Under the pieces are notes generated by a model. That model was not told the origin of the DNA. It saw only the letters and a list, made by a program, of their open reading frames with translations, and ran no database searches. Below, in pieces: positions 1 through 64,000 of a stretch of DNA of 64,000 bases; position 1 is the first letter of the stretch, and every line of letters begins with the position of its first letter. The position numbers were made by a program, and so were the translations under genes. Source of the DNA: Thermoplasmata archaeon (GTDB lineage: Archaea; Thermoplasmatota; Thermoplasmata; Lutacidiplasmatales; UBA184); contig DAHUXZ010000003.1 of assembly GCA_027315455.1 (NCBI GenBank), forward strand, positions 36,484-100,483, written 5' to 3'.

Positions 1-1034
1 CCACCTACGATCCCGCCGTCGGTGCCGTCGTCCTCTTCGGCGGCAGCTCGGTCGCCCCGGGCGGGACCCCGGGGACCTGCTACCCGAGCGGAGCGACGTA
101 TCTGTTCCTCAACGGCATCTACACGGTCTCCGCGACGACCCACTCGCCGCCCGCGCTCCTGTTCGCCGCGGGGACGTACGACGCGACGGACACCGCCGTG
201 ATCGTCTTCGGCGGCGCCCAGCAGATCGGGGGGCTCTGCTACTCGGCGTCGACGACCTACTCGCTCTCCGGGGGAGACTGGGGGTCACTCGCGCCGACGC
301 TCGTCACCGCGCCGCCCGCGCGCGACGCGGCCGGCATCGCGTTCGATGGGAGTGAGGGCGTCGTCGTCCTGTTCGGCGGGACCTCGAACGGTCTGTATCT
401 CGGCGACACCTGGGTGTATCCCGCCCCCCTGAACGGCAGCCTCGGAACGACCGTCGGCAACCCGAACGGCACCGTCGGCGGGTCGGGCTCGGGCAATTCG
501 AGCGGAGGCGCGGGGGGAGGCGGCCCGTCCTCGAACGGCACCGGGGCGGCCGTGCCGTTCGAGATCGGCTACTCGATCAGCGCCACCCGGGCCACGGTCC
601 CGTTCACGGTGGTCCTGTCGGCGACGGTCACCGGGGGCACCGCCCCGTACAACTTCACGTGGGACTTTGGCGATTCCTCGCCCGTCGCGGCCGGCCCCTC
701 GGCGTCGCATACCTACCGCGTTCCCGGTTCGTTCGATCCGGTCCTGACCGCCCGGGACTCGGGCGGGGGGCTCGTCGTCGACGTGCTGCCGATGATCGAC
801 GTCCTCGCGGCCCCGCCGGCGAACGCCACCGGCACCTCGCTCATCGGCCCGGGGGCCGTCACCGCGTCCTTGTCCTACGGACTCACCCTGCTCGTCGCGA
901 GCGCCGCGGCCGTGGCGGGGGTCGTCTACGCGTGGAGCCGGTACCAACGCCGTCTCGAGGAGGAAGGGAATGCCATCGTGCGGGATATCGAGGAGACTAA
1001 GAACCCGGAGAAGTTACCCCCACGTACCCGGTGA
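1..1034 (+). CDS. Kelch-repeat / PKD-domain surface protein with C-terminal TM anchor (5' end lies outside the window)
   Basis: Frame 3 is open from base 3 (TYDPAVGAVVLFGG...). It has repeated 'VVxFGG ... Y.GDTW.Y' Kelch-like blades and a PKD motif 'PFTVVLSATVTGGTAPYNFTWDFGD...HTY'. A hydrophobic LTLLVASAAAVAGVVYAW segment is followed by a charged tail. Stop TGA at 1032-1034. Confidence 0.7.
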   Translation, partial: TYDPAVGAVVLFGGSSVAPGGTPGTCYPSGATYLFLNGIYTVSATTHSPPALLFAAGTYDATDTAVIVFGGAQQIGGLCYSASTTYSLSGGDWGSLAPTLVTAPPARDAAGIAFDGSEGVVVLFGGTSNGLYLGDTWVYPAPLNGSLGTTVGNPNGTVGGSGSGNSSGGAGGGGPSSNGTGAAVPFEIGYSISATRATVPFTVVLSATVTGGTAPYNFTWDFGDSSPVAAGPSASHTYRVPGSFDPVLTARDSGGGLVVDVLPMIDVLAAPPANATGTSLIGPGAVTASLSYGLTLLVASAAAVAGVVYAWSRYQRRLEEEGNAIVRDIEETKNPEKLPPRTR

Positions 1035-1040
1035 GGGTCC

Positions 1041-2408
1041 GTGGTCGTGGGTCGCGTGCGGAACCATGCTCGGTCGAAGCGCCGGCGGTCCGCGCTCTCG
1101 CGGTTCGCGGGGTGGATCGCCGTGACGGCGCTGGCCCCGCTTTTCCTCCTGCCGGCCGGCGCGGCGTTCGGCGCGTCCGCGGCCGCCGTCCCGTTCGCGG
1201 TCCAGGTCTCGGCGTCGCCCAGCGCCGGGACGATCCCCCTCACGGTGAGCTTCGCGGCGACGGTGACGGCGGGGGTGCCCTCCGCGGTCGATTGGACCTT
1301 CGGCGACGGGGCGAGCTGGAACGGGACCGGCGTGGCCGCGCTGAACGTGCTCCACCGCTACGTGAGCGTCGGGACGTTCGTCGCGGTGGCGACGGTCATC
1401 GAGACGTCGGGTACGTCCAGCGCCTTCACGCGGGTGAGCGTCGAGAGCGGTCCGCTCAGCGCGGCGATCGCGGTGACCACCGAGAGCGGCGCCGCGCCGC
1501 TCGGCGTGACCTTCCGCGCGCTCGTCTCGGGAGGCACGGGGACGTACACGGCGTTCTCCTGGGCGTTCGGCGACGGGGCCGTCGGGGCCGGGCCGGTGGT
1601 CAACTACACCTATCCGGTCCAGGGCGCCTTCACCGCGACGCTGACCGTTCGCGACAGCGCCAACGACACCGTCGGCGCCTCCGTCCGGGTCAACGTCAGC
1701 GCTCCCACCGCGGCCGCGGCCGGGATCTCGGCATGGTCGGTCCCGACGACCCTCGCCACGGCGGGGATCGTCGGCGCGGGCCTCGCCTGGGGCAGTCTCT
1801 ACCTGGGCCGGCGCCGGCGCGGGAGAAGCGCCGCCAGCTTCGACGAGCCCGACGCGGGGTCCGGTATCCCCCCCGGCGCGCTCGCGGGGGCCCGGGGGAT
1901 GGCGGTCGGGGATGTCTTGCCCGGGGCCGTTGCGGCCGCGGCGGTCGCCTCCGCCTCGATCCCTGCCCCAGCGACCGAGGAGAGCCGTCCCACGGCCACC
2001 GCCCCGGCCCCGGACGGCGTCCGGTCCACCCCCCCACCGTTCCTGCCCTCGCTCCGGAGCGCGCCGGTCGTCCTCGCCCCGCCCCAGGACGAGCCGAAGC
2101 GCTGGTCGCGCGAGGTGGTCGCGTACCTGGGATCGCTACCGATCCTCGGGCCCGACGACATCCCGTCCCTCGACTGGACGCAGAAGGGGATGAGCGAGCG
2201 GCTCGGCACCGGGCAGAACCAGGTGAGCAACGTCCTCCGGCGCCTGGTCGCCGCGGGGATCGTCCATGACCAGTTGGAGCATGTCCAGGGCCAGCCGCGG
2301 CGGCTCAAGGTCTACCGGCTCACCCCGCGGGGAGAGGCGCTCGCCCGCGAGGTGCGGCGCCGACGCGCCGCCGCGCAGGGGCGCCCGGCGCCGTACGGTC
2401 GGACCTAG
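1041..2408 (+). CDS. Single-pass membrane protein: signal peptide, two extracellular PKD domains, TM helix, Pro-rich linker, C-terminal winged-helix (MarR/ArsR-like) DNA-binding domain
   Basis: GTG start. Basic N-terminus plus hydrophobic stretch IAVTALAPLFLLPAGAAFG. Two PKD signatures (PLTVSFAATV...WTFGDG...HRY and PLGVTFRALV...WAFGDG...YTY). TM helix TLATAGIVGAGLAWGSLYLG followed by RRRRGR. C-terminus reads GMSERLGTGQNQVSNVLRRLVAAGIVHDQLEHVQGQPRRLKVYRLTPRGEALA. Confidence 0.7.
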   Translation: MVVGRVRNHARSKRRRSALSRFAGWIAVTALAPLFLLPAGAAFGASAAAVPFAVQVSASPSAGTIPLTVSFAATVTAGVPSAVDWTFGDGASWNGTGVAALNVLHRYVSVGTFVAVATVIETSGTSSAFTRVSVESGPLSAAIAVTTESGAAPLGVTFRALVSGGTGTYTAFSWAFGDGAVGAGPVVNYTYPVQGAFTATLTVRDSANDTVGASVRVNVSAPTAAAAGISAWSVPTTLATAGIVGAGLAWGSLYLGRRRRGRSAASFDEPDAGSGIPPGALAGARGMAVGDVLPGAVAAAAVASASIPAPATEESRPTATAPAPDGVRSTPPPFLPSLRSAPVVLAPPQDEPKRWSREVVAYLGSLPILGPDDIPSLDWTQKGMSERLGTGQNQVSNVLRRLVAAGIVHDQLEHVQGQPRRLKVYRLTPRGEALAREVRRRRAAAQGRPAPYGRT

Positions 2409-2432
2409 CCGGTCCGCTACACGGGCGCGTCC

Positions 2433-2711
2433 CTACTTGTAGGTCGAGTGGTGCGCGGCGCCCTCGTCGTCGACGATCGTGATGCACTCGCCCTCGCACT
2501 CGAACAGGCACGCCTCGCAGACGATGCAGTCCGGGCCCGCGATCACCGCGGACTTCTCCGCCCGGAACTGGAACTTCGCCGCGACGCTCGGGTCATCGAC
2601 GATGCCCGGGAAGGCGTCCCTCGGGCGCATCTCGAACACCGTGACCGGACAGACGTCCCGGCAGTGGGTGCAGCCGGTGCATTTTTCGTGGGCGACCTCG
2701 ACGGAGACCAT
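2433..2711 (-). CDS. 4Fe-4S dicluster ferredoxin
   Basis: 92 aa with Cys clusters CTGCTHCRDVCP and CIVCEACLFECEGEC. Confidence 0.8.
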   Translation of the reverse strand: MVSVEVAHEKCTGCTHCRDVCPVTVFEMRPRDAFPGIVDDPSVAAKFQFRAEKSAVIAGPDCIVCEACLFECEGECITIVDDEGAAHHSTYK

Positions 2712-2738
2712 GGGAATCGCGGGTCCACGACGGAACGG

Positions 2739-2745
2739 TATTTAG
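2739..2745 (-). promoter_or_regulatory. TATA-box-like element (CTAAATA on the minus strand) about 28 nt upstream of the ferredoxin ATG; suggests a leaderless mRNA
   Basis: Isolated AT-rich heptamer in an otherwise GC-rich spacer. The spacing to the start codon at 2711 fits an archaeal TATA-to-TSS distance. Confidence 0.4.
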
Positions 2746-2862
2746 CGGGTCTCCCGCGCCGGTGCACCGTGGGCCGATCGCGACGTCGGCCGGTGCGATA
2801 GGCGCCACCGGGGGGCGTCCGCCCGCGCAAACGCCTTTACCCCGGCCTCGGGTTCGCTCTCC

Positions 2863-3759
2863 GTGACCGCCCCCCCCACCGCAGTTTCCGGGCCGCTCGC
2901 CGGGAAGATCGTCCTGGTCACCGGGGCGACCTCGGGCATCGGGAAGGTCATGGTCGGCGCGCTCGCCGAACGGGGAGCGACGGTCCTGGCGGCGGGACGC
3001 AACGACCAGCGGTGCCGGGCCACGATCGCCGAGGTCCAGGCCCGCGTCCCGGCGGCGAACATCCTCGGTATGGTCCACGACCTCGCGGAGACGTCCGGGG
3101 TGCGCGGGCTGGCGGCCGAGGTGACGGCCGCCTACCCCGGGGGGATCGACGTCCTCATCAACAATGCCGGGGCCGTCTACGCCCGGCGCGAGGAGACGGC
3201 CGAGGGGGTCGAGCGGACGTTCGCGCTCAACGTCGTCGCGCCGTTCCTTCTGACCCAGCTCCTGCTCGACGGCCTTCGGTCGCGGGCTCCCTCCCGGGTC
3301 GTGATGGTCGCCTCCGAGGCCCATCGGATGGGGCGGATCGACCTCGACGACCTCGAGCTGCGCCGGCGCTACTCGGGGATGGGCGCCTACAACGCCTCCA
3401 AGCTCGCGCTGATCCTCCTGACGCGAGAGTTCGCGCGTCGCCTCGGCCCGAGCGGGGTCCGGGTCAACGCCGTCCACCCGGGGTTCGTCCGGACGCGCTG
3501 GGGGCTCAACAACCGCGGCTGGCTCGGCGGCGGCGTCCGCGTCGCCGCGGCCCTCTTCGCGATCGGCCCCGTCGCCGGGGCGCGGACGCCGCTCGCGGTC
3601 GCAAGCGAGCCGGAGTTCGCGGACCTGACGGGGGCGTATGTGGTGAGATCGCGGGTCCGCCCCGGCTCGCCGAGGTCGACCTCGACGGAGAGCGCGGGCC
3701 GGCTCTGGACGTCGCTCGTCGACCGGCTCGGGGTCGACCGGACCGCCGCCGCGTCCTAG
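2863..3759 (+). CDS. Short-chain dehydrogenase/reductase (SDR) family oxidoreductase
   Basis: GKIVLVTGATSGIGK Rossmann motif, NNAG motif, and YNASK catalytic Tyr-x3-Lys. Confidence 0.85.
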   Translation: MTAPPTAVSGPLAGKIVLVTGATSGIGKVMVGALAERGATVLAAGRNDQRCRATIAEVQARVPAANILGMVHDLAETSGVRGLAAEVTAAYPGGIDVLINNAGAVYARREETAEGVERTFALNVVAPFLLTQLLLDGLRSRAPSRVVMVASEAHRMGRIDLDDLELRRRYSGMGAYNASKLALILLTREFARRLGPSGVRVNAVHPGFVRTRWGLNNRGWLGGGVRVAAALFAIGPVAGARTPLAVASEPEFADLTGAYVVRSRVRPGSPRSTSTESAGRLWTSLVDRLGVDRTAAAS

Positions 3760-4700
3760 GCCGCCGGCGCCACCGGTGGGGGCGGAGCCCCGGTGCCCGA
3801 GGGACGGGGAAGGAGGGTGTCGAAAACGGCGGCGAAGTCCGCATCGCCGAGGCCGGCCGCGATGGCGGCGTCGTAGAGCCGGCGGATTTCGCGTCCGAGG
3901 CGGGTCGACCGGCCGACGTCGCGTCCCGCCGCCTCGACCAGACGGACATCCTTGTCGGCGAGGCGCAGCCGGAAGTGGGCCGGATAGCTCCGCTTTCGGA
4001 ACATGTCCGCCTTCCGATCGAGCATCGTCGAGCGGCCGCCGCCGGTGGACAAAAGGTCGATCGTCCGCTGGCGGTCGAGGCCGAGGCCCTCGGCGAGGGC
4101 GAGGGCTTCGGCCGCGAGGGCGACGTGGCCGATCGTGAGGAGGTTGTTGACGAGCTTCATCGAGGAGCCGCCGCCGACGCCGCCCAGGTGCTCGATGCGC
4201 ACGGAGAATCGCTCGAGGTAGGGTCGGGCGCGCTCCAGGTCGGCCGCCTCGCCCCCGGCGAAGACGGTGAGGCGTCCCTCTTCGGCGAGGTCCGTGCTGC
4301 CGCCGACCGGGGCGTCGACGAAGTGGATCCCGCGCTTCGCGAGCCGCTCCGCCGTGGCCCGACTCTGCGCCGGGCTCACCGTGCTGAGGTCCACGACGAG
4401 CGCCCCCGCGGAAAGCCCGCGGGCGACGCCGTTCCGTCCGAAGAGGACGGCGCGGACGGCCGGATGGTCCGTGACCATCACGAAGACGATGCCGGCCGAA
4501 GCCCGCCGGCCGACGTCGATCGGTCGATCGGCGACGGCCGCCCCCGCCTCCCCGATCTCCCGCGCGCGCTCTGCGGTGCGGTTGTAGACGACCAAGGGAA
4601 CCCCTGCGGCGAGCAGCCGCCGCGCGATGGGGGCCCCCATGAGCCCGAGGCCCACGAGTCCGACGGAGAGGGGCGGGACGAGGGGGGATGGCGCGTGCAT
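3756..4700 (-). CDS. NAD(P)-dependent beta-hydroxyacid dehydrogenase (3-hydroxyisobutyrate / 6-phosphogluconate dehydrogenase-like)
   Basis: VGLVGLGLMGAPIARRLL dinucleotide fold and a GGSTDLAEEG-type motif. I moved the start to the ATG at 4700 (MHAPSPLV...). The upstream part of the 395-aa ORF looks non-coding. Confidence 0.8.
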   Translation of the reverse strand: MHAPSPLVPPLSVGLVGLGLMGAPIARRLLAAGVPLVVYNRTAERAREIGEAGAAVADRPIDVGRRASAGIVFVMVTDHPAVRAVLFGRNGVARGLSAGALVVDLSTVSPAQSRATAERLAKRGIHFVDAPVGGSTDLAEEGRLTVFAGGEAADLERARPYLERFSVRIEHLGGVGGGSSMKLVNNLLTIGHVALAAEALALAEGLGLDRQRTIDLLSTGGGRSTMLDRKADMFRKRSYPAHFRLRLADKDVRLVEAAGRDVGRSTRLGREIRRLYDAAIAAGLGDADFAAVFDTLLPRPSGTGAPPPPVAPAA

Positions 4701-4800
4701 GCGTTGCGGAAGGTCGCTAGGGCTTATCTGTTGGCCGGCGACCGGGCGGCTTTGGCCGCCGCCCCCTCCCGCGTATCTGTCTACGAGGCCGTAGCGTCGC

Positions 4801-5652
4801 GTGGCCGAGACGGCGCCGAGCCCCCCCATCGTCCACACTATCGGCCACTCGACACGGAGCGTCGAGGTGCTGATCGACCTGCTCCGGGCCGCCGACGTCC
4901 GCCGGGTGATCGACCTCCGCACCATCCCCCGGTCCCGGCACAATCCCCAGTTCGACCGCGCGACCTTCCCCGACTCCCTGGCGGCCCACGGGATCGGGTA
5001 CCGGCACGCCCCCGAGCTGGGAGGCCTGCGACGCCCGGCGCGGGACTCGGCGAACGGGGGCTGGCGGAACGCGTCGTTCCGCGGATTCGCCGACTACATG
5101 CAGACCCCGACCTTCGACCGGGCGATACGGGATCTCGTCGAGGAGGCGCGCGCCACCCCGCTCGCGATCCTCTGTGCCGAGGCCGTGCCGTGGCGATGCC
5201 ATCGGTCGCTCGTCGCGGATGCGTTGGACGTCCGGGGGGTGCGGGTGCTGCACATCATCGGCGGGCGGAGCCCCTCGCCCCACGTCCGGACCGCGTTCGC
5301 GGTCGTCGACGGGGAGCGCCTCCGTTACCCACCGGTGCCGGTGGCCGCCCATCCGCTCGAGTCGTTCGGGGGTTCCGCGGGACCGGGGACGGGGGCTCGG
5401 CTACCGAAGAGACGGCCGATCGCCCGGAGGGAGCGGTTGGGGGAGTCGCGGTTCCCGGATCCCGGGCCGCCACTTCCGGCCGGTCGCGCCGGCGGCGTCG
5501 GGGCCCCGGCCAGCGGCGGAGTCCGGAGGGAGCCCTCGGCCGGCACGCCGAACGGGTCGAAGCCCGGGCCGAGGCGACCTACCCGGCCGCGGTCGGAGCC
5601 GACCCGGGGCGCGGGGGCGGACCCCACCGCCGGCGGGGACAGGACCAAATAG
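4801..5652 (+). CDS. DUF488 family protein with a low-complexity C-terminal tail
   Basis: IVHTIGHSTRSVEVLIDLL...VIDLRTIPRSRHNPQF...GIGYRH.PELGG...CAEAVPWRCHRSLV matches the DUF488 pattern. GTG start. Confidence 0.7.
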   Translation: MAETAPSPPIVHTIGHSTRSVEVLIDLLRAADVRRVIDLRTIPRSRHNPQFDRATFPDSLAAHGIGYRHAPELGGLRRPARDSANGGWRNASFRGFADYMQTPTFDRAIRDLVEEARATPLAILCAEAVPWRCHRSLVADALDVRGVRVLHIIGGRSPSPHVRTAFAVVDGERLRYPPVPVAAHPLESFGGSAGPGTGARLPKRRPIARRERLGESRFPDPGPPLPAGRAGGVGAPASGGVRREPSAGTPNGSKPGPRRPTRPRSEPTRGAGADPTAGGDRTK

Positions 5653-5674
5653 CCGGGCCGGGCTTGCCGCCCGC

Positions 5675-6049
5675 GTGGGGGGCCGCACGCGCGTCGTCTC
5701 CGGGAGGTGGCATGCCTACCTTCCGGGGATCCGCCAGCGCATCGTCCTCAAGGGCCCGGTCGTTACCCTTGCCCTGTACCGTCTCGATCCCGGGACCCAT
5801 TCCCCGCTCCATCGCCACCAGGAGGCGCAGATGGGCATCTGTATCGAGGGTTCCGGGCTCCACCGGGTGCTGCTCTGGGTCCGGCACGGCCGGTCGACGC
5901 GTGGGGAGATGACCGAGATCCGCGTCCAGGCCGGCGACGCCTACTACATCCCGCCGCTGACCCCCCACGAGTTCATCGCCGACCCGAAGGAAGGGGCGAC
6001 CGTGGCGGACCTCGTCACCTACCGTGTCTACGGCAACCCGCCGCTGTGA
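5675..6049 (+). CDS. Cupin domain protein
   Basis: Cupin motifs PGTHSPLHRHQEAQMGICIEG and GDAYYIPPLTPHEF. The only in-frame start downstream of the DUF488 gene is the GTG at 5675. The long N-terminal part of ORF 5174..6049 overlaps DUF488 and was discarded. Confidence 0.6.
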   Translation: MGGRTRVVSGRWHAYLPGIRQRIVLKGPVVTLALYRLDPGTHSPLHRHQEAQMGICIEGSGLHRVLLWVRHGRSTRGEMTEIRVQAGDAYYIPPLTPHEFIADPKEGATVADLVTYRVYGNPPL

Positions 6050-6123
6050 CGCCGCGGGCTCGGCACGGAGCGAGCCGCCGCGCGGGCGGGCCTCCACCGC
6101 CGGCGTCGCCGCAGGAAAAGCCG

Positions 6124-6903
6124 GTGGCGCTCGTGACGGGGGGCGGGACAGGGATCGGGCTCGCCATCGGCGAGCGTCTCGCGCGCGACGGCTACGACCT
6201 CGCCATCGCGAGCCGTTCGGCCGACCACCTGCGGGCCGGGGCCGAGCGGCTCCGTTCGGCCGGGGCGCGCGTCCTCGAGGTCCCGACGGACGTGCGCGAC
6301 GCGGCGCAGGTCGAACAGCTGGTCGACCGCGTCCGCCGCGACTTTGGCCGCCTCGACCTCCTCGTCAACAACGCCGCCGGCAACTTCATCGCGCCGGCCG
6401 AGTCGATCTCCCCGAACGGCTGGCGCGCCGTGGTCGGCATCGTGCTCGACGGGACGTTCCTCTGTTCCCGGGCGGCCTTCCCGTTGCTCGTGGCCTCGCC
6501 GCGCGCGGCGATCGTGAACATCGTCGCCGCGTACGCCTGGATGGCCGGCCCGGGCACGGCCCCCTCCGCCGCGGCGAAGGCCGGGGTCCTCGCCCTCACC
6601 CGCACCCTGGCCGTCGAGTGGGCCCGCCACCGCATCCGGGTCAATGCGGTCGCGCCCGGACCGGTCCGCACCGAGGGGACCGACCGCCAGCTCTGGGTCA
6701 GCCCGGCCCTCGTCGAGGCGATCGTCGCCGGCATCCCGATGGGCCGGTTCGGCACCCCCGAGGAGATCGCCCACGCCGTCGCGTTCCTCGCGTCGCCGGA
6801 GGCGGGGTACATCACCGGCCAGGTCCTCGCCGTGGACGGCGGCCAGTGGCTCGGCAGGGGGGTGCTCGACCTGCTCGCTCACGTGCCGGCTCGCACCGAC
6901 TAG
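6124..6903 (+). CDS. SDR family oxidoreductase (enoyl/dienoyl-CoA reductase-like)
   Basis: VALVTGGGTGIGLAIG, NNAAGNF and PGPVRTEG motifs. GTG at 6124 is the first in-frame start after the cupin stop. Confidence 0.8.
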   Translation: MALVTGGGTGIGLAIGERLARDGYDLAIASRSADHLRAGAERLRSAGARVLEVPTDVRDAAQVEQLVDRVRRDFGRLDLLVNNAAGNFIAPAESISPNGWRAVVGIVLDGTFLCSRAAFPLLVASPRAAIVNIVAAYAWMAGPGTAPSAAAKAGVLALTRTLAVEWARHRIRVNAVAPGPVRTEGTDRQLWVSPALVEAIVAGIPMGRFGTPEEIAHAVAFLASPEAGYITGQVLAVDGGQWLGRGVLDLLAHVPARTD

Positions 6904-8726
6904 TGCGGGCCGGGCGCCGCCCCGGCATCCCCGGGAGCGGCGAGATGGACGCGCAGGAACTCGGCGGCGCGCGTCCAGGCGACGAGGCGGTTCTCGAGCC
7001 GCACGATCCCGTGTCCTTCGTCGTCGAAGACGAGGAGGTCGACGGGCCGGCCCCCGCGCTGCATCGCCGCCACGATCTGCTCGGCCTCGTGCAGCGGGAC
7101 GCGGGGATCGTTGCGGCCATGGATGACGAGGAGCGGGGCCCGGATGCGGTCGGCGTGGGCGACCGGCGAGATCTCCTCGAGGAAGGCGCGGTCGTGCTCG
7201 AGACTGCCGTACTCGGCCTCGCGGATCCGCCTCCGCCACGGACCGGTCCGCTCGAGGAACGTCACGAGGTTGGCGATCCCCACGAGGTCGACGCCGGCCC
7301 CGAAGAGCTCCGGGTACGTGCCCATCGCCGCTAGGACCATGAACCCCCCGTAGCTCGCGCCGAGGATCCCGACCCGCCCGGGGACCGCCCGGCCCTGGCG
7401 GACCTGCGCGTCGAGCAGGTCCTTGAGGTCGCGCACCGAGTCCATGCGCTTTCGCACGTCGTCCAAATGGACGAACGTCCGGCCGTAGCCGGTGCTGCCC
7501 CGCACGTTCGGCGCGAGGACGCGGAAGCCCTCGCCCGCCAGGAACTGGAGGAACGGGTTGAACCCGGGCCGCGCCTGGGACTCCGGTCCACCGTGGACGT
7601 AGACGACGGTGCCGCGCAGGGTCCCCCGGGGGGCGTACTCCCAGAAGGGGATGGTCACCCCGTCCCGCGCCCGGACCCGGTCGAGGCGCGGGAAGACCGA
7701 CGCGGGCGGATCCGCCGCGGGGCGGGTGAGCCGCCGCTCCTTCCCGGTCTCCACCGCGCGGCGGTAGACGTCGACGCTGTCGGCCGAGCTCACCTCGTAG
7801 GCGAACGCGGAGGAGTCGGGGAGCCACGAGAGGCCCCCGATGACCCCGCGCGGGCCGGAGAGGACCGCCCGGTCCTCTCTCGTCATCGGGTCGAACAGGT
7901 GCGTCTCCCCGAAGCCGTCCCGGTTGACGACGAGGGCGAGCAGGGAGGAGCTCGGCGCGGCGACGAGCTGCTCGACGTCCCCGGCGAACTCCCGCACGAA
8001 CTCGTGGTGGGGGACCCCGGGACGGAACCGGACGAGGGCAGTGAGCTCGCGACCGGGGTTCGCCGCGGCATAGACCCCGTCCGGCCGCAACGCCGCCCCG
8101 TGCACGGTGACCTCCGCGGTGTGCGGGTTCAGATGGACGACCCGCTCGCCCTCGAGGAGAAAGAGGTCCGCGTCGAGGTTGGTGGTCGCCCGCGCGAAAA
8201 GGACCCGGTCCCCTTGCACGTCGAGGACGATGTGGGTCCCGTCGCCGGTGAAGAGGCGCGCCGGGGGGGAGGGCGGGTCGATGCCGATCCGGTAGAGGTC
8301 GAAGAATCGGGGGTCCCGCGCGTTCGAGGCGAAGAGGTAGGCGCGTCCGTCCTCGGTCCATCGGCCCGAGGCGTGGACCACCTCGGGGGCGCTCGTCAGC
8401 GGACGAAGGGCGGCCCCGGGGCCCTTTCCCCGGCCGAGGTCGAGCAGCGCGAGCTGCCAGTGCTCATCGCCTCCGCGGTCGACCGAGACGATCGCTTGGG
8501 GGGCGGTGGGAGAGGCCTGCACGCCCCCGATCCGGTCCGCACCGGCCGTCAGCGGCCGGGACGGGCCCCCGGCCGAGGGGACGGTCCAGACCTGGGGGTG
8601 GCCCGTGGCGTTCGACAGGTAGAGCACCGACTCCCCGTCGTAGGTCACCGACGGGGCGTAGGCCGAGGGGACCTCGAGCCATCGTCGCAGCCGGCCGGTC
8701 GGGCCCTCGGGACCGGGAGTGGGCAC
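6900..8726 (-). CDS. S9 family serine peptidase (prolyl oligopeptidase / acylaminoacyl peptidase-like): beta-propeller plus alpha/beta hydrolase
   Basis: Nucleophile elbow GILGASYGGFMV, C-terminal HGRNDPRVP...DDEGHG (Asp/His of the triad), and a long N-terminal propeller region. Confidence 0.85.
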   Translation of the reverse strand: MPTPGPEGPTGRLRRWLEVPSAYAPSVTYDGESVLYLSNATGHPQVWTVPSAGGPSRPLTAGADRIGGVQASPTAPQAIVSVDRGGDEHWQLALLDLGRGKGPGAALRPLTSAPEVVHASGRWTEDGRAYLFASNARDPRFFDLYRIGIDPPSPPARLFTGDGTHIVLDVQGDRVLFARATTNLDADLFLLEGERVVHLNPHTAEVTVHGAALRPDGVYAAANPGRELTALVRFRPGVPHHEFVREFAGDVEQLVAAPSSSLLALVVNRDGFGETHLFDPMTREDRAVLSGPRGVIGGLSWLPDSSAFAYEVSSADSVDVYRRAVETGKERRLTRPAADPPASVFPRLDRVRARDGVTIPFWEYAPRGTLRGTVVYVHGGPESQARPGFNPFLQFLAGEGFRVLAPNVRGSTGYGRTFVHLDDVRKRMDSVRDLKDLLDAQVRQGRAVPGRVGILGASYGGFMVLAAMGTYPELFGAGVDLVGIANLVTFLERTGPWRRRIREAEYGSLEHDRAFLEEISPVAHADRIRAPLLVIHGRNDPRVPLHEAEQIVAAMQRGGRPVDLLVFDDEGHGIVRLENRLVAWTRAAEFLRVHLAAPGDAGAAPGPH

Positions 8727-8841
8727 GGCCGGCCGTGAGCGGCCCGGGGGGATAACCCCTCGGCCCGGCTCGCGCCGAAGGTTAATGGCCCGAGACGCCG
8801 TAGGGGCGCCGGAGCGGGCGGACGACCCCGCCCGACGGGGA

Positions 8842-9102
8842 ATGCTGGTCGAGCGGGTGTTCGAGCTCGGCGGGATCCTGACGATCGTCTTCGGAGCCGC
8901 CCTCGCCGTGCTCCTCTACGCGACCGACGCCGGGAGCTACGGGGTCGGGATCTTCCTCGGCCCCCTTCTCCTGATCGGGTTCGGCGCGTTCTTCATCGGG
9001 GTCGGTCGTCAGGCGCGGGCGGATCGTCAGGCGCTCCTCGCCCTGGCCGGGGGGTCGCGGGGAACGGGCCCGGCACAGCGCCCACCGCCCGGGGGCGGGT
9101 GA
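8842..9102 (+). CDS. Small hypothetical 2-TM membrane protein (start uncertain; alternatives at 8785 or 8719)
   Basis: Two hydrophobic helices, GGILTIVFGAALAVLLY and GIFLGPLLLIGFGAFFIGV. No recognisable family. Confidence 0.35.
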   Translation: MLVERVFELGGILTIVFGAALAVLLYATDAGSYGVGIFLGPLLLIGFGAFFIGVGRQARADRQALLALAGGSRGTGPAQRPPPGGG

Positions 9103-9109
9103 ACGCCGG

Positions 9110-9916
9110 ATGGAGCGCCGCGCGCTCGGGGTCGGTCGGGACCGGCTTCCCGTCGTGGGGTTCGGGACCTGAAAGGTCCTCGACGTTCGCGGAGCGGAGG
9201 CCGAGCGGCGGGCGCATGGCGTCGTCGAGACGGCGTTCCGCGCCGGGGTCCGGGTCTTTGACAGCTCCCCCATGTACGGCGAGGCGGAGCGCGTGCTCGG
9301 GGATGCGATCGCCCCGTTCCGGGACGAGGTGTTCGTCGCGACGAAGGTCTGGGCCGAGACCGAGGGGGAGGCGGAGCGCCAGATCGCGCGGTCGCTCGGC
9401 TTCTTCGGAGGTCGGGTCGAGCTCCACCAGGTCCACAATCTCCGCCAGGTCGACTATCTCCTTCCGCGGCTGCGCCGCCTCGTGAGCGAGGGCGCGGTCC
9501 GCTACGTGGGCGTGACGCACTACGACCCCGCCGCCTTCCCCGACCTCGCCCGCCGGCTCCGTACGGAGGCGCTGGACGCGGTCCAGCTGCCGCTCAACCC
9601 CGTGGCCCGCCGCTCGGAGGAGGAGCTCCTGCCGGTCGCCGAGGAGCGGGGGCTCGGGGTCCTCGGGATGCAGCCGCTCGGCACCGGAGGGCTCCTGACC
9701 GGCGGGGAAGGGCCGGTGCCGCCGGAGGCCGCGGCGCTCGGATGCCGGACGTGGGCGCAGGTCGCCCTGAAGTGGAGCCTGTCCGACCCCCGCGTCAGCG
9801 TCGTCCTGCCGGCCACGACGCGCGCCGACCATGCCCAGGAGAACGCCGCCGCCGGCGAACCCCCCTGGTTCCCCCCCGCGCTCCGCGCGGAGATCGCGCG
9901 CCGCTGGAGCCGATAG
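9110..9916 (+). pseudogene. Aldo/keto reductase interrupted by one in-frame TGA (9170-9172) at the conserved GxGTW tryptophan position
   Basis: ATG at 9110 gives MERRALGVGRDRLPVVGFGT-TGA-KVLDVRGAEAERRAHGVVETAFRAGVRVFDSSPMYGEAERVLG..., all in the same frame as ORF 9272..9916. The AKR catalytic Asp/Tyr context (FDSSPMYG) is intact. Confidence 0.7.
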
Positions 9917-9954
9917 TCTCGACCGCTGGCCCGGCGCCCCCGCGGAGCACAAGG

Positions 9955-9962
9955 CTTTTCTT
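9955..9962 (+). promoter_or_regulatory. T-rich TATA-like element about 25 nt upstream of the tRNA-His 5' end
   Basis: GGCTTTTCTTTGCG is the only AT-rich patch in the spacer before the tRNA. Confidence 0.3.
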
Positions 9963-9986
9963 TGCGTCCCTTCCTCGGCACGATGC

Positions 9987-10094
9987 GGCCGGGATGGGGT
10001 AGTTTGGTCTATCCTGGGGGACTGTGGATCCCTCGACCCGGGTTCAAACGGCGGCGGGGACCACCCCCGCCTCCGGAGACTCTCGGTCCCGGCC
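9987..10094 (+). tRNA. tRNA-His (anticodon GUG) with encoded G-1, C73 and a 32-nt intron in the T-loop (position 59/60); no encoded CCA
   Basis: Hand fold. G-1 at 9987. Acceptor 9988-9994 GCCGGGA pairs perfectly with 10087-10093 TCCCGGC. U8 at 9995. D-arm 9997-10000 / 10012-10015, with A14, G18G19 and A21. Anticodon stem 10017-10021 / 10029-10033, loop CUGUGGA, GTG at 10024-10026. T-stem 10038-10042 CCGGG / 10082-10086 CTCGG. T-loop TTCAAA (10043-10048) plus T10081. C73 at 10094. Confidence 0.75.
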
Positions 10095-10980
10095 CTCTCT
10101 TCCTGCCCCGCCGCGGGCGGGCGCGAGAGGCTCCGCCCGGCGCCGCGGGTCGGCGGAGCCCCTCGAGGACCTCGGGGAGCGCCGCGAGCGAGTAGTCGGC
10201 CCAGCGCGCCCCCCACTGGAGAAGGTCGGCGGGCGTCAGCGTCCAGCCCGGAAGGTTCGACGCGCGCGCGAGGGCGACCACCCCGGGGACCGACCCGGCC
10301 GCCTCCATGTCGAAGCGAGAATCGCCGATGAGGAAGACGGGCGCATCGGGGTAGCGCCGGCGGTACTCCGCGAGGTGCTCGCGCTTCGTCCCCTGTCCGG
10401 AGCCGAGGACGCCCTCGAACCAGAAGCGCAGCCCCTCCCGTTCGAGGACGAGATCCGCCATCTCGCGCTCGGCCCCGGTCGAGACGACCAGCGTCCATCC
10501 GTCGCCGCCGAGCCGCTTGAGCAGCCCGGGCACCTCGGGGAACGGGCGAGCCTGCGGGTAGGCCTCCCGAACCTTGCGCTCATGGAAGGCGCGGGCCACC
10601 CCCGACCGGGTGGTCGCCGAAACGTCGGGGTAGAGCTGGGTGAGCTGGGCCTCGAACGGCATCCCCGTGGTCGCGAGGTAGTGGATGCGGCCCTCCTCGG
10701 GGGGCGTGCCGAACGCCTCGAGAAGGATCGCCGCGGCGACCTCGCTGATGCGGCCGATGTCGTCCAGGATCGTGCCATCGAGGTCGAAAACGAGGACCCC
10801 GCGGGCGACGGAGCGCGGCGCCACGGGAGGCTCCGTCACCGGCGGTCGCGCGACCTCGGTGAACTGCGAGGTGGACGTGGGCAGCACCGGAAGCGGCGTC
10901 CCGACCGGCCCGCTGTCGGACGGTGGCGTGGGGGGGCTCGTCCGTCCGTTCCCACGACGGGGGCGCTGGCGGTCGGCCAC
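10009..10980 (-). CDS. HAD-superfamily hydrolase (phosphatase-like) with a Pro-rich N-terminal extension; its 3' tail runs antisense through the tRNA-His gene
   Basis: HAD motif I VLVFDLDGTILDD, motif II VSTGA, motif IV FLIGDSRFDMEAA. GTG start. The last ~45 codons are Arg/Gly/Pro-rich and overlap 10009-10094. Confidence 0.65.
   Translation of the reverse strand: MADRQRPRRGNGRTSPPTPPSDSGPVGTPLPVLPTSTSQFTEVARPPVTEPPVAPRSVARGVLVFDLDGTILDDIGRISEVAAAILLEAFGTPPEEGRIHYLATTGMPFEAQLTQLYPDVSATTRSGVARAFHERKVREAYPQARPFPEVPGLLKRLGGDGWTLVVSTGAEREMADLVLEREGLRFWFEGVLGSGQGTKREHLAEYRRRYPDAPVFLIGDSRFDMEAAGSVPGVVALARASNLPGWTLTPADLLQWGARWADYSLAALPEVLEGLRRPAAPGGASRARPRRGRKRGPGPRVSGGGGGPRRRLNPGRGIHSPPG
10049..10080 (+). 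other. Putative tRNA intron (32 nt) containing a 7-bp GC hairpin
   Basis: Removing 10049-10080 restores a canonical 7-nt T-loop TTCAAAT and the G53-C61 pair. Internal hairpin GGCGGGG (10053-10059) / CCCCGCC (10065-10071), loop ACCAC. Confidence 0.6.
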
Positions 10981-11076
10981 GCCCCGCCGAGCCGGTGGCC
11001 CTCATTAAGCCGATGGACCGCGCTCCGACGCGGGAACCTTTAGGTCCCGGGCCGTCTCGGAGGCAAAGGAGGCCCC

Positions 11077-12411
11077 ATGCACCCGAGCCGTGCGATACGC
11101 GGCCACCGCTCCGAGCTTCTCGCCGGGCGCCGGATCGTGCTCGGCATCTCGGGCTCGATCGCGGCGATCGAGACGCCGAGGGTCGCCCGCGAGCTGATCC
11201 GCCACGGAGCCGAGGTCATCGTCGTCATGAGCCGGGAGGCGACCCGCCTCGTCACGCCGGAGGCGATCGGATTCGCGACCGGCCGGCCGCCGATCGTCGA
11301 GCTGACGGGTGAGGTCGAGCATGTCTCGCTTCTCGGCCCGGGGGCCGGCCGCGCCGACCTTCTGCTCCTCGCCCCGGCGACCGCGAACACGATCTCCAAG
11401 ATCGCGCAGGGGATCGACGACACGCCGGTGACGAGCTTCGCCTCGGTCGCCCTGGGGGGCGGGGTCCCCGTGCTCGTCGCCCCCGCGATGCACGCCGACA
11501 TGGCCCGAAACCCGGCGGTCAAGGAGAACCTCGAGCGGCTTCGGTCGTGGGGGGTGGGGATCGTCGCCCCGACCGCCGCGGAGGGCGAGGAGAAGCTCGC
11601 CGGCCCGGAGGAGATCGCCGCCGCCGTCCTCCACCGGCTGGCCCGGGGTCCGCTCGCCGGCCGACCGGTCGTGGTCATCGGCGGGGCGGCCCGCGAGGCG
11701 ATCGACGCGGTCCGTTCGATCACCAACGAGAGCAGCGGGGCCACCGCCCTCGCGCTCGCCACCCTGGCCCACTACCGCGGCGCGGACGTCGAGCTCTGGG
11801 CGGGCGCCCTCGAGCTGCCGGTCCCGCCGTGGATCCCCGTCCGACGCTGGCGCAGCGTCGCCGACCTCCTCACCCTCGCGCGCCAGCGGCGCGGGGAGCT
11901 GGCCCGCGCGGCCGCCGTGATCGTCCCCGCCGCGCTGAGCGACTACACCCTGCCGCCCCGTTCGGGAAAGATCTCCTCGCGCGATGAGCCCCGCCTTACC
12001 CTCACTCTCGAGCGGACCCCGAAGGTCCTCGAGGAGATCCGACGGCGGGCCCCCGCGCCGACCCGGCTCGTGGGGTTCAAGCTTCTCGCCGGCGCCGGCT
12101 CGGTGACGCTCGAGACGGAGGCGCGCGCCCTCCTCGAGAGCTCCGGCGCGGATTGGATGATCGGCAACGACCGTGCGGTCATGGGGTCGCCGCAGACCCA
12201 GGTCCTGATCTTGACCCGCCGCGGGGACCGGCGCTGGCTGCGAGGTCCCAAGGAGGAGGTGGCCGGCAAGATCCTGGACGACCTCTCCCGGGAGCTGGCC
12301 GAGATCCCGGCGGCGGGCCCGCCCGACACGCCCGCGCGGGCGCGCTCGGGGTCCGGGCGCCCTCGGCGCCGCCGGCCCTCGCACCGCCGGCGCGCGCCCC
12401 GTTCCTCTTAA
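11077..12411 (+). CDS. coaBC: Bifunctional phosphopantothenoylcysteine decarboxylase / phosphopantothenate-cysteine ligase
   Basis: N-terminal flavoprotein domain (RIVLGISGSIAAIETPRVAREL...LLLAPATANTISKIAQGIDD) and C-terminal CoaB domain (ITNESSG...). A GGAGG sits 8 nt before the ATG. Confidence 0.9.
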   Translation: MHPSRAIRGHRSELLAGRRIVLGISGSIAAIETPRVARELIRHGAEVIVVMSREATRLVTPEAIGFATGRPPIVELTGEVEHVSLLGPGAGRADLLLLAPATANTISKIAQGIDDTPVTSFASVALGGGVPVLVAPAMHADMARNPAVKENLERLRSWGVGIVAPTAAEGEEKLAGPEEIAAAVLHRLARGPLAGRPVVVIGGAAREAIDAVRSITNESSGATALALATLAHYRGADVELWAGALELPVPPWIPVRRWRSVADLLTLARQRRGELARAAAVIVPAALSDYTLPPRSGKISSRDEPRLTLTLERTPKVLEEIRRRAPAPTRLVGFKLLAGAGSVTLETEARALLESSGADWMIGNDRAVMGSPQTQVLILTRRGDRRWLRGPKEEVAGKILDDLSRELAEIPAAGPPDTPARARSGSGRPRRRRPSHRRRAPRSS

Positions 12412-12415
12412 TAAG
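12408..12415 (+). promoter_or_regulatory. TATA-like TTAATAAG about 32 nt upstream of the sucC ATG (overlaps the coaBC stop codon)
   Basis: Only AT-rich octamer in the region; position fits an archaeal promoter. Confidence 0.4.
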
Positions 12416-12446
12416 TCGGTCGCCTCGGCGGCGCGAGGCATCCACG

Positions 12447-13583
12447 ATGGTCAAGCTCGCGGAGTGGAGAGGCAAGGAGATCTTCCGCCGGTACGGGATG
12501 CCCCTGCCCCGCGGCGCGGTCGTCCGGTCGGCGGCCGAAGCGGCGACGGCCGTCGCCTCGGGCGCGGTCCCGCTGCCGTGCGTCGTGAAGGCGCAGGTGC
12601 TCGCGGGGGGTCGCGGGAAGGGCGGTGCGGTCCGGTTCGCCGCGACGGCCGCGGAGGCCGAGGCCGCGGCCGGGGCGATCCTCGGCCTCGAGTTCAAGGG
12701 CGAGCGGGTGCGCGAGGTCCTCCTCGAGGAGAAACTGCCGATCGCCCGCGAGCTCTACCTCTCCGTGGCCCTCGACCGCAGCCGACGGCTGCCGATCGTG
12801 ATGGCGAGCGCGCAGGGCGGGGTCGAGATCGAGAACGTCGACGACGCCCAGATACTCCGTCTCCCCGTCCACCCCTTCGCCGGGCTCACCGGCTACGAGC
12901 GCCGGCGCATCGCGAAGGCGCTCGGACTCACCGGCGGGGCCGCGCGGTCCCTCGACCGGGTCCTCACGGCGCTCTGGGGCATCTTCGAGCGCGAGGATGC
13001 CGAGCTCGTCGAGATCAACCCGCTGGCCGTTGTCGGAGACGCCGTCATCGCCCTGGACGCGAAGGTGATCATCGAGGACGATGCCTCGTTCCGCCACCCC
13101 GAGTACTCCGAGGTGCGGGACGACCGCACCCCCCTCGAGGAGATCGCGCGGGAGAAGGAGATCGCCTTCGTCCAGCTCGACGGCAACATCGGCGTGATCG
13201 CGAACGGCGCGGGGCTCACGATGGCGACGCTGGACGTCCTCCAGCAGTTCGGCGGTCGACCCGGGGTCTTCCTGGACCTCGGCGGGACCGACGACCCGAA
13301 CAAGGTGACGGAGGCGTTCCTGCTGATGTCGAAGGCGCGGCCGGCCGCGGTCTTCCTCAACATCTTCGGCGGGGTCACGCGGTGCGACACCGTCGCCCGC
13401 GGTCTGGTCGAGGCGATGAAGCTGGTCCCGCCCGAGGAGCGCTTCCCCCTGGTCGCCCGCATCCGCGGCAACAACGAGGACGAGGGGATCGCGATCCTCC
13501 GCTCGGCGGGGGTCACCTCGCTGCACGAGCTCCGCGAGTCGGTGCAGGCCGCCGTCGCGGCCGCCGCGGGAGGACGGCCGTGA
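12447..13583 (+). CDS. sucC: Succinyl-CoA synthetase (ADP-forming) beta subunit
   Basis: MVKLAEWRGKEIFRRYGMPLPRG..., ATP-grasp VVKAQVLAGGRGKGGAV, INPL, and IGVIANGAGLTMATLDVL. Confidence 0.9.
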   Translation: MVKLAEWRGKEIFRRYGMPLPRGAVVRSAAEAATAVASGAVPLPCVVKAQVLAGGRGKGGAVRFAATAAEAEAAAGAILGLEFKGERVREVLLEEKLPIARELYLSVALDRSRRLPIVMASAQGGVEIENVDDAQILRLPVHPFAGLTGYERRRIAKALGLTGGAARSLDRVLTALWGIFEREDAELVEINPLAVVGDAVIALDAKVIIEDDASFRHPEYSEVRDDRTPLEEIAREKEIAFVQLDGNIGVIANGAGLTMATLDVLQQFGGRPGVFLDLGGTDDPNKVTEAFLLMSKARPAAVFLNIFGGVTRCDTVARGLVEAMKLVPPEERFPLVARIRGNNEDEGIAILRSAGVTSLHELRESVQAAVAAAAGGRP

Positions 13584-14464
13584 GCGTGCTCATCGACGCG
13601 GAGACCCGGATCGTCGTCCAGGGGATCACGGGCCACCAGGGAACGGTCCACACCCGCCAGATGCTCCAGTTCGGCTCGCGCGTCGTCGCGGGGACCACGC
13701 CGGGGAAGGGCGGGCAGACCGTCGAGGGGGTCCCGGTCTTCGACAGCGTCCAGGAGGCGGTCGACCGCACCGAGGCGAACACCTCCGTGATCTTCGTGCC
13801 GGCGCCGTTCGCGAAGGACGCCCTGCTCGAGGCCGTCGACGCGGGCCTCCGGCTCGCCGTCGTCGTGACCGAGCACATCCCCTTCCACGACATGCTGACG
13901 ATGTACCACTACGCCCACGCCCAGGGGGCCCGCATCATCGGGCCGAACTGCCCGGGGATCGCGGCGCCGGGGAAGTCCAAGGCGGGGATCATCCCCAACG
14001 TGGTCTTCCGCCCCGGTCGGGTAGGGGTCATCTCCCGCAGCGGCACCCTGACCTACGAGATCGTCAACGGGATCAAGGAGCACGGCCTCGGCCAGAGCAC
14101 CTGCATCGGGCTCGGCGGGGACCCCGTGATCGGCACGACGTTCGTGGACGCGTTGCCCTTGTTCGAGGCGGACCCCGACACCGACCTCGTCGTCCTGGTC
14201 GGGGAGATCGGCGGGACCGCCGAGGAGGACGCCGCCGAGGTCCTTCGGACGCGCTTTTCGAAGCCGGTGGTCGCCTATGTCGCGGGCCGCTCGGCGCCCC
14301 CGGGAAAGCGGATGGGCCACGCCGGTGCCATCATCGCGCGGGGCAAGGGGACGGCGGCGAGCAAGCTCGAGGCCCTCAAGGCCGCGGGGGCCGAGGTCGC
14401 GGACTTCCCCTACGAGATCCCCGACCTGGTCGCGCGTGCGCTGGCGGAGCGCGGCCGCCGATGA
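13580..14464 (+). CDS. sucD: Succinyl-CoA synthetase alpha subunit
   Basis: GTGA overlap with the sucC stop. [36 protein letters not shown], and MGHAGAI (phosphohistidine loop). Confidence 0.9.
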
Positions 14465-14691
14465 GCGCTCCCGCCGAGCGGGCCCGGTCCTCCCGCCCGC
14501 GCGTGCCGGACCGCTGCGTCGTTCCCGGCTGCGAGGAGGAGGTCGCCCGCCATCTCGCGCTCGCCGAGGCGAAGCGGGCGTTCTCCAACCTCCCGGACTC
14601 GGGCCGCCGCGCGCCGCTGTGCCGCACCCACTACAAGGAGTGGAAGAAGGCGACCCGGGGCGAGCGGACGCTCGATCGGCTCGCCTGGTGA
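14461..14691 (+). CDS. Small basic zinc-finger-like protein (CxxC ... CxxH), function unknown
   Basis: 76 aa. ATGA overlap with the sucD stop. CVVPGC ... CRTHYKEWKK. Confidence 0.45.
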   Translation: MSAPAERARSSRPRVPDRCVVPGCEEEVARHLALAEAKRAFSNLPDSGRRAPLCRTHYKEWKKATRGERTLDRLAW

Positions 14692-14725
14692 CCCGGCCGC
14701 CGGGACCCGACCGAAAAGGAAGGAC

Positions 14726-14746
14726 GGGGAGGGGCGTTCCCTCCCC
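14726..14746. terminator. 8-bp GC hairpin between convergent genes, followed on the minus strand by a T4 run
   Basis: GGGGAGGG (14726-14733) / CCCTCCCC (14739-14746). Minus-strand TTTT corresponds to 14714-14717, downstream of the eL41 stop. Confidence 0.35.
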
Positions 14747-14758
14747 GGAAGGGGTGGA

Positions 14759-14866
14759 CTACTGCTTGCGCATCTTCTGGGCCCTCATGCGGCGGCGCAT
14801 CCGCTTCTTGCGCCACTTCCACCGCATGTGGCCGCGCTTCTTCCAAACGCGCGAGCTCCGTTTCAT
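14759..14866 (-). CDS. rpl41e: Ribosomal protein eL41 (35 aa; too short for the ORF track)
   Basis: Translates to MKRSSRVWKKRGHMRWKWRKKRMRRRMRAQKMRKQ. This matches the archaeal L41e pattern KRSSR.WKKKG.MRWKW.KKR.RR as I recall it. Confidence 0.7.
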   Translation of the reverse strand: MKRSSRVWKKRGHMRWKWRKKRMRRRMRAQKMRKQ

Positions 14867-14905
14867 TCCACCGCGTCCGAGGTGGCGCGGGGTACTTTTG
14901 ACCCA

Positions 14906-14911
14906 TTATAA
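14906..14911 (-). promoter_or_regulatory. TTATAA TATA box about 40 nt upstream of the eL41 ATG
   Basis: AT hexamer in the divergent spacer. A second element, TTATGTA at 14956-14962, lies 23 nt upstream of the plus-strand ATG at 14985. Confidence 0.45.
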
Positions 14912-14984
14912 GAGTTGCCGCCGGGGTTACCGCCGGTAGCGGCGGGTTCGCCCCGTTATGTAGCCGGCCCCGCTGCGCGGGGGG

Positions 14985-15407
14985 ATGGTCGACGCCGCCG
15001 ACCTCGAGACGAACCTCATGGGGTTCCTCCAGCGAAGCTTCTCGTTCGACCGCACGGCGACGGTCGACGGGCGGGAGTACGTGGTCTTCGCGCGCACCGA
15101 GACCGAGAGCGAGGCGAAGTTCCGCCCGAAGGTCGTCCACCTGCGCCTCGTCGTGCCCCTCGACTGGGTCGTCTACGACGTCGCGGCGGACCTCTTCGCC
15201 ATCGGCCGGGACGGGGTGCGGCCGGGGCCGCGCGCCGGCGGCACCGCCGCCGAGGCGGCGGCGACGGCGCGCGAGTTCACCGAGCAGGGGGTCGCCTGGC
15301 GGCGCGACCCGTTCCCCGACGGCGGGTTCGTCTATCTTCCGCGGGAGCTCGCCGAGGCGCTCAGCGCGCCGGCGGCCCGGGCGGCCCTCGGGACCGCGCC
15401 GTCCTAG
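14985..15407 (+). CDS. Hypothetical protein (140 aa)
   Basis: Clean ORF with GC3-biased codons and a TATA-like element upstream. No recognisable motif. Confidence 0.5.
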   Translation: MVDAADLETNLMGFLQRSFSFDRTATVDGREYVVFARTETESEAKFRPKVVHLRLVVPLDWVVYDVAADLFAIGRDGVRPGPRAGGTAAEAAATAREFTEQGVAWRRDPFPDGGFVYLPRELAEALSAPAARAALGTAPS

Positions 15408-16540
15408 AGGACCCCCATCTCCCCGAGCTTCTCGGGCAGATAGGTGTCGGTGACGTAGTTGAGCCCGTACTTGGCGAGCGACTGCTGCTCGGCCTTGCGC
15501 CCGTTCTTGAGCATGAGCTCGATCTCGGCGCGCCAGTCGGCGGTCTGGAAGCGGGGGTCGGTCAGCTCCGCCTCGAGGGCGCGGACGTCCTGCTCGCTCA
15601 GCTTGTCCGAGGGCAGGTCGTAGTTCTCGATGTCGCTCGCCGTCACGCCGAGGAACTCGGCCGAGGGGGTCGCGAGGTACTGGGAGATGTGGGCGGTCTT
15701 GATCGCGCCGAACGCGACGGACGCGAAGATGCGGAACGACCACGGGTCGCCGTCGGTGAAGACGACCACGGGCAGCTTGAGCTCGGTGTTGAGGCGCTTG
15801 ATGAACCGCCGGGTCGAGCGCGCCGGCTGGCCCTTCAGATGGACGAGGAGGGCGTCGTTCTTCTCGTCGAACCCGTTCTCCGCGAGGCGGTCCACCATGC
15901 CGCCGCACTCGATGGCGATGACGAACTTCGCCGAGGTGGAGTCGATGGAGATCTTCTCCGACTCGACGTTGAACGGGAGGGCGTAGCCGCCGTCGCCGAC
16001 GTCGTCCCGGCAGTTGATCTTCTTCACGATCCCCTTGCGGTTGCGCTCGCGGATCGTGAGGTCGCCGATCACCGAGGCGCCGTTCTCCTCGGGGTGGAGG
16101 CGGAAGTCCTCCCGCAGGCGCTCGCACAGCACCTCGAGGTCCTCGATCAGGAGGTTCGACTCGTCCTCGCTGTGGAACTTCGACTCCTCCCACCCCTCGC
16201 TGATGTAGTAGAGCTCGCGCAGGGTCGAGGTCTTGTTATCGCGGGCCATCTCGTTGATGAAGTCGACCAGGTAGAACGTCCTCAGGAGCATGAGCGCCCC
16301 GTCGAGCTTGCGCGCGCTGCGGGTCCCGAGCGCGCGGCCGAGCCTCCAGACCCCCTCGCGCATCTGGAAGGCGATGTTCTGCTTGGTCCGTAGCGGCAGG
16401 CGCATCCGGGGGATCTCCCCGGCGTCGAGCTGCTCGTAGATCGACCGGGCGAGCGCGCGGGTCGGCTGGAGGGCGTCGACGTGCCGGCCCTCGGTCTCCT
16501 CAGTCTTCGTCGCGGGCGCCTTCGTTCGCTTCGGCGGCAT
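15404..16540 (-). CDS. top6A: DNA topoisomerase VI subunit A (Spo11-like)
   Basis: TLRELYYISEGW (catalytic Tyr region) and Toprim VVVFTDGDPWSFRI. Start taken at the ATG at 16540 (MPPKRTK...), which overlaps the top6B end by 41 nt. Confidence 0.9.
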   Translation of the reverse strand: MPPKRTKAPATKTEETEGRHVDALQPTRALARSIYEQLDAGEIPRMRLPLRTKQNIAFQMREGVWRLGRALGTRSARKLDGALMLLRTFYLVDFINEMARDNKTSTLRELYYISEGWEESKFHSEDESNLLIEDLEVLCERLREDFRLHPEENGASVIGDLTIRERNRKGIVKKINCRDDVGDGGYALPFNVESEKISIDSTSAKFVIAIECGGMVDRLAENGFDEKNDALLVHLKGQPARSTRRFIKRLNTELKLPVVVFTDGDPWSFRIFASVAFGAIKTAHISQYLATPSAEFLGVTASDIENYDLPSDKLSEQDVRALEAELTDPRFQTADWRAEIELMLKNGRKAEQQSLAKYGLNYVTDTYLPEKLGEMGVL

Positions 16541-18509
16541 CGTAGTCCACCTCCGTATCGTCCGTCCCGGGGAGCGGCTCGCCGGCCTCCGCGGCCGCCT
16601 CGATGACGGCCCGGGGAAGCCGGATATCCCAGTCGCCGGGGAGCGGCTCCGCCCCGAGCAGATGGGCCTCGTCGACCCCCGCGACATAGAAGGAGAGGTC
16701 CGACGCCTCGATCTCGGTCTTCGTCGGGAACGTGACGACGATCGTCGCGCGGGTGTTCGGGGCGAGCTTCGCGAGGGTCCACCACGCGCGGCCGAGCTCG
16801 GCGTCGGTCCCGTCCGGCGCCGGGTCGAACGTGGCGGAGCCGAGGAGCGCCGCGGGCATCTCGAGGAACGTCTCGAGGACGCGGGGGCGCGGGGTGTAGT
16901 TCGTGATCTCGGCGCGGAACGCCGGCGCCGGCCCCTCCGGGGCGGTGAGGTCGAGGTAGACGATGTCCATGATCCGGGTGATCACGGGAGTGAGGTCGGG
17001 CACCGGCCGGTCGACCAGGTGGGCGGTCTTCTCGGCCAGTTTGGGGAGGATCCGCTGGATGATGGCGAACTTCTCGCCGGCCTGGTCGCGCCGGCTGCGG
17101 CGGGAGAGGTGGGTCCTCAGGTGCCGGGCCGCCGCCTGGAGGGCGAGCGTGAGCTCCTTTTCGATCTCCGGGTCGGCGGCGATCGCCTCCTTCGCCTCGC
17201 TGGTGAACGGCACCTTCGTCGACGCGAGGTGGACGAGGAGGAGCGCCGGACCCACGGGGAGCCCCGAGCCCCCCCGCTGGTCGAGGCCGTAGCGCCGCCA
17301 GTCCATCTGCTCGACGCCGGCGGTGATCGCGCAGGCCCCCTGCTGGAAGAGCAGCGGGACGCGGTTCGCGAACCGGAGGAGCTGGATCGGCTGGTCCGCC
17401 GGTAGCCCGCCGCCGTAGACGAGGCCGACCTCGATCAGGAACGGGAACCCGCCGCGGACCTTGGGGGGCCGGCTCACGGGGGGAGCGTAGAAGTCCGGAC
17501 GGACCTCCCCGAGGACGTTGCGCAGGCCCCGCTTGATGAGCAGGGGGCCGATCGGGCTGAGGCAGTCGGCGGACGGGGGTACGAGGGGGACGGTATGGAG
17601 GGCGGTGAGCAGTCGCTCGAGCGGCTCGCCGTGGAGGTCACCGGGCGTCTCCTTTCCCGTGAGCCCGGCCGCCTGGAGGACCTCCCGCCCCGCCCGGGGC
17701 GAGACGCCGGCGAGGTCCTTGAGGAGGGTCTCGAGGAGGGTCGCGTACCGGGCCGCCTTGAGGCGCGAGCCGAGCTCGCCGAGCTCGAGGCCGTAGGGGT
17801 GGGGGGCCACCTCCTTCGGGACCGGCGGCACCTCGGTCGACACCCGCTCGTAGGTGACGCGCGTCCCGTCCGGCTCGGTGAGGACGATCCGCGCGTGGGG
17901 GTTCACGATCGCGGTCCCCTTGAGGTACTCGAACGGCGACTGGCGCCCCCTCTGGTACTTCGCCTTGAGGAGGAGCTCGACGCGGGTGCCGTGGGGGCGG
18001 TCCCAGAGGACGAGGTCCTCGGTGACGACCCGCGGGAGGTTCTTCTGGGTGTCGATGAGCAGGTCGACGACGTGCGCCGCCTCCTCCTCCTCGACCTTGC
18101 TCGTGATGCGCGCCGGCCGCGCCGTCGTGAGGCCGGCGTAGAGGACCGCCGCCGAGATGCCGATCCCCTGCTGCCCGCGGGACTGGCGGTTCGCGTGGAA
18201 GCGCGAGCCGTAGAGGAGCCGCGCGAAGACGTTCGGGATCTCCCGCCGAAGGATGCCGGGGCCGTTGTCCTCGACGAGGACCCGGACCCGGTCCGCTCCC
18301 TCCTTCGCGACCTCGACCCGGATCTCGGGGAGGACCTGGGCCTCCTCGCACGCGTCCAGGGCGTTGTCGACGGCCTCCTTGACGGTGGTCAGGAGCGCCC
18401 GAAGGGGGTTGTCGAACCCGAGGATCTGGCGGTTCCGCTCGAAGAACTCGGCGACGGAGATCTCGCGCTGCTTCGCCGCGAGCTGCTGGGCGAGCGACCG
18501 GGCCGGCAC
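16500..18509 (-). CDS. top6B: DNA topoisomerase VI subunit B (GHKL ATPase)
   Basis: REISVAEFFERNRQILGFDNPLRALLTTVKEAVDNALDA (Bergerat fold N-box), DNGPGI, and GQQGIGISAAVLY. Confidence 0.95.
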   Translation of the reverse strand: MPARSLAQQLAAKQREISVAEFFERNRQILGFDNPLRALLTTVKEAVDNALDACEEAQVLPEIRVEVAKEGADRVRVLVEDNGPGILRREIPNVFARLLYGSRFHANRQSRGQQGIGISAAVLYAGLTTARPARITSKVEEEEAAHVVDLLIDTQKNLPRVVTEDLVLWDRPHGTRVELLLKAKYQRGRQSPFEYLKGTAIVNPHARIVLTEPDGTRVTYERVSTEVPPVPKEVAPHPYGLELGELGSRLKAARYATLLETLLKDLAGVSPRAGREVLQAAGLTGKETPGDLHGEPLERLLTALHTVPLVPPSADCLSPIGPLLIKRGLRNVLGEVRPDFYAPPVSRPPKVRGGFPFLIEVGLVYGGGLPADQPIQLLRFANRVPLLFQQGACAITAGVEQMDWRRYGLDQRGGSGLPVGPALLLVHLASTKVPFTSEAKEAIAADPEIEKELTLALQAAARHLRTHLSRRSRRDQAGEKFAIIQRILPKLAEKTAHLVDRPVPDLTPVITRIMDIVYLDLTAPEGPAPAFRAEITNYTPRPRVLETFLEMPAALLGSATFDPAPDGTDAELGRAWWTLAKLAPNTRATIVVTFPTKTEIEASDLSFYVAGVDEAHLLGAEPLPGDWDIRLPRAVIEAAAEAGEPLPGTDDTEVDYDAAEANEGARDED

Positions 18510-18533
18510 CGGCGAGATTGGAGCCGACGGCTC

Positions 18534-19376
18534 CTATAAAGCGTCGGTTCGACCGGTGGGGGCCCCAGGGTGCGCGGCCGTTCCGGGCCGCGACGCGACG
18601 TCGCGGAGCACGGGGCGGAACGGCCGCCAGCGCGCCGCCTCGGTGAGGTCGACCTCGACCGCGTAGACCTCCTCCTCGTCCTCCCGGCGCTCGAAGGGGA
18701 CCCGGGCGAGCTCGAGGGGCTCGCCGCGCGGGTCCCACGCCCCCGAGCCACCGCCGAAGACGACCCCGTCCTCGACCCCGACCCGGTTGACGTAGACGAC
18801 CCCCAGGGCGTTCTCGATCGCCCGGGCGGGAAGGATCCGCTCGAAGAGGCGGCGGGAGGTCACCGGCGACGCCGAGAGATAGACCAGGAGCCCGGCGCCG
18901 TCGAGGGCGAGGGCCCGCGCGACCTCGGGGAAGAACGCGTCGTAGCAGATCGCGAGCCCGACCCGCGCGGGGGGGAGGTCCCGGGCCCGGCTCTCGTCGC
19001 TCGGCGCGAAGTAGCGCCCTTCCTCGAACGGACCGTAGGTCGGCAGGTAGCGCTTGACCTGCGACACGACGCGGCCGTCGCTCGTCACGAGGAGGGCCGC
19101 GTTCGCGACCTCTCCCGGCCGATCGAGGGCGACGGGGGCGCCGACGACGAGGCTGATCCGGTGACGCTCGGCGGTGCGCACGAGGCGCTCCACGGTCGCG
19201 TCGCCGGGCCGCACGGCGAGGCGGTGGACCGCGTCGCCGACGAGGTAGCCGGTGAGGAACAGCTCGGGGAAGACGGCGAGGTCGCCCGCCCCCCCGGCGA
19301 CGACCTGCTCGAGCCGGTCGAGGTTCGCGGCGACCGCTCCGCGCTCCGGCGCGAGCTGGGCGAGGAGGACCCGCAT
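18534..19376 (-). CDS. Carbon-nitrogen hydrolase (nitrilase superfamily)
   Basis: MRVLLAQL..., FPELFLTGY (Glu), VKRYLP (Lys), GLAICYDAFFPE (Cys). The start ATG overlaps the stop of the upstream membrane gene. Confidence 0.8.
   Translation of the reverse strand: MRVLLAQLAPERGAVAANLDRLEQVVAGGAGDLAVFPELFLTGYLVGDAVHRLAVRPGDATVERLVRTAERHRISLVVGAPVALDRPGEVANAALLVTSDGRVVSQVKRYLPTYGPFEEGRYFAPSDESRARDLPPARVGLAICYDAFFPEVARALALDGAGLLVYLSASPVTSRRLFERILPARAIENALGVVYVNRVGVEDGVVFGGGSGAWDPRGEPLELARVPFERREDEEEVYAVEVDLTEAARWRPFRPVLRDVASRPGTAAHPGAPTGRTDAL
18535..18540 (-). promoter_or_regulatory. TTTATA (minus strand) TATA box about 26 nt upstream of the top6B GTG start
   Basis: CTCCTATAAAGCG is the only AT-rich element. 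It overlaps the nitrilase-family stop codon. Confidence 0.45.
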
Positions 19377-19831
19377 CAGTAGAAGTGATGGCGGACGGTC
19401 AACAGGTAGATGAAGAGCAGGAGGAGCAAAACGAAGAGGACCGTGATCGACGCGGTGAAGAACAGGTAGGCGACGGCGAGGAAGAGCGCGACGACCGTCG
19501 TCCAGAGCGCCCACGCCTCGAGGCGCCAGAGCGACGTCGCGACGGCCAGGAGGATCGCCCCGAGGACGACCAGGACGGCCGCGCCGACCGGGTCGACGCT
19601 GCGGACGATGAGGAGGGTCGTGGGGACGAGGCTCGTGAAGTAGGCGCTCAAGAGGTAGAGGACCCCGGCGAGGAGGACCACGAGCCCCGCGATCGCGATC
19701 AGGACGGCGAGGACCGCGACGCCGATCGGGAGGCTGGGCGCGGCCGGTGTCGGGGTCCAGCGGGGGGGGAGGTGGTCGACGGCGGCCGTGCGGTGGGCCG
19801 ACGGATGGGAGGCGGCACTGGAGTTCGACAC
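19376..19831 (-). CDS. Hypothetical 4-TM membrane protein
   Basis: Four long hydrophobic helices. Translationally coupled (TGATG) to the nitrilase-family gene. Confidence 0.55.
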   Translation of the reverse strand: MSNSSAASHPSAHRTAAVDHLPPRWTPTPAAPSLPIGVAVLAVLIAIAGLVVLLAGVLYLLSAYFTSLVPTTLLIVRSVDPVGAAVLVVLGAILLAVATSLWRLEAWALWTTVVALFLAVAYLFFTASITVLFVLLLLLFIYLLTVRHHFY

Positions 19832-19894
19832 GGGGGCCCCGGGAACGGTAGGATGCCCGCCGGCCGAACAAGTAGGTTTCGCTGGAGCGGCGGC

Positions 19895-20944
19895 TCAGAA
19901 CCGCCGCTCGGCCACGCCCCGGGCGATCCGCTCGAGGAGGTCGCGGTACGGCGAGGGGCCCACGGGGTCGAGCGCCCGGACCGCGCGCTCGGCCCACTCG
20001 GACGCCTCCGCCGCGACGAGCGCCGGGGCGCCGGTCGCCTCGGCGAGGTTGCGCAGCCGCAACAGCTCGCCCGGCGGCTTGCGGCGGAGGGCGAACAGCC
20101 GCTCGAACTCGGTCCGCCGAGCGCCGTCGAGGTGGTGGTACGCCTCGAGCGAGACGAGGGTGGGGTTGCCCTCGCGGAAGTCCGAATAGAGGGGCTTTCC
20201 GAGGAGGTCGGGGTCGCCGAAGACGTCCAAAAGGTCGTCCCGGATCTGGAAGGCGATCCCGACCGCCCGGCCGTACGCCTGGCAGGCGTTGACCACGTCG
20301 TCGCGCGCCCCGGCGATCTCGGCCACGCTCGCGAGGGCCGCCGCGACGATCGCGGCCGTCTTCCGCTCGACGACGCGGAAATAGTGCTCGCGCCCCGTGG
20401 TGAGGTCGAAGCGGCCGACGTCCTGGAGGACCTCGCCCTCGACCAGGTCGGCGCACGACTCCCCGCAGCGCAGGATGATCGAGGGGGGGTACTCCGCGGC
20501 GAGCTCGAAGGCGCGCACGAAGAGGAAGTCGCCCGTGACGATCGCCGCGGGCAGGCCGAAGGCGCGCGGCATCGAGGGGCGGCCGCGGCGCTGCTCGGCG
20601 TGGTCGATGACGTCGTCGTGGACGAGGGAGGCGGTGTGGATGAGCTGGAAGGCGGCCGCGAGGGAATGGATCGGCTCGGTCACGCTCGCGCCGAGGGCGC
20701 GGTGGGTCACGGCCATGAGGAGCGGGCGCACCCGCTTGCCGCCCGTGCTGCAGGCGTAGGCGGCGGCCTCGGTCAGCTGGGGGTACTGCGCGTGGAGGAC
20801 GCTGTGGAGACGGAGGTCGATCGCCGCGAGGTCCGCGGCGAGCTCCGGCAGCAGCTCGGCGGCGGCCCCCGTCGTCTCCGTGCCGAGGGCACGGCTGACG
20901 AGGACCTCGAGCGGCAGTTCGGGCTCGGGGGCAGGTGCGGTCAG
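19895..20944 (-). CDS. Polyprenyl (geranylgeranyl) diphosphate synthase; start codon unresolved, upper bound drawn at an in-frame CTG that overlaps the upstream stop
   Basis: GGKRVRP, first Asp-rich motif LVHDDVIDH, second FQIRDDLLD. I found no in-frame ATG/GTG/TTG upstream of the GGKRVRP motif (see findings). Confidence 0.75.
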   Translation of the reverse strand: MTAPAPEPELPLEVLVSRALGTETTGAAAELLPELAADLAAIDLRLHSVLHAQYPQLTEAAAYACSTGGKRVRPLLMAVTHRALGASVTEPIHSLAAAFQLIHTASLVHDDVIDHAEQRRGRPSMPRAFGLPAAIVTGDFLFVRAFELAAEYPPSIILRCGESCADLVEGEVLQDVGRFDLTTGREHYFRVVERKTAAIVAAALASVAEIAGARDDVVNACQAYGRAVGIAFQIRDDLLDVFGDPDLLGKPLYSDFREGNPTLVSLEAYHHLDGARRTEFERLFALRRKPPGELLRLRNLAEATGAPALVAAEASEWAERAVRALDPVGPSPYRDLLERIARGVAERRF

Positions 20945-22047
20945 GAGTTCCTCCCGAGGTGCGCCGGCCAGCGCAGGCGCATCACCGCATCCAGACCCCG
21001 CGCCCCGATATATCGCATGCCCAGGGCCAGGAGGAGGTCGTGGCGGGCGACCCGGTCGGTCAGCCGCTGGATGCGATGGGCCCGGTCGAGGGGCCCGGTG
21101 AGGTGGGCGGCGAGGAGGCGGTCGTACTCGGCGAGGGGGCGGCCCGCGCGGATGTGGTCCGCCGCGACGACCCCGGCGTCGCGGCCGGAGATCATCGCCG
21201 TCGGGATCCCCCCGCCGTTCGTCGCCATCACGAGGTTCGCCGCGTCGCCGGCGAAGAGGGCCCGGCCGCGGACGGCGCTCGAGGGAGGCGGGCCGATCGG
21301 GACCCACCAGCGCGTCGGGTCCCGCGCCCGCCCGAGCCGCTCGCGCCGGAGGAAGCGGTCGAGGAGGGCCGCAAGACGGGTCCCGGGCGGCGCGCCGTTC
21401 ACCCCCAGGCCGACGTTCGCGCCGCCGGCCTTCGGGATCATCCACGCGTAGCCGCCCGGGGCCGCCCGGCCGAAGTAGAGGTCGATCTCGGGCGGGAACT
21501 CCCCGTCGGCGGTCGCGGTGATCATCCGGAACAGGACGCGGGGCACCGAGAACCCGGTCCCGCGCGCGACCGTCGACAGCGGCCCGTCGGCGCCGACGAT
21601 GACCTTCGCGCGCACCGGGGGACCGCGGGCGAACTCGACGCGGTCGTCGGAGACCCGGGTCACCCCCGCCGGGTAGCGAAGCTCGGCGCCCGCCGCCTCG
21701 GCCTCGCGGGCGAGGGCCTGGTCGAACGCGCGGCGGCTCACCGACACGCCGCTGAGGGGGAAGGAGTAGCGCCGTCCGGTGGGGGCGATGCAGGTCATCC
21801 GGGCCACCGTCCGCTCGACGGTCCCCGGTGGGATGCAAAACGCCTCGTCGATCACCTCCGGGCACAAAAAGAGGTCCTTGAGCTCGTGCGGGGCGGGGAG
21901 GAACTCCCCGCACTGGACGGGGAAGCCGAGCTCGCTGCGCTGGTCGACCAGGAGGGTCCGCGCTCCGCCCCGGGCGGCGAAGCGGGCCGCGGTGCTTCCC
22001 GCGGGCCCGGCCCCCACCACGACGACGTCGTAGCTGTCCATGGCCAT
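20941..22047 (-). CDS. Geranylgeranyl reductase family (digeranylgeranylglycerophospholipid reductase-like) flavoprotein
   Basis: MAMDSYDVVVVGAGPAGSTAARFAARGG FAD fold, and GDAANLV. ATGA overlap with the nuoN stop. Confidence 0.9.
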   Translation of the reverse strand: MAMDSYDVVVVGAGPAGSTAARFAARGGARTLLVDQRSELGFPVQCGEFLPAPHELKDLFLCPEVIDEAFCIPPGTVERTVARMTCIAPTGRRYSFPLSGVSVSRRAFDQALAREAEAAGAELRYPAGVTRVSDDRVEFARGPPVRAKVIVGADGPLSTVARGTGFSVPRVLFRMITATADGEFPPEIDLYFGRAAPGGYAWMIPKAGGANVGLGVNGAPPGTRLAALLDRFLRRERLGRARDPTRWWVPIGPPPSSAVRGRALFAGDAANLVMATNGGGIPTAMISGRDAGVVAADHIRAGRPLAEYDRLLAAHLTGPLDRAHRIQRLTDRVARHDLLLALGMRYIGARGLDAVMRLRWPAHLGRNS

Positions 22048-23594
22048 CAGGGGCCGGTCAGAACGAAGTGGTTCGCCGCGGACTGTAGCGGGCCGAGCAC
22101 CGGCTGCGGGTCGACGCCGAGGGCCACGATCGCGATTACGACGAGCGCGATCGCCGCGGCCCGACCGTAGCCGATGCCACCGAACGGGAGGGCCGGCGGC
22201 GCGGGGATCTCCGCGGGCGAGGGGTCGACGTACATCACCTTGAGGACCCGCGCGTAGTAGAAGACCGACAGCGCGCTGTTGAGGACGCCCGCGACGGCGA
22301 GCCAGACGAAGTAGCCCTGGGCGTTCACGGCCGCGCTGAACAGGACGAACTTCGAGAGGAAGCCCACGGTGAGCGGGATCCCGGCGAGCGACAGCAGCAT
22401 GAGCGCGAAGGCCGTCGCGAGGACGGGCCGCCGCTGGCCGAGGCCCCGCCAGTCCTCGATGAGCGGGCCGACGCCGAGTCCCGCGACGCCCGCGACGACG
22501 AGGAAGGCGCCGGACTTCATGAAGACGTGCGCGAGGACCTGGAACGTCGCCCCCGCGAGCGCCGGCGCGGTCCCGACGGCGATCCCGAGGAGCATGTAGC
22601 CCGCCTGGGAGATGGAGGAGTAGGCGAGCATCCGCTTCATCTCCCGCTGCAGCAGCGCGAGGACGTTCCCCACCGTCATCGTGAGCACCGCGAGGATCCC
22701 GAGGGCGAGCTGGAGCGTCGGGGCGAAGTCGAACGCCGTCGGGCAGACGCCGCCGACGCACGCGACGGGCCGCACGACGATCAGGCTGACCGGCCCGATG
22801 AAGAGCAAGAAGAACGCGACGAGCCCCACCTTCTTCGACCCGCCGGCGAGGAACGCCGAGACGTCCGTCGGCGCCCCGTCGTAGACATCGACCGCCCAGG
22901 CATGGAACGGAACGATCGTCAGCTTGAACCCGAGCCCGGCGATCAGCAGCGCGTAGCCGGCGAGGGCGAGGGCCGGGTAGCCGACGGACCCCGTCGCCTG
23001 GGAGAGGATGACGAGGTTCGTGGAGCCGTACGCACCGAAGAGGAGCGAGGCGCCGAAGAACGACAGCGCCGTCGACAGCGCCCCGACGATGTAGAACTTC
23101 ATCGCCGCCTCGAGCCCCCGCGGGTCGCGGCGCGGGTAGCCGACCAGGAGGTAGGTGGAGATCCCCACGACCTCGACGGCGAGGAGGAGGAAGATCAGAT
23201 CCGCCGCGATCGCGGCGGTCGTCATCCCGAGCGTCGCGATGAGGAGCAGGCCGAAGAAGACGGCCGCCCCCTTCTCGCCGGAGGGGCGGGAGAGGGAGGC
23301 GAGCGCGACCAGGAGGGCGGCGGTGAGGAAGATCGCCTCGAAGGCGAGCCCGAGGCTCGTGAACGCAAAGAGGGCGCTCGTCGCCGGGATGAGGTCGACG
23401 TCGGCGGCGGGGAGCGTCCGCAGCGCGGCGAGCGGGGCGAAGCCGAGGTCGGCGAGGACGAGGGCGAGCGACGCGAGGAGCCCGGCGACGGCGATGCCGC
23501 CCAGGACCTCGAGGCGACGCTCGCCGACCACGTCGAGGAGGAAGATGACGAGGGCGGTGGCGAGGAGGACGACCTCGGGAAGGAACGCGAGCAC
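22047..23594 (-). CDS. nuoN: NADH-quinone oxidoreductase subunit N (antiporter-like)
   Basis: About 14 TM helices with typical NuoN motifs (KFYIVGALSTA, VPFHAWAVDVYDGAP). Start set at the in-frame GTG at 23594 (VLAFLPEVVLL...), downstream of the nuoM stop. Confidence 0.85.
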   Translation of the reverse strand: MLAFLPEVVLLATALVIFLLDVVGERRLEVLGGIAVAGLLASLALVLADLGFAPLAALRTLPAADVDLIPATSALFAFTSLGLAFEAIFLTAALLVALASLSRPSGEKGAAVFFGLLLIATLGMTTAAIAADLIFLLLAVEVVGISTYLLVGYPRRDPRGLEAAMKFYIVGALSTALSFFGASLLFGAYGSTNLVILSQATGSVGYPALALAGYALLIAGLGFKLTIVPFHAWAVDVYDGAPTDVSAFLAGGSKKVGLVAFFLLFIGPVSLIVVRPVACVGGVCPTAFDFAPTLQLALGILAVLTMTVGNVLALLQREMKRMLAYSSISQAGYMLLGIAVGTAPALAGATFQVLAHVFMKSGAFLVVAGVAGLGVGPLIEDWRGLGQRRPVLATAFALMLLSLAGIPLTVGFLSKFVLFSAAVNAQGYFVWLAVAGVLNSALSVFYYARVLKVMYVDPSPAEIPAPPALPFGGIGYGRAAAIALVVIAIVALGVDPQPVLGPLQSAANHFVLTGP

Positions 23595-23620
23595 GGGGAG
23601 CGCGGTCGTCTCGATCCCCC

Positions 23621-25090
23621 CTACGGGAACGGCCCCGATACCGGCGACTGTACGATCACGTTCACGAGGAGCGCCGGGAGGATGCCGTAGAGCACGGTGA
23701 GCGCCACGAGGATCGCCATGCCCGCCCCCTCGTACCACGGCAGGTCATGGACGACCTCCGGCCCGCCCTTGGCGGGGCCGAAGAGGAGACGCTGCATCAT
23801 CCACAGATAGAACGCGGCGGTCACGACGAGGATCACGAGCGGGACGACGACCCAGTAGGCGAGCCGGTCCCACGTCGCGAGGAGCGCGGTGAACTCCGCC
23901 GGGAAGCTGATCAGCGCCGGTAGGCCGAGCGAGGCGAGCGAGCCCACCATGATCATCGTGGCCAGCATCGGGGTGCGGGAGGTGATCCCGCCGACGGAGG
24001 GGATGTCGCGGGTCCCGTAGGTGTGGTGGACGCTGCCGGAGACCATGAAGAGCAGTCCGCTCACGATCCCGTGGGCGAACATGAGGAGCACCGCCGCCAT
24101 GAGGCCCACGGGGGAGTGGACGGCGATCGCGAGCAGCACGATCCCCATGTGGTTGATCGAGGAGTAGGCCACCATCCGCTTGAGGTCCCGCTGAGAGAGC
24201 GACAGGACACTGCCCCAGACGATCGAGACCATCGCGATGACGAAGAGGAGCGGGGCGATCAGCGAGATCCCCTGCGGGAGGAGCTCGACGACCCAGCGGA
24301 TGAGCCCGTAGCCGCCGAGCTTGAGGAGGAGGCCCGCGAGGAGGACCGAACCGCCCGTCGGCGCCTCGACGTGCGCGTCCGGAAGCCACGTGTGGAACGG
24401 GACGATCGGGAACTTGACCCCGAACCCGAAGAACAGCGCGAGGGCCAGGAAGACCTGGGTCGTCGCGGCGAGGCCGTGGGTCGCGGCGTAGAGGTCGGGG
24501 AAGTCGAACGACGCCGCGCCGGAGTAGAAGGCCATCGCGAAGAGCGCGACGAGCATCACGACGCTCGCGACGTGGGTGTAGACGAAGAACTTCATCGCGG
24601 CGTAGCGCCGCCGGGGGCCGCCCCAGTAGGCGATCAGGAAGAACATCGGGACGAGGACCGCTTCCCAGAACAGGAAGAACAAAAGGATGTCCAGCGCGAC
24701 GAAGACCCCGAGGCAGCCGAGGCACGTCAGGAGGACGAGCCCGAACCACGCCCCCGGCCGGCGCGACTCCTCCCAGGAGTAGATCACCGTCGCGAGCTGG
24801 AGGAAGGCGGTGAGCAGGACCAGGACGAGGCTGATGCCGTCGAGGCCGACCGAGTAGTTGATGGTGAGCCAGCCCAGGTGGATCCACGCGTAGCTCTCGC
24901 TCTCGGCGAACCCGGTGCCGCCGGATCCGAACTGCGGGAGGCCGGTGAAGCCGAGGAGCATCGCCGACGCCTCGAAGAGGAAGACGATCGACGTGGCGAG
25001 GGCGACCCAGCGCGCCCGCGCGCCGGCCACGAAGGTGAGGAGGGTGCCGACCAGGAGGGTGGCGAGCGTGAGCGAGATGATCGGGAACAT
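23621..25090 (-). CDS. nuoM: NADH-quinone oxidoreductase subunit M
   Basis: FPIVPFHTWLPDAHVEAPTGGSVLLAGLLLKLGGYG, and KRMVAYSSINHMG. Confidence 0.9.
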   Translation of the reverse strand: MFPIISLTLATLLVGTLLTFVAGARARWVALATSIVFLFEASAMLLGFTGLPQFGSGGTGFAESESYAWIHLGWLTINYSVGLDGISLVLVLLTAFLQLATVIYSWEESRRPGAWFGLVLLTCLGCLGVFVALDILLFFLFWEAVLVPMFFLIAYWGGPRRRYAAMKFFVYTHVASVVMLVALFAMAFYSGAASFDFPDLYAATHGLAATTQVFLALALFFGFGVKFPIVPFHTWLPDAHVEAPTGGSVLLAGLLLKLGGYGLIRWVVELLPQGISLIAPLLFVIAMVSIVWGSVLSLSQRDLKRMVAYSSINHMGIVLLAIAVHSPVGLMAAVLLMFAHGIVSGLLFMVSGSVHHTYGTRDIPSVGGITSRTPMLATMIMVGSLASLGLPALISFPAEFTALLATWDRLAYWVVVPLVILVVTAAFYLWMMQRLLFGPAKGGPEVVHDLPWYEGAGMAILVALTVLYGILPALLVNVIVQSPVSGPFP

Positions 25091-25094
25091 GCGC

Positions 25095-27134
25095 CTATCC
25101 CCCTCCGATCGCGGTGACGATCCATGGCCCGAGGAAGAGCAACAGCAGCAGCAGGCCGACGACGCCCGTCACGACGTACGCCGCGTAGTCGGAGACGACG
25201 CCCGTCTGGATCCGGCGCAGCCCGTCCGACATCCGGGCGAAGGTCCGTTCGATGCCGCGGACCGTTCCGTCGATGATGAACTGGTCGACGAAGTCCGCCG
25301 CCCGGGCCACGGAGTAGACCGCGCGCTGCCCGACCCAGTCGTAGCCCGCCTTCATGTAGTAACGGTTGAGGAGGAGGCGGCGGACGGGCGCGAGCCCGGA
25401 ACCCTCGGGCAGCGCATAGACCCGCCCGTTGCCCCAGAGGCGCCAGGCGGTGAGGACGCCGCCCGCCGCGAGCGCGAGCGAGACGGCGGAGATCGCGAGG
25501 TCCGCCGTCCCGTAGACCGGCGGAACGTTGGCCCCGAGCGCGACGCCCTGCAGCGCCGGCACGACGCCGCCGATCGTGAAGCCGGGGGAGAGGAGGCCGG
25601 CGAACGCCGGGACGAAGACGAAGAAGCCCGCGCCGAACGCGAGCACGGAGAGGACGACGAGCGGGACGCGCATCACCCAGGGCCCCTCGTGGGCCTCGGG
25701 CAGCGCGGGGTCGCGCGGCGACGCGCCGTGGAAGGCGAGGAGGAACGCGCGGAAGATGTAGTACGCCGTGAGGAAGACCGCGCCCAGGGCAAGGAGGAAG
25801 AACGGCCAGTACGCCGGGTGGCTCCCGAGCTGGGAGTAGACGGAGGAGAGGACGTCGTCCTTCGAGAAGAACCCGGCGAACGGCGGGATGCCCGAGAGGG
25901 AGAGGGCCCCGACGAGGAACGCGACGTAGGTGAGCGGCAGGCGCTTGCGGAGCCCGCCCATCTTGAACAGGTCCTGGGTCCCGATGGCGTGGATCACGGA
26001 GCCGGCCGCGAGGAACAGGAGCGCCTTGAAGAAGGCGTGGGTGAAGAGGTGGAACATCCCGACCATCGTGAATCCCGCCCCGACGGCGAGGACCATGTAG
26101 CCGAGCTGGCTGATCGTCGAGTAGGCGATGACGCGCTTGATGTCGGGCTGGACGACGGCCATCGTCGCGGCGAAGAAGGTCGTGAAGCCGCCGATGGCGA
26201 CGATCGCGAGCTGGTCCGTCGGCGTGAAACCGAGGAAGAGGCTCGTCACCGCGAGGAGGTAGACGCCGGCCGCGACCATCGTCGCGGCGTGGATGAGCGC
26301 CGAGACCGTGGTCGGGCCCTCCATCGCGTCCGGAAGCCAGACGTGCAGGGGGAACTGGGCGCTCTTGCCCGCGGCGCCCGCGAGCATCATGAGCCCGGCG
26401 ATGGTGAGGGTGGGGGAGCTCGCGCTCGTCACGAGCGAACCGAGGAACGGCCCGTTCCCGCTCGCGAACTTGAAACCGGCGGCCGCCCACCCGGCCCCAC
26501 CGCCCGCCAGGGCGTACGTCGCGAAGTAGAGGAAGACACCGAGCAGGAACAGCACATCGCCGATCCGGGTGACGAGGAACGCCTCCTTCGCCGCCGACGC
26601 CGCGCTGGGCTTCTCGTAGTAGAACCCGATGAGGAAGTAGGAGCAGACCCCGACCAGTTCCCAGAACAGGAAGAACTCGAGCAGGTTGTCGGAAAGGACC
26701 AGGCCGATCATCGCGGTCAGGAAGAGCGACAGCTCGGCGTAGTAGCGGGGAAGGCCCCGGTCGTGGTGCATGTACCCGATCGAGTACAGCATGACGAGGA
26801 AGCCGACGATGGTGACGACGAGGAGCATGAGCGCGCTCACCGGGTCGACGAGCGTCCCCATGACGAGCGAGAAGCCGTTCGGGAAGGGGCCGACGGGCGT
26901 CGGGACGTTCAGCCAGACCGTGCTGGTGTCGGTGTAGGTCCCCGGGCTGAGCATCTCGCCGATGCCGATGAGCACCCCGATGACCATGGCGACGAACGAC
27001 AGGCCCACGGCGACCCAGCCGCCCCACTCGAGCCGCTTCATCCGGCTGCCGCCGAGGCCGATGATGACGAACGCGAGGGCCGGCAGCAACGGGACGAGGA
27101 ACGCCCAGCCGAACAGGAAATCGAGCGCGCCCAT
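25095..27134 (-). CDS. nuoL: NADH-quinone oxidoreductase subunit L
   Basis: GKSAQFPLHVWLPDAMEGPTTVSALIHAATMVAAGVYL, and KRVIAYSTISQLGYM. Confidence 0.9.
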   Translation of the reverse strand: MGALDFLFGWAFLVPLLPALAFVIIGLGGSRMKRLEWGGWVAVGLSFVAMVIGVLIGIGEMLSPGTYTDTSTVWLNVPTPVGPFPNGFSLVMGTLVDPVSALMLLVVTIVGFLVMLYSIGYMHHDRGLPRYYAELSLFLTAMIGLVLSDNLLEFFLFWELVGVCSYFLIGFYYEKPSAASAAKEAFLVTRIGDVLFLLGVFLYFATYALAGGGAGWAAAGFKFASGNGPFLGSLVTSASSPTLTIAGLMMLAGAAGKSAQFPLHVWLPDAMEGPTTVSALIHAATMVAAGVYLLAVTSLFLGFTPTDQLAIVAIGGFTTFFAATMAVVQPDIKRVIAYSTISQLGYMVLAVGAGFTMVGMFHLFTHAFFKALLFLAAGSVIHAIGTQDLFKMGGLRKRLPLTYVAFLVGALSLSGIPPFAGFFSKDDVLSSVYSQLGSHPAYWPFFLLALGAVFLTAYYIFRAFLLAFHGASPRDPALPEAHEGPWVMRVPLVVLSVLAFGAGFFVFVPAFAGLLSPGFTIGGVVPALQGVALGANVPPVYGTADLAISAVSLALAAGGVLTAWRLWGNGRVYALPEGSGLAPVRRLLLNRYYMKAGYDWVGQRAVYSVARAADFVDQFIIDGTVRGIERTFARMSDGLRRIQTGVVSDYAAYVVTGVVGLLLLLLFLGPWIVTAIGGG

Positions 27135-27140
27135 CGTCCC

Positions 27141-27458
27141 CTACTGCCGGAGCGTCGTCGCCTCGGCGACGTTGATCGATCCACGGACGCGGTTGAGCGC
27201 GAGGACGATCGCGAGCCCGACGGCGACCTCCGTCGCCGCGAGGCCCACCAGGACGACGGCCGCGGCCTGGCCCCCGATCCCGCCGCCCGTCCCCGAGTAG
27301 GCGGCAAAGACGACGAAGTTGAGGATCGCGGCGTTCATCGCGATCTCGATCGAGATGAGGAGGAGGATGAAGTTCCGCCGCGTGAGGATCCCGAACAGCC
27401 CGATCCCGAGCAGGATCGCCGAAAGGGCGAGGAAGTCGACCGGGGGGATCGCGCTCAC
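27141..27458 (-). CDS. nuoK: NADH-quinone oxidoreductase subunit K
   Basis: LLISIEIAMNAAILNFV...AATEVAVGLAIVL. The GTG start overlaps the nuoJ stop (GTGA). Confidence 0.85.
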   Translation of the reverse strand: MSAIPPVDFLALSAILLGIGLFGILTRRNFILLLISIEIAMNAAILNFVVFAAYSGTGGGIGGQAAAVVLVGLAATEVAVGLAIVLALNRVRGSINVAEATTLRQ

Positions 27459-27943
27459 TCGCGTCCCTCCCGAACCAGATAGATCGCCCCGGCGAGCGCG
27501 CCCATCATCGTCAGCCCGAGCAGCAGCAGCCACCCGCCGTCGGTCACGAAGAGGGTCGAGGAGAGGTCCGTGACGTCGTACGCCCGGATCGGCTGCGGGG
27601 CGGTCGGAACGACGCTCGCCGCGGTCCCCACGAGGACGATGACGAGGAGGGCGAGAGCGAGCGGCACCGGCCCGATCCCGGTCGCGGCCTCCCGGGAGAA
27701 GATGCGCTTTCGCGTGACCATGACCCCGAAGAGGAGGAGGATCGTCACCGCCCCGGCGTAGACGCCGAGCTGGAGCACGCCCAGGAACGGGGCCTCGAGC
27801 AGGAAGTAGATCGCCGCGAGGTCGACGAAGAAGACCGCCACCCAGAGGATCGTGTGGACGAGCTCCCGGACGAGGAGCGCGAGGAGGGCGGTGGCGATGG
27901 CGACGCCCCCGAGGGCGACGAACGCGACCTCCTCAAGGATCAC
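27455..27943 (-). CDS. nuoJ: NADH-quinone oxidoreductase subunit J
   Basis: FLGVLQLGVYAGAVTILLLFGVMV. The GTG start overlaps the nuoI stop. Confidence 0.85.
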   Translation of the reverse strand: MILEEVAFVALGGVAIATALLALLVRELVHTILWVAVFFVDLAAIYFLLEAPFLGVLQLGVYAGAVTILLLFGVMVTRKRIFSREAATGIGPVPLALALLVIVLVGTAASVVPTAPQPIRAYDVTDLSSTLFVTDGGWLLLLGLTMMGALAGAIYLVREGRE

Positions 27944-28713
27944 TTATGGGTCCCCCAGAACAGGCATTCCTTAGGGCAGACACTGATGCACGTGCCGCAG
28001 CGCACGCAATCGGAGTCGTTCACGACCGGCTCCTTCCAGATGCGGCGGGGGAGCTTCTCGCCGGGCCGGGCCGTGGGCTTCGGCACGTCGAGCATCGTGA
28101 TGCACTTCGTCGGGCAGTCGCGGGCGCAGGCGTTGCACCCGATGCAGAGCGGCGCGTCGAGGAGGATCGCGTCCTCGTTCGCCGGCCGCTCGAGCCGGAT
28201 CGGGTTCATCGGCAGCTTGCGCTGGAAGACCTCGTGGAGGCGCTCGGGCGAGTAGACCATCTCCGCGCGCTTCGTCACCGCTAGCTCGTAGCGCGTGGTC
28301 ATCGTCAGGCAGCCCTCGGGGCACGCGTCGGAGCAGAAGCCGCAGTAGCTGCACTTGCCGTAGTCGATCTGGGGGCACTTCTTCGGGTGCTTCGGGTCGT
28401 CCCCGGCGACGCTCACCATCTCGATGCAGATGTCCGGGCAGGAGAACGCGCAGAGGTTGCAGGAGATGCACGTCGCGATGTTCAACGCGTGGACGCCGCG
28501 GTAGTTGTCCCAGACGTCGCCGACGCCGATGGGCCGGCCGGAGGCCACGGCGACCTTCCCGCGGAACTTGGGGTCCTCGAGGCGCTCGTACGGGTAGACG
28601 ATCGTCGAGGGACGGATCAGCGACTTCGTGAACTGCCGGGCCGCTGTCGCGAGCGGACGCACGACCCCGGACAGCGGGTTCGTCGGGTTCTCCTTCGGTG
28701 CGGAAGCGGCCAT
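27940..28713 (-). CDS. nuoI: NADH-quinone oxidoreductase subunit I with an extra C-terminal 2x[4Fe-4S] ferredoxin domain (four CxxCxxCxxxCP motifs in total)
   Basis: CISCNLCAFSCP, CSYCGFCSDACP, CIGCNACARDCP, CVRCGTCISVCP. Start at the ATG at 28713 (MAASAPKENP...). Confidence 0.85.
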   Translation of the reverse strand: MAASAPKENPTNPLSGVVRPLATAARQFTKSLIRPSTIVYPYERLEDPKFRGKVAVASGRPIGVGDVWDNYRGVHALNIATCISCNLCAFSCPDICIEMVSVAGDDPKHPKKCPQIDYGKCSYCGFCSDACPEGCLTMTTRYELAVTKRAEMVYSPERLHEVFQRKLPMNPIRLERPANEDAILLDAPLCIGCNACARDCPTKCITMLDVPKPTARPGEKLPRRIWKEPVVNDSDCVRCGTCISVCPKECLFWGTHK

Positions 28714-28721
28714 GGTTCTCC

Positions 28722-29852
28722 TTAGCCCCCCACCGGGGGCACGCAGCCCAGGAACGGCAGGCAACGGACGGTCACGAGGACGGCCGCGAGGACGATCGAG
28801 AGGAGGGCGAGGGGGATCATGCGGTTCCAGCCGACGCGCAACAGCTGGTCGGTCCGCACCCGCGGCAGGGAGGCCCGGATCCAGACGAAGAGACCGAAGA
28901 CCGCGTAGGTCTTGATCATGAACCAGAAGATCCCCGCGAGGGGGAACGACGTGGCGGCGGCCGGGACCCAGCTCGGCATCGTCCAGCCGCCGAGGAAGAG
29001 GAGGACGACCAGGATGCTCCCGATGAGGGCCCGGACGTAGTCGGCGAGCATGAAGAAGGCGAAGAGCATGCCTCCGTACTCGGTGTTCCAGCCCTCGACG
29101 AGCTCGGCCTCGGCCTCGGGCAGGTCGAAGGGGATCCGTTCCATCTCGGCGAGCATCCCCGCGACGAAGACGATGAGGGCGAGGAGCAGCGGGAACCAGA
29201 ACCAGTAGTTCTGCTGCTCGTTGACGATGACGTTGAGGTCGAAGCTGCCCGATACGATGACCACGGCGACCACGGCGAGGAGGATCGGCACTTCGTAGGC
29301 GATCATCTGCGCCGCGGAGCGCATCCCCCCGATCAGGGAGTACTTGTTGTTGCTCGACCAGGCGCTCACGAAGATGAACAGCGGAGCGAAGGAGAAGATC
29401 GCGAGCGCGAGGAGCAGGCTCAGCGGGAGGGCTCCGCTCGACCACCCCGTGGAGATCGGCAGGACCCCGAAGAGGATCATCGACGTGACCATGTAGGCCG
29501 TCGGGCCGGCGTAGAAGCCGAGGGAGTCGGCCTCCTGGGGGCGGAAGGTGTTCTTGCGGAACAGCTTGAGCCCGTCGGCGAAGTTCTGGAGCAGCCCGGC
29601 GTACCCGACGTGCATCGCCCCCCGGCGGTCCATGAACCGGCCGAGCATCTTGCGCTCGAACCAGATCAGCATGATCGTGTTGATCATGCTCGCGACGAGG
29701 AGGATCGCGGAGAAGATCAGGACGGCGAGCCCGGTGACGACATCGGCGCTCGTGAGCCAGCCGCTCACCGGCGCCGGCAGGATCGAGGCCACGGCCCCGA
29801 GGAGCAGCGCGCTGAGCGCGGCGGAGACCGAGTAGAGGGTCGCACCGGTCAT
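28722..29852 (-). CDS. nuoH: NADH-quinone oxidoreductase subunit H
   Basis: IWFERKMLGRFMDRRG...GLLQNFADGLKLF, and AEAELVEGWNTEYGG. Confidence 0.9.
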   Translation of the reverse strand: MTGATLYSVSAALSALLLGAVASILPAPVSGWLTSADVVTGLAVLIFSAILLVASMINTIMLIWFERKMLGRFMDRRGAMHVGYAGLLQNFADGLKLFRKNTFRPQEADSLGFYAGPTAYMVTSMILFGVLPISTGWSSGALPLSLLLALAIFSFAPLFIFVSAWSSNNKYSLIGGMRSAAQMIAYEVPILLAVVAVVIVSGSFDLNVIVNEQQNYWFWFPLLLALIVFVAGMLAEMERIPFDLPEAEAELVEGWNTEYGGMLFAFFMLADYVRALIGSILVVLLFLGGWTMPSWVPAAATSFPLAGIFWFMIKTYAVFGLFVWIRASLPRVRTDQLLRVGWNRMIPLALLSIVLAAVLVTVRCLPFLGCVPPVGG

Positions 29853-29858
29853 GGCCGC

Positions 29859-31004
29859 CTACCGGTCCACCTCGCCCACGCAGATGTCGACGCTGCCCAT
29901 GATCGGGGGGATGTCGGCGACCCGGTAGCCGGGCAGGTATTTCTGGGCCGCGGCGATGTTGGCGAAGACCGGCGACCGGAACTTGACGCGGTAGGGGTGC
30001 TCGCCGCCGGTGTTGACGACGTAGGCCTGCGCCTCGCCGTGCGGCTCCTCGACGGAGGAGAAGCCGCGCCCCGTCGGGAAGTTGCGCTTGAGGAGGTAGC
30101 CTTCGCGGCCGACCGGGGCGTACGGCGCGCCGAGCCAGCGGGGGAGGCGATCAGCGAGGACCGGCCCCGGGTTCTTGTCCAGCCAGTCGAGGGTCTGGCG
30201 GACGATGCGGACGGCCTGGCGCATCTCCTCCATCCGGACCAGATAGCGCGCCGTCACATCGGCGCCGTCCGCGACGGCGACGTCGAACTCGACGCGGTCG
30301 TAGGCGGCGTAGGGGCGGTCCTTGCGCAGATCGCGTCGGACGCCGGCGGAGCGGAGCATCGGCCCCGTCACCCCCCAGTCCACGCAGTCCCGGGCCGAAA
30401 GGACGCCGATGCCGTCACAGCGCCGGTGGAAGATGTCGGAGTCAAGGCAGAGATGGTCGTAGTCGACGAACCGCGCGTAGATCCAGTCCATCACCTTGCG
30501 CGTCCGGTCGGTGAAGCCCGTGGGAAGGTCGTTGCGCACGCCGCCGACGCGGTTGTACTCGTAGGTCATCCGCGCGCCGGTGTAGCTCTGGAAGAGATCG
30601 AGGACGAGGTCCCGGTCCCGCATGGCGTAGAGGAACGGGGTCATGAGGCCGATGTCCTGGACGAACGCCGCGTACCACATGAGGTGCGAGGCGATCCGCT
30701 GCAGTTCATCGGAAAGGGTGCGGATGTACTGGGCCCGTTCGGGGGGCTCAAGGTGGAGCGCCTGCTCCGCCGCGATGATGTAGAGATGCTCCCACGCCAG
30801 TCCCGCCACGTAGCAGGTGCGGTCCATGAGCGTGATCACCTCGTTGTAGTGGCGGTCCTCGCTGATCTTCTCGATGCCGCGGTGGAGGTAGCCCATCTCC
30901 GGGTCGACCTCCTCGATGATCTCGCCCTCGATGCGCACCCGGAGGTTCCAGAGGCCGTGGGTCATGGGGTGCTGGGGCCCCATGTTGATCCACATCTCAG
31001 ACAT
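29859..31004 (-). CDS. nuoD: NADH-quinone oxidoreductase subunit D
   Basis: MWINMGPQHPMTHGLWNLRV...GYLHRGIEK, ending ...GSVDICVGEVDR. Confidence 0.9.
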   Translation of the reverse strand: MSEMWINMGPQHPMTHGLWNLRVRIEGEIIEEVDPEMGYLHRGIEKISEDRHYNEVITLMDRTCYVAGLAWEHLYIIAAEQALHLEPPERAQYIRTLSDELQRIASHLMWYAAFVQDIGLMTPFLYAMRDRDLVLDLFQSYTGARMTYEYNRVGGVRNDLPTGFTDRTRKVMDWIYARFVDYDHLCLDSDIFHRRCDGIGVLSARDCVDWGVTGPMLRSAGVRRDLRKDRPYAAYDRVEFDVAVADGADVTARYLVRMEEMRQAVRIVRQTLDWLDKNPGPVLADRLPRWLGAPYAPVGREGYLLKRNFPTGRGFSSVEEPHGEAQAYVVNTGGEHPYRVKFRSPVFANIAAAQKYLPGYRVADIPPIMGSVDICVGEVDR

Positions 31005-31473
31005 TGCGCGTCTTCACCTCCAGCTCCTCGGGTTCGTGCAGCTTGAACGAGCGCAGGAGCGGGTGGAAGGCGTACTCGTCCGGGGTCAGGAGGTGGCGGA
31101 GGTCCGGGTGGTGGTCGAAGCGAACGTCGACCATCTCGAACGCCTCGCGCTCGTGCCAGTTGGCCGCGGGCCAGACCGGGGTCGCCGACTCCACGTGGGC
31201 ATCACTGGCGGGGAGGTCGGTCGATAGGAAGAGGTAGTCCCGCTCCTCGTCCGACCAGGCGACGTAGAACACCTCGCGGTGGTCGACCCAGTCGATCGCG
31301 CCGACCATGGCGAGATGGCGATAGCCGAGCGTGTCCCGGACGGCCCGGAACAGCTCGAGGGCGCCCTCGCGGGCGAAGCGCACCCGTCCCGCCGTCCCCG
31401 CGAACGGCTCGACGGCGAGGAGCCGGGGCCCGAGGATCGGTCCGAGCCGCTCTCGCAGGACGTCCGGTTGCAT
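30997..31473 (-). CDS. nuoC: NADH-quinone oxidoreductase subunit C
   Basis: VWPAANWHEREAFEMVDVRFDHHPDLRHLL. 8-nt overlap with nuoD. Confidence 0.85.
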   Translation of the reverse strand: MQPDVLRERLGPILGPRLLAVEPFAGTAGRVRFAREGALELFRAVRDTLGYRHLAMVGAIDWVDHREVFYVAWSDEERDYLFLSTDLPASDAHVESATPVWPAANWHEREAFEMVDVRFDHHPDLRHLLTPDEYAFHPLLRSFKLHEPEELEVKTRNV

Positions 31474-31512
31474 CGCCTCGTTCCTCGACCTGTCGTTCCC
31501 GGCGCACCGGGT

Positions 31513-32118
31513 CTACTCGCCGCGCTCCCGGATGAGGCTCTCGAGCTTCAGGATCCCGTCCAGCATCGCTTCCGGCCGCGGGGGGCAGCCGGCGATGTAC
31601 ACATCGACCGGCACGAGCTTGTCGACGCCCGGCACCACCGAATACGCGGTCCGGAACGGGCCGCCGCCGGTGGCGCAGTTGCCCATCGCGATCACCCACT
31701 TGGGCTCGGGGATCTGCTCGTAGAGCGTGATGAGCTTGTGCGCCACCTTCCAGGTGACCGTGCCGTTGACGATGAGGAGGTCGCACTGGCGGGGGGAGGA
31801 GCGCGGGAGGACGCCGAACCGCTCGGCGTCCCAGCGGGCGCCGAACGCCGCCGCGAACTCGATGGCGCAGCAGGCGAGTCCCCAGTGGAGAGGGAAGAGG
31901 GAGTTGCGGCCGGCCCAGTTGAAGACCGGGCGGATGAGCTTCCCCTGCGCCTGCTCGCCGATCATGTCGGTGAGCGCTTCCTTCGCCGCGGGAATGAACT
32001 CGCGCGCCCGCAGCGCCTCGATCTCGATGAACGGCACGGCGGGCTGGCCGACCATCGGCAGCTCGTCGCCCGCGACCGGGACCGCGGGCCTCGAAGGGGG
32101 CGGGGCGGAGCCGCTCAT
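31513..32118 (-). CDS. nuoB: NADH-quinone oxidoreductase subunit B
   Basis: [24 protein letters not shown] (N2 cluster ligands). ATGA overlap with the nuoA stop. An alternative GTG lies at 32127. Confidence 0.9.
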
Positions 32119-32480
32119 ACCACCCACCGCTTCTCACCGGAGAGGGCGTAGTAGATCCCCACGAGGGCAAGCGCCGTGAACCCGAAGGCGATGAACGACG
32201 GCCACCAGCTCGAGTTGATCCCGCGGAAGGTGAGCCCCCACAGGGCGAGGATGAAGCCGATCACATCGACGGCGACGAAGACGATCGCGAAGGTGTAGTG
32301 CTGCGTGGGAAAGTCGATCTGCGCCTCGCCCTCGGCCTCCTCGCCGCACTCGTACGTCGTGCGCTGCAGGTACGAGCGGCGGGCCCGCGCGCCGAGGAAT
32401 CGGTTCGCGACGATCGACCCGACGCCGAACACTGCGGCGATCCCCGCGTAGACGAGGAACGTCCCGACCCCGGCCTCCAT
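32115..32480 (-). CDS. nuoA: NADH-quinone oxidoreductase subunit A
   Basis: 121 aa, 3 TM, YECGEE motif. GGAGGT (32487-32492 on the minus strand) lies 6 nt before the ATG. Confidence 0.85.
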
Positions 32481-32533
32481 CGCGGTACCTCCTTCGGCTG
32501 ACGATGCGCTCGACGCGCTCCGACCGCCCCACC

Positions 32534-32541
32534 TTATTTAA
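32534..32541 (-). promoter_or_regulatory. TTAAATAA (minus strand) TATA box about 55 nt upstream of nuoA; the leader carries a GGAGGT Shine-Dalgarno
   Basis: AT-rich octamer in the nuoA / GNAT divergent spacer. A second element, ATATA at 32597-32601, faces the GNAT gene. Confidence 0.45.
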
Positions 32542-32636
32542 CGGCTCGCGGGCACGCCGACCGGACGTCAGTGTAGCATGCCTCCGGGGGCAGGGGATAT
32601 AGGCCGGCATCTGGCTCGGTGTGCGGTAGAGGACCG

Positions 32637-33260
32637 ATGGAGTTCCGTCCCCCCGTCTCGCTGGTCGGGCGATGGATCCGCCTCGAGCCGCTGGTCCCGA
32701 GCGCCGCGGCCGCGCTGGCGAGCGCGGCGGCGGATCCCGAGGTGGGCCGCTTCCTTCTTCTCCCCGCCCCACCGGAGGAGGCGGGAATGCGCGGGCTCAT
32801 CGCCCGGCTCCTCGCGCGCGAGCGTGCGGGGACCGATCTCGTGTTCTCGGTCACCGACGCGGCGAGCCGGACGCCGGTCGGCATGACCCGGTTCCTCGAG
32901 ATCGACCGGGACCATGGGCGGGTCGAGATCGGTGGGACGTGGCTCGCGCGGGCGCTCTGGCGCAGCCCGGCGAACACCGAGGCGAAGCTCCTCCTCCTCC
33001 GCCACGCCTTCGAGACCGAGGGCGTCCACCGGGTGCAGTTCAAGGCCGACCTCCGGAACGAGCGCTCGCAGCGTGCGATCGAGCGGCTCGGAGCCACTCG
33101 GGAAGGGATCCTGCGCGAGCACATGGTGATGCCCGACGGGTACCGCCGCTCGAGCGTCGTCTACGGCATCGTCGCCGACGAGTGGCCGAACGTTCGCGCG
33201 CGGCTGGAGCGGCTGAGCCGCCGCCCGTGGCCCGGGGCGGGGCTGCCGGTCCCCGCCTGA
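32637..33260 (+). CDS. GNAT family N-acetyltransferase (RimJ/RimL-like)
   Basis: RLEPL..., HGRVEIGGTWLARALWRSPANTEAKLLLLRHAFE...VHRVQFKADLRNERSQRAIERLGATREGILREH. Start taken at the ATG at 32637. Confidence 0.8.
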   Translation: MEFRPPVSLVGRWIRLEPLVPSAAAALASAAADPEVGRFLLLPAPPEEAGMRGLIARLLARERAGTDLVFSVTDAASRTPVGMTRFLEIDRDHGRVEIGGTWLARALWRSPANTEAKLLLLRHAFETEGVHRVQFKADLRNERSQRAIERLGATREGILREHMVMPDGYRRSSVVYGIVADEWPNVRARLERLSRRPWPGAGLPVPA

Positions 33261-34052
33261 TCAGGGCGGGGGGAAGTTGGGCCGGCGCTTCTCGCGGAAG
33301 GCCCGGATCCCCTCGGGCAGCTCGGCGCGCCGCGCGGCCTCCACGGCGCCTCGCCGCTCGAGCTGGAGCTGGGTCTCGAGGCTCTCGGAGTAGGCGGAGA
33401 CGAGGAGACGCTTCATCCAGCCGTAGGCGAACGTCGGTCCCTCGGCCAGCTCCCGGGCGCGCGCCGCGGCGCGACCGGGGAGCTCTGCGGGCGGGACGAC
33501 CTCGTGCACGAGTCCGAGCTCGCGGGCCCGCTCGGCGGGAATGCGCGCGTGGGTGAACAAAAGCTCCTGCGCGAGCCCGATGCCGAGAAAGTGCGGGAGG
33601 AAGTAGGTCAGGCCCCCGTCCGGGACGGCGCCGAGGGCGGGGAAGGCGGGCACGAGCACGGCCGTCGAGCTCGCGATCCGCCAGTCCGCGGCGAGGGCGA
33701 GCGAGAGCCCCCCGCCGGCGGCGACCCCCGGGAGCGCCGCGAGGACCGGCTTCGGCATCTGGAGGATCTCCCGGACGCTGAGCTCCTGTTCCCCCGTGAG
33801 CTCGTGGAAGAGCCGGGGCAGTTCGCCGCGCGCCCGGTACTCCTCCATGACGCCCACGTCGCCTCCGGCCGAGAACGCCGTCCCTTCCCCGGTGAGGAGG
33901 ACCGCGCGGACCGCCGGGTCGAGGCCGGCCGACTGGAGGGTCTCCCGGAGGAGGCGGAACGACGGCACGTCGAGCGCGTTCAGCCGCTCCGGGCGGGAGA
34001 TGCGGATCTCAAGGACCGGGCCGTGCGTCCGGGTGACGATGGGTTCGGACAT
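33261..34052 (-). CDS. Enoyl-CoA hydratase/isomerase (crotonase) family
   Basis: VLLTGEGTAFSAGGDV, PVLAALPGVAAGGGLSLALAADWRIA, and EGIRAFREKRRPNF. Confidence 0.9.
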   Translation of the reverse strand: MSEPIVTRTHGPVLEIRISRPERLNALDVPSFRLLRETLQSAGLDPAVRAVLLTGEGTAFSAGGDVGVMEEYRARGELPRLFHELTGEQELSVREILQMPKPVLAALPGVAAGGGLSLALAADWRIASSTAVLVPAFPALGAVPDGGLTYFLPHFLGIGLAQELLFTHARIPAERARELGLVHEVVPPAELPGRAAARARELAEGPTFAYGWMKRLLVSAYSESLETQLQLERRGAVEAARRAELPEGIRAFREKRRPNFPPP

Positions 34053-34152
34053 GGTGCGCTCCGGCCCATCGAAGGGATGCGGAAGATAAGTCGCACGGTG
34101 GCCCCGGGCGGCCGTCGGGGACCGGGAGCCCGACCGGCGTCCGAGCGGCCGA

Positions 34153-34380
34153 TCAGGGGCCGGAGGGATAGAGTCGGGCGATGAGGTCGAGGGCGCCGGG
34201 CGCCGAATAGCCGGCCCGGGCGACGATGCGATCGGCGGTTCGGATCTTCTTCACGCCCACGAACCGGCGGGTCACGAAGAAGAGGTAGGAGTAGGTCTTC
34301 ATCGTGAAGGCCACGATCGCGCCCTGCGGCTCGAGCAGGATCTTGACCGTCCGCCGCTCGGAGATCCACCGCCGGGCCAC
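34153..34380 (-). CDS. Small hypothetical protein (~75 aa; start uncertain)
   Basis: Strong GC3 codon bias in this frame (VARRWISERRTVKILLEPQGAIVAFTMKTYSYLFFVTRRFVGVKKIR...). It overlaps the long tail of the phosphoesterase ORF in another frame. Confidence 0.35.
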   Translation of the reverse strand: MARRWISERRTVKILLEPQGAIVAFTMKTYSYLFFVTRRFVGVKKIRTADRIVARAGYSAPGALDLIARLYPSGP

Positions 34381-35759
34381 ACCCGAGGCGAGGGCGCGGC
34401 GGAGGATATACCCTCCCGTCCCGCGAGCGCGAGGGGGGCGAGCGACGGCCCCGGCGTCGAGCGGTCCGAGGACGGGGCGGGAGCGCGAGGACCGACAAGG
34501 ACCGGAAGGGGCGTGGAGCGGTTCGCGCTGATCTGGGTGAACGAGAGCGGCGAGGGAAGGTCCGTCCACGGACGCGCCGCGGAGCCGGAGGTGAAGAAGC
34601 CGGAGAGCGATGGGGCGGAGGCGACGCGGTCGTTGAGCGGCGGGAGGCCGAGGCGCCCGTCGATGAAGCCGAGGACGCTCGCGGGGTCGAGCACCTGGTG
34701 GACGAGTCCCGGGACGGTGTACGGCGAGATGACGAAGAAGGGGATGCGGACGCCGTCCCCGAGCGCTCCGACGGTCGGCGGGACGACGGGGTCCCAGAAG
34801 CCGCCGTTCTCGTCATAGAAGAAGAAGACGGCGGAGGACGGGCCGATCGGACTGTCGAAGATCGTGTTGAGGACCGTGGAGGTCCAGTCGGCCCCGAGCG
34901 TCACGTTCTGGTCGGGGTGCTCGGAGTAGGTGAAGTCGTGGGACGGGTCGATGAACGTGACGGCCGGGGGGTTTGGGCCGTCGACCTGGCGGGTCAGGTT
35001 GGACAGGGGTTGGACGTGCGCGAGGGCGCACGGGTCGCCCGCGATCGCCGGGAAGAGCACCGGCGTGAGGTTCGCCTCGGAACCCGCGTAGTCGTACGCC
35101 CAGGCGTCGCCCGCCGCGGTCATCTGCGAAAGGATCGTCGGGAACGACATCGTGGACGCCGGCGGGATCGCGTCGCTCGTCCAACCGCCGGTCGTCGCAG
35201 CGATGTCGAACATCCGGTTCGGCAGGGTCGGTCCCAGGATGCCGGAGAAGAACTCGTCGTCGAGGGCGTAGGTGTGCGCGAGGGTGAAGTACTGGGGGAT
35301 CTGCGCCGCGGTGTAGTAGCCGACGGCGTCGTTCGGGGCGTCGTATCCGGCGGCGGCGGCCTGGGCGACGAACCCGTTCATCTGGCCGCCGTTGACGTCC
35401 CGGACATCGGAGGCGCGGTCGTGCGGAAGGTCCGGCGTGCTGCTCGCGTTGAGCGGGAAGGGGGCGATCGTGCGGTTCGAGCCGAACGCGACCGGCAGCG
35501 CACCGGAGGGAGGGGTGCCGAGCGCGCCGGGGAGCGTGGCGAAGTAGTTCTCGAAGGCGTGGTTCTCCTTCACGAGGACGAAGATGTGCGTGATGGGAAA
35601 CGGACCGACGGCGCCGCCGGTCAGCGGCGCACATCCGCCGAGGAAGGGATGCTGCGCGACGCCGAGGGCGAGCCCGCCCGCGGCGATGAGGACGGCCGCG
35701 ACGACCACGATCGTGCTCGTCCGGGACGGCCGGACCGCGAGGGGCGGCGTCGCGCTCAT
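34299..35759 (-). CDS. Phosphoesterase family protein (phospholipase C / acid phosphatase type), N-terminal signal anchor; real C-terminus uncertain
   Basis: HIFVLVKENHAFENYF, VNGGQMNGF, TLPNRMF, FPTILSQM..AG.AW, SEHPDQN, FFFYDENGGFWDPVVPP, GVRIPFFVISPY. ATGA overlap with the upstream methyltransferase stop. Confidence 0.8.
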   Translation of the reverse strand: MSATPPLAVRPSRTSTIVVVAAVLIAAGGLALGVAQHPFLGGCAPLTGGAVGPFPITHIFVLVKENHAFENYFATLPGALGTPPSGALPVAFGSNRTIAPFPLNASSTPDLPHDRASDVRDVNGGQMNGFVAQAAAAGYDAPNDAVGYYTAAQIPQYFTLAHTYALDDEFFSGILGPTLPNRMFDIAATTGGWTSDAIPPASTMSFPTILSQMTAAGDAWAYDYAGSEANLTPVLFPAIAGDPCALAHVQPLSNLTRQVDGPNPPAVTFIDPSHDFTYSEHPDQNVTLGADWTSTVLNTIFDSPIGPSSAVFFFYDENGGFWDPVVPPTVGALGDGVRIPFFVISPYTVPGLVHQVLDPASVLGFIDGRLGLPPLNDRVASAPSLSGFFTSGSAARPWTDLPSPLSFTQISANRSTPLPVLVGPRAPAPSSDRSTPGPSLAPLALAGREGISSAAPSPRVWPGGGSPSGGRSRSCSSRRARSWPSR

Positions 35760-36910
35760 GCGGCCTCGGCCATCGGGGGCGCGACTCGCCGGAGGCAGAT
35801 GAGGAAGTGGTCGCCGAGGCTGCGGAACGGGGTCCGCCGGCCGAGGGCCCGGTCGAGCCGCCCGAGCCGGTCGAGCGCCCACCGGTTCCCGACGCGGCCC
35901 GCCAGGTCGGGCGGCGGGACGACGACCCCGACGGCCTCGAGGTCGGAGGGGACGAATCCGGGGCGGAATCGGCGCGCGAGGCCGGCGGGGGAGTGCGCAA
36001 AACAGTCCACCGAGAACCGGGACCGGCCGACCGGCACCGGGGATCGGAGACGGCCGAACGCGCGCCGCCAGCGGGCCGAGGCGCTGTAGGCGAAGAGCTC
36101 GAGCGCCGGAGTGCGGTTGAGGACGCCGGCGACGAACGGGGCGTTCTCGTTCAACATCCCCGCCAGCCCATCGCGGACGGGCGCCAGATCCGGCTCGCAG
36201 CTGAGCGCGCCGAAGGTGGAGAAGCCCCCGTCGAACGGTCCCTCGATCTCGAGCGAGGCGAGGTCGCGGAGCCGGCCGCGGACGGACGTGAGCCGTTCGG
36301 ACACCCCCGCGGCCCGGGCGTTCGCGCCCAGCCGCTGGAGCATCGCCTCGGAGACGTCCACCGCGACGACCTCGTGCCCGTCCTTGAGCAGCGGCAGGGT
36401 CTCGATCCCCGGCCCGCTTCCGAGCTCGAGGAGTCGCCGCCGACCGTGAAGATGGCGCCGGAGGTAGTCGAGGGAGCGCTCGCGCAGGTACGCTTCGATC
36501 GGGTTCCCGCGGATCGAGTCGGCGTAGCTCTCGGCCACGGAGTCGAACTCGGAGCGGAGCCAGGTGTCGTACGCGGGTTCCGCGGCCCGTGCGCCCTCGG
36601 CCGGGGTCAGGCGAAGGAGCCGGCCGGGATGGGGGAACCACTCCTGGAAGCGGGCCTCCCCCGCCTCCGTGCGAAAGCGCGCGACGACGCGCGCGCGCTC
36701 GGCCGCCTCCGCGACGAGGCCGACGCGCCAGCGCTCGGCCCGCCCCTCGCGCTCGACCCGCACCGTGCCGTCGCGCAGGGCCCTCGGCGGCCACGCGGCC
36801 GAAATCTCACCCGCGAGCAGGTAGAGCCGTCCCCCCTCGGCGAGATAGCGCAGCGGGAGGCGCTCGGCGCCGAGGAGAAGATCGAGGTGCGGGGGGCTAG
36901 GATCCGACAC
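35756..36910 (-). CDS. Class I SAM-dependent methyltransferase with a ~120-aa N-terminal extension
   Basis: LLELGSGPGIETLPLLKDGHEVVAVDVSEAML (motif I / post-I). Confidence 0.75.
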   Translation of the reverse strand: MSDPSPPHLDLLLGAERLPLRYLAEGGRLYLLAGEISAAWPPRALRDGTVRVEREGRAERWRVGLVAEAAERARVVARFRTEAGEARFQEWFPHPGRLLRLTPAEGARAAEPAYDTWLRSEFDSVAESYADSIRGNPIEAYLRERSLDYLRRHLHGRRRLLELGSGPGIETLPLLKDGHEVVAVDVSEAMLQRLGANARAAGVSERLTSVRGRLRDLASLEIEGPFDGGFSTFGALSCEPDLAPVRDGLAGMLNENAPFVAGVLNRTPALELFAYSASARWRRAFGRLRSPVPVGRSRFSVDCFAHSPAGLARRFRPGFVPSDLEAVGVVVPPPDLAGRVGNRWALDRLGRLDRALGRRTPFRSLGDHFLICLRRVAPPMAEAA

Positions 36911-37015
36911 CCTGAGGTCCTCCTACCGGCCCCCGGTCCCGTTCGCGTGGAGGCCGCCGGAGCCGGTCCGGGAATCACGGATACGCTGAAGAGCCGCGCC
37001 GAGCTCCGCAGGGCC

Positions 37016-37876
37016 ATGGCCGACCCAGCGCGCGCCGGGGGGAGGCGGCGTCCCCGGTCCGCGGGCGCTGCGGGCGCGCTCGCCGTATTCGTGGCGGTGG
37101 GGCTCCTCGCGACGGCCCCGGGCGCCGCGACCGGCACCGCGGCCGCGGCGGGCTACCTCCTTCCGCTCGGGGGGGCGAACACCACCGACCACAACCTCAC
37201 CTTCGCGACGAACATGGTGCAGCTCGAACCGTCGGCCACTGCCTCGTTCGCCGTCACGCTGACGAGCACGCTCGTCGCCAACGCCTCCGTCCCGGCCGAC
37301 CGGGCGGAAGTGGAGGTCGGTCTCGGACCGGTCCCCGCCGGGCCCGAAGAGACGAACATCACGCCCCTCCTCATCGTCCAGGAGTCGGCCGCCGGCCTTC
37401 TCCGGATCGAGTACATCCCCTTCGCGATGAACGACACCTTTGGGTTCGAGGTGTTCGACGGCACCCCGGTCTCCCCCGGGCCCTCCGACTTCGTGGGGCA
37501 CACCCTCGCTCTCGAGTACACGGAAACGGCTCCTCCCGTCCCGGCGTACGCCGTCACCGGCTACTACGGCCACATCACCGGGAACCTGACCGTCCTCTGG
37601 GACGGGACCGTGCTGGTCCCGCCGTACCCGGTGGCCTGGGCGAGCCTGGGGGCGTTCTACATCTACGGGCTCACGACCGACGCGTTCGTCTCGGGCGCGG
37701 TCTACGCGAACGTCACGGCGCTCGCGGCCGACCTGACGGCGCCCAGCCGGGGCGTGATCGGGCCGAACGGCACCATCGGAGCCGTTCCCGTGTGGGTCGT
37801 TGCGGCGGCCGTGGGGGTCATCCTCGGGAGCGCAGCCAGCGCGCTCGCGCTCCGCCGACGCGGGCCGGGACATTAG
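37016..37876 (+). CDS. Secreted, probably N-glycosylated protein with C-terminal TM anchor
   Basis: Signal peptide RRRPRSAGAAGALAVFVAVGLLATAPGAA. At least 8 N-x-S/T sequons. C-terminal VPVWVVAAAVGVILGSAASALAL followed by RRRG. Confidence 0.6.
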   Translation: MADPARAGGRRRPRSAGAAGALAVFVAVGLLATAPGAATGTAAAAGYLLPLGGANTTDHNLTFATNMVQLEPSATASFAVTLTSTLVANASVPADRAEVEVGLGPVPAGPEETNITPLLIVQESAAGLLRIEYIPFAMNDTFGFEVFDGTPVSPGPSDFVGHTLALEYTETAPPVPAYAVTGYYGHITGNLTVLWDGTVLVPPYPVAWASLGAFYIYGLTTDAFVSGAVYANVTALAADLTAPSRGVIGPNGTIGAVPVWVVAAAVGVILGSAASALALRRRGPGH

Positions 37877-38880
37877 ATTCCCCGCGGCGCGCGCGACGCG
37901 AGGTCACCGGCGAAGGCGCCCATCGCGGCGCCGAGGCTCATCGGTCCCGACGGGCCGCAGAGCCCGGACGGTCCCTCGAGGTCGAGTCCACCGAACGCGA
38001 GGTGGAGGTGGACGTTGTAGCCGGAGACCTCCAGGTAGACGTACGAGAGGAGCGCCGAGCTGACCGGTAGGCCCAGCCCCTTGAGCGTCGCCACGAGATA
38101 CGCCTCGAGGTCCACGGTCACCGTCCGGCTCGTCGACGCGCCGAGGAGCGGGGCGAGGGGGAACGTCCCCTGCCCGACGTCCCCCCCGCTCGCGCCTCCG
38201 ACGACGGGAGCGATGGACGGGGCGATCGGCCCCGCATCCCAGAGGATGAGGTTGGTGTAGACGAGCCGGGCGCCGGGGGCGCCGGGCAGCGGCGGGAGCG
38301 CGAGGGTGGCCCCGAGGGCGAACGCCCCGGAGACCGGCCCCGTCGTCGGGAACTCGGGGGCGTCCCAGGTGAGGGGGACCGTCAGTGTCCAGTTCACCCC
38401 CGCGACGGGCATGCCGATGTAGACCGGGTGGATCGCCTGGGTGGCGTTCACCGTGTAGTTGCCGAGGTTCACGGCGCAGGGAAGGAAGCCCGAGCGGACG
38501 GTCTCGAAGTCCCCCCATTGTGGGCTGCGGAAGCCCTGGGTGCGAGGCACCTCGACGAAGTTGAACGCCTGGGGCCCGACCGTGAAGTGGGGATAGGGAG
38601 CGACGGTCGCGTTGGCCCACGGACCGACGTAGTAGTCGATCGTACCGGGCCCGCCGACGGGATCGCTCCAGTTGATGTGGACCCCGGGGGTGACGGCGAA
38701 CCCCGGGATGAAGTTCGGGTCCCAGACGAGGTCGTTGTTCGCGTCGGCAAAGGCCGGGTCGAGGTTGTACGTCGACCGCGCCGCGGGGAGCGCGCCTGCC
38801 GGTACCCAGTAGGGTACGAGTCCGACGAGGACCGCGAGCCCGATCGCGCCGAGCACTGCGAGCGATCGCCGCCGGTCCAC
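37873..38880 (-). CDS. Secreted hypothetical protein (start at the GTG at 38880 preferred; ORF upper limit 38943)
   Basis: N-terminus (V)DRRRSLAVLGAIGLAVLVGLVPYWV looks like a signal anchor. There are several N-x-T sequons. An ATTTAG element lies ~22 nt upstream of 38880 on the minus strand. Confidence 0.5.
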   Translation of the reverse strand: MDRRRSLAVLGAIGLAVLVGLVPYWVPAGALPAARSTYNLDPAFADANNDLVWDPNFIPGFAVTPGVHINWSDPVGGPGTIDYYVGPWANATVAPYPHFTVGPQAFNFVEVPRTQGFRSPQWGDFETVRSGFLPCAVNLGNYTVNATQAIHPVYIGMPVAGVNWTLTVPLTWDAPEFPTTGPVSGAFALGATLALPPLPGAPGARLVYTNLILWDAGPIAPSIAPVVGGASGGDVGQGTFPLAPLLGASTSRTVTVDLEAYLVATLKGLGLPVSSALLSYVYLEVSGYNVHLHLAFGGLDLEGPSGLCGPSGPMSLGAAMGAFAGDLASRAPRGI

Positions 38881-38950
38881 GGGGCGGGCAACCCCACGCC
38901 CGCTAAATCCCCTTATGCGGGGGACACCGGGCGGGAACTGCACTGCGGTC

Positions 38951-38956
38951 TAAATA
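38951..38956 (+). promoter_or_regulatory. TAAATA TATA box about 32 nt upstream of the GTG at 38989
   Basis: GGTCTAAATACGAG. The same GTCTAAATA core recurs at 55643. Confidence 0.4.
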
Positions 38957-38988
38957 CGAGCAGCAGGCTCGGGGGCCCCGGGATCGCC

Positions 38989-39927
38989 GTGGGCGCCGAG
39001 GCGGCGTGGGGGGAGGACAGTGCGGCCGACGACCGCGTCGGTCCGATCCTCGACGTGGCGCACGCCCACGGAACGGCGGTTCCCCTAAAGGAGCTGACCG
39101 ACCTGCTCCCCGAGGCCGGGCCGCGCTCCGCGCTCGAGGTCGCCCGGTGGCTTTCGGAGCACCCGGACCGCGGGTGGGTCGAGGGTGACCTGGCTCTCTC
39201 TGCGCGCGCGAGGACCCCGCCCCCGGGACTTGAGGGACGTAGGGCCCGCGCCCGGGAGTACCTCGCCGAGGCGCGAAGGATCGTGGACGGGCCCCTCGGG
39301 CTCGTTCGCGGGATGGTGCGGTTCGTCGGGGTCACGGGCAGCACCGCCTACGGGGAGCCCGAGGACGGGGACGACCTCGACTTCATGGTGGTGACCCGCC
39401 CGGGATCGGTGTGGCTCTTCCTCGCCTTCACCTATCTCGCGTTGCGGTGGGATCGGGTCCGATCCTCGGCGCGGCCGGGTCCTTCCCCCTGCTTCAACTA
39501 CGTGCTCGACGAGGACGCGGCCCGGACCCGCTACGCCTCGGGCCGGGGCTTCCTCTTCGCCCGGGAGGCGCTCGCGGCCCGGGTGATCGAGGGCGGCGAC
39601 TTCTACCGCGGCCTTCTCGCCTCGGCCCCGTGGATCCGCGCCGAGCTCCCCCGCCTCTACTCCCGGTGGGAGGGGTCGGGCTTCCCGCCGACGGCGCGGC
39701 CCGCGTCCACGTCCCTCCTGGTCCGCTGCGCCAACGCGCTCGTGTTCCCGTGGCTCGCCGCGTACCTTCAGATGGCCGGCCTCCTGCGCAACCATGGCCT
39801 GAGGCGCCGCGGGCTCCCCGACCGCGCGTTCCGCACCGTGACCCGCCCCGGGCGTCTCGCCTTCGAGACCCTCCGCTTCGAGGAGCTCGCCCGCGCCTAC
39901 GCCGCCCCCGGCCCCGAGGCGCCGTGA
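38989..39927 (+). CDS. Nucleotidyltransferase-fold (pol-beta-like) domain protein
   Basis: VGVTGSTAYGEPEDGDDLDFMVV (G-S ... DxD minimal NTase motif). The start is a guess (GTG). Confidence 0.5.
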   Translation: MGAEAAWGEDSAADDRVGPILDVAHAHGTAVPLKELTDLLPEAGPRSALEVARWLSEHPDRGWVEGDLALSARARTPPPGLEGRRARAREYLAEARRIVDGPLGLVRGMVRFVGVTGSTAYGEPEDGDDLDFMVVTRPGSVWLFLAFTYLALRWDRVRSSARPGPSPCFNYVLDEDAARTRYASGRGFLFAREALAARVIEGGDFYRGLLASAPWIRAELPRLYSRWEGSGFPPTARPASTSLLVRCANALVFPWLAAYLQMAGLLRNHGLRRRGLPDRAFRTVTRPGRLAFETLRFEELARAYAAPGPEAP

Positions 39928-40907
39928 CCGTTCCGTCGAGCGACGGGCTCGCGCCGGTCTTCAGCGGCGGCATCGTCGCCTGCGGCGACGGTCCGCGGGT
40001 CGCCCGGGCGATCCGATCCCTCCTCGCCCAGGATCTGCCTCACGGCGGACGTTGGCTCCGCCTCTGGGTCGTCGTCGCCCCGGGCTCGGGCGAGACCTTG
40101 GCGGCGGCCCAAGGGGCCGCGGCAGGGGACGGGCGGGTGGTGGTCCTTCCCGAGCGGGTGCGTCGCGGCAAGTCCGCGGCGCTCGGGGAGATCTTCGCGC
40201 GGACCGAGGGCGATTACCTCGTCCTGCTCAACGGGGACGCGGAGGCCGAGCCCGGTTCGCTCCTCGCCCTCTGGCGGACGGCGGCCGGGGCCCGCCGGCC
40301 CTTCGCGGTCATGGCCCGGCCGGTGCCGTCCCCGCGGCCGGCCGGTCCCTGCGCCGACGCGATCGCCCTACTCTGGGAGATCCACCATCGGCTCCACCTC
40401 GCGATACGGTCCGATGGTCCGGCCGCGAACCTCTCGGACGAGCTGCTCCTCCTGCCGGTCGCGGCGCTCCCGCCCCTCGGCCCGGGGGTGATCAACGACG
40501 GCGCGTTCTACGCGGCGTGGATCCGACGGGAGGGCGGCGAGCTCCTCTACGCCCCGACGGCCGCCGTCCGGGTCGCGACCCCCGTCGGGTTCCTGGATCA
40601 CTTCCGCCAGCGCCGTCGCATCCTCGCCGGCCACGCCCAGGTCGCGGAGCTCACCGGCCTTACCCCGGCCACCGTCCTCACCCTCGCGCGGGCCCGCCCC
40701 CGCAACGCGATCCGTCTCGTGGGGGAGGCGACGCGTTCGTCGCCCCGGGGGCTCCGCAGCCTCGCGGCCCTGCTTGCAATCGAAGCCGCCGCCCACTTCG
40801 CGGCCCGCTTCGACCGTCGGCGGGCCCGCGCCGCCATCTGGCCCCGGGTCCGCACCACCCCGGCGGACGACCCGCGGGAGGCCGACTCCCCGGCGATCGC
40901 CGGGTAG
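39924..40907 (+). CDS. Glycosyltransferase family 2-like protein
   Basis: GTGA overlap with the previous gene. VVVAPGSGETL...RRGKSAALGEIFARTEGDYLVLLNGDAEAEPGSL resembles the GT-A fold DxD region. Confidence 0.6.
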   Translation: MTVPSSDGLAPVFSGGIVACGDGPRVARAIRSLLAQDLPHGGRWLRLWVVVAPGSGETLAAAQGAAAGDGRVVVLPERVRRGKSAALGEIFARTEGDYLVLLNGDAEAEPGSLLALWRTAAGARRPFAVMARPVPSPRPAGPCADAIALLWEIHHRLHLAIRSDGPAANLSDELLLLPVAALPPLGPGVINDGAFYAAWIRREGGELLYAPTAAVRVATPVGFLDHFRQRRRILAGHAQVAELTGLTPATVLTLARARPRNAIRLVGEATRSSPRGLRSLAALLAIEAAAHFAARFDRRRARAAIWPRVRTTPADDPREADSPAIAG

Positions 40908-40926
40908 CGCCGGGAAGGCCCGCGAC

Positions 40927-42171
40927 CTACTTCGCGGTCGAGGGCGGCTTCTTCGCCGGCGTCGACGATGCGGCGGCGGGGACCGAGACGGCCGGCGGCG
41001 CCGCCGGCGACGGCGAGGGGGCCGCGGTTCCGGCCGATGCCGCGGCGGGAGCGAAACCGGAGGTGGTCGCGTCCGCCCCGGGCTTGGCGCCGCCCGAGCC
41101 GAACGGATTGACGAGGGCGGCCGACTCGTCCGCCTCGGCCCGGATCTCGTCCTCGATGCTCTTGATCTCGGTCAGCAGCTCCTGCTGCCGCGGGATGGGC
41201 CCGAGGACGTCGTCCGCCGTCCCGATCCGCTTCTCGAGGTCGTCGAGGGTGTTGAGGCTGCGGTCGGGGACCGTGCGCGAGGTGCCGAGGTACTCGCTCG
41301 CACCCTCCATCAGGCGCGTGAACTCGAACGGGAAGAGGATCTTCGTGGCCTGGCCGTCGCCGACGCGCGCGACGGTGTCGAGCGACAGCACCGTGAGCGC
41401 CTTGGCGTCGAGCGTTCCGGCTCCCAGGGAGAGGATCCGGAGGCGCTGGGACTCTCCCTGGGCCTCGAGGATCGTCGCCATCCGCCCGCCCTCGGCCTCG
41501 AGGATCTTCGACTGTCGGACCCCCTCCGCCTGGAGGATGCGCGAGCGCTTCTGGCCCTCCGCGACCAGGATCGCGGAGCGCTTCTCCCCGTCGGCGCGCA
41601 GGACCGCGGCCCGCCGCTGGCGTTCGGCCGCGGTCTGCTCCTCCATCGCGGCCTTGACGGGCCCGACGGGGTCGACCTCCTTGATCTCGACCGCCTCGAC
41701 CCGGACCCCCCATCGGTCCGTCGCCTCGTCGAGGATGTCCCGGAGCCGGGTGTTGATCCGTTCGCGGTTGTAGAGGACCTCGTCCAGTTCCATGTCGCCG
41801 ATGATCGACCGCAGCGTCGTCTGCGCGAGGGCGACCGTCGCGACATGGAAGTCCTGGACCTGGAAGATCGCCTTCGGCGTGTCGACGACCTTGATGTAAA
41901 TGATCGCGTCGACGTTCGTCGGCGAGTTGTCCTTGGTGATGACCTCCTGGCGGGGGACCTCGAGAACCTGAGTACGCAGGTCGACCTTGATCACCACCGC
42001 GAGCGGGTTGACCCAGTTCAGTCCCGGATTCAGGATGCGCTTGTACGACCCGAGGACCGTGACGATGCCCTGCTGGTACGGCTGGACCGTCTTGATCGCT
42101 CGGGAGAGGTAGATCAAGAGGCCAAAGAGGGCGATGACGATGATGGCGACCGTGGTCCCTACGTCGGACAT
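40927..42171 (-). CDS. SPFH/Band-7 (stomatin/prohibitin-like) membrane protein with a long Ala/Pro-rich tail
   Basis: N-terminal TM helix, VQPYQQGIVTVLGSYKRILNPGLNW, ITKDNSPTNVDAIIYIKV, RWGVRVEAVEIKEV, and a coiled-coil AERQRRAAVLRADGEKRS. Confidence 0.9.
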   Translation of the reverse strand: MSDVGTTVAIIVIALFGLLIYLSRAIKTVQPYQQGIVTVLGSYKRILNPGLNWVNPLAVVIKVDLRTQVLEVPRQEVITKDNSPTNVDAIIYIKVVDTPKAIFQVQDFHVATVALAQTTLRSIIGDMELDEVLYNRERINTRLRDILDEATDRWGVRVEAVEIKEVDPVGPVKAAMEEQTAAERQRRAAVLRADGEKRSAILVAEGQKRSRILQAEGVRQSKILEAEGGRMATILEAQGESQRLRILSLGAGTLDAKALTVLSLDTVARVGDGQATKILFPFEFTRLMEGASEYLGTSRTVPDRSLNTLDDLEKRIGTADDVLGPIPRQQELLTEIKSIEDEIRAEADESAALVNPFGSGGAKPGADATTSGFAPAAASAGTAAPSPSPAAPPAVSVPAAASSTPAKKPPSTAK

Positions 42172-42183
42172 GTGCGTCTTCTC

Positions 42184-42804
42184 CTACGAGCGGCTCCCTT
42201 CGGGGGCGGGGGGACGAGCCGCGGGAGCCTCCCCGAACGGCTCGACCTGGATCGAAACGCCCTCGCCGCCCACGACCCGGACCTTCGTGCCGGCCGGAAT
42301 GGGCATGTGCGCGCGGGCCGACCAGATCTCCGAGCGGACCCGCACCTTGCCCCGAAGCGTGTCCGGTACGACGGGGGCGATGACGACCCCGACCTCGCCC
42401 TCGAGTCCGGCGGACGTCGTGCTCATCGGGCGGTGGACGGGCGCGATCCACCGGTAGAACGGTACGGTGAGGACCGCGGCGGCGACGGCGGCCAGCACGA
42501 CGATCAGCGGGCCGTAGAGCGTGCCGAGCAGGATCCCTGGGAGGAGCAGATAGAGCAGGCCGGCGACGATCATGATCGTCCCCGGGATGAGGAGAAGCGC
42601 CCCGGGATGGGCGAGCTCGACCCCGAAGAGGACGACCCCTCCGATGACGAGCAGGATGCCGATGGTGTCGTTGACCGTGACCGTCGTCACGCTGGCGGCC
42701 ACGACCCCGGCGAGACCGACCCCACCCAACGCCATCTGCGGCGCGACCAAGCGGACGGGGGCCATAAAGATGGTCCCCGGCACCCAAGCCGGCGTCCCGC
42801 GCAT
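42184..42804 (-). CDS. NfeD family membrane protein (short form, no ClpP-like protease domain)
   Basis: Multi-TM N-terminus and a C-terminal OB-fold GEVGVVIAPVVPDTLRGKVRVRSEIWSARA...GTKVRVVGGEG. Lies immediately upstream of the stomatin gene. Confidence 0.8.
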   Translation of the reverse strand: MRGTPAWVPGTIFMAPVRLVAPQMALGGVGLAGVVAASVTTVTVNDTIGILLVIGGVVLFGVELAHPGALLLIPGTIMIVAGLLYLLLPGILLGTLYGPLIVVLAAVAAAVLTVPFYRWIAPVHRPMSTTSAGLEGEVGVVIAPVVPDTLRGKVRVRSEIWSARAHMPIPAGTKVRVVGGEGVSIQVEPFGEAPAARPPAPEGSRS

Positions 42805-42822
42805 CCCACGCGGAGCAACGGG

Positions 42823-43401
42823 TCAGCGAATGTAATGGTCCGTGGTCGCGAGGTCGAACCGGGAGACGACCCGCAGCCGCCGGCCCTCGCCGCGCGGCGC
42901 GAACGCGAGGAACGGGTACATGCGCCACAGGTCCCCTTCCGCCATCCCGGTCGCGGGGTGCTCGGCACCCAGTGCGGCACGCGCCACCTTGGCCGTGACC
43001 TTGCGGACCGCGCTCTCGTCGAGATAGCCGAGGGCGTGCAGGTACTCGTGCGCGAGGATGACGAAGACGAAGGAGTTGTACTCGCGGGGGGAGCGGGCGT
43101 TCGCCTCCATCGTCCGGACGAGCCCCTCGTTCATCACGATCAGGTTCCCCGTCACCTGCCAGTACGCGCCGAGCGTCGGAGGGAGGTCGGAGAGCCCGAG
43201 CCCGAGCCCCGGGCGTTCGACGCCGAGGACCCGGCGCACGGCACCCCGGACGACCTGGAAGACCTGGTCGAAGGTCGCCGGCGCGTCCAGGAGCCGGGCG
43301 AGCGGCAGCGTTCCCTCCGTCGGCGACGGGGCGGCGGACGTTGGCCCGTGGGCCGACGGGCCCTTCGGAACGGGCGGCTGCACGTCGAACCCGAGCGCCA
43401 T
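42823..43401 (-). CDS. Putative zinc metallopeptidase (HExxH), 192 aa
   Basis: FVFVILAHEYLHALGY. Start at the ATG at 43401. Confidence 0.55.
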   Translation of the reverse strand: MALGFDVQPPVPKGPSAHGPTSAAPSPTEGTLPLARLLDAPATFDQVFQVVRGAVRRVLGVERPGLGLGLSDLPPTLGAYWQVTGNLIVMNEGLVRTMEANARSPREYNSFVFVILAHEYLHALGYLDESAVRKVTAKVARAALGAEHPATGMAEGDLWRMYPFLAFAPRGEGRRLRVVSRFDLATTDHYIR

Positions 43402-43426
43402 CCTACCGACGAGCTCCCTCGGGGCA

Positions 43427-43432
43427 TTTATA
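43427..43432 (-). promoter_or_regulatory. TATAAA (minus strand) TATA box about 26 nt upstream of the metallopeptidase ATG (leaderless geometry)
   Basis: GGGGCATTTATACCCCC lies in the divergent spacer between 43401 (-) and the RIO kinase gene (+). Confidence 0.5.
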
Positions 43433-43512
43433 CCCCCGGTAACCCGCCCGCCACCGTCGCGGCCGAACCGGCGAGGAGCATCGCCCGGCCCCGGCGCGGG
43501 CGGCGCCAGCAT

Positions 43513-44322
43513 ATGTGGCCGGACCGCTACCCCGGCCGAATGCCGCGCCCCGAGGAGCTGCTCTTCCCGACCCGGAAGGAGCGGTTCGAGGACCGACGCA
43601 AGGAGCGCGAGCACCGCAAGCTCGCGGGGGAGTTCTTCGACCATCCGACCCTGCTCGCGGTCTCCCGCCTCATCAGCCAGGGCCAGTTCGAGTCGCTCGA
43701 GTTCCCGATATCGACGGGAAAGGAGGGCGGCGTCTTCCGGGCGACGGGTCCGGGCGGTTTCCGCGCGGTCAAGGTCTACCGGATCGGCAACGCGATCTTC
43801 CGCCGCCTCCCCCCGCACGCGCTCGAGGACCTCCGACGCGAGGCGAGCGTCCGCAACTACGCTCGCCTCGTCTACGCGTGGACCCGGCGCGAGTACACGA
43901 CCCTCGGGCGCCTGTACGATGCGCACGTGCGCGTCCCCCAGCCCTACGGGTTCCTGCGGAACGTCCTCGTGATGGAGTTCATCGGCGTCGGGGGGCTCCC
44001 GTGCCCGCGCGTGCGGGACGCCGTGATCCCCGACCCGACGGTGTTCTACGCAGACCTGACCGAGCAGATGCACCGCATGACCGTCGAGGCGAAACTGGTC
44101 CACGGCGACCTCTCCCCGTACAACGTCCTGCTGGGCGAGGACGGCCGCGCCGTGCTCATCGACGTGGCCTCCTCGGTCGCGACGGACCATCCCCAGGCGG
44201 CCGGCCTGCTCCGGCGCGACACCGCCCACTTCGCCCGCTTCCTCAAGAAGCTGGGTATCGATACGTCGCCGGAGGAGCTGTTCGCGCGCGCGGGCGGGAA
44301 CGAGCTCCCCCACGGAGGCTGA
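43513..44322 (+). CDS. RIO-type serine protein kinase
   Basis: ISTGKEGGVFRA, AVKVYR, VMEFIG, LVHGDLSPYNVLL, VLIDV. Confidence 0.9.
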   Translation: MWPDRYPGRMPRPEELLFPTRKERFEDRRKEREHRKLAGEFFDHPTLLAVSRLISQGQFESLEFPISTGKEGGVFRATGPGGFRAVKVYRIGNAIFRRLPPHALEDLRREASVRNYARLVYAWTRREYTTLGRLYDAHVRVPQPYGFLRNVLVMEFIGVGGLPCPRVRDAVIPDPTVFYADLTEQMHRMTVEAKLVHGDLSPYNVLLGEDGRAVLIDVASSVATDHPQAAGLLRRDTAHFARFLKKLGIDTSPEELFARAGGNELPHGG

Positions 44323-44324
44323 CG

Positions 44325-44894
44325 GTGCCGGTCCTCTACGCCCGGATCCCCGACGACCGGCTCGGGGTGCTCATCGGCTCCGGCGGGGGGACGAAGCGCG
44401 ACATTGAGTCGCGGACCCGCACGCACATCGAGATCGACCCCGAGGACGGCGAGGTCCGCATCGCGTCGGTCGACGAGGGGGATCCGGTCGGCGCCATGCT
44501 GGCCCGCGACCTGGTCCTCGCCATCGGCCGCGGGTTCTCTCCGGCCCGGGCCGAACGTCTGTTCCGGCCCGACACCTACCTCGGGATCATTGACATCAAG
44601 CGCGTCACCGGACGACGCGAGAAGGCCTCCCTCTGGCGGATCCGCTCCCGGCTGATCGGCGAGCGAGGCAAGGCGCGGACCCGCATCGAGGAGCTCTCGG
44701 GGGCCTCGGTGAGCGTCTACGGGGGGACCGTCGCCGTCATCGGCCGGGAGCGGGAGCTCGAGTCGGCGACCCGGGCCGTCGAGCTGTTACTGCGGGGGAG
44801 CGAGCACGCCGCCGTCTTCCACATGCTCGCCCGTTCCCGGCGCGAGCAGGCCGCCGAGGAGGCGGTCGCGCCGTCCCTTCCCGACGAGGGCTGA
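44325..44894 (+). CDS. KH-domain RNA-binding protein (two KH modules, Dim2/Pno1-like)
   Basis: GVLIGSGGGTKRDIE and RLIGERGKARTRIEE GxxG loops. GTG start 2 nt after the RIO stop. Confidence 0.8.
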   Translation: MPVLYARIPDDRLGVLIGSGGGTKRDIESRTRTHIEIDPEDGEVRIASVDEGDPVGAMLARDLVLAIGRGFSPARAERLFRPDTYLGIIDIKRVTGRREKASLWRIRSRLIGERGKARTRIEELSGASVSVYGGTVAVIGRERELESATRAVELLLRGSEHAAVFHMLARSRREQAAEEAVAPSLPDEG

Positions 44895-44896
44895 GC

Positions 44897-46138
44897 GTGG
44901 CCAAGACCGTCGCGCTCGAGGGGCGGACCCTCGCCTGGGCGCGGGCGGAGTTCGCCCGCTACTACGCGTCGGTCCACGTCGAGCCCCCGTCGCGGTTCGC
45001 CCGCCGCGAGTTCGCGTGGTTCCCGTTCGGCGGCGAGACCGCGATGCGCCGCCACCTCGCCCTGCGCTCCGTCGAGGAGTTCCACCACCTCCTCGAGCGG
45101 GACGTTCCGCGGCACGTCTACTACTCCTCGGCGTACTACCGTATCCCGGACCATCCCAAGATGGACGGCAAGGAGTGGCTCGGGGCGGACGTGATCTTCG
45201 ACCTGGACGCGGACCACCTGCGGCAGGCGGCCGGGCGCGACTACGCCGGCCAGCTCGCCCTCGTCAAGGAGAAGGTCGCGGCCCTCCTCGACGACTTCCT
45301 CTTCGGGGACTTCGGCGTCTCGCCCGAGGCGACGCGGCTCGTCTTCTCCGGCGGCCGCGGCTACCACGTTCACCTCCTGGACGAGAAGTTCCTCGGGCTC
45401 ACCAGCCCCGAGCGCCGCGAGCTGGTCGAGTACATCGAGGGGAGCGGGTTCGATCCGGCCGACGCGGTCCGGGCCTCTCGCGGGCCGGCGGCCCCCGACG
45501 CCGAGGAGGGATTGCGGCCACGGGGGCCGGGCCGGGCGTTCAAGAGCCTCTACCCGCCCGATGCTCCGGGCTGGCGGGGCCGGACCTCGCGCTCCGTCGT
45601 CCGCCTTCTCTCCCGATGGGAGTCCGCGGGGGCGGACTCGGCCGCCGAGGAGCTCGAGCGGGCCGGGGTCACGCGGGGGAAGGCCCGGCACTTGGCGCGC
45701 CTCCTGGTCACCGGCGGGAAGGCCGCGGCGATCCGGGAGAGCTTGTCCTTGGACGTGTTCCCGCGGGAGATCCCCCGCGAGCTGCTGGAGGTCGTCCTGC
45801 GCCAGGCCGCCATCGAGGTCCAGGGGGAGACCGATGCGCCGGTGACGACGGACATCCACCGGCTCATCCGACTCCCCGGCTCTCTCCACGGCGGGACCGG
45901 GTTCCGGGTCGTCCCGTTGACCCGGGAGCGGCTAAACGCCTTCGACCCGTTCCGCGATGCCCGCATCCCGGCCCGGACCGACGAGGTCTCGGTCGGGCTC
46001 ACCGACCGCGTCGACTATCCGTTCCCCGATGGCCCGGTGCGCGGGGACGCGGGCGACGTCGTCTCGCTGCCCGTAGCCGAAGCGCTGTTCCTCACGCTGC
46101 GGGGGCAGGCGGAGCTTCGGCCCGGATCGGGACCGTGA
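44897..46138 (+). CDS. priS: DNA primase small (catalytic) subunit
   Basis: REFAWFPFGG...MRRHL, HVYYSSAYY, VIFDLDADH, FSGGRGYHVH. Confidence 0.9.
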   Translation: MAKTVALEGRTLAWARAEFARYYASVHVEPPSRFARREFAWFPFGGETAMRRHLALRSVEEFHHLLERDVPRHVYYSSAYYRIPDHPKMDGKEWLGADVIFDLDADHLRQAAGRDYAGQLALVKEKVAALLDDFLFGDFGVSPEATRLVFSGGRGYHVHLLDEKFLGLTSPERRELVEYIEGSGFDPADAVRASRGPAAPDAEEGLRPRGPGRAFKSLYPPDAPGWRGRTSRSVVRLLSRWESAGADSAAEELERAGVTRGKARHLARLLVTGGKAAAIRESLSLDVFPREIPRELLEVVLRQAAIEVQGETDAPVTTDIHRLIRLPGSLHGGTGFRVVPLTRERLNAFDPFRDARIPARTDEVSVGLTDRVDYPFPDGPVRGDAGDVVSLPVAEALFLTLRGQAELRPGSGP

Positions 46139-47078
46139 GCCGGCCGATCCGTTCGATCGTCCCCTCGACGGTCTCGCCGGCCCTGAGCCGCCGGCTCTCC
46201 TTCCCGAACTCGAAGCCCGGGGTCCCGCCGAGCGTGCCGAGCGAGATGACGTCGCCCGGCTCAAGGGTGACGCCCTTCGACAGGTGCGCGAGGATCTCCG
46301 GGATCCGAAACAGGTAGTCGCCCGTGTCGCCGCTCTGGCGGACCGTCTCCCCGACCTTGAGCTCCATCTTGAGGGGGTACGGCTCGCCGACCTCCTCCTT
46401 CGGCACGACCCAGGGCCCGACCGCCATCGACGCGTCGAACCCCTTGCCCATCACCCAGTCGGTCGCCCCGCCCTCGGGCGGGTACTGGAGGTCGCGGTAG
46501 CCCATGTCGAGGGCGATGGTGTAGCCCGCGACGAAGTCGAACGCCTTCGCGGCGCTGATGTGCTTGCCGCGCTGACCGATCACCGCCGCGAGCTCGACCT
46601 CGACGTCGGGGAAGGTCCCCGCGGTGTGGAGCACGAGCGGCTCCCCCGGCCCGCTGAGGCTGTTGAAGAAGCGCGTGAAGAAGTACGGGCGGGCGGGCGG
46701 TGCACGGTTCTGCTCCGCGAGGTGGCTGCGGGAGTTCGCGGCGAGGCAGTAGATCTTCGCGCCGCTCGACACCGGTGCGAGGAGACGGATCCCCTCCTCC
46801 GGCTTGAACAGGAACCGGGCCCCCGTCGCGGCGCGGGGGGTCCAGCCCGCCTTGCGGCGGCGGTCGATGTACTCGAGGATCTTCCGGCTGAGCTGCACCG
46901 AATCGGCCCCACCCGCGAAGAACTGGCGCATGTCGCGGAAGCGGCTCGGGTCCGCTCCCTTGACCGGGTTCACCCCGAAGTAGTCGCGGCAGGCGGTGTC
47001 GAGGTCGATGTACTCGTTCGCATCGGTGATCATGCCGAAGTGGAACTGGTCGCTCAGGAGGAAGTGCACGAGCTTCAC
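46092..47078 (-). CDS. Fumarylacetoacetate hydrolase (FAH) family protein
   Basis: EVELAAVIG, GYTIALDM..RD, KGFD, GDVISLGTLGGT. Convergent 47-nt overlap with the priS 3' end. Confidence 0.85.
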   Translation of the reverse strand: MKLVHFLLSDQFHFGMITDANEYIDLDTACRDYFGVNPVKGADPSRFRDMRQFFAGGADSVQLSRKILEYIDRRRKAGWTPRAATGARFLFKPEEGIRLLAPVSSGAKIYCLAANSRSHLAEQNRAPPARPYFFTRFFNSLSGPGEPLVLHTAGTFPDVEVELAAVIGQRGKHISAAKAFDFVAGYTIALDMGYRDLQYPPEGGATDWVMGKGFDASMAVGPWVVPKEEVGEPYPLKMELKVGETVRQSGDTGDYLFRIPEILAHLSKGVTLEPGDVISLGTLGGTPGFEFGKESRRLRAGETVEGTIERIGRLTVPIRAEAPPAPAA

Positions 47079-47208
47079 GCCGACCGGCCTCGGCGCCCGG
47101 AGCCGCCGTTGAGCATAAGCGTGCCCCGCCGGAGGCGCGGTCCCTCCCCGCCGGTCGAACCTACGGCTTTAGAGGGGGCCCCGGCCTGCCGGACCCGGGA
47201 GGCGGCCG

Positions 47209-47781
47209 GTGGACGTAGCGCGACGCCGTCGGGGCCACGGTCCCCTGCGCGCGGCCGTGGTCGCCGCGCTCGTCGCGGCGTTCGCGGTGGCGGCCGGATG
47301 GGCGGCGGCCGCGTCCTTGCGGGTCGTCCATGCGAGCGCGGAGCGGGCGTCCGGGGTCGACATCGGTCTCGGCGGCCTACCGAGCTGGTGGACCGGCTTT
47401 CGGGTCCTCTCGGCGGCCGTCCCTCCCGTCGTCCCCTCTTCGCTCAACACCACGGCCGCAGCGCCGACCCATCTTCCGGCAGCGAACGTCTCCTACCTGC
47501 TCAACTCCGCATCGGCCGGCACCGCGGCGATCGCCATCGACTACCGCGAGAGCGTGACGGCCCCGGGCGGCGCGGAGGTCGAGCTGCGTTTCACTCTCTC
47601 CCTGACGGGTGGGCCGCCCGTTACGGTCCGCGGGTACATCGAGACCGGCACCTCGCCGCCGACGTTCCCGGTCCTCGTCCGCTTCCTCTTCGCGACCGGG
47701 CCGCTGACGCTCAGCGGCGCGACGATCCAGTCCGTCACGGTGTCTCCGCTCCTCTGCTCGGCGGTGGGGAGCTGCCCGTGA
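47209..47781 (+). CDS. Secreted/anchored hypothetical protein, paralog 1 of 3, C-terminus ...LLCSAVGSCP
   Basis: Basic N-terminus plus a hydrophobic helix. Shares PAxN.SYLLN..SG, EVEL.F, VTV.GY.E and terminal CxAxGxC blocks with the next two genes. Confidence 0.6.
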   Translation: MDVARRRRGHGPLRAAVVAALVAAFAVAAGWAAAASLRVVHASAERASGVDIGLGGLPSWWTGFRVLSAAVPPVVPSSLNTTAAAPTHLPAANVSYLLNSASAGTAAIAIDYRESVTAPGGAEVELRFTLSLTGGPPVTVRGYIETGTSPPTFPVLVRFLFATGPLTLSGATIQSVTVSPLLCSAVGSCP

Positions 47782-48317
47782 GCGGCCGACCTCGGCCCCC
47801 CCGGGGCCTTCTCGCCGTGCTCGCCGTCGCGGGCGTCGCCTTCGCCGTCGGAATGGCGCTCGGCGCGGCGACGATCTTCTCCGGGTCCGAGTCGGCGGGG
47901 GGCAGCGCCGAAACGGCCCAGGAGCTTCCGTGGCTGGCGGAGACGCTGGTGGCGCTCGGGGCCGTTCCCGGGCCGGTCCCGGTGAGCGCCGGCGCGACCG
48001 CCGCGTCCCCGACGCTCCTCCCCGCGACGAACGCCGTCTTCGAGCTGGGGTCGGGCACCGCGGGCCACTCGGCCATCCTCTGGAACCTGACCCTGCGCTC
48101 GGCGCCGGCCTCGACCGAGGTGGAGGTCACGGCGAGCGGGATGAACGCCTCCTCCGGGGTCCCTGTGACGGTGACCGCCTACCTGGAGTCGCCGGCGACG
48201 GCGACCACCGGGCCGTTCGTCATCAGCCTCTACCTCGACCTCGGTTTGTCGGGCGCGTCGCTCTCCTCCGCCTCCCTGCTCCTCCAGCAGTGCGCGGCGC
48301 TGGGGGCGTGCGCGTGA
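47778..48317 (+). CDS. Secreted/anchored hypothetical protein, paralog 2 of 3, C-terminus ...QQCAALGACA
   Basis: The GTG start overlaps the paralog 1 stop (GTGA). Same block structure. Confidence 0.55.
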   Translation: MSGRPRPPRGLLAVLAVAGVAFAVGMALGAATIFSGSESAGGSAETAQELPWLAETLVALGAVPGPVPVSAGATAASPTLLPATNAVFELGSGTAGHSAILWNLTLRSAPASTEVEVTASGMNASSGVPVTVTAYLESPATATTGPFVISLYLDLGLSGASLSSASLLLQQCAALGACA

Positions 48318-48350
48318 GCGCACGGACCGTTGCCGCGCCGAAACCACTCC

Positions 48351-48356
48351 TATATA
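48351..48356 (+). promoter_or_regulatory. TATATA box about 31 nt upstream of the paralog 3 ATG (48388)
   Basis: CACTCCTATATACCGGG, an isolated AT hexamer. Confidence 0.5.
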
Positions 48357-48387
48357 CCGGGGGCTTCCATGGCCCCCCCCGGTGTCC

Positions 48388-48948
48388 ATGAAGCGACCCT
48401 CCCTCCCCACCCAGGCGGTGTATGTGGCGACGTTCCTCGCAGCGGCGGCGTTCATCGGCGGATTCGCCCTCGCCGGCGCCCTGACGGTCAACCAGGGTTC
48501 CCCGGAGGCCGCGGGGGGCAACTACGAGTCCACGACCGCGATCTCCTGGTGGAGCCAGGCCGGCGTCGGGCTCACCACGGTTCCGTCGACCCTCCCCGCC
48601 TCGCTCACGGCGACAACGGCCGCCGCGCCCCAGACCCTCCCCGCGTCGGCGACGAGCTACCTCATCAACGCCGGCACGTCCGGCGACCTCGCGCACTATT
48701 TCGCCATGACCGAGGCCGCGGGAGCCCCGACCGGTACCGAGGTCGAGCTGACGTTCTCCGTCTCGACGGGGACGACCCCGACACTCACCCAGGTCACCGT
48801 CTACGTGGAGTCCCCCTCGACCTCGCCGACGACGGCGACCCAGTTCACGTTCGAGTACGACCTCGGGTCGGCCGCGACCGCCAGCATCGTCCTCAACAGC
48901 GTCCAGCAGGTCTCCCAGGTCTGCCCTGCCGTCGGCACCTGCCCGTAG
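48388..48948 (+). CDS. Secreted/anchored hypothetical protein, paralog 3 of 3, C-terminus ...QVCPAVGTCP
   Basis: MKRPSLPTQAVYVATFLAAAAFIGGFALAG followed by the shared blocks. The ORF-track start at 48382 (GTG) is an alternative. Confidence 0.6.
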   Translation: MKRPSLPTQAVYVATFLAAAAFIGGFALAGALTVNQGSPEAAGGNYESTTAISWWSQAGVGLTTVPSTLPASLTATTAAAPQTLPASATSYLINAGTSGDLAHYFAMTEAAGAPTGTEVELTFSVSTGTTPTLTQVTVYVESPSTSPTTATQFTFEYDLGSAATASIVLNSVQQVSQVCPAVGTCP

Positions 48949-48949
48949 G

Positions 48950-49609
48950 GTGGGGTCGGGGGCGGAAGGGACCGATCCCGTGGGGCGGTCGCTCCGCCTC
49001 CGGGCCGCGTTCCCGCTCCTCGTCCTCGGCGGCGCCGGCGCCGGGCTCGCGGCCTACCTCCGCACGGGCCCCGCGGCGTCGGGCCACACGCTCCTCCCCC
49101 TCTGGGTCCTCGCCCTCGGCATCGGGGTGATCGCCCTGGGCGGGGCGGCCGTCCTCCTGCTCGCCGCGGCCCCCGCTCCCACGGCTCCCCTTCCGTCCGA
49201 GCCGGATGTCGTAATCGTCCCCCGGACCGAGTGGGAGCGCCTCGTCTCGCGCGTGCGCACCCTCGCCGCCGCCGAGTCCCGGCCGACGGGCGAGCCGCCG
49301 GCTCCCCCGTCGTGGCCGACCTCGCCGGCGGCCCCGTCCCCGCCGCCGCCGGGCCCGGAACCGCCGTCGACGGGGTCGGGCGGTTCCACGGCCGTCCCTT
49401 CGACCGCCGCGGCCCCGGCCGGGTCCCCCCCGCGCTCCCGCCCGATGATCGAAGGCCCGAGCTGCGCGACCTGCGGCCGGACCGTGCCCGCCCGCGCCGC
49501 CTGGCGCGGCTGCGTCGTCTGCCGCCGGCCCCTGTGCACGGACTGCCTCACGGCCTCGGTGCGGGAGCGGGGCGCGAGCTACTGCGCCGCGTGCGCGGCC
49601 ACGGCGTGA
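48950..49609 (+). CDS. 2-TM membrane protein with Pro-rich linker and C-terminal Cys-rich zinc-ribbon-like domain
   Basis: Helices FPLLVLGGAGAGLAAYL and LPLWVLALGIGVIALGGAAVLLLAAA. C-terminus CATCG...CVVCRRPLCTDC...YCAACA. Confidence 0.55.
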   Translation: MGSGAEGTDPVGRSLRLRAAFPLLVLGGAGAGLAAYLRTGPAASGHTLLPLWVLALGIGVIALGGAAVLLLAAAPAPTAPLPSEPDVVIVPRTEWERLVSRVRTLAAAESRPTGEPPAPPSWPTSPAAPSPPPPGPEPPSTGSGGSTAVPSTAAAPAGSPPRSRPMIEGPSCATCGRTVPARAAWRGCVVCRRPLCTDCLTASVRERGASYCAACAATA

Positions 49610-50271
49610 GGGCTCGGACGGTACCGGAGGAGCGTGCCGGCGCCGAGGCGTTCGGCCGATTCCACGGTCAGGCCGACGGCGGACTCCGGCCCCGGGCACT
49701 CGGGACCGAGCATCAGCGACGGGGCCGTCGTCCCCCCGATGAGGACCGGCGCGACGTAGACGTAGAGGCGGTCGACGAGTCCGCCCCGGACGAAGCTCGC
49801 GATCACGCGCGCGCCGCCCTCGACCATCACCGACCGGACGCCGCGCGTCGCGAGGTGGGCGAGGAGCCGGCCCAAATCGACCTCGTTGACCCCGGACCGG
49901 AGGACCTCCACGTGCGAGGGGAACTCGCGGTCGCAGGCCCCGGCCGTCGCGACGAGGGTCGGGGCAAAGGCGTCGAGGACCCGCGCGCCGGCCGGGGTGC
50001 GCCCGCGCGAGTCGACGACGACCCTCAGCGGGGCGCCGCCGTGCGTCGCCCCGAGCAGCTCGGGCTTGACGCGGAGCGAGGGGTCATCGAGGAGGACGGT
50101 GCCGATCCCGACGAGGATCGCGTCCGACTCCGCGCGGAGGGCGTGGACCCGCTTGAGGTCCTCCGGGCCGGAGAGATGGGCGCGGCGGCCCTGCGCGTAG
50201 GCAAGTCGCCCGTCCACCGAGACGGCGCAGTTGACGATCACCCGCGGCCGGGCGGGATCGCCGGACACCAT
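49579..50271 (-). CDS. 2,5-diamino-6-ribosylamino-4(3H)-pyrimidinone 5'-phosphate reductase (RibD C-terminal domain family)
   Basis: VIVNCAVSVDGRLA, ILVGIGTVLLDDPSL, MVEGGARV, LYVYVAPVLIGG. Confidence 0.85.
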   Translation of the reverse strand: MVSGDPARPRVIVNCAVSVDGRLAYAQGRRAHLSGPEDLKRVHALRAESDAILVGIGTVLLDDPSLRVKPELLGATHGGAPLRVVVDSRGRTPAGARVLDAFAPTLVATAGACDREFPSHVEVLRSGVNEVDLGRLLAHLATRGVRSVMVEGGARVIASFVRGGLVDRLYVYVAPVLIGGTTAPSLMLGPECPGPESAVGLTVESAERLGAGTLLRYRPSPHAVAAHAAQ

Positions 50272-50276
50272 CGTCC

Positions 50277-51767
50277 TCAGGGGCCCGCGCGCTGCAGCGC
50301 ATCGCGCTCGGCCCTAAGGTCGTCGCAGGGGAATCCGTTGGCGGCGAGGTCGTCCAGGTTGATCGTCACGTTCGCGAGCGCTCCGCTGCGCGCCGCCCCG
50401 AGCAGCCCGAGGGCGGTCGTGTGGTCGCTCGCGATCGTCGCCTTGACCTTCGGGGCGATCGCTACGAGCCGGGCCCGGGCCTGCTCGGCCAGGCGCGCGC
50501 AGCCGAGGGGCACCTCGGCCGCGCGGCGAAGGGCGGCGCCCCACGCCTCGCGGGCGGCGGCGTCGTCCGGGGCCTCCTTGCGGCGCCGTCGGGCGGCGCG
50601 GACCTCCTCGAACGCGCGACTGTCCTCGTCGACGAGGCGGAGGAGCTCAGCGCGGTCGCGCCCGAGCTCGTCCCGGGCGGCGCGCAGCTCCGGATCCGGC
50701 GCCTCGGCGCGGTCCGAGTAGGCGATCACCATCTCCCCGAGAGCCACGCCGAACGCCCCGGCCGCCGCGGCCGCGCTCCCGCCGCCGGGGGTCGGGGTCC
50801 GCGCCGCGAGGCGCGCGGCGAAGTCGGTGAGCGCCATTCCCGCCAGCGACTCGGCCCCCGGCGCGGCTTTCCGCCCGGCGAGCTTCCGCTCGAGGAGGGC
50901 GGCGCGGTCGAAGCGGTTGAGCTGGAGGTAGTACTCGGCCGCGTCCAGGAGCGCGTCCTCGGGCACGAGGCCGACGATCTCGGACTCCTCGACGCCGACG
51001 CCGTAGCGCGCCGCCTCCCGACGGACCGCCTCGAGGGCCCGGTACACGGGGGTGCGGCGGTAGTCGGTGAGGTTCATCGAGACCTGCGCCCGCGCGCGCT
51101 CGGCGATCTCGAACCCCTTCGCCTTGACCTCGACGAGCCCGCCGTCCCGCCCGCGGATCGCGTGGGCGATCTTCTTCGCGACGGCGACGTCGGCGGTGGT
51201 GAGGTAGGCGTTGTACGCGATCAGGACCGGGCGGGCCCCGATCGCGACGATCCCGGCCGTCGGGTGGACGCGCGGCTCCCCGACGTCGGGCCGACGCGCG
51301 GGGTCCGTGGCGATCGACGCCCGTATCCCCTCGAACTCGCCACGGCGGACGACGGCGAGGTCCGACCGCTCCGGCACCCGGGCCGCGGCCGCGTAGAGAT
51401 AGACGGGGACCTCGAGCTCCTTCCAGACCCGGGCGGCGAGCGCCTCGGCGAGCGCGACCGCCTCCTCCATCGTCGCCGTGCCGAACGGAACGAACGGGAC
51501 GACGTCGACGGCCCCCATCCTCGGGTGCTCGCCGCGGTGGTGGTTGAGGTCGATCGTCCGGACGGCCTCCCGCATCATCCCGAAGACGGCCTCGGAGAGC
51601 GGTCCCCCCTCCCCCGCGAGGCTCACGACGCTGCGGTGGTGGCTCGCGTCCATCTCGACGTCGAGGACCTCGACCCCCGCCACGCGGCGCGCCTCGGCGA
51701 CGATCCGGTCGACCTTCGCCGTGTCCCGCCCCTCGGAAAAGTTGGGCACTGCCTCGAACAGCTTCAT
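50277..51767 (-). CDS. Glutamate formimidoyltransferase fused to formimidoyltetrahydrofolate cyclodeaminase
   Basis: MKLFEAVPNFSEGRD, HHRSV, GAVDVVPFVP. C-terminal domain PTPGGGSAAAAAGAFGVALGEMV. Confidence 0.9.
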   Translation of the reverse strand: MKLFEAVPNFSEGRDTAKVDRIVAEARRVAGVEVLDVEMDASHHRSVVSLAGEGGPLSEAVFGMMREAVRTIDLNHHRGEHPRMGAVDVVPFVPFGTATMEEAVALAEALAARVWKELEVPVYLYAAAARVPERSDLAVVRRGEFEGIRASIATDPARRPDVGEPRVHPTAGIVAIGARPVLIAYNAYLTTADVAVAKKIAHAIRGRDGGLVEVKAKGFEIAERARAQVSMNLTDYRRTPVYRALEAVRREAARYGVGVEESEIVGLVPEDALLDAAEYYLQLNRFDRAALLERKLAGRKAAPGAESLAGMALTDFAARLAARTPTPGGGSAAAAAGAFGVALGEMVIAYSDRAEAPDPELRAARDELGRDRAELLRLVDEDSRAFEEVRAARRRRKEAPDDAAAREAWGAALRRAAEVPLGCARLAEQARARLVAIAPKVKATIASDHTTALGLLGAARSGALANVTINLDDLAANGFPCDDLRAERDALQRAGP

Positions 51768-52798
51768 GGAGCGTCCCCCCCGAACGCCTCGATCAGCGTC
51801 TGGCGTCCGTGGTTCTCCGCCGGCGACGCCGCGACGGGCGGCCGGCGGCGGGCACGCCCGATGGCGGCGCGGATCCGCTCCGGGGAGAACCCGTGACCCT
51901 CGACGAGGAGGCGCTCCACGGCCCCGTCGTCGACCGGCCCGAACACCGGCGGCGGCACCTCGGCGACCTCCGGGTGGCGGAAGACCTCGGCCACGGGGGT
52001 GAGCTCGGCCGCATCGAGCCCCGCCGCGGCGAGGGTCGCCTCCCACCCGAGATGCCGGCGAACGAGCGTGAGGGCCTTCTTCGGCCCCACGCCGGGGGCC
52101 CCGTCGTTGAAGTCCGTCCCCACGAGGAGGCCGATGAGGAGCAGCTCCTCGGAGGAGATCCCGAGCGCGGCGAGGAGCTCCGCACGGTCGATCACCTGGG
52201 CCCCGGGCGAGCCGCTCCGCTGGCCCCGGGCCGCGAGGCCCCGAACGAGGCGGGGCGCCCCGAAGAGGAGACAGTCGTAGTCCTCGCTCGCGGCGGCCCA
52301 TGCCTGGCCCTGGGCGGCCATCGCGGCGGCCTGGGCCTCCCCCTCGGACGGCGCGCGGATGACGGGGACGCCGAGCGCCGTCAGGAGCTCCTGGCACTCC
52401 TCGGCCATGCCGCGGGTCAGCCGGGAGGTCGCCGCGGCCTTCCGCTTCGCCGTCTCGAGGTCCCCGGCGGCGAGCGCCTCCTTCCACTCGGACTCGGCGC
52501 GCTCCTTCGCGACGAACCGGGCCCGGAGCGTCCCGGCCTTGAGGTCCGGGGGCCGGCCGTCGAACACCCAGATCGGGAGGACGCCCTGCCCGAGCAGGGC
52601 CGTCGTGCGGTAGAAGACGCCGATCAAGTGGCTCGTCGGGCGTCCCGCCGCGTCGGAGAACGGCTGTCCATCGCGCTGGCGGATCGTCGCGAGGAACTGG
52701 TAGATCGCGTTGTAGGCATCGACGGCCAGCCGACGGCCCGCGAGCGCCGGCCAGTCGAGCTGCTGGGGGCTCACGAGGTCCCGGAACGGCAACCCCAC
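51764..52798 (-). CDS. fen: Flap endonuclease 1
   Basis: (V)GLPFRDLV...LAVDAYNAIYQFL, PIWVFDG.PP..K, APSEGEAQAA, SEDYDCLLFG, and a GTDFN..APGVGPKKAL H3TH. GTG start at 52798. ATGA overlap with the downstream gene. Confidence 0.9.
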   Translation of the reverse strand: MGLPFRDLVSPQQLDWPALAGRRLAVDAYNAIYQFLATIRQRDGQPFSDAAGRPTSHLIGVFYRTTALLGQGVLPIWVFDGRPPDLKAGTLRARFVAKERAESEWKEALAAGDLETAKRKAAATSRLTRGMAEECQELLTALGVPVIRAPSEGEAQAAAMAAQGQAWAAASEDYDCLLFGAPRLVRGLAARGQRSGSPGAQVIDRAELLAALGISSEELLLIGLLVGTDFNDGAPGVGPKKALTLVRRHLGWEATLAAAGLDAAELTPVAEVFRHPEVAEVPPPVFGPVDDGAVERLLVEGHGFSPERIRAAIGRARRRPPVAASPAENHGRQTLIEAFGGDAP

Positions 52799-52885
52799 GG
52801 CGGCCGGGAACGGGGGTAAGTACTTGGCCCTTTGTGCGCCGCGGTCGACCGAATGCTCATGTAGAGCGCGGACCGTGACGGGGCC

Positions 52886-53662
52886 ATGCAGTCCACCGCA
52901 CCGCGCTGGGTCGACGAGACCGGCGTGCCACTGCTGGAGCCGGGCGGGGTCCTCCTCTCCTGCTTCCCGAGCGCCGGGCTCGCCGCCACCGTGGCCGCAC
53001 ACTACATCGTCCAGGCGCTCGGCCTGCCGCGCATCGGCCTGTTCGAGCTCCCCGACACCCCGCCGGTCGCCATCATCCAGTCCGGAAAGGTCCATCCGCC
53101 CGTCCGCGTCTACGGCCGGAAGGACCTCGCCGTCATCGTCTCGGAATTCCCCCCGCCGCTCGCGTCGGTCGGGTCGCTGTCCCGGGCGATCCTCGACGGG
53201 GCCGAGAGCCGTCGCGTGCGGCTCGTGCTCGCCCTCGAGGGCGTCGTCCCGCAGCCCCTCGGCACCGAGGAGGAGGCGGCGGAGGAGAGCGTCTGGGCGG
53301 TCCTTGCGCGCAGCGATCCCGCGCTCATGCGCACCTTCCAGGCGGCCGGGACCCGGGCGCTCGAGGACGGCGTGATCGGCGGACTCTCCGGCTCGCTCTT
53401 GGTCGCGGGGATACGGCGCACGGTGCCGGTCGCGGTGACCTTGGTGAGCGCGCGGGCGACCGAGGGCTACCCCGACCACCGGGCCGCCGCGGCGCTCATC
53501 GAGGCGCTCGACCGCATCCTTCCCGAGCTCGCGATCGACACGGGGCCGCTTCGCAGCCAGGCCGAGGCGATCGAGAAGGCGTTGCGCGAGGCGATGCGGC
53601 GCCGTCCGAAGTCCGCGGAGCCGGAATCCTCCACGGAGCCCGAGCCGACGATGTACCAGTAG
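52886..53662 (+). CDS. PAC2-family proteasome assembly chaperone with a C-terminal HbYX-like motif (MYQ)
   Basis: LLSCFPSAGLAATVAAHYIV..., GVIGGLSGSLL, and terminal ...EPTMYQ. Confidence 0.75.
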   Translation: MQSTAPRWVDETGVPLLEPGGVLLSCFPSAGLAATVAAHYIVQALGLPRIGLFELPDTPPVAIIQSGKVHPPVRVYGRKDLAVIVSEFPPPLASVGSLSRAILDGAESRRVRLVLALEGVVPQPLGTEEEAAEESVWAVLARSDPALMRTFQAAGTRALEDGVIGGLSGSLLVAGIRRTVPVAVTLVSARATEGYPDHRAAAALIEALDRILPELAIDTGPLRSQAEAIEKALREAMRRRPKSAEPESSTEPEPTMYQ

Positions 53663-53687
53663 TACGCTCGGGGCCGCGCGGGCCGGG

Positions 53688-53852
53688 TCAGAACGACTCG
53701 GTGTAGCTGAGGAGGTAGAAGCTCCCCACGACCATCACGACCAGGAGGCCGAGGATCGCGAGCGGGTTCGCGGCGAACTGCCAGATCGTCACTCCGATGA
53801 GCCCCGCGGGAAGGGCCAGGGTGAGGAGGGCGGTAAGGGCGCGGCCGTCCAT
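53688..53852 (-). CDS. Tiny 2-TM membrane protein (54 aa; below the ORF-track cutoff)
   Basis: Translates to MDGRALTALLTLALPAGLIGVTIWQFAANPLAILGLLVVMVVGSFYLLSYTESF. Good GC3 bias. Lies 63 nt downstream of the FtsZ-like gene on the same strand. Confidence 0.4.
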   Translation of the reverse strand: MDGRALTALLTLALPAGLIGVTIWQFAANPLAILGLLVVMVVGSFYLLSYTESF

Positions 53853-53915
53853 CGGCCGGTGGGGAGGGCGCCCCCCTCTTAACGGTTCGTCCCGCCGAGC
53901 GTAGGGTCCGCTCCG

Positions 53916-54839
53916 CTAGCCCACCGGTGGGCCGGGGAACGGAAGCTCCACCTCGAACGTGACCTCCGCCTCTCCCGCCGGCCCCGGCCCGAAGCTCGGG
54001 GCGATCGGGGGGGCGCCCGGTCCGTCGATCGGGTCGAGGCGGGATGGCGCGGGCGCGGTCGGCCGGGCGATCACCTCGAGCTCGGCCGCGGGGGTCACCG
54101 GTCGACCGGTGCCGAGAGAGGTCTCCGCGGGGGCGATGAACGCGCGCTCGATGTGGCCCGCGATCTCGCTTCCCCAGTGGGCGTTGAGGCGGTTGAACGG
54201 GATCGAGGGTCGCTGGTGGACGAGGGTCTCGTTGTCGAGGACGGTCAGCGTGGCGACCCCGCGCTGGCGCTTCTCGACGAACGACTCGACGAAGTGGAGG
54301 CGTCCCAGGGCCCGCTCGGCGACGGCCCGCCGCTCCCCCTCGCACGCGAACGGCTTGAGTACGAAGACGCTCAGTACCTCCGCGCCGCGCGCCGCGGCGT
54401 CCAGGACCGTCGGGAGCGCCCCGGTGCCGCTGCCGCCTCCGAGGCTGCCGATGATCGTGACGAACGTCGCGCCGTCGAAGATTCGCTCGAGGGCCGGGGC
54501 CGCCGCCTGGGCGAGGCTCGCTCCGAACGGCACGCTGCCGCCGGTGTCGGCCGTCCGCCCGCTCTCGGGGCCGAGGTAGATACGCCGGTCGAACTCCTCC
54601 ACGTCCTGGACGTGCGGGTCGCAGTTGATCGCTACGGTCTCGAGGTAGCGCAGGTGGTGGCGGGCAATCTCCCGCCCGACGCGCACCGCGCCGCCCCCGA
54701 CGCAGACCAGGAGGAACCTCAGGTCATGGCCGAGACGGAGGTTCTCGTAGAACCCGTCCTCGTAGATCTCGTCCCCCCGACTGCTCGGAGGTCGGTCGAA
54801 CTCTGGTCCCCTCGGCTCGCTCTCGTACGTGGCCACCAC
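53916..54839 (-). CDS. FtsZ/tubulin-superfamily GTPase-domain protein lacking the T7 loop and C-terminal domain; Pro-rich tail
   Basis: LLVCVGGGAVRVGREI (G1), AINCD, the tubulin signature IIGSLGGGSGTGALP, VLKPFACEGERR, TLTVLDNETL. After the helix H7 equivalent there is no NxDxxD, only a Pro/Ala-rich sequence. Confidence 0.8.
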   Translation of the reverse strand: MVATYESEPRGPEFDRPPSSRGDEIYEDGFYENLRLGHDLRFLLVCVGGGAVRVGREIARHHLRYLETVAINCDPHVQDVEEFDRRIYLGPESGRTADTGGSVPFGASLAQAAAPALERIFDGATFVTIIGSLGGGSGTGALPTVLDAAARGAEVLSVFVLKPFACEGERRAVAERALGRLHFVESFVEKRQRGVATLTVLDNETLVHQRPSIPFNRLNAHWGSEIAGHIERAFIAPAETSLGTGRPVTPAAELEVIARPTAPAPSRLDPIDGPGAPPIAPSFGPGPAGEAEVTFEVELPFPGPPVG

Positions 54840-54873
54840 CCGCTTCCCCCGTCGCTCGACGTGCCCCCGGCCG

Positions 54874-55377
54874 CTAGCGGCCGACGACCCCCTGCCGTTC
54901 CAGGTCCCGTCCGCTCGCCTCGAGACCCCGCAGCCGCGCGCGCTGGGCCGTGGCCTCGTGGACCGAGGCGCGCGACCGCGCGACGAGCTCGGAGACCTTC
55001 AGCTCTAGCTCCCCGCGCCGGAGCACCTCGGCGAGGACGTCCGCGAGCGCGCGGCCGTTCCCGACGAGATCGGCGTAGGTCGCATAGGCTTCGGCCTCCT
55101 CCGGCCGCAGCCGGATGGGCACCTCGACGAACCCGGGCGGGAGCGCCGCCGCGGGGGTCGGGACGGCCGACAGGGCCCGCGCCCGGAGGAACTCGTGGAG
55201 CGCTGCCCGCATCAGCTCGGACCGGCTCCGGAACTCGCCGTTGGCAACGAACGAGTCCAGGAGCCCGAGCTCCTTGCGGTTGCACCGCAGCGCGATCCGC
55301 TCATCCTCGGGACCGATCCGACGGTCGGGCGCTGCACCGTAGCGCTCGTCCTTGGACCGGGGCACTTTGTCGAACAC
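54874..55377 (-). CDS. Ribbon-helix-helix (CopG/Arc/MetJ-like) DNA-binding protein with a helical C-terminal extension
   Basis: ERIALRCNRKELGLLDSFVANGEFRSRSELMRAALHEFL fits the beta-alpha-alpha RHH pattern. GTG start. Lies 34 nt upstream of the FtsZ-like gene. Confidence 0.65.
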   Translation of the reverse strand: MFDKVPRSKDERYGAAPDRRIGPEDERIALRCNRKELGLLDSFVANGEFRSRSELMRAALHEFLRARALSAVPTPAAALPPGFVEVPIRLRPEEAEAYATYADLVGNGRALADVLAEVLRRGELELKVSELVARSRASVHEATAQRARLRGLEASGRDLERQGVVGR

Positions 55378-55401
55378 GACTGGGCCGAGCTATGCAAAAT
55401 C

Positions 55402-55413
55402 CTATTACTTAAA
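55402..55413 (-). promoter_or_regulatory. AT-rich TATA-like element (TTTAAGTAATAG on the minus strand) about 25 nt upstream of the RHH GTG
   Basis: Lowest-GC patch in the window (GCTATGCAAAATCCTATTACTTAAACTGATG). Confidence 0.35.
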
Positions 55414-55644
55414 CTGATGCACGGGCTTGCGCCGAAGGAACGAAACCGGTCCCCGGCTCACACTTTCTTGACGTGTCGAACAAATCCGCTAGGGGTCGAA
55501 CCGGTGCGTCGTCGTGGGAAGTCGGGCGTATAACTGGCCCGGAACGGTCTCCGGAGCGACCGCACCCCTCGTGCGCATCTATGCGTGCCACGGTCCGGGC
55601 CGTGCGTCGGCCGGCCGATCCCCGCGTCGTCCCGCGAGAACGTC

Positions 55645-55651
55645 TAAATAG
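55645..55651 (+). promoter_or_regulatory. TAAATAG TATA-like box upstream of the large pilin-like gene
   Basis: CGTCTAAATAGAGG, the same core as at 38949. Confidence 0.4.
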
Positions 55652-55739
55652 AGGCCCCCGCCCTTGTACGCATCAGTGCCCCGTTTCTCGGGGCGCAGGG
55701 GGGCCCATTCTCGCCACCACCGCTCGTCGCTCGTTCTCG

Positions 55740-57890
55740 TTGCACGGCCGCCGCCGCCGGTCGAACTCCCGCGCCGTCTCCGACGTCGTCGCGACGATCC
55801 TGCTGCTCGCGCTGACCGTCACGCTGTTCTCGTCCATCTTCTTCTTCGTCAACACCTTCCCGCGCCCGCAACCGTCCCCGGCGAACCAGTTCTCCGCCAA
55901 GCTCGCCTATGGTTCCGGCGGGACCACGATCACCGGGGTGAGCGTCCTTCACCTCTCCGGCCCCACGGTCGCCGGCAACGCCCTCGTCTACCTCTACTCG
56001 GCCCGGCATCCCAACGCGTTCCCCACTCCGTTCAGCGTCTCGCAGGGGATCGGCGGCGGGTCCGTGTGGAACCTCGGCCAGTCCTGGGTCCTCAACGTCA
56101 CGTCCTACGGCCTCGCGGCCCCGGACAACATCACCATCTCCATCGTCACCAACTCCCTGCTCCTGTTCCGCGTCACGCTCCCCGGGACCAACCCGAACAT
56201 CCCGCCGACGTTCGTGAACGTGGGCGTGCTGCCGGCGACTCCCGGCGTGGGCCAGCCGTTCACGGTCTACGCGGAGATCCTCGACGACGACCTCAACACC
56301 CACTCGGTCTTCGTGAACCTCTCCCAGATCCCCGGGGTCACCGGCACCGGGCGGTTCTCGATGACCTACTCCGCGGCGAACGGCACGTGGAGCTACTACG
56401 TCCGGGCCGGGACGACGACGGGGGCCGGCCGGTTCTTCGCGTTCATCAACGCGACCGACCAGGCGCTGCAGCCGAACTCGATCGCGTTCACGATCCCGAT
56501 CGCCGCGGTCGCGAGCCCGCTCTCGGTCTCGCTCTCCGCCAATCCCGCCGCGCCGATCAACAACTCGGCCGTATCGCTGATCACCTACGTCCAGAACCTC
56601 GCGGCCGGCTCCGCCACGGTGACGGTCCAGTACGTCGTCTCGGGCACCCCGATCGGCAACACGAGCGGCGTGGTGGGTGGGGGCTCGACGGCCGCCTTCA
56701 CCAGGTCCTGGACCCCGACGGCACCGGGCGTCTACCTGATCTCGGTGTTCGCCAACACGAGCGGTACGGGGGCGACCGGCGCCTCGCTCAACCTCACCGT
56801 CTTCCCGTCGATCCTCCTCCTTTCCCACAACGTACCGTCCGGAACGCGGACGGCGTTCAACGGCAGCAGCTTCCTCGCCCAGGAGCTGACGGCCGCGGGG
56901 TTCCCGTTCTCGACGATGTTCGTCTCGTGCACCAGCGCGATCCCGACCTCCATCCGTTCGTACAACGTCGTCATCATCGACTTCGGCAGCAACTGGGGCT
57001 ACTCGAGCTGTCCCAAGGCGCCGAGCACCACGGACCAGGGGACGATCACCGGTAGCACCTCGACGAAGTTCCTCGTCACCGGCTCGAACGCCTTCGGGCT
57101 CACCTCCTGCAGCTCGTACTCGTCGTCCTTCTTCGCCGAGTTCGGCATCACCTGGCAGAGCGGCAGCACCTGCGTGACGGTCCCGAACGCCACGGCCTCC
57201 GCGACCTGGTCGGCCGCGACGGGGGTGGGCCTGCGCTCCGACGGGATCCCCTCCTCGATGACGATCAACGCGACCCTCGCCGGTTCGAACCACCACATTC
57301 CCTACACCTACTTCGCCCTCGGGACGACGAACACGGCGTTCCTCAAGGGAGGGACCCACCCGGTCGGCGCCTATGCCGCGAAGGGTTCGTTCGTCACGGG
57401 GATCGCCCTCGCGACGAGCACGCCGCTGCTCACGACCCCGCTGCCGAGCGGCAACAGCTGGGGGACCGGCACCGCGGGCACGGCCGTCATCTACAACGCC
57501 CTCAATGCCCTCTGCGGGCTCTCGACGAGCACCCAGACCGGCCGCGCCCTGACCGACTTCGCGGTGGCGCAGTCCACCCTCGTCGGGCAGTCGCACAGCC
57601 TCGTCTCGACGGTGTACGTCGGGCTGCGGGCGAACGGCCCGGTCGGCGCACCGGTGACCGCGCTCCTCTACGTCAACGGGACGCCGGCGACGTACAACGG
57701 CGCCTCGGTGAGCGCGACGGCCGAGGTCGGCGCGGGCGGCCAGGTGGCGTTCGTGACCCTCTACTGGCAGGCGCCGGGGGGCGGCGCCTACTCCCTGTCC
57801 GTCGTGATCGTGGTCTCGGGGAGCGACTACTTCAGCCCCAACAACCAGATCGCGATGTCGATCCTCAACCAGCCGACGACCTTCACCTAG
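55740..57890 (+). CDS. Large (~716 aa) extracellular protein with an archaeal type IV pilin-like N-terminus (class III signal peptide, Pilin_N type)
   Basis: (TTG)HGRRRRSNSRAVSDVVATILLLALTVTLFSSIFFFV at the N-terminus, then a Thr/Ser/Gly/Asn-rich beta-type sequence with many N-x-S/T sequons. The start is uncertain (TTG at 55740 preferred; ATG at 55581 or 55473 are possible). Confidence 0.7.
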   Translation: MHGRRRRSNSRAVSDVVATILLLALTVTLFSSIFFFVNTFPRPQPSPANQFSAKLAYGSGGTTITGVSVLHLSGPTVAGNALVYLYSARHPNAFPTPFSVSQGIGGGSVWNLGQSWVLNVTSYGLAAPDNITISIVTNSLLLFRVTLPGTNPNIPPTFVNVGVLPATPGVGQPFTVYAEILDDDLNTHSVFVNLSQIPGVTGTGRFSMTYSAANGTWSYYVRAGTTTGAGRFFAFINATDQALQPNSIAFTIPIAAVASPLSVSLSANPAAPINNSAVSLITYVQNLAAGSATVTVQYVVSGTPIGNTSGVVGGGSTAAFTRSWTPTAPGVYLISVFANTSGTGATGASLNLTVFPSILLLSHNVPSGTRTAFNGSSFLAQELTAAGFPFSTMFVSCTSAIPTSIRSYNVVIIDFGSNWGYSSCPKAPSTTDQGTITGSTSTKFLVTGSNAFGLTSCSSYSSSFFAEFGITWQSGSTCVTVPNATASATWSAATGVGLRSDGIPSSMTINATLAGSNHHIPYTYFALGTTNTAFLKGGTHPVGAYAAKGSFVTGIALATSTPLLTTPLPSGNSWGTGTAGTAVIYNALNALCGLSTSTQTGRALTDFAVAQSTLVGQSHSLVSTVYVGLRANGPVGAPVTALLYVNGTPATYNGASVSATAEVGAGGQVAFVTLYWQAPGGGAYSLSVVIVVSGSDYFSPNNQIAMSILNQPTTFT

Positions 57891-57917
57891 GCCCCGACCG
57901 GCGGCGTCGGTAGGGGC

Positions 57918-58991
57918 TCAGCTCGTGGGCGGGCTGCCGCCCGACGGCAGGGCCGTTCCCGACGACGGGGTCGGCGCCGGAAGGGCGGCGCCGCACTTCC
58001 AGCAACTGGCCTCGCTGGCGTAGACGACGGCCTGGCAGTTGGGGCACGCGCGCTCGTTCGGCCCCGACGGTCCGGTCCGCCCTTCGAGGGAAGGGGCCTC
58101 GGGGGACGGGGCGCCGGCCGGCGGCGGGGTCATGCCGCCGCTGCGGCGCGCCTGGCGGCGCTTGAGGTAGACGTAGACGACGAGCCCGAGGAAGAAGACG
58201 ATCCCCGGGTAGATCATCATGTCGAGGTACACCGGGATGAGGATGATCGAGAGGGTGCTCGCGAAGTCGCCGCTGATGGGGCCCTGCACCCCCGAGTATC
58301 CGCTCGACGCGGCGAGGAAGATCCAGACGATCGAGCCGTTGGCGGCCCCCACGTACGCCGTCGCCATCTGCCACCACCAGACGTTCGGGGCCGGGAGGTG
58401 GACATTGAACGACTTCACCGTGGGCTGGCTGAGGTTCGTGAGCGTCTGGTTGAACGAGTAGAACGGGTAGCCGGCCTGGCAGTACGGCGAGCTATTCCCG
58501 GTCGCCCCGGGACAGGTGCTGACGAACAGGTCGAGCCAGAGCAGGCCGCTCGTATTCGTGGGTAGGTACTGCGGATTGACCGTCACCGAGAAGTTGAACG
58601 GCCCGTTGCCGTCGCTCGCGAACGGGGAGACCTGGGCACCCTCGAGGATCGGTCCCCCCTTCCCGTAGGGGAGGGTCGATGCGGAATCCGCGGCGGCCGA
58701 GGGGACCCGGACGACGGTGGCGACGTACAGGACGGACGTGAGCGGCCCCGCGATGAGGAGGGCCGTGAGGCCGAGGACGGCGAGGAGGCGGGGGCGCTTC
58801 CAGCCGGCGTAGATCGGTACCGCGAGCCCGAACAGGAGGAAGGCGACGATGGCGAGGAACGGGCCGAGGTAGAGGAAGCTCCCGGTCAGGGTGAGGATCG
58901 CGATGGCGACGAGGACGACAAGACCGGCCCGGGTCGCGAAGAATCGCCGGAATCCGGCGAAAAGGCTCTTATCGCCCGCCGACTGACTCAC
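57918..58991 (-). CDS. Polytopic membrane protein with a large extracellular loop and C-terminal zinc ribbon (CPNC...CWKC)
   Basis: TM helices flank a loop carrying N-x-S/T sequons and paired Cys (STCPG...YCQ). Cytoplasmic tail ...ERACPNCQAVVYASEASCWKCGA. GTG at 58991 lies 27 nt downstream of a TATA element. Confidence 0.6.
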   Translation of the reverse strand: MSQSAGDKSLFAGFRRFFATRAGLVVLVAIAILTLTGSFLYLGPFLAIVAFLLFGLAVPIYAGWKRPRLLAVLGLTALLIAGPLTSVLYVATVVRVPSAAADSASTLPYGKGGPILEGAQVSPFASDGNGPFNFSVTVNPQYLPTNTSGLLWLDLFVSTCPGATGNSSPYCQAGYPFYSFNQTLTNLSQPTVKSFNVHLPAPNVWWWQMATAYVGAANGSIVWIFLAASSGYSGVQGPISGDFASTLSIILIPVYLDMMIYPGIVFFLGLVVYVYLKRRQARRSGGMTPPPAGAPSPEAPSLEGRTGPSGPNERACPNCQAVVYASEASCWKCGAALPAPTPSSGTALPSGGSPPTS

Positions 58992-59018
58992 GGCGGAGAG
59001 AGGCGAGCAGGCCACCCC

Positions 59019-59024
59019 ATATAA
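59019..59024 (-). promoter_or_regulatory. TTATAT (minus strand) TATA box about 27 nt upstream of the GTG at 58991
   Basis: CCCCATATAAGCAATC in the spacer between the divergent genes. Confidence 0.4.
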
Positions 59025-59040
59025 GCAATCAGGGGCCCCC

Positions 59041-60357
59041 GTGACCGAAGCACCCCCGCCTCACACCGCGCTCATCGTCTTGGACGGCCTCGGGGACCGG
59101 CCCCACCCCGACACCCACGGGCTGAGCCCCGTCGAGGCCGCCGCTACGCCGAACCTCGACCGCCTCGCCGCGGCCGGCCGCATGGGACAGGTGACCCTGA
59201 TCGGTCCGGGGGTCGCCCCGGAGTCCGATGCCGGGGTTCTGGCGCTCCTCGGCTACGACCCGGTCCGCGACTCGCCGGGGCGGGGGGTCCTCGAGTCGCT
59301 GGGGGTCGGCCTCGACCTCGGCCCCGGGGACGTCGCGCTGCGCCTCAACTTCGCGACCGGCGACGGCCACGGGGCGATCCTCGACTCCCGGGTCGGCCGG
59401 ACGCTCGCCACCGAGGAGGCGAAGGAGCTCGCCCGTTCTCTCACGGAGGCGAATCTTTTGGCTCCCGAGGGGATCGAGGCCGAAATCCGGGCGACGGTCG
59501 GACACCGCGGCGTCCTCTTCCTGCACCCGGTCCGCGGGGGACGGCTCTCTCCCGAGATCTCGAACGCGGACCCGTTCTACGAGCGGGTCGGCGGGATGGG
59601 TCGGGCGCGGGCGGTCTCGGAGGCGCGGATCCTCACGGTCGAGCCGCTCGACCCGACACCGGAGGCGGCCCGGACGGCGGCCGCGGTCAATGCGCTCCTT
59701 TCCCGCGCGGGCGACCTCCTCACGGGCCACCCGGTGAACGCCCGCCGCGCCATGCGGGGCCGGCGGATCGCGAATGCCCTGCTGGTCCGGAACGCGGGGG
59801 CCGCTCCCGCGACCCCCCTTGCGCCGTTGCCGGCCCGGCTCGGACTGAGCGCGGCCGCCGCGATCACCGAGATGCCGGTCGAGCGGGGGATCGCTCGGCT
59901 CCTCGGTCTCGTGGACCTCTACGTCGGTCCGATGGGACCCGACCGCGACGCTTCGCTCACGGAACGGGCGATGATCACACGGCAGGCCCTCGCTCGGTTC
60001 CCCCTCGTCTATGTCCATCTCAAGGGCCCGGACGAGCCGGGGCACGACGGGAAGGCGCTCGCGAAGCAGGAGGTCATCGAGGCGCTTGACCGGGCGTTCT
60101 TCGGGCCGTTCCTCGACGGGCTGGACCTCGCCCGGGTCCGGCTCGCGGTGACGGCGGACCACGCGACCCCCTGCATCGTGCGCGGCCACTCCGACGACCC
60201 CGTCCCGCTGCTCCTCGCCGGGGCCGGGGTCGACCCGGCGGTCCCCCCGGCGGCGAAGTTCGGCGAGGCCGCGGCCGAGCGCGGCCCCCTCGGCCACCTC
60301 ATGGGCGCCGACGTGCTGCCGTTGCTCGTCGGCCGTCGGCCCGGTCCCCCCGCATGA
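59041..60357 (+). CDS. apgM: 2,3-bisphosphoglycerate-independent phosphoglycerate mutase, archaeal type
   Basis: ALIVLDGLGDRP, TPNLDRLA, ESDAGVLALLGYDP, HLKGPDEPGHDG, TADHATP. Confidence 0.9.
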   Translation: MTEAPPPHTALIVLDGLGDRPHPDTHGLSPVEAAATPNLDRLAAAGRMGQVTLIGPGVAPESDAGVLALLGYDPVRDSPGRGVLESLGVGLDLGPGDVALRLNFATGDGHGAILDSRVGRTLATEEAKELARSLTEANLLAPEGIEAEIRATVGHRGVLFLHPVRGGRLSPEISNADPFYERVGGMGRARAVSEARILTVEPLDPTPEAARTAAAVNALLSRAGDLLTGHPVNARRAMRGRRIANALLVRNAGAAPATPLAPLPARLGLSAAAAITEMPVERGIARLLGLVDLYVGPMGPDRDASLTERAMITRQALARFPLVYVHLKGPDEPGHDGKALAKQEVIEALDRAFFGPFLDGLDLARVRLAVTADHATPCIVRGHSDDPVPLLLAGAGVDPAVPPAAKFGEAAAERGPLGHLMGADVLPLLVGRRPGPPA

Positions 60358-61373
60358 GCGGACCGGCCTGGCGGGTCCCGCGGGCGGACGCCGAGGCGGT
60401 ACGACGCGAGCTCTCCCGGGCCGGGTGCCTTGCGCCGGGGGTGCGGGCGGAGCGGACGGGGGAGTTCGTGGTCTTCCCCCTCCTCCGGGCCCCCGAGGCC
60501 CCACCGACCGCCGGGCAGCTCATCGCCCACGATTTCCCCCCGCCCCGCGCTCCCGCGCCGCGGCGCTACGCCGACCTCCTGGCCTGGCCGGAGGAGGAAC
60601 GGCGCCGGCTCCCGCGCTCCTTCGACGTGGTGGGGGACGTCGTCCTCGTCCGCATCCCCGAGGCGCTCCGCGGCCGGTCGGAGGAGATCGGCGAAGCTCT
60701 GCTCGCGTTCGTTCCGGGCGCGCGCCTCGTGGGCCGGGACGAGGGCGTGCAAGGGGTCGAACGCCGTCGCCGGCTCGTCCGCATCGCCGGCGCCGGCGCC
60801 TGGCGGACCCGCCATCGGGAGAACGGGCTCGACCTGGCCGTCGATCTCGAGGCGGCGTACTTTTCTCCCCGGCTCGGGCGCGAGCACGCGCGCGTCGCGG
60901 CCGCCGTGCGGCCGGGCGAACGGGTCTACGACCTCTGCTGCGGCATCGGGCCGTTCGCGCTGGCGATCGCGGCGAGCGGCCGGGCCCGGCAGGTCGTCGC
61001 GGTCGACCTCAACCCCTCGGCGATCGCGCTCCTGCGCGAGAACGCCGAGCGGCTCGGGCTCGCCGACCGCGTGCGGCCGGTCCTCGCGTCGCTCGAGACG
61101 TTCCTTCCCGACGCCGGACCGGCGGAGCGCGTCGTGCTCAATCTCCCGCACGAAGGGATTAAGTATCTCGCCTCGGTGGGAGCGGTGGTGGCGCGCGCCG
61201 GTGCGCTCCACTACTATGAAGTGACCGCTCGCTCCGAGGCTGGCGCACCCGCCCGGCTGCTCACGACGCTCGGTGCCCCGGGGGCCTGGCAGCTGGCCGA
61301 CCGCCATGTCGTCCATCCCTATTCCCCGCGCTCGGACCTCGTCGCGTACGAGCTGCGGCGCGGGGAAGGGTAG
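60354..61373 (+). CDS. trm5: tRNA (guanine37-N1)-methyltransferase Trm5/TYW2 (Met-10+) family
   Basis: SFDVVGDVVLVRIP, AYFSPRLGREHARV, VYDLCCGIGPFALAIA, VAVDLNP, VVLNLPH. ATGA overlap with apgM. Confidence 0.8.
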   Translation: MSGPAWRVPRADAEAVRRELSRAGCLAPGVRAERTGEFVVFPLLRAPEAPPTAGQLIAHDFPPPRAPAPRRYADLLAWPEEERRRLPRSFDVVGDVVLVRIPEALRGRSEEIGEALLAFVPGARLVGRDEGVQGVERRRRLVRIAGAGAWRTRHRENGLDLAVDLEAAYFSPRLGREHARVAAAVRPGERVYDLCCGIGPFALAIAASGRARQVVAVDLNPSAIALLRENAERLGLADRVRPVLASLETFLPDAGPAERVVLNLPHEGIKYLASVGAVVARAGALHYYEVTARSEAGAPARLLTTLGAPGAWQLADRHVVHPYSPRSDLVAYELRRGEG

Positions 61374-61378
61374 GACCC

Positions 61379-63751
61379 ATGCCGTTCATCGTGAACCTGG
61401 CCGACGTCTCGGACTCCGACCTTCCCCTCGTCGGCGGCAAGGCCGGCAAGCTCGGGGAGCTCGTGCGGCAGGGTCTGCCGGTCCCGCCGGGGTTCATCGT
61501 CACGACCGAGACGTACCAGGCGTTCGTCGACGCGACCCCGCTCAAGGCCGAGATCCCCGACGCGCTGGCGACCCTCGCCCTGGAGCGCCCGGAGAGCGTC
61601 GATGCGGTGTCGCGCCGCATCCGCGACGCCTTCGAGGCGACGCCGTTCCCCCCCGAGCTCGAGTCGGCGTTGCGGGCGGCCTTCGACAGCTACGCGAACG
61701 AGCACGACGTCCGCTTCTCGGCCGTCCGCTCCTCGGCGACGGCCGAGGACCTCGAAGGGGCGTCGTTCGCGGGCCTCCAGGAGACCTATCTCAACGTCAC
61801 CGGCGCCGACGAGATCCTCAGCGCGATCCGCCGCTGCTGGGGCTCGCTGTTCACCCCGCGGGTGCTGGTCTACCGGGCCCGGAAGGGGTTCGACCACCGC
61901 TCCGTCCGCCTCGCCGTCCTCATCCAGAAGATGGTCGACTCCGTCGTGAGCGGCATCCTGTTCACCCGCGACCCCAACACCGGCGAGAACCACATGATCG
62001 TCGAGGCGGGGTGGGGCCTCGGGGAGGCGATCGTCGGCGGGGAGGTGACCCCCGACCACTACGTCCTCGACGGGGTGACGCACCGTATCATCCAGAAGCA
62101 GATCTCCGAGCAGTCGGTCCGCCTGCGTCGCAACGATTCCGGCGGCAACCGGCGCGAGACCGTTCCCGAGTCCGAGCGCCGGATGCAGAAGCTCCCGGAC
62201 GAGCGGATCGAGCAGCTCGCCTCCCTCGCCCAGTTGATCGAGTCGCACTACCGCCGGCCGATGGACATCGAGTGGTGTGCCGACGACGACGTGGTCTACA
62301 TCGTGCAGGCCCGCCCGGTCACGACGATCCCCCCGTCGAAGCGGACGGCCGCGGGGAACGCGCATGCGGCCGCCCCGGCGTCCCCGGCGCCGTCGGCGGC
62401 AGCGTCCGGTGGCGCGGGGGACGCGCCGATCCTCCGCGGGTTCGGAGCGAGCCCGGGGATCGCCGGCGGAGTCGCCCGCCTCCTCGCGGGCCCGGCGGAG
62501 ATGGACCGCCTGACGCAGGGGCAGGTCCTCGTCACCGCGATGACGACCCCGGACATGGTGCCGGCGATGACGCGCGCCGCGGCGATCGTCACCGATGAGG
62601 GCGGAATGACGTGCCATGCGGCGATCGTCTCGCGCGAGCTCGGAGTGCCGTGCGTCGTGGGGACGCGTTCGGCGACCCGCACGATCGCCGACGGGGCCGA
62701 GGTGACCGTCGACGGGAAGACCGGCGCGGTCTATCTCGGGCTCGAGCGGGCGCGGCGCTCGGCCCCCGCGCCCGCGGCGGCCGGAGCCTTTAGCATCGGG
62801 TCCGACGTCCACCACGGGTCCGTGCCGGTGACGGCGACGAAGATCTACGTGAACGTGGGCGTTCCGGAGAAGGCCGCGGAGTACGCCCGCCTTCCCGTCG
62901 CGGGCGTGGGCCTGTTGCGCATCGAGTTCATCTTCACCGCCCATGTGCGCGAGCACCCCCTCGCGCTGATCCAGCAGGGACGCGGCAAGGAGCTCGTCGA
63001 CCGTCTGGCGGCCGGCCTCTCCGAGGTCTGCCAGGCGTTCTACCCGCGGCCCGTGATCATCCGGACCTCCGACTTCAAGACCAACGAGTACCGCGGGATG
63101 CCGGGCGGCCAGCCGTTCGAGCCCGAGGAGGAGAACCCGATGATCGGCTGGCGCGGGTGCTCCCGGTACATCTCCCCCGTCTACCGCCCCGCGTTCCTCC
63201 TCGAGCTCGAGGCGATCCACCGCATCCGGACCGAGGGCGGGCTCAAGAACGCCCACGTGATGCTCCCGTTCGTCCGCAACACCTGGGAGCTCGAGCAGAT
63301 CGAGGAGATGATGCGGGAGAAGGGGCTCAAGCGCTCCCGCGACTTCCAGCTCTACCTCATGGCCGAGGTCCCGTCGACGGTGCTGCTCGCCCGGGAGTTC
63401 TCCAAGCACTGCGACGGCTTCTCGATCGGCTCGAACGACCTCACCCAGCTCGTCCTCGGGGCGGACCGGGACTCGGAGACGCTCGGACGGATGGGCTACT
63501 TCGACGAGCGCGACCCGGCCGTCCTGCGGGCCGTCGAGCTCCTGCTCGAGGGGGCGCACGCCGCCGGCCGGACCGTCGGCATCTGCGGGCAGGGCCCGAG
63601 CGTCTACCCCGAGTTCGCGGAGTTCCTGGTGCGGCGCGGCATCGACTCGATCTCCCTCAACGCCGACACGGTCCTCACCACGATCCGGACGATCGCCTCC
63701 CTCGAGCAGCGGATGAAGCTCGAGGGGATCCGTCGCTCGGCCCCGCCCTAA
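61379..63751 (+). CDS. ppsA: Phosphoenolpyruvate synthase (pyruvate, water dikinase)
   Basis: VGGKAGKLGEL, VRSSATAEDL..ASFAGLQETYLNV, GGMTCHAAIVSRELGVPCVVG (phospho-His), RTSDFKTNEY, FSIGSNDLTQL, CGQ. Confidence 0.95.
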   Translation: MPFIVNLADVSDSDLPLVGGKAGKLGELVRQGLPVPPGFIVTTETYQAFVDATPLKAEIPDALATLALERPESVDAVSRRIRDAFEATPFPPELESALRAAFDSYANEHDVRFSAVRSSATAEDLEGASFAGLQETYLNVTGADEILSAIRRCWGSLFTPRVLVYRARKGFDHRSVRLAVLIQKMVDSVVSGILFTRDPNTGENHMIVEAGWGLGEAIVGGEVTPDHYVLDGVTHRIIQKQISEQSVRLRRNDSGGNRRETVPESERRMQKLPDERIEQLASLAQLIESHYRRPMDIEWCADDDVVYIVQARPVTTIPPSKRTAAGNAHAAAPASPAPSAAASGGAGDAPILRGFGASPGIAGGVARLLAGPAEMDRLTQGQVLVTAMTTPDMVPAMTRAAAIVTDEGGMTCHAAIVSRELGVPCVVGTRSATRTIADGAEVTVDGKTGAVYLGLERARRSAPAPAAAGAFSIGSDVHHGSVPVTATKIYVNVGVPEKAAEYARLPVAGVGLLRIEFIFTAHVREHPLALIQQGRGKELVDRLAAGLSEVCQAFYPRPVIIRTSDFKTNEYRGMPGGQPFEPEEENPMIGWRGCSRYISPVYRPAFLLELEAIHRIRTEGGLKNAHVMLPFVRNTWELEQIEEMMREKGLKRSRDFQLYLMAEVPSTVLLAREFSKHCDGFSIGSNDLTQLVLGADRDSETLGRMGYFDERDPAVLRAVELLLEGAHAAGRTVGICGQGPSVYPEFAEFLVRRGIDSISLNADTVLTTIRTIASLEQRMKLEGIRRSAPP

Positions 63752-64000
63752 TCGGGACGGACGCGGCGCGGGGGCCTCCACCGGGGGGGACCCGGCGGGC
63801 CCGGCGGTGGGATCGCGAGCTGGGCGTCGCGCGGAAGCTCGAAGACGCGCCAACGCGCGGCGGGACGGAAGCCGAGGGGCGCGAGGCGTCGGGCCAGCCG
63901 CCCGGAGTCGTCCCAGATCGCCCAGTGCTCCGGCGCGTCCGCGCCCAGGGCCCGCAGCGCCCCGGCGACGAGCGCCGAGGCGTGCCCGCGGCCCCGCGCC
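63748..64000 (-). CDS. Probable GNAT acetyltransferase, C-terminal part only (5' end outside the window)
   Basis: The reverse frame reads ...ARGRGHASALVAGALRALGADAPEHWAIWDDSGRLARRLAPLGFRPAARWRVFELPR..., with an R-x-x-G-x-A acetyl-CoA motif. Stop TAG at 63748-63750 overlaps the ppsA stop. Confidence 0.4.
   Translation of the reverse strand, partial: ARGRGHASALVAGALRALGADAPEHWAIWDDSGRLARRLAPLGFRPAARWRVFELPRDAQLAIPPPGPPGPPRWRPPRRVRPD

Follow-up and report, generated by a model that had tools for sequence, protein, structure and literature searches.

A histidine tRNA gene with a bulge-helix-bulge type intron in its T-loop, at position 59/60, in a Thermoplasmata archaeon

The window analysed here, a 64,000-nucleotide stretch of DNA from an uncultured, very GC-rich archaeon of the class Thermoplasmata that lives in soil, carries a tRNA-His(GUG) gene on its forward strand, from G-1 at 9987 to C73 at 10094, and a gene for a HAD-family hydrolase on the opposite strand (Table 1). 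The initial annotation held that this tRNA folds only once the 32 nucleotides 10049-10080 are taken out of its T-loop, and the behaviour of standard tRNA finders bears this out. When these nucleotides are deleted, ARAGORN returns a flawless 76-nt tRNA-His(gtg) with a 7-bp acceptor stem, a 5-bp T-stem and the T-loop TTCAAAT, so that the proposed T-stem CCGGG/CTCGG is restored as well. On the intact DNA it gives a poor 91-nt 'tRNA-His' spanning 9988-10078, which has mismatches in the acceptor stem, lacks a T-psi-C loop and uses the true T-arm as an extra arm. The unspliced DNA scores 14.2 bits against the Rfam tRNA model, the threshold being 29. At the gathering threshold Rfam detects nothing in the whole window, and at E <= 10 it yields only this 14-bit match and chance matches to DUF3800-XI, mir-331 and others. 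The identity and conserved bases named earlier for this tRNA (the G-1:C73 pair, U8, A14, G18G19, A21, U33 and the anticodon GUG) all lie where they were placed; CCA is not encoded 3' of C73.

Table 1. Features of the tRNA-His locus (window positions) and further T-loop introns of the same genome, designated G000 (contig positions; these 13 lie outside the window).
Feature	Position	Strand	Remarks
Promoter-like box AAGGCTTTTC (BRE/TATA-like)	9951-9960	+	Ends 27 nt upstream of G-1
Genome-encoded G-1	9987	+	Read from sequence; opposite C73, histidine identity pair; invariant in 61/61 fetched orthologues
Exon 1, tRNA positions 1-59	9988-10048	+	ARAGORN on spliced sequence; acceptor 5' strand, D-arm, anticodon arm, T-stem 5' strand, TTCAAA
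Acceptor 5' strand GCCGGGA	9988-9994	+	Read from sequence
U8; A14; G18G19; A21; U33	9995; 10001; 10006-10007; 10011; 10023	+	Read from sequence
Anticodon GTG	10024-10026	+	Read from sequence
T-stem 5' strand CCGGG, then TTCAAA	10038-10042, then 10043-10048	+	Read from sequence
Central helix, 5' strand	10043-10046	+	U54·G10078, U55-A10077, C56-G10076, A57 x G10075
Intron, 32 nt, at T-loop 59/60	10049-10080	+	Register worked out from sequence; BHB type
Intron position 1, third nucleotide of 5' bulge	10049	+	Sequence
Inner helix, 2+7 bp	10050-10051/10073-10074; 10053-10059/10065-10071	+	C x U mismatch 10052/10072 between the two parts
Inner-hairpin loop, 5 nt	10060-10064	+	
Central helix, 3' strand GGAG	10075-10078	+	Intron 3' end ...GGAGAC
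Intron part of 3' bulge, AC	10079-10080	+	
Exon 2	10081-10094	+	U60 10081, CTCGG 10082-10086, TCCCGGC 10087-10093, C73 10094
Read-through tail of HAD ORF	10009-10098	-	29 sense codons and stop TAG 10009-10011, antisense to tRNA
HAD-family hydrolase gene, conserved part	10099-10980	-	Pfam HAD_2/Hydrolase/HAD at aa 62-228
Further T-loop introns, G000	C6:48198-48229, C8:20461-20491, C8:1318-1347, C11:33025-33053, C12:8608-8641		
Further T-loop introns, G000	C15:25681-25713, C30:9377-9410, C35:220-254, C44:39630-39662, C44:46270-46302		
Further T-loop introns, G000	C66:76410-76437, C74:179-212, C87:39123-39156		

The 3' half of the intron, 10065-10076 (CCCCGCCTCCGG), mimics the T-stem and the acceptor 3' strand, a decoy shared only with the nearest relative. 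Both ARAGORN, which ends the gene at 10078, and a custom covariance model, which was trained on five intronless His tRNAs from other families and ends it at 10076, are misled by it. On the raw DNA these two programs favour a gene that stops at about 10076-10078, either as the 91-nt tRNA with a long extra arm (ARAGORN, 9988-10078) or as a tRNA with a 17-nt insert in its T-loop and CCCGC/CTCCGG as its T-stem and acceptor 3' strands (custom model, 46 bits for 9989-10076). We consider such an early end extremely unlikely. Neither model can be drawn without non-standard pairs in the acceptor and T-stem, and that of ARAGORN must also do without a T-psi-C loop; the decoy 3' strand is found only in this genome and its closest relative; and pairing with GCCGGGA is impossible for the equivalent part of the intron in other species (for example ...CCCTGAGAC), the downstream TCTCGGTCCCGGCC being invariant. 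The alignment produced by the custom model on the unspliced window, with its 17-nt insertion, its false 3' end at 10076 and the 32-nt intron left unplaced, is thus rejected because the decoy 3' strand is not conserved. This misplacement of the intron implies that covariance models applied to unspliced DNA alone do not pick the right junction.

In a canonical archaeal intron, inserted between positions 37 and 38, the central helix uses positions 32-35, the 5' bulge comprises positions 36 and 37 with the first intron base, and the 3' bulge comprises the last two intron bases with position 38. The first two anticodon bases lie within this 4-bp central helix (PMC4090602). Applying the canonical rule to the T-loop gives a 3-4-3 bulge-helix-bulge (BHB) motif with a single A·G position, in which intron positions -6 to -3 are the partners of the four nucleotides that precede the 5' bulge. 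The outer helix is the 5-bp T-stem, and both flanking helices, h and h', have at least 2 bp. The two bulges, each of 3 nt, are formed by A58, A59 and the first intron C (10047-10049) and by the terminal intron A and C with U60 (10079-10081); they oppose one another across a central helix of four positions, as expected of an hBHBh' motif. The predicted cuts, after the second nucleotide of each bulge, fall between 10048 and 10049 and between 10080 and 10081, exactly where cleavage restores the cloverleaf. The strict form, with four standard pairs in the central helix, is broken at one place, A57·G (10046 x 10075). The motif, as drawn from the sequence, is slightly relaxed and close to the canonical 3-4-3. 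Where a relaxed BHB had been anticipated at the junctions, a BHB is indeed found, and what changes is the degree, which is near-canonical. The 7-bp GC hairpin that had been described for the excised segment is also present, as the upper part of the inner helix.

Comparison with related genomes gives this register its weight. We fetched 61 orthologous genes, of which 57 are distinct. The central-helix pairs at positions 54, 55 and 56 are kept in 56/57, 57/57 and 57/57 orthologues, respectively, and position 57 forms A-U in 24/57, which makes the motif strict 3-4-3 in these, and A·G in 30/57, including this genome. A59 and U60 are invariant in all 61, while the first and last intron bases vary (position 1 is G29/T12/C8/A8), and the junction is therefore fixed at 59/60, in strong support of the boundaries first proposed. 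It is true that the A·G opposition leaves a central helix of only 3 bp in this genome, that minimum free energy folding of its copy pairs C10049 (C1) with G10075 (G27), giving again a 3-bp central helix and a 5' bulge of A57-A59, and that a cut at 60/61 would also yield a 7-nt T-loop, TTCAAAC. An intron that is real and in another register (58/59 or 60/61), or one excised without a BHB-guided EndA cut, is nonetheless distinctly unlikely. Another register would bring a variable base into the T-loop, when A59 and U60 never vary and the intron ends do; no covariation is seen between intron positions 1 and -6; relatives that have Lutacidiplasmatales-like exons and an uninterrupted T-loop read TTCAAAT; and the 24 orthologues with a strict motif predict 59/60.

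The pattern of change across the gene distinguishes sharply between exons and insert. Exon 2 is identical in 60 of the 61 orthologues, the exception being a compensatory 7:66 change, and C73 stands opposite G-1 in every one. In exon 1 variation is confined to position 7 (the same single species, compensated at 66), position 9 and the D-loop. The intron, 28-33 nt long, differs at most positions, and the BHB structure is maintained by what changes: among the 39 distinct copies of equal length, 92% of cells are paired, and in 7 of the 10 pairs of the inner helix both sides change (59 cells). The score for covariation is 0.223, compared with 0.074 for shuffles, none of 500 of which reaches the observed value, and slid controls score 0.035-0.067, three to six times below it. 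Within the hairpin, the four G-C pairs at the top (GGGG/CCCC, 10056-10059 with 10065-10068) are nearly invariant over 39-57 orthologues, unlike the lower stem, which covaries freely. The T-loop introns of the Ala, Arg and Gln tRNA genes in this genome have similar SCGGGG...CCCCGS tops, and constraint, common descent or GC bias could each account for them. Two other identities for the insert were rejected. CUGA occurs in many orthologues, as in a box C/D guide RNA, but on inspection no C box fits within 32 nt. Self-splicing group I and II introns have ribozyme cores of hundreds of nucleotides; the insert is a simple hairpin of 28-33 nt in which no Rfam family reaches threshold.

The interrupted gene is widespread. 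A BLAST search with its 108 nt against 40 relatives gives a full-length match in 20 of 24 congeners, and among 144 family genomes, taken from a draw of 150 genomes of the order, the full 108-nt intron-bearing gene is found by BLAST in 138, spread over 7 genera. On this sequence comparison, the split gene occurs far beyond chance. An exact-pattern scan of public genomes gives at least 119 matching contigs, nearly all titled 'Thermoplasmata archaeon', which include metagenome-assembled genomes (MAGs) named AcS and SubAcS, names as in the study that described the Lutacidiplasmatales and gave genomes of roughly 69% GC and 2.1 Mb for them. This agreement supports placing the organism, and its family, probably in the order Lutacidiplasmatales.

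This is the only tRNA-His gene detected by any search of the assembly, which is 94% complete. There is no second GUG tRNA by ARAGORN without introns, by the Rfam tRNA model to E = 10 or by BLAST with the gene itself, and none emerges from a scan in which BHB-compatible segments of 11-110 nt were removed genome-wide and ARAGORN re-run, or from a scan of the genome focused on T-loop introns. In the congeners G011 and G041, 99-100% complete, the probe matches one gene only, the one with the intron. ARAGORN -i does report a second 'tRNA-His', on contig C28, which was discarded because its T-stem is 3 bp long and mismatched and its intron, of 432 nt, lies in seemingly coding DNA; the same run gives about 70 'tRNAs' with introns of 100-2500 nt, which were treated as false in this GC-rich DNA. 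A decaying pseudogene with an insertion in its T-loop, the working His tRNA being encoded elsewhere, for example in the unassembled part, would suit both the 94% completeness and the rejection of the unspliced sequence by standard models. It is very unlikely. Its exons would not be expected to be nearly invariant in 61 species around a fast-evolving insert whose fold is kept by compensatory changes, nor the gene to persist in 138 of 144 family genomes and as a single probe match in G011 and G041, with no second His gene found by ARAGORN, Rfam, BLAST or intron removal. The conserved promoter-like box upstream also speaks against decay. In 21/21 congeners G-1 is preceded, at a distance of 27-37 nt, by an AAASCTTTTC box in surrounding upstream DNA that cannot be aligned, and we infer that this box is a promoter. 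The gene is very likely essential.

The HAD gene approaches the tRNA from the other side. The initial annotation stated that a minus-strand ORF, 10009-10980, runs 86 nt antisense into the tRNA, and this is so, the HAD domain being confirmed by Pfam. The start of the gene is uncertain, with candidate GTG codons at 10980, 10887, 10839 and 10824; over this region (10824-10980) the ORF has about 55 codons of Pro/Arg-rich sequence ahead of the DxDGT motif. Twenty congeners have an orthologue, 68-85% identical, placed tail to tail with the tRNA. The stop codon TAG occupies +1 to +3 after C73 in 18 of these 20; the closest relative, G018, has its stop at +5 to +7, and one congener has it at a greater distance. 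Where G018 has AAG TAG GAA GGG, the present sequence has AAG AGA GGG, a 3-nt change that removes the TAG. Since the stop directly follows C73 in 18/20 congeners, the overlap, on comparative grounds, is a recent stop loss or an assembly error and not a conserved arrangement. The earlier alternatives, a real overlap or an artefactual extension, are thus both slightly wide of the mark: the extension is real in the sequence, no stop being left, and the overlap is specific to this lineage.

A functional, selected overlap, for example one that provides antisense regulation or a needed C-terminal tail, would be consistent with the lack of any stop before 10009 in this sequence, and is highly improbable in view of the stops in the congeners and of the 3-nt difference from the closest relative. 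The 29 added residues, moreover, are a Gly/Pro/Arg-rich translation of the antisense tRNA, and the C-terminal tails of the relatives are short, basic and not alignable. There is a lesson here for gene calling: in DNA of 72% GC, a single stop loss can produce a long ORF over an RNA gene.

What enzymes could process such a transcript? The ligase RtcB is present in this genome (579 bits). The splicing endonuclease EndA was not found in the 94%-complete assembly, either with PF01974 or by tblastn with the EndA of a congener; in 39 of 41 relatives it is encoded as one ORF with two PF01974 units. In the closest relative, G018, where the ORF of about 353 codons lies on the minus strand of contig C40, it adjoins a gene for a ZIP-like membrane protein. 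The corresponding neighbour in this genome lies at C4:1103-1882, where synteny with the closest relative breaks, and the remaining DNA to the contig end, C4:1-1100, has a lower GC content and a fragment that by eye resembles an IS630-type transposase. The EndA gene of this genome thus appears to have been lost at an assembly break. The G018 EndA aligns over its full length with the dimeric Archaeoglobus fulgidus EndA (1r0v, 2gjw) and keeps the catalytic Tyr, His and Lys. The alignment of its C-terminal unit with Methanocaldococcus jannaschii EndA (1a79) spans 170 residues and is interrupted only by gaps of 1-2 residues; because the gaps are so small the alignments indicate that the EndA of the relatives is of the α'2 architecture and has no room for the specificity loop of the Crenarchaea or ARMAN type.

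The α4 and α'2 enzymes are described as needing a strict BHB, and euryarchaea as having only canonical introns (PMC3239211, PMC4090602, PMC5829648). It was fair to call the intron unexpected in this type of genome, since the clade belongs to the Thermoplasmata and its relatives carry a two-unit EndA. For the homodimeric EndA of Ferroplasma, another member of the Thermoplasmata, a minimal BHB motif is enough for cleavage, whatever RNA surrounds it (PMC8707768). It is thus plausible that a near-strict BHB in the T-loop serves as a substrate for an α'2 EndA.

On the gene and its intron boundaries, the BHB-compatible fold, the conservation, the covariation and the enzymes (EndA in relatives, RtcB here), we conclude, with a probability of about 0.88, that the locus is a functional tRNA-His(GUG) gene with a BHB intron that would be spliced by EndA and RtcB, and that the HAD overlap is a by-product of stop loss. 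Transcription, cleavage and ligation are inferred to run as follows. Transcription from the conserved promoter-like box, about 30 nt upstream, would give a precursor containing the 32-nt intron. In this precursor the T-stem would serve as the outer helix, U54-U55-C56-A57 with the intron GGAG as the central helix, and the GC-rich hairpin as the inner helix. EndA should then cut after the second nucleotide of each bulge, that is, between A59 and C1 on the 5' side (A58, A59 preceding the cut) and between C32 and U60 on the 3' side (A31, C32 preceding it). RtcB would join A59 to U60, restoring the T-loop TTCAAAT, and RNase P would leave the encoded G-1 in place, CCA being added afterwards.

The His gene is one of several of its kind. 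Intron-removal scans of the genome give 14 tRNA genes with introns of 28-35 nt at 59/60: Asp GUC, Ser GCU, Ser CGA, Ser GGA, Arg UCG, Arg UCU, Gln CUG (two copies), Lys UUU, His GUG, Asn GUU, Ala GGC, Glu CUC and Gly UCC. Roughly 43 tRNA genes were counted in all, and these 14 make up about a third of them. Each has 7/7 acceptor-stem pairs after splicing and three or four central-helix pairs, and most of the 13 introns other than that of His end in GAGAC or GAAAC. Since even the His introns of orthologues diverge by 25-40% inside the genus, the likeness among the 14, whether from paralogy or from shared constraints, is indistinguishable from convergence. The tRNA-Lys(UUU) gene also looks disrupted in its 5' part.

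Outside the family the position of the intron changes. In G028, from a second family of the order, the 59/60 site of tRNA-His is likewise interrupted, by an intron of 19 nt, while in four genomes from a third family it has a canonical 37/38 intron and an intact T-loop; in other families of the class tRNA-His is intronless in eight and has a canonical intron in one. The tRNA-His T-loop intron is thus confined, on the sequences of the sample examined, to this order. The canonical introns of a sister family of the order (G025, G029, G030) and of G036, from another family, are about 20-21 nt long and leave the T-loop intact. The same His gene consequently has different intron positions, 37/38 and 59/60, in related families.

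Three known systems offer points of comparison. The closest is ARMAN-2 (Candidatus Micrarchaeum acidiphilum), in which 59/60 introns occur in pre-tRNA-Pro(GGG), with a strict hBHBh' motif, and in pre-tRNA-Cys(GCA), with a relaxed hBH motif (PMC3239211). The T-loop site, the use of the T-stem as outer helix and the short protein-spliced introns (splicing here being the predicted route) are shared, as are a position outside the Crenarchaeota and a high proportion of disrupted tRNA genes. The tRNA is different, however, being His in the present case, as is the intron sequence, and the ARMAN-2 EndA is a three-unit ε2 enzyme with a specificity loop, in contrast to the two-unit, α'2-type enzymes without an insert in the relatives studied here. 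In the Thermoproteales and other Crenarchaeota, 59/60 is likewise among the listed non-canonical sites (Sugahara et al. 2008 and Marck and Grosjean 2003, via PMC4090602), and many tRNAs per genome carry look-alike introns that standard finders miss. The crenarchaeal enzymes, in contrast, are heterotetrameric, (αβ)2, and the motifs are often relaxed (HBh' or hBH) and found at many positions, whereas in the present genome, from a mesophilic soil member of the Thermoplasmata, almost all of the non-canonical introns found are at 59/60 and near-strict 3-4-3.

The third system comprises the euryarchaeal 37/38 hBHBh' introns of Haloferax, Archaeoglobus, Thermoplasma and Ferroplasma (PMC8707768). An α'2 EndA (here in relatives), the 3-4-3 geometry, the rule for cut positions and a BHB that suffices regardless of RNA context are held in common; the difference is that the intron lies in the T-loop and not in the anticodon loop. 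Euryarchaeal lineages with α4 or α2 enzymes have been described as having single canonical introns only, in <10% of tRNA genes (PMC4090602), compared with the third or so of tRNA genes that have 59/60 introns here. Our literature search turned up no account of tRNA introns of the non-canonical kind in Thermoplasmata, and the paper on the Lutacidiplasmatales genomes gives no more than numbers of tRNAs. The intron type and the non-canonical site are known from archaea; in the literature searched, neither this lineage nor this enzyme type is reported with such introns.

Could this be the rule for the whole family? It would mean that at least 138 sampled species of soil Thermoplasmata keep 59/60 introns in about a third of their tRNA genes, single-copy essential ones included, with only an α'2-type EndA that lacks the specificity loops regarded as a requirement for non-canonical introns, and that the T-loop UUCR together with the T-stem supplies a ready-made half of the BHB. 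We see the arguments for and against this wider reading as evenly balanced. If it is true, any short hairpin with YGAR and two further bases at its end could be spliced out from 59/60 of any tRNA, which would account both for 59/60 as a hot spot and for the spread of introns between tRNA genes. Reviews tie non-canonical introns to (αβ)2 or ε2 EndA, and this clade would be a counter-example. There is also a consequence for annotation. Rfam misses the only His tRNA gene of the clade and ARAGORN models it wrongly, and as a result genomes of an abundant soil and peat group seem to be without tRNA-His and about a dozen other tRNAs.

Finally, in another family of the class, the locus G038:C7:59170-59390 (minus strand) contains a 5' part like that of tRNA-Arg(GCG), with GTTCGAA at its end; the long stretch beyond it does not resemble a tRNA and may represent a longer T-loop intron.

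Follow-up and report, generated by a model that had tools for sequence, protein, structure and literature searches.

The window analysed here (the whole stretch of 64,000 nucleotides) contains, between positions 53688 and 55377 of its minus strand, a ribbon-helix-helix (RHH) protein gene followed by a gene for a C-terminally truncated FtsZ-like protein, here called half-FtsZ. The best reading of this pair is a reduced cdrS-ftsZ2, and it is preferred over a partition system of the TubR/TubZ type because the pair recurs in Thermoplasmatota and because a CdrS-like tandem RHH gene occupies the corresponding place upstream of a canonical FtsZ2-type gene. In its full form, the proposal is that the archaeal cdrS-ftsZ2 division locus has here undergone reduction and become chromosomally fixed in Lutacidiplasmatales, and that half-FtsZ acts as a cap or adaptor; we give this about an even chance of being correct. 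The locus is known from a metagenome-assembled genome (MAG) of 73% GC belonging to a soil archaeon of the Thermoplasmata (Lutacidiplasmatales/UBA184 lineage) and lies on a chromosomal contig. Three ORFs are present, encoding the RHH protein (gene 1, 167 aa), half-FtsZ (gene 2, 307 aa), and a membrane protein (gene 3, 54 aa). The tight co-directional spacing described in the initial annotation was recovered, with intergenic gaps of 34 nt between genes 1 and 2 and 63 nt between genes 2 and 3. GC3 is 0.91-0.92 for genes 1 and 2 (0.92 for gene 2), and the codon-position GC agrees with that of genuine genes.

FtsZ and tubulin are two-domain proteins in which the T7 loop of one subunit completes the GTPase site of the next, giving rise to dynamic filaments. 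Gene 2 (53916..54839, minus strand) is, by its profile matches and predicted structure, a member of this superfamily. It passes the Pfam Tubulin/FtsZ GTPase model (PF00091) with 40.8 bits against a cut-off of 33 over residues 46-179, and this is its only Pfam domain; the FtsZ_C domain (PF12327) gives no match in gene 2, and the precomputed Pfam annotations of all homologues found list PF00091 only. In the AF2 model, pLDDT exceeds 90 at approximately residues 41-243, and disorder is predicted beyond residue 244. The predicted folded part (residues 35-243; 54111..54737, minus strand) corresponds to the FtsZ N-terminal GTPase domain, with S1-S6 and loops T1-T6, plus helix H7 (residues 215-243), and from the expected beginning of the T7 loop onwards the chain no longer follows FtsZ. 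The best Foldseek matches are FtsZ of S. aureus, of M. tuberculosis, and of other organisms (about 200 columns aligned, TMq 0.54, E 7.5e-13); the alignment is limited to the N-domain and H7, and among the 50 matches listed all are FtsZ. PDB sequence matches at E<0.01 are FtsZ in 49 of 49 cases and span residues 37-180.

These comparisons bear out the earlier statement that gene 2 is neither the division FtsZ nor a CetZ. A canonical FtsZ (FtsZ1 or FtsZ2) was rejected, since the TIGR00065 match reaches 64.6 bits where 295.2 would be required, covering model positions 20-161 of 353, and the T7 loop and PF12327 are missing. Solved CetZ structures belong to the PDB library that was searched, and CetZ was rejected because FtsZ accounts for all 49 PDB matches (E <= 0.01), none of which is named CetZ, and for every one of the 50 Foldseek matches listed.

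The nucleotide-binding motifs reported at first sight (GGGAVRVG, AINCD, GGGSGTG, PFACEGERR, and LDNETL) are all found in the gene 2 translation. Across the half-FtsZ family alignment A1, which holds 30 sequences, the T1 (GGGA, 48-51) and T4 (GGGSGTG, 134-140) loops are invariant; the invariant residues comprise G48-G50, N72/C73/D74, G101/S102, G134-G136/G138/G140, K162/P163/F164/E167, and L201/D202/N203. The H7 position of the guanine-contacting Asp is variable and may be N, S, D, or A, which counts against the cap proposal. The NxDxxD motif of T7 is absent from all 30 aligned members, and beyond H7 invariance is limited to P237, E239, and E292/T294/E296. The FtsZ C-domain is likewise absent from every frame of the window and of about 90 related loci in tblastn searches with 10 canonical C-domain queries, which recover control loci at E 1e-17 to 1e-99. 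On the presence of the motifs and the absence of both T7 loop and C-domain, as well as on the Pro-rich tail, profile searches, AF2, Foldseek, and tblastn agree with the initial annotation.

The tail itself has two parts. A Pro-rich linker, predicted to be disordered (approximately residues 244-289; 53973..54110, minus strand; pLDDT <50), varies in length and sequence in alignment A1. It is followed by a conserved C-terminal peptide, EAEVTFEV (53949..53972, minus strand), with the family consensus (E/D)(A/V)E(L/V)TFE(V/I), in which E292, T294, and E296 are invariant and F295 is almost so across the 30 sequences. Automatic selection of conserved peptide patterns placed this stretch among its top two, and we infer that it would serve for docking to a partner. 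The H6-H7 loop contributes to the top longitudinal face of FtsZ. In half-FtsZ it lacks 4-5 residues relative to canonical FtsZ, by manual count on the alignment, and is variable within the family, which speaks against a conserved canonical filament contact.

Half-FtsZ occurs in at least 116 GTDB species; every one is a Thermoplasmata MAG, and Ca. Lutacidiplasma silvani and UBA184 are among them. The homologues of gene 2 fall into more than 120 clusters, with lengths of approximately 300-310 aa and identities of 50-90%. The boundary of the family is sharp in HMM ranking, where 21 representatives lie under E 1e-30 and the score then falls from 142 to about 105 bits. Hundreds of database entries are labelled "hypothetical protein" or "cell division protein FtsZ" and are neither. 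No published account of this half-FtsZ/RHH locus was found in the literature.

Gene 1 (54874..55377, minus strand) is, on profile evidence, a protein with a beta-alpha-alpha RHH domain of the Arc/MetJ/CopG superfamily. It scores above the Pfam RHH_1 (PF01402) cut-off (27.6 vs 20.5 bits, residues 27-64, E 2.6e-6), and the AF2 model predicts a long helix at residues 111-161, so that the earlier assignment of an RHH protein with a long helical tail is supported. According to alignment A2 and the AF2 model, the layout consists of a variable N-terminal tail, the RHH domain (residues 27-66), the long helix, and a conserved C-terminus, DLERKGVVGR. Approximately residues 83-125 form a candidate degenerate second beta-alpha-alpha unit, a weak match in correct register (hhalign E 0.033). 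Homologues (n=274) are approximately 167 aa long with 57-90% identity. The top NCBIfam match is CdrS (NF058555), a model of 61 positions built from haloarchaeal sequences; a CdrS orthologue was rejected because the score of 21.7 bits is far under the equivalog cut-off of 100. Compared with the CdrS-like RHH protein of another locus (L011), gene 1 gives an hhalign E of 1.1e-4.

The synteny of cdrS and ftsZ2 has been reported across archaea (PMC7439475), and ftsZ2 is often found with parD (PMC8178401). This known arrangement, the CdrS match of gene 1, and the conserved C-terminal peptide of gene 2 had been overlooked in the initial annotation. The pair of an RHH gene and a short ftsZ is found also in Methanomassiliicoccales and other Thermoplasmatota orders, and the upstream gene encodes an RHH protein with an extra helical tail in 5 of the 5 short-FtsZ lineages examined. 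A canonical FtsZ (P0330, with Tubulin and FtsZ_C domains) has upstream of it a 104-aa tandem RHH protein with a CdrS match of 3e-16; the RHH proteins beside short FtsZs measure 122-167 aa. In a crude NJ tree, 7 of 10 other short FtsZs cluster with the "LDNN" canonical archaeal clade that holds P0330. The same tree, which includes no labelled FtsZ1, FtsZ2, or CetZ references, puts the half-FtsZ family on a long unresolved branch. Genomic context and this crude tree suggest that the family may be placed within FtsZ2.

The locus resembles the cdrS-ftsZ2 pair of Halobacteria and other Euryarchaeota in having a small RHH gene directly 5' of an FtsZ-family gene on the same strand, and in that it is chromosomal and vertically inherited. 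It differs in several respects. Half-FtsZ is without the T7 loop and the C-terminal subdomain, and its terminal peptide is ELTFEV-like, whereas archaeal FtsZ ends in a "GID" motif which binds SepF (PMC8178401). The RHH protein has 167 aa against approximately 60 aa for CdrS; the additional length includes a candidate second unit, the long helix, and the conserved C-terminus. Moreover, no CdrL is present, and a small membrane gene has been added in Lutacidiplasmatales.

Other Thermoplasmatota, among them Methanomassiliicoccales and Ca. Natronoplasma, have close counterparts in short FtsZ paralogues without T7, such as WP_400207237.1 of Ca. Methanomassiliicoccus intestinalis, which consist of the N-domain and H7 only, with PF00091 and no FtsZ_C. 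These proteins have 245-297 aa, an acidic or Pro-rich tail, and a helical-tailed RHH protein encoded directly upstream. However, they share only about 30-35% identity with the window protein and form a separate cluster in the HMM ranking; they have a canonical-length H6-H7 loop and GGGTGTG, and they lack the ELTFEV peptide and a downstream two-transmembrane (2-TM) gene. No paper describing them was found, and their database labels are "hypothetical" or "FtsZ". The "FtsZ-like" minimal families to which gene 2 had initially been provisionally referred do not accommodate it. FtsZl1 has approximately 1000 aa, a coiled coil, an alpha-helical C-domain, and operons with vWA and OmpA genes, and FtsZl2 has a T7 loop and an extra C-terminal region of approximately 300 aa (PMC2875224). 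Both are, like half-FtsZ, divergent members of the FtsZ superfamily, and FtsZl1 too is without a recognisable T6-H7/T7 region and C-domain, but half-FtsZ has 307 aa, no coiled coil, and a disordered tail, and its architecture and context are unlike those of both families. Membership of FtsZl1 or FtsZl2 (Makarova and Koonin 2010) was therefore rejected on the architectures described in PMC2875224.

The region upstream of gene 1 contains conserved elements, all on the minus strand. Box 1, TGTTCGACA, lies over the GTG start of gene 1 (GTG TTC GAC AA; 55368..55376) and is an exact 9-mer repeat with box 2. GTG TTC GAC AA begins gene 1 in all 65 loci compared; codon 4 varies between AAC, AAA, and AAG (N or K) and its "AA" is constant, which points to a constraint at the DNA level. 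Box 2 (55474..55482) is a TGTTCGACA inside the conserved TTGTTCGACACGTCA, approximately 105 nt 5' of the gene 1 start, and 64 of 65 loci have a forward GTTCGAC near -105, with no change of orientation among them. The distal GTTCGAC, box 3 (55495..55501), lies 20 nt 5' of box 2 here and 21 nt in most relatives; an exact second GTTCGAC at 21-nt spacing occurs in 29 of 65 loci, and the box is at least 50% conserved in the consensus. From their conservation, the three TGTTCGACA/GTTCGAC boxes are likely operators. Between -36 and -29 relative to gene 1 lies a TATA-like box, TTTAAGTA (55406..55413; TTTAA(A/G)TA at -36/-35 in 58 of 65 loci), which would imply a near-leaderless operon transcript. An SD-like GGGGGAAG lies within the 34-nt gap 5' of gene 2.

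Gene 3 (53688..53852, minus strand) encodes two hydrophobic helices in 54 aa. Across 80 species-level loci, the RHH gene is found in 79, an intact small membrane ORF of 54-64 aa in 77, and both in 76. The ORF starts with ATG at 70 of the 77 loci where it is intact, and its products share 63-67% identity (alignment A3), with an N-terminal MDxR and a C-terminal Y-x-x-SF conserved. The family has no match in Pfam or NCBIfam, and Ca. Methanomassiliicoccus intestinalis has no such gene after its short ftsZ; on these comparisons gene 3 is specific to Lutacidiplasmatales. A TATA-like element, TTAAGAG (53876..53882, minus strand), lies approximately 30 nt 5' of its start, with the consensus "tt.a.a.gggg" at about -31 to -24 in 77 loci, and may be its own promoter. 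The surroundings form a conserved housekeeping chromosomal block (PAC2, FEN1, FTCD, and primase) in at least 76 species. The gene order is thus indeed conserved, with both neighbours in 76 of 80 loci, but the recurring unit outside Lutacidiplasmatales is the RHH and short-FtsZ pair only. The term "three-gene cassette" is overstated, because gene 3 is lineage-specific, has its own TATA-like box, and belongs to a block that is syntenic throughout. In a near-identical strain, one protein (P0242) is an in-frame half-FtsZ::2-TM fusion, possibly an assembly error. The in-frame arrangement of genes 2 and 3 is not conserved (gap mod 3 = 26/27/25 over 78 loci).

In the proposed mechanism, gene 1 would encode a CdrS-type transcription factor. 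It would bind the three TGTTCGACA boxes, which all point the same way; two of them lie upstream, and the third covers the gene 1 start codon, where transcription is also likely to begin. In this manner it would autoregulate a near-leaderless bicistronic RHH-FtsZ transcript. Half-FtsZ would bind GTP and would be unable to insert a T7 loop into a neighbouring subunit; therefore it could not assemble by itself into an ordinary filament that hydrolyses GTP. As it would offer the nucleotide (top) face and lack the bottom face, it would amount to a built-in bottom-blocked subunit. FtsZ subunits join at the bottom of the filament, and a bottom-blocked subunit caps growth (bioRxiv 10.1101/2020.02.25.965095). 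Half-FtsZ could attach beneath a subunit of canonical FtsZ, or beneath the end of a filament, and halt growth there, like the FtsZ-MciZ complex. Its linker and C-terminal peptide would tie the filament end to a partner; candidates for this partner in Lutacidiplasmatales are the 54-aa membrane protein encoded next to it and the long helical tail of the RHH protein. It would thus be a filament-end cap or adaptor that does not activate hydrolysis in its neighbour. The FtsZ-MciZ complex and bottom-face mutants share with half-FtsZ a usable top face and no usable bottom face, a geometry which half-FtsZ would have by construction; the analogy is one of mechanism only, and the top-face H6-H7 loop of half-FtsZ is altered.

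Conserved shortened FtsZ paralogues are also known in Hyphomicrobiales, where truncated Agrobacterium FtsZ1 and FtsZ3 are kept beside the division machinery and have been proposed as division tuners; overexpression of FtsZ1 inhibits division (bioRxiv 10.1101/2025.09.29.679267). Their truncation is the opposite one. They keep the whole globular GTPase core and have lost the linker and the C-terminal peptide (bioRxiv 10.1101/2025.09.29.679267), whereas half-FtsZ has lost half of the globular core and kept the linker and the terminal peptide. Furthermore, they are bacterial and have no RHH partner.

As to a canonical FtsZ on which a cap could act, none is present in the 64-kb window (C-domain tblastn, all frames). 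In a sister order, Ca. Methanomassiliicoccus intestinalis carries a short FtsZ of 246 aa, and the supplementary table of Pende et al. gives three FtsZ matches and SepF for this organism. An ftsZ1-secE-spt5 arrangement was seen on two soil contigs of 70% GC (L188 and L216), whose taxon is not assigned.

A stand-alone GTP switch linking DNA to the membrane, that is, a nucleotide-gated nucleoid-membrane tether or nucleoid-occlusion-like device, would need no canonical FtsZ filament; this we hold to be unlikely, with a small but real chance. Its steps, to which the same modest chance applies, would be that the RHH protein at chromosomal TGTTCGACA sites recruits half-FtsZ via the helical tail or the FtsZ C-terminal peptide and that half-FtsZ makes contact with the 54-aa membrane protein. 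Where the FtsZ C-domain has been lost, the RHH partner tends to have gained a C-terminal helical extension (122-167 vs 104 aa), conserved terminal peptides are present on both proteins, and the top-face H6-H7 loop is variable. If real, the P0242 fusion would indicate that covalent membrane tethering is tolerated. In bacteria, SlmA works on FtsZ by way of the C-terminal tail of the latter. That a DNA-bound regulator such as SlmA acts on FtsZ is a precedent (PMC4117426). However, the only three boxes found are all at the operon's own promoter, the pattern of a plain autoregulator; other orders having the RHH and short-FtsZ pair have no membrane gene; and the in-frame layout of genes 2 and 3 is not conserved, while P0242 may be an assembly error. 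Decidedly improbable, in our estimation, is a stronger version in which half-FtsZ would be the sole FtsZ-family protein of Lutacidiplasmatales and, with the extended RHH protein and the 2-TM micro-protein, would provide a non-polymerising, GTP-gated coupling of chromosome and membrane for division or segregation.

The partition logic suggested in the initial annotation, a type III system like TubR/TubZ, has very little probability; here a GTPase of the tubulin fold would have to move an RHH adaptor bound to repeats that resemble a centromere. The likeness lies in a DNA-binding protein gene upstream of a tubulin-superfamily GTPase gene, short direct repeats beside the operon, and a conserved C-terminal tail on the GTPase; TubZ uses its own C-terminal tail to bind TubR. 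Nevertheless, TubR is a winged-helix protein and not an RHH protein, and TubZ has both domains and polymerises; half-FtsZ is without the domain that TubZ needs for polymerisation. The locus lies inside the housekeeping chromosomal block of at least 76 species, and no relatives were found by tblastn among 72,556 plasmids and 50,697 phage records or in the viral contigs of IMG/VR. Both sequence and fold matches are to FtsZ, and the PDB sequence matches at E<0.01 include no TubZ or PhuZ. The known cdrS-ftsZ2 arrangement accounts for the RHH-FtsZ pairing, and three GTTCGAC boxes in one orientation at the operon promoter are no less compatible with an operator than with a centromere. There is next to no likelihood that gene 2 is a pseudogene, the product of a frameshift, or an artefact of assembly, derived from an ftsZ in decay or split in two. 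The truncation of gene 2 relative to FtsZ speaks for this reading, as do broken gene calls here in some long-read assemblies (L008). It was rejected on a length that stays at approximately 300-310 aa (more than 120 clusters, 116 species, identities of 50-90%), the invariant GTP-binding motifs, the conserved C-terminal peptide, the GC3 of 0.92, and the failure to recover a C-domain in any frame while control loci were detected.

In the preferred reading, as a reduced cdrS-ftsZ2 locus, the finding bears on how archaea of this group divide. A whole order, and apparently several neighbouring orders, have long retained only the nucleotide-binding half of FtsZ, with the GTP loops strictly conserved, a new terminal peptide presumably used for docking, and an enlarged regulator of putative CdrS type encoded alongside. 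Half-FtsZ is in this regard a natural experiment on the FtsZ N-domain alone, be it as cap, adaptor, or switch. Some Thermoplasmatota are without FtsZ, SepF, or both (PMC11188069; Pende supplementary table), and the half-FtsZ locus offers a handle on division in a phylum whose machinery is known as patchy. If it were true that half-FtsZ is the sole FtsZ of these organisms, a tubulin-fold GTPase would be working there as a switch instead of a filament.

Three minus-strand ORFs lie where the initial annotation had placed them, separated by gaps of 34 and 63 nt. The central one, gene 2 (53916-54839), encodes a 307-aa protein which scores above the Pfam cut-off for Tubulin/FtsZ GTPase, the model covering residues 46-179 alone, and reaches 64.6 bits with the FtsZ equivalog model (TIGR00065), against a cut-off of 295. 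It is matched by 49 solved FtsZ sequences, limited to residues ~37-180. In an AF2 model made from 30 homologues, pLDDT exceeds 90 at about residues 41-243, where strands S1-S6 and their helices are predicted together with a long H7 at 215-243, and everything past residue 244 is disordered. Foldseek against the PDB retrieves FtsZ structures with ~200 aligned columns, so that the match spans the N-domain and H7 only.

The limits of this half-FtsZ family were drawn from a profile search, which covered 1.84 billion representatives. Twenty-one fall below 1e-30, and the next scores drop from 142 to ~105 bits, into generic FtsZs; the family is sharply bounded, and the homologues of gene 2 are all ~300-310 aa long. 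In the family alignment, the nucleotide-contact loops (GGGA, NCD, GGSP, GGGxGxG, KPFxxE, and LDN) are invariant or nearly so. The proline of the H7/T7 junction is retained (P237, then E239), with divergence beyond it, and NxDxxD is not found after H7, which bears out the missing T7 loop first noticed in the single sequence. The H6-H7 loop (residues 203-215; window ~54195-54233) is 4-5 residues shorter than in both canonical FtsZ and the short forms of Methanomassiliicoccales, and varies within the family, unlike H5, which bears the extra invariant arginines R171, R176, and R180.

The variable Pro-rich tail closes with a conserved peptide, (E/D)(A/V)E(L/V)TFE(V/I), in which E292, T294, and E296 are invariant and which the initial annotation overlooked. 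Canonical FtsZ docks on membrane anchors by means of this layout, in which a disordered linker joins the globular domain to a short, conserved peptide at the terminus. In archaeal FtsZ, the peptide centres on a GID motif and binds SepF (PMC8178401), from which the peptide of the half-FtsZ differs. Since the layout is kept and the peptide is unlike GID, the docking partner is probably new.

Gene 1 (54874-55377, minus strand) encodes the 167-aa protein proposed to be a ribbon-helix-helix (RHH) protein, and it passes Pfam RHH_1. Its AF2 model places a helix at residues 111-161 after the RHH helices. A fold search with the monomer model, which is uninformative for an obligate dimer fold, gave no significant match, the best being fragments of RHH ParD and MatP at E>2. 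Neither Pfam nor NCBIfam detects a second RHH repeat, for which hhalign offers weak backing as a possibility. The top NCBIfam match of gene 1 is CdrS, far under the haloarchaeal equivalog cut-off.

In archaeal cdrS-ftsZ2, an RHH gene stands directly upstream of ftsZ and encodes CdrS, a transcription factor required for division (PMC7439475); Pende et al. likewise record "ftsZ2 frequently with parD" (PMC8178401). The order of genes 1 and 2 is the same. Among the higher-scoring canonical FtsZ proteins of the profile search is P0330 (Tubulin + FtsZ_C), upstream of which a 104-aa tandem RHH gene has two stretches that match the CdrS model (3e-16). Two other proteins differ in architecture: P0265 (826 aa) consists of two complete FtsZ units fused head-to-tail in a single polypeptide, and in P0306 (556 aa) a full FtsZ (Tubulin + FtsZ_C) is extended by 230 aa at its N-terminus. 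The first 50 residues of this extension are RHH-like by eye but give no Pfam RHH match, and an RHH-FtsZ fusion was rejected.

Other short FtsZ proteins without a T7 loop, of 236-303 aa, surfaced in the same search. Seven of these served as seeds for a further search, in which such forms proved common among Methanomassiliicoccales, Ca. Natronoplasma, and other "Thermoplasmatota" MAGs; each of them has PF00091 and no other domain. The population is large and apparently undescribed; it includes loci L096/L097 (Ca. Methanomassiliicoccus intestinalis), L009, L094, L095, and L149 (70.7% GC) and proteins P0271-P0331 and P0393-P0509. In each readable short-FtsZ locus (L009, L094, L095, and L096/L097), the upstream gene encodes an RHH protein that is extended by a helical tail. 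In a crude NJ tree, seven of the other short forms adjoin the "LDNN" canonical archaeal clade that holds P0330, and the half-FtsZ family of the window sits on a long branch without resolution beside the remaining three. On the CdrS match, the CdrS-like RHH gene next to P0330, the tailed RHH genes upstream of short FtsZs, and this tree, the window locus is interpreted as derived from cdrS-ftsZ2 by reduction. Gene 2 is likely, though not proven, to be an orthologue of FtsZ2.

The active site of FtsZ is shared by two subunits, the upper one supplying the T7 loop that completes the site of the lower one. The half-FtsZ has a conserved GTP pocket and the tethering layout, without T7 loop, H8, or C-domain. 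FtsZ subunits add at the bottom of the filament, and a subunit blocked at its bottom, as in FtsZ-MciZ, caps growth (bioRxiv 10.1101/2020.02.25.965095). Of the two faces, the half-FtsZ has the top one and lacks the bottom one. In the simplest mechanism, it would be a subunit whose bottom is blocked by construction: docking beneath canonical FtsZ, it would terminate the filament at that point, and the linker and C-terminal peptide would hold that end to the partner. Against capping stand the H6-H7 loop, 4-5 residues shorter than the canonical one and variable in the family, the guanine-contact position of H7, which also varies, and the dependence of this mechanism on a canonical FtsZ in these genomes.

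No canonical FtsZ1 was detected by tblastn of the window and loci, and the supplementary data of Pende 2021 and Sheridan 2022 either contain no Lutacidiplasmatales entries or list no division genes. For Ca. M. intestinalis, from a sister lineage, the Pende supplementary table gives three FtsZ hits and SepF (PMC8178401); its short FtsZ (WP_400207237.1) accompanies standard division machinery. A DNA-pattern scan of metagenomes recovered a canonical archaeal ftsZ1-secE-spt5 cluster on two non-halophilic soil contigs of ~70% GC (~70.5%), L188 (375-2551, minus strand) and L216 (1511-1987, plus strand). These contigs may belong to Lutacidiplasmatales; a tetranucleotide comparison of them did not separate its positive controls from bacterial contigs. 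The Spt5 carries an unusual Ala/Pro-rich N-terminal extension of ~190 aa. The window also encodes, at 57918-59015 (minus strand), a multi-pass membrane protein of 365 aa with a zinc-ribbon-like CPNC...CWKC motif in its cytoplasmic C-terminus. Membrane-associated zinc-ribbon proteins (CdpC; CdrL, with its double zinc ribbon) have been linked to division in haloarchaea.

An unlikely alternative, though one to be kept in mind, is that gene 2 encodes a stand-alone GTP switch linking the DNA-bound RHH protein to the membrane; in its favour is a correlation between the loss of the C-domain by FtsZ and the gain of a tail by the RHH protein. The TubR/TubZ type III partition system suggested at the outset is very improbable: the genes lie in a syntenic chromosomal block, have no mobile-element relatives, and show affinities, PDB matches included, to FtsZ and not TubZ, and a mobile-element origin was rejected on the same grounds. 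That gene 2 is a pseudogene or one half of a frameshifted gene is refuted by its constant length of ~300-310 aa in at least 116 species-level genomes and by a tblastn search with ten canonical FtsZ C-terminal domains, which recovered the control loci L011 and L012 (E 1e-17 to 1e-99) and, in the window and ~90 related loci, found no C-domain in any frame. A C-domain recoverable in another frame was what the initial annotation had named as fatal to its own reading.

The region upstream of gene 1 was compared across 65 related loci. A TATA-like TTTAA(A/G)TA lies at -36 in 58 of them, and TTGTTCGACACGTCA is strongly conserved at about -105 in 64 (candidate box at 55474-55482, minus strand); 21 nt further upstream, GTTCGAC recurs exactly in 29 (distal candidate box at 55495-55501, minus strand). 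Gene 1 starts in all 65 with GTG, never ATG, followed by TTC GAC AA (GTG TTC GAC AAG at 55366-55377, minus strand), and its fourth codon alternates between Asn and Lys with the "AA" retained. Because the "AA" is kept despite this switch, the invariant "MFD" N-terminus looks like a third TGTTCGACA box (55368-55376, minus strand), spanning the start codon and the probable start of transcription and identical to the upstream operator-like box. Three candidate boxes in the same orientation, one of them at the start site, would fit autoregulation by the RHH protein. The divergent neighbour of gene 1 (55740-57890, plus strand) is, in several species, a Pilin_N protein with an archaeal class III signal peptide, found also at L004 2036-2662 and L007/L008 8908-9534, so the 362-nt control region with its boxes is shared between the two genes. 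A fourth GTTCGAC lies at 55760, just within the start of this neighbour.

Gene 3 (53688-53852, minus strand) encodes 54 aa with two hydrophobic stretches and no Pfam or NCBIfam match. It is an intact ORF of 54-64 aa with conserved termini in 77 of 80 related loci. It follows gene 2 throughout Lutacidiplasmatales, but so do PAC2, FEN1, FTCD, and RibD_C, and adjacency within one order is weak functional evidence since the entire neighbourhood is syntenic there. It was not found in M. intestinalis, where NAD kinase comes after the short FtsZ. A conserved TATA-like element (53876-53882, minus strand) ~30 nt before its ATG suggests that gene 3 may have a leaderless mRNA of its own, transcribed independently of the RHH-FtsZ pair. 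In a near-identical strain, GAG stands in place of the TAG stop of gene 2, and the 383-aa product, P0242, joins half-FtsZ in frame to the 54-aa two-TM protein through a spacer of 21 residues; genes 2 and 3 of the window are likewise in frame (53853-53918), with no other stop in the 63-nt gap. Programmed stop-codon read-through was considered on this basis and rejected, because the gap phase is uniform over 78 loci (26/27/25) and the in-frame phase is not conserved. The P0242 fusion is a single event or an error. A functional link between genes 2 and 3 is possible but unproven.

The window is matched by contig DAHVBV010000012.1 of NCBI assembly GCA_027315875.1. G+C is ~73% along its entire length, and the genes that could be annotated are ones usual for an archaeal chromosome: topoisomerase VI A/B, succinyl-CoA synthetase, coenzyme A biosynthesis, a Nuo-type complex I operon, FEN1, PAC2 proteasome chaperone, FTCD, DNA primase, RIO kinase, and PEP synthase. 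An Rfam scan of the window, the 362-nt spacer included, found no known RNA. In a genome-collection scan, the half-FtsZ family is restricted to Thermoplasmata MAGs, its carriers including Ca. Lutacidiplasma silvani, "Ca. Lutacidiplasmatales archaeon," UBA184, and UBA61. Lutacidiplasmatales is an acidic-soil order with ~69% GC and 2.1-Mb genomes (PMC9287336). In locus L008 (ENA contig_19268 = OY970259.1, a 2.18-Mb long-read chromosome), around 10732-11457 and in neighbouring genes, ORF calls for half-FtsZ, FEN1, RibD_C, and FAA hydrolase are split or shortened, probably by uncorrected indel errors, which calls for caution in any gene census.

The literature searched contained no prior description of an N-domain-only FtsZ in Thermoplasmatota, Lutacidiplasmatales, or Methanomassiliicoccales. 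Placement among minimal "FtsZ-like" families, as first suggested, fails for FtsZl1 and FtsZl2, whose architecture differs (PMC2875224). Bacterial truncated FtsZ paralogues drop the tail and retain the whole core, so that the half-FtsZ is the opposite truncation (bioRxiv 10.1101/2025.09.29.679267). We class the locus as a variant within the known FtsZ2/CdrS locus, or, less probably, as something more unusual, and it matters to specialists in archaeal cell division and the cytoskeleton.
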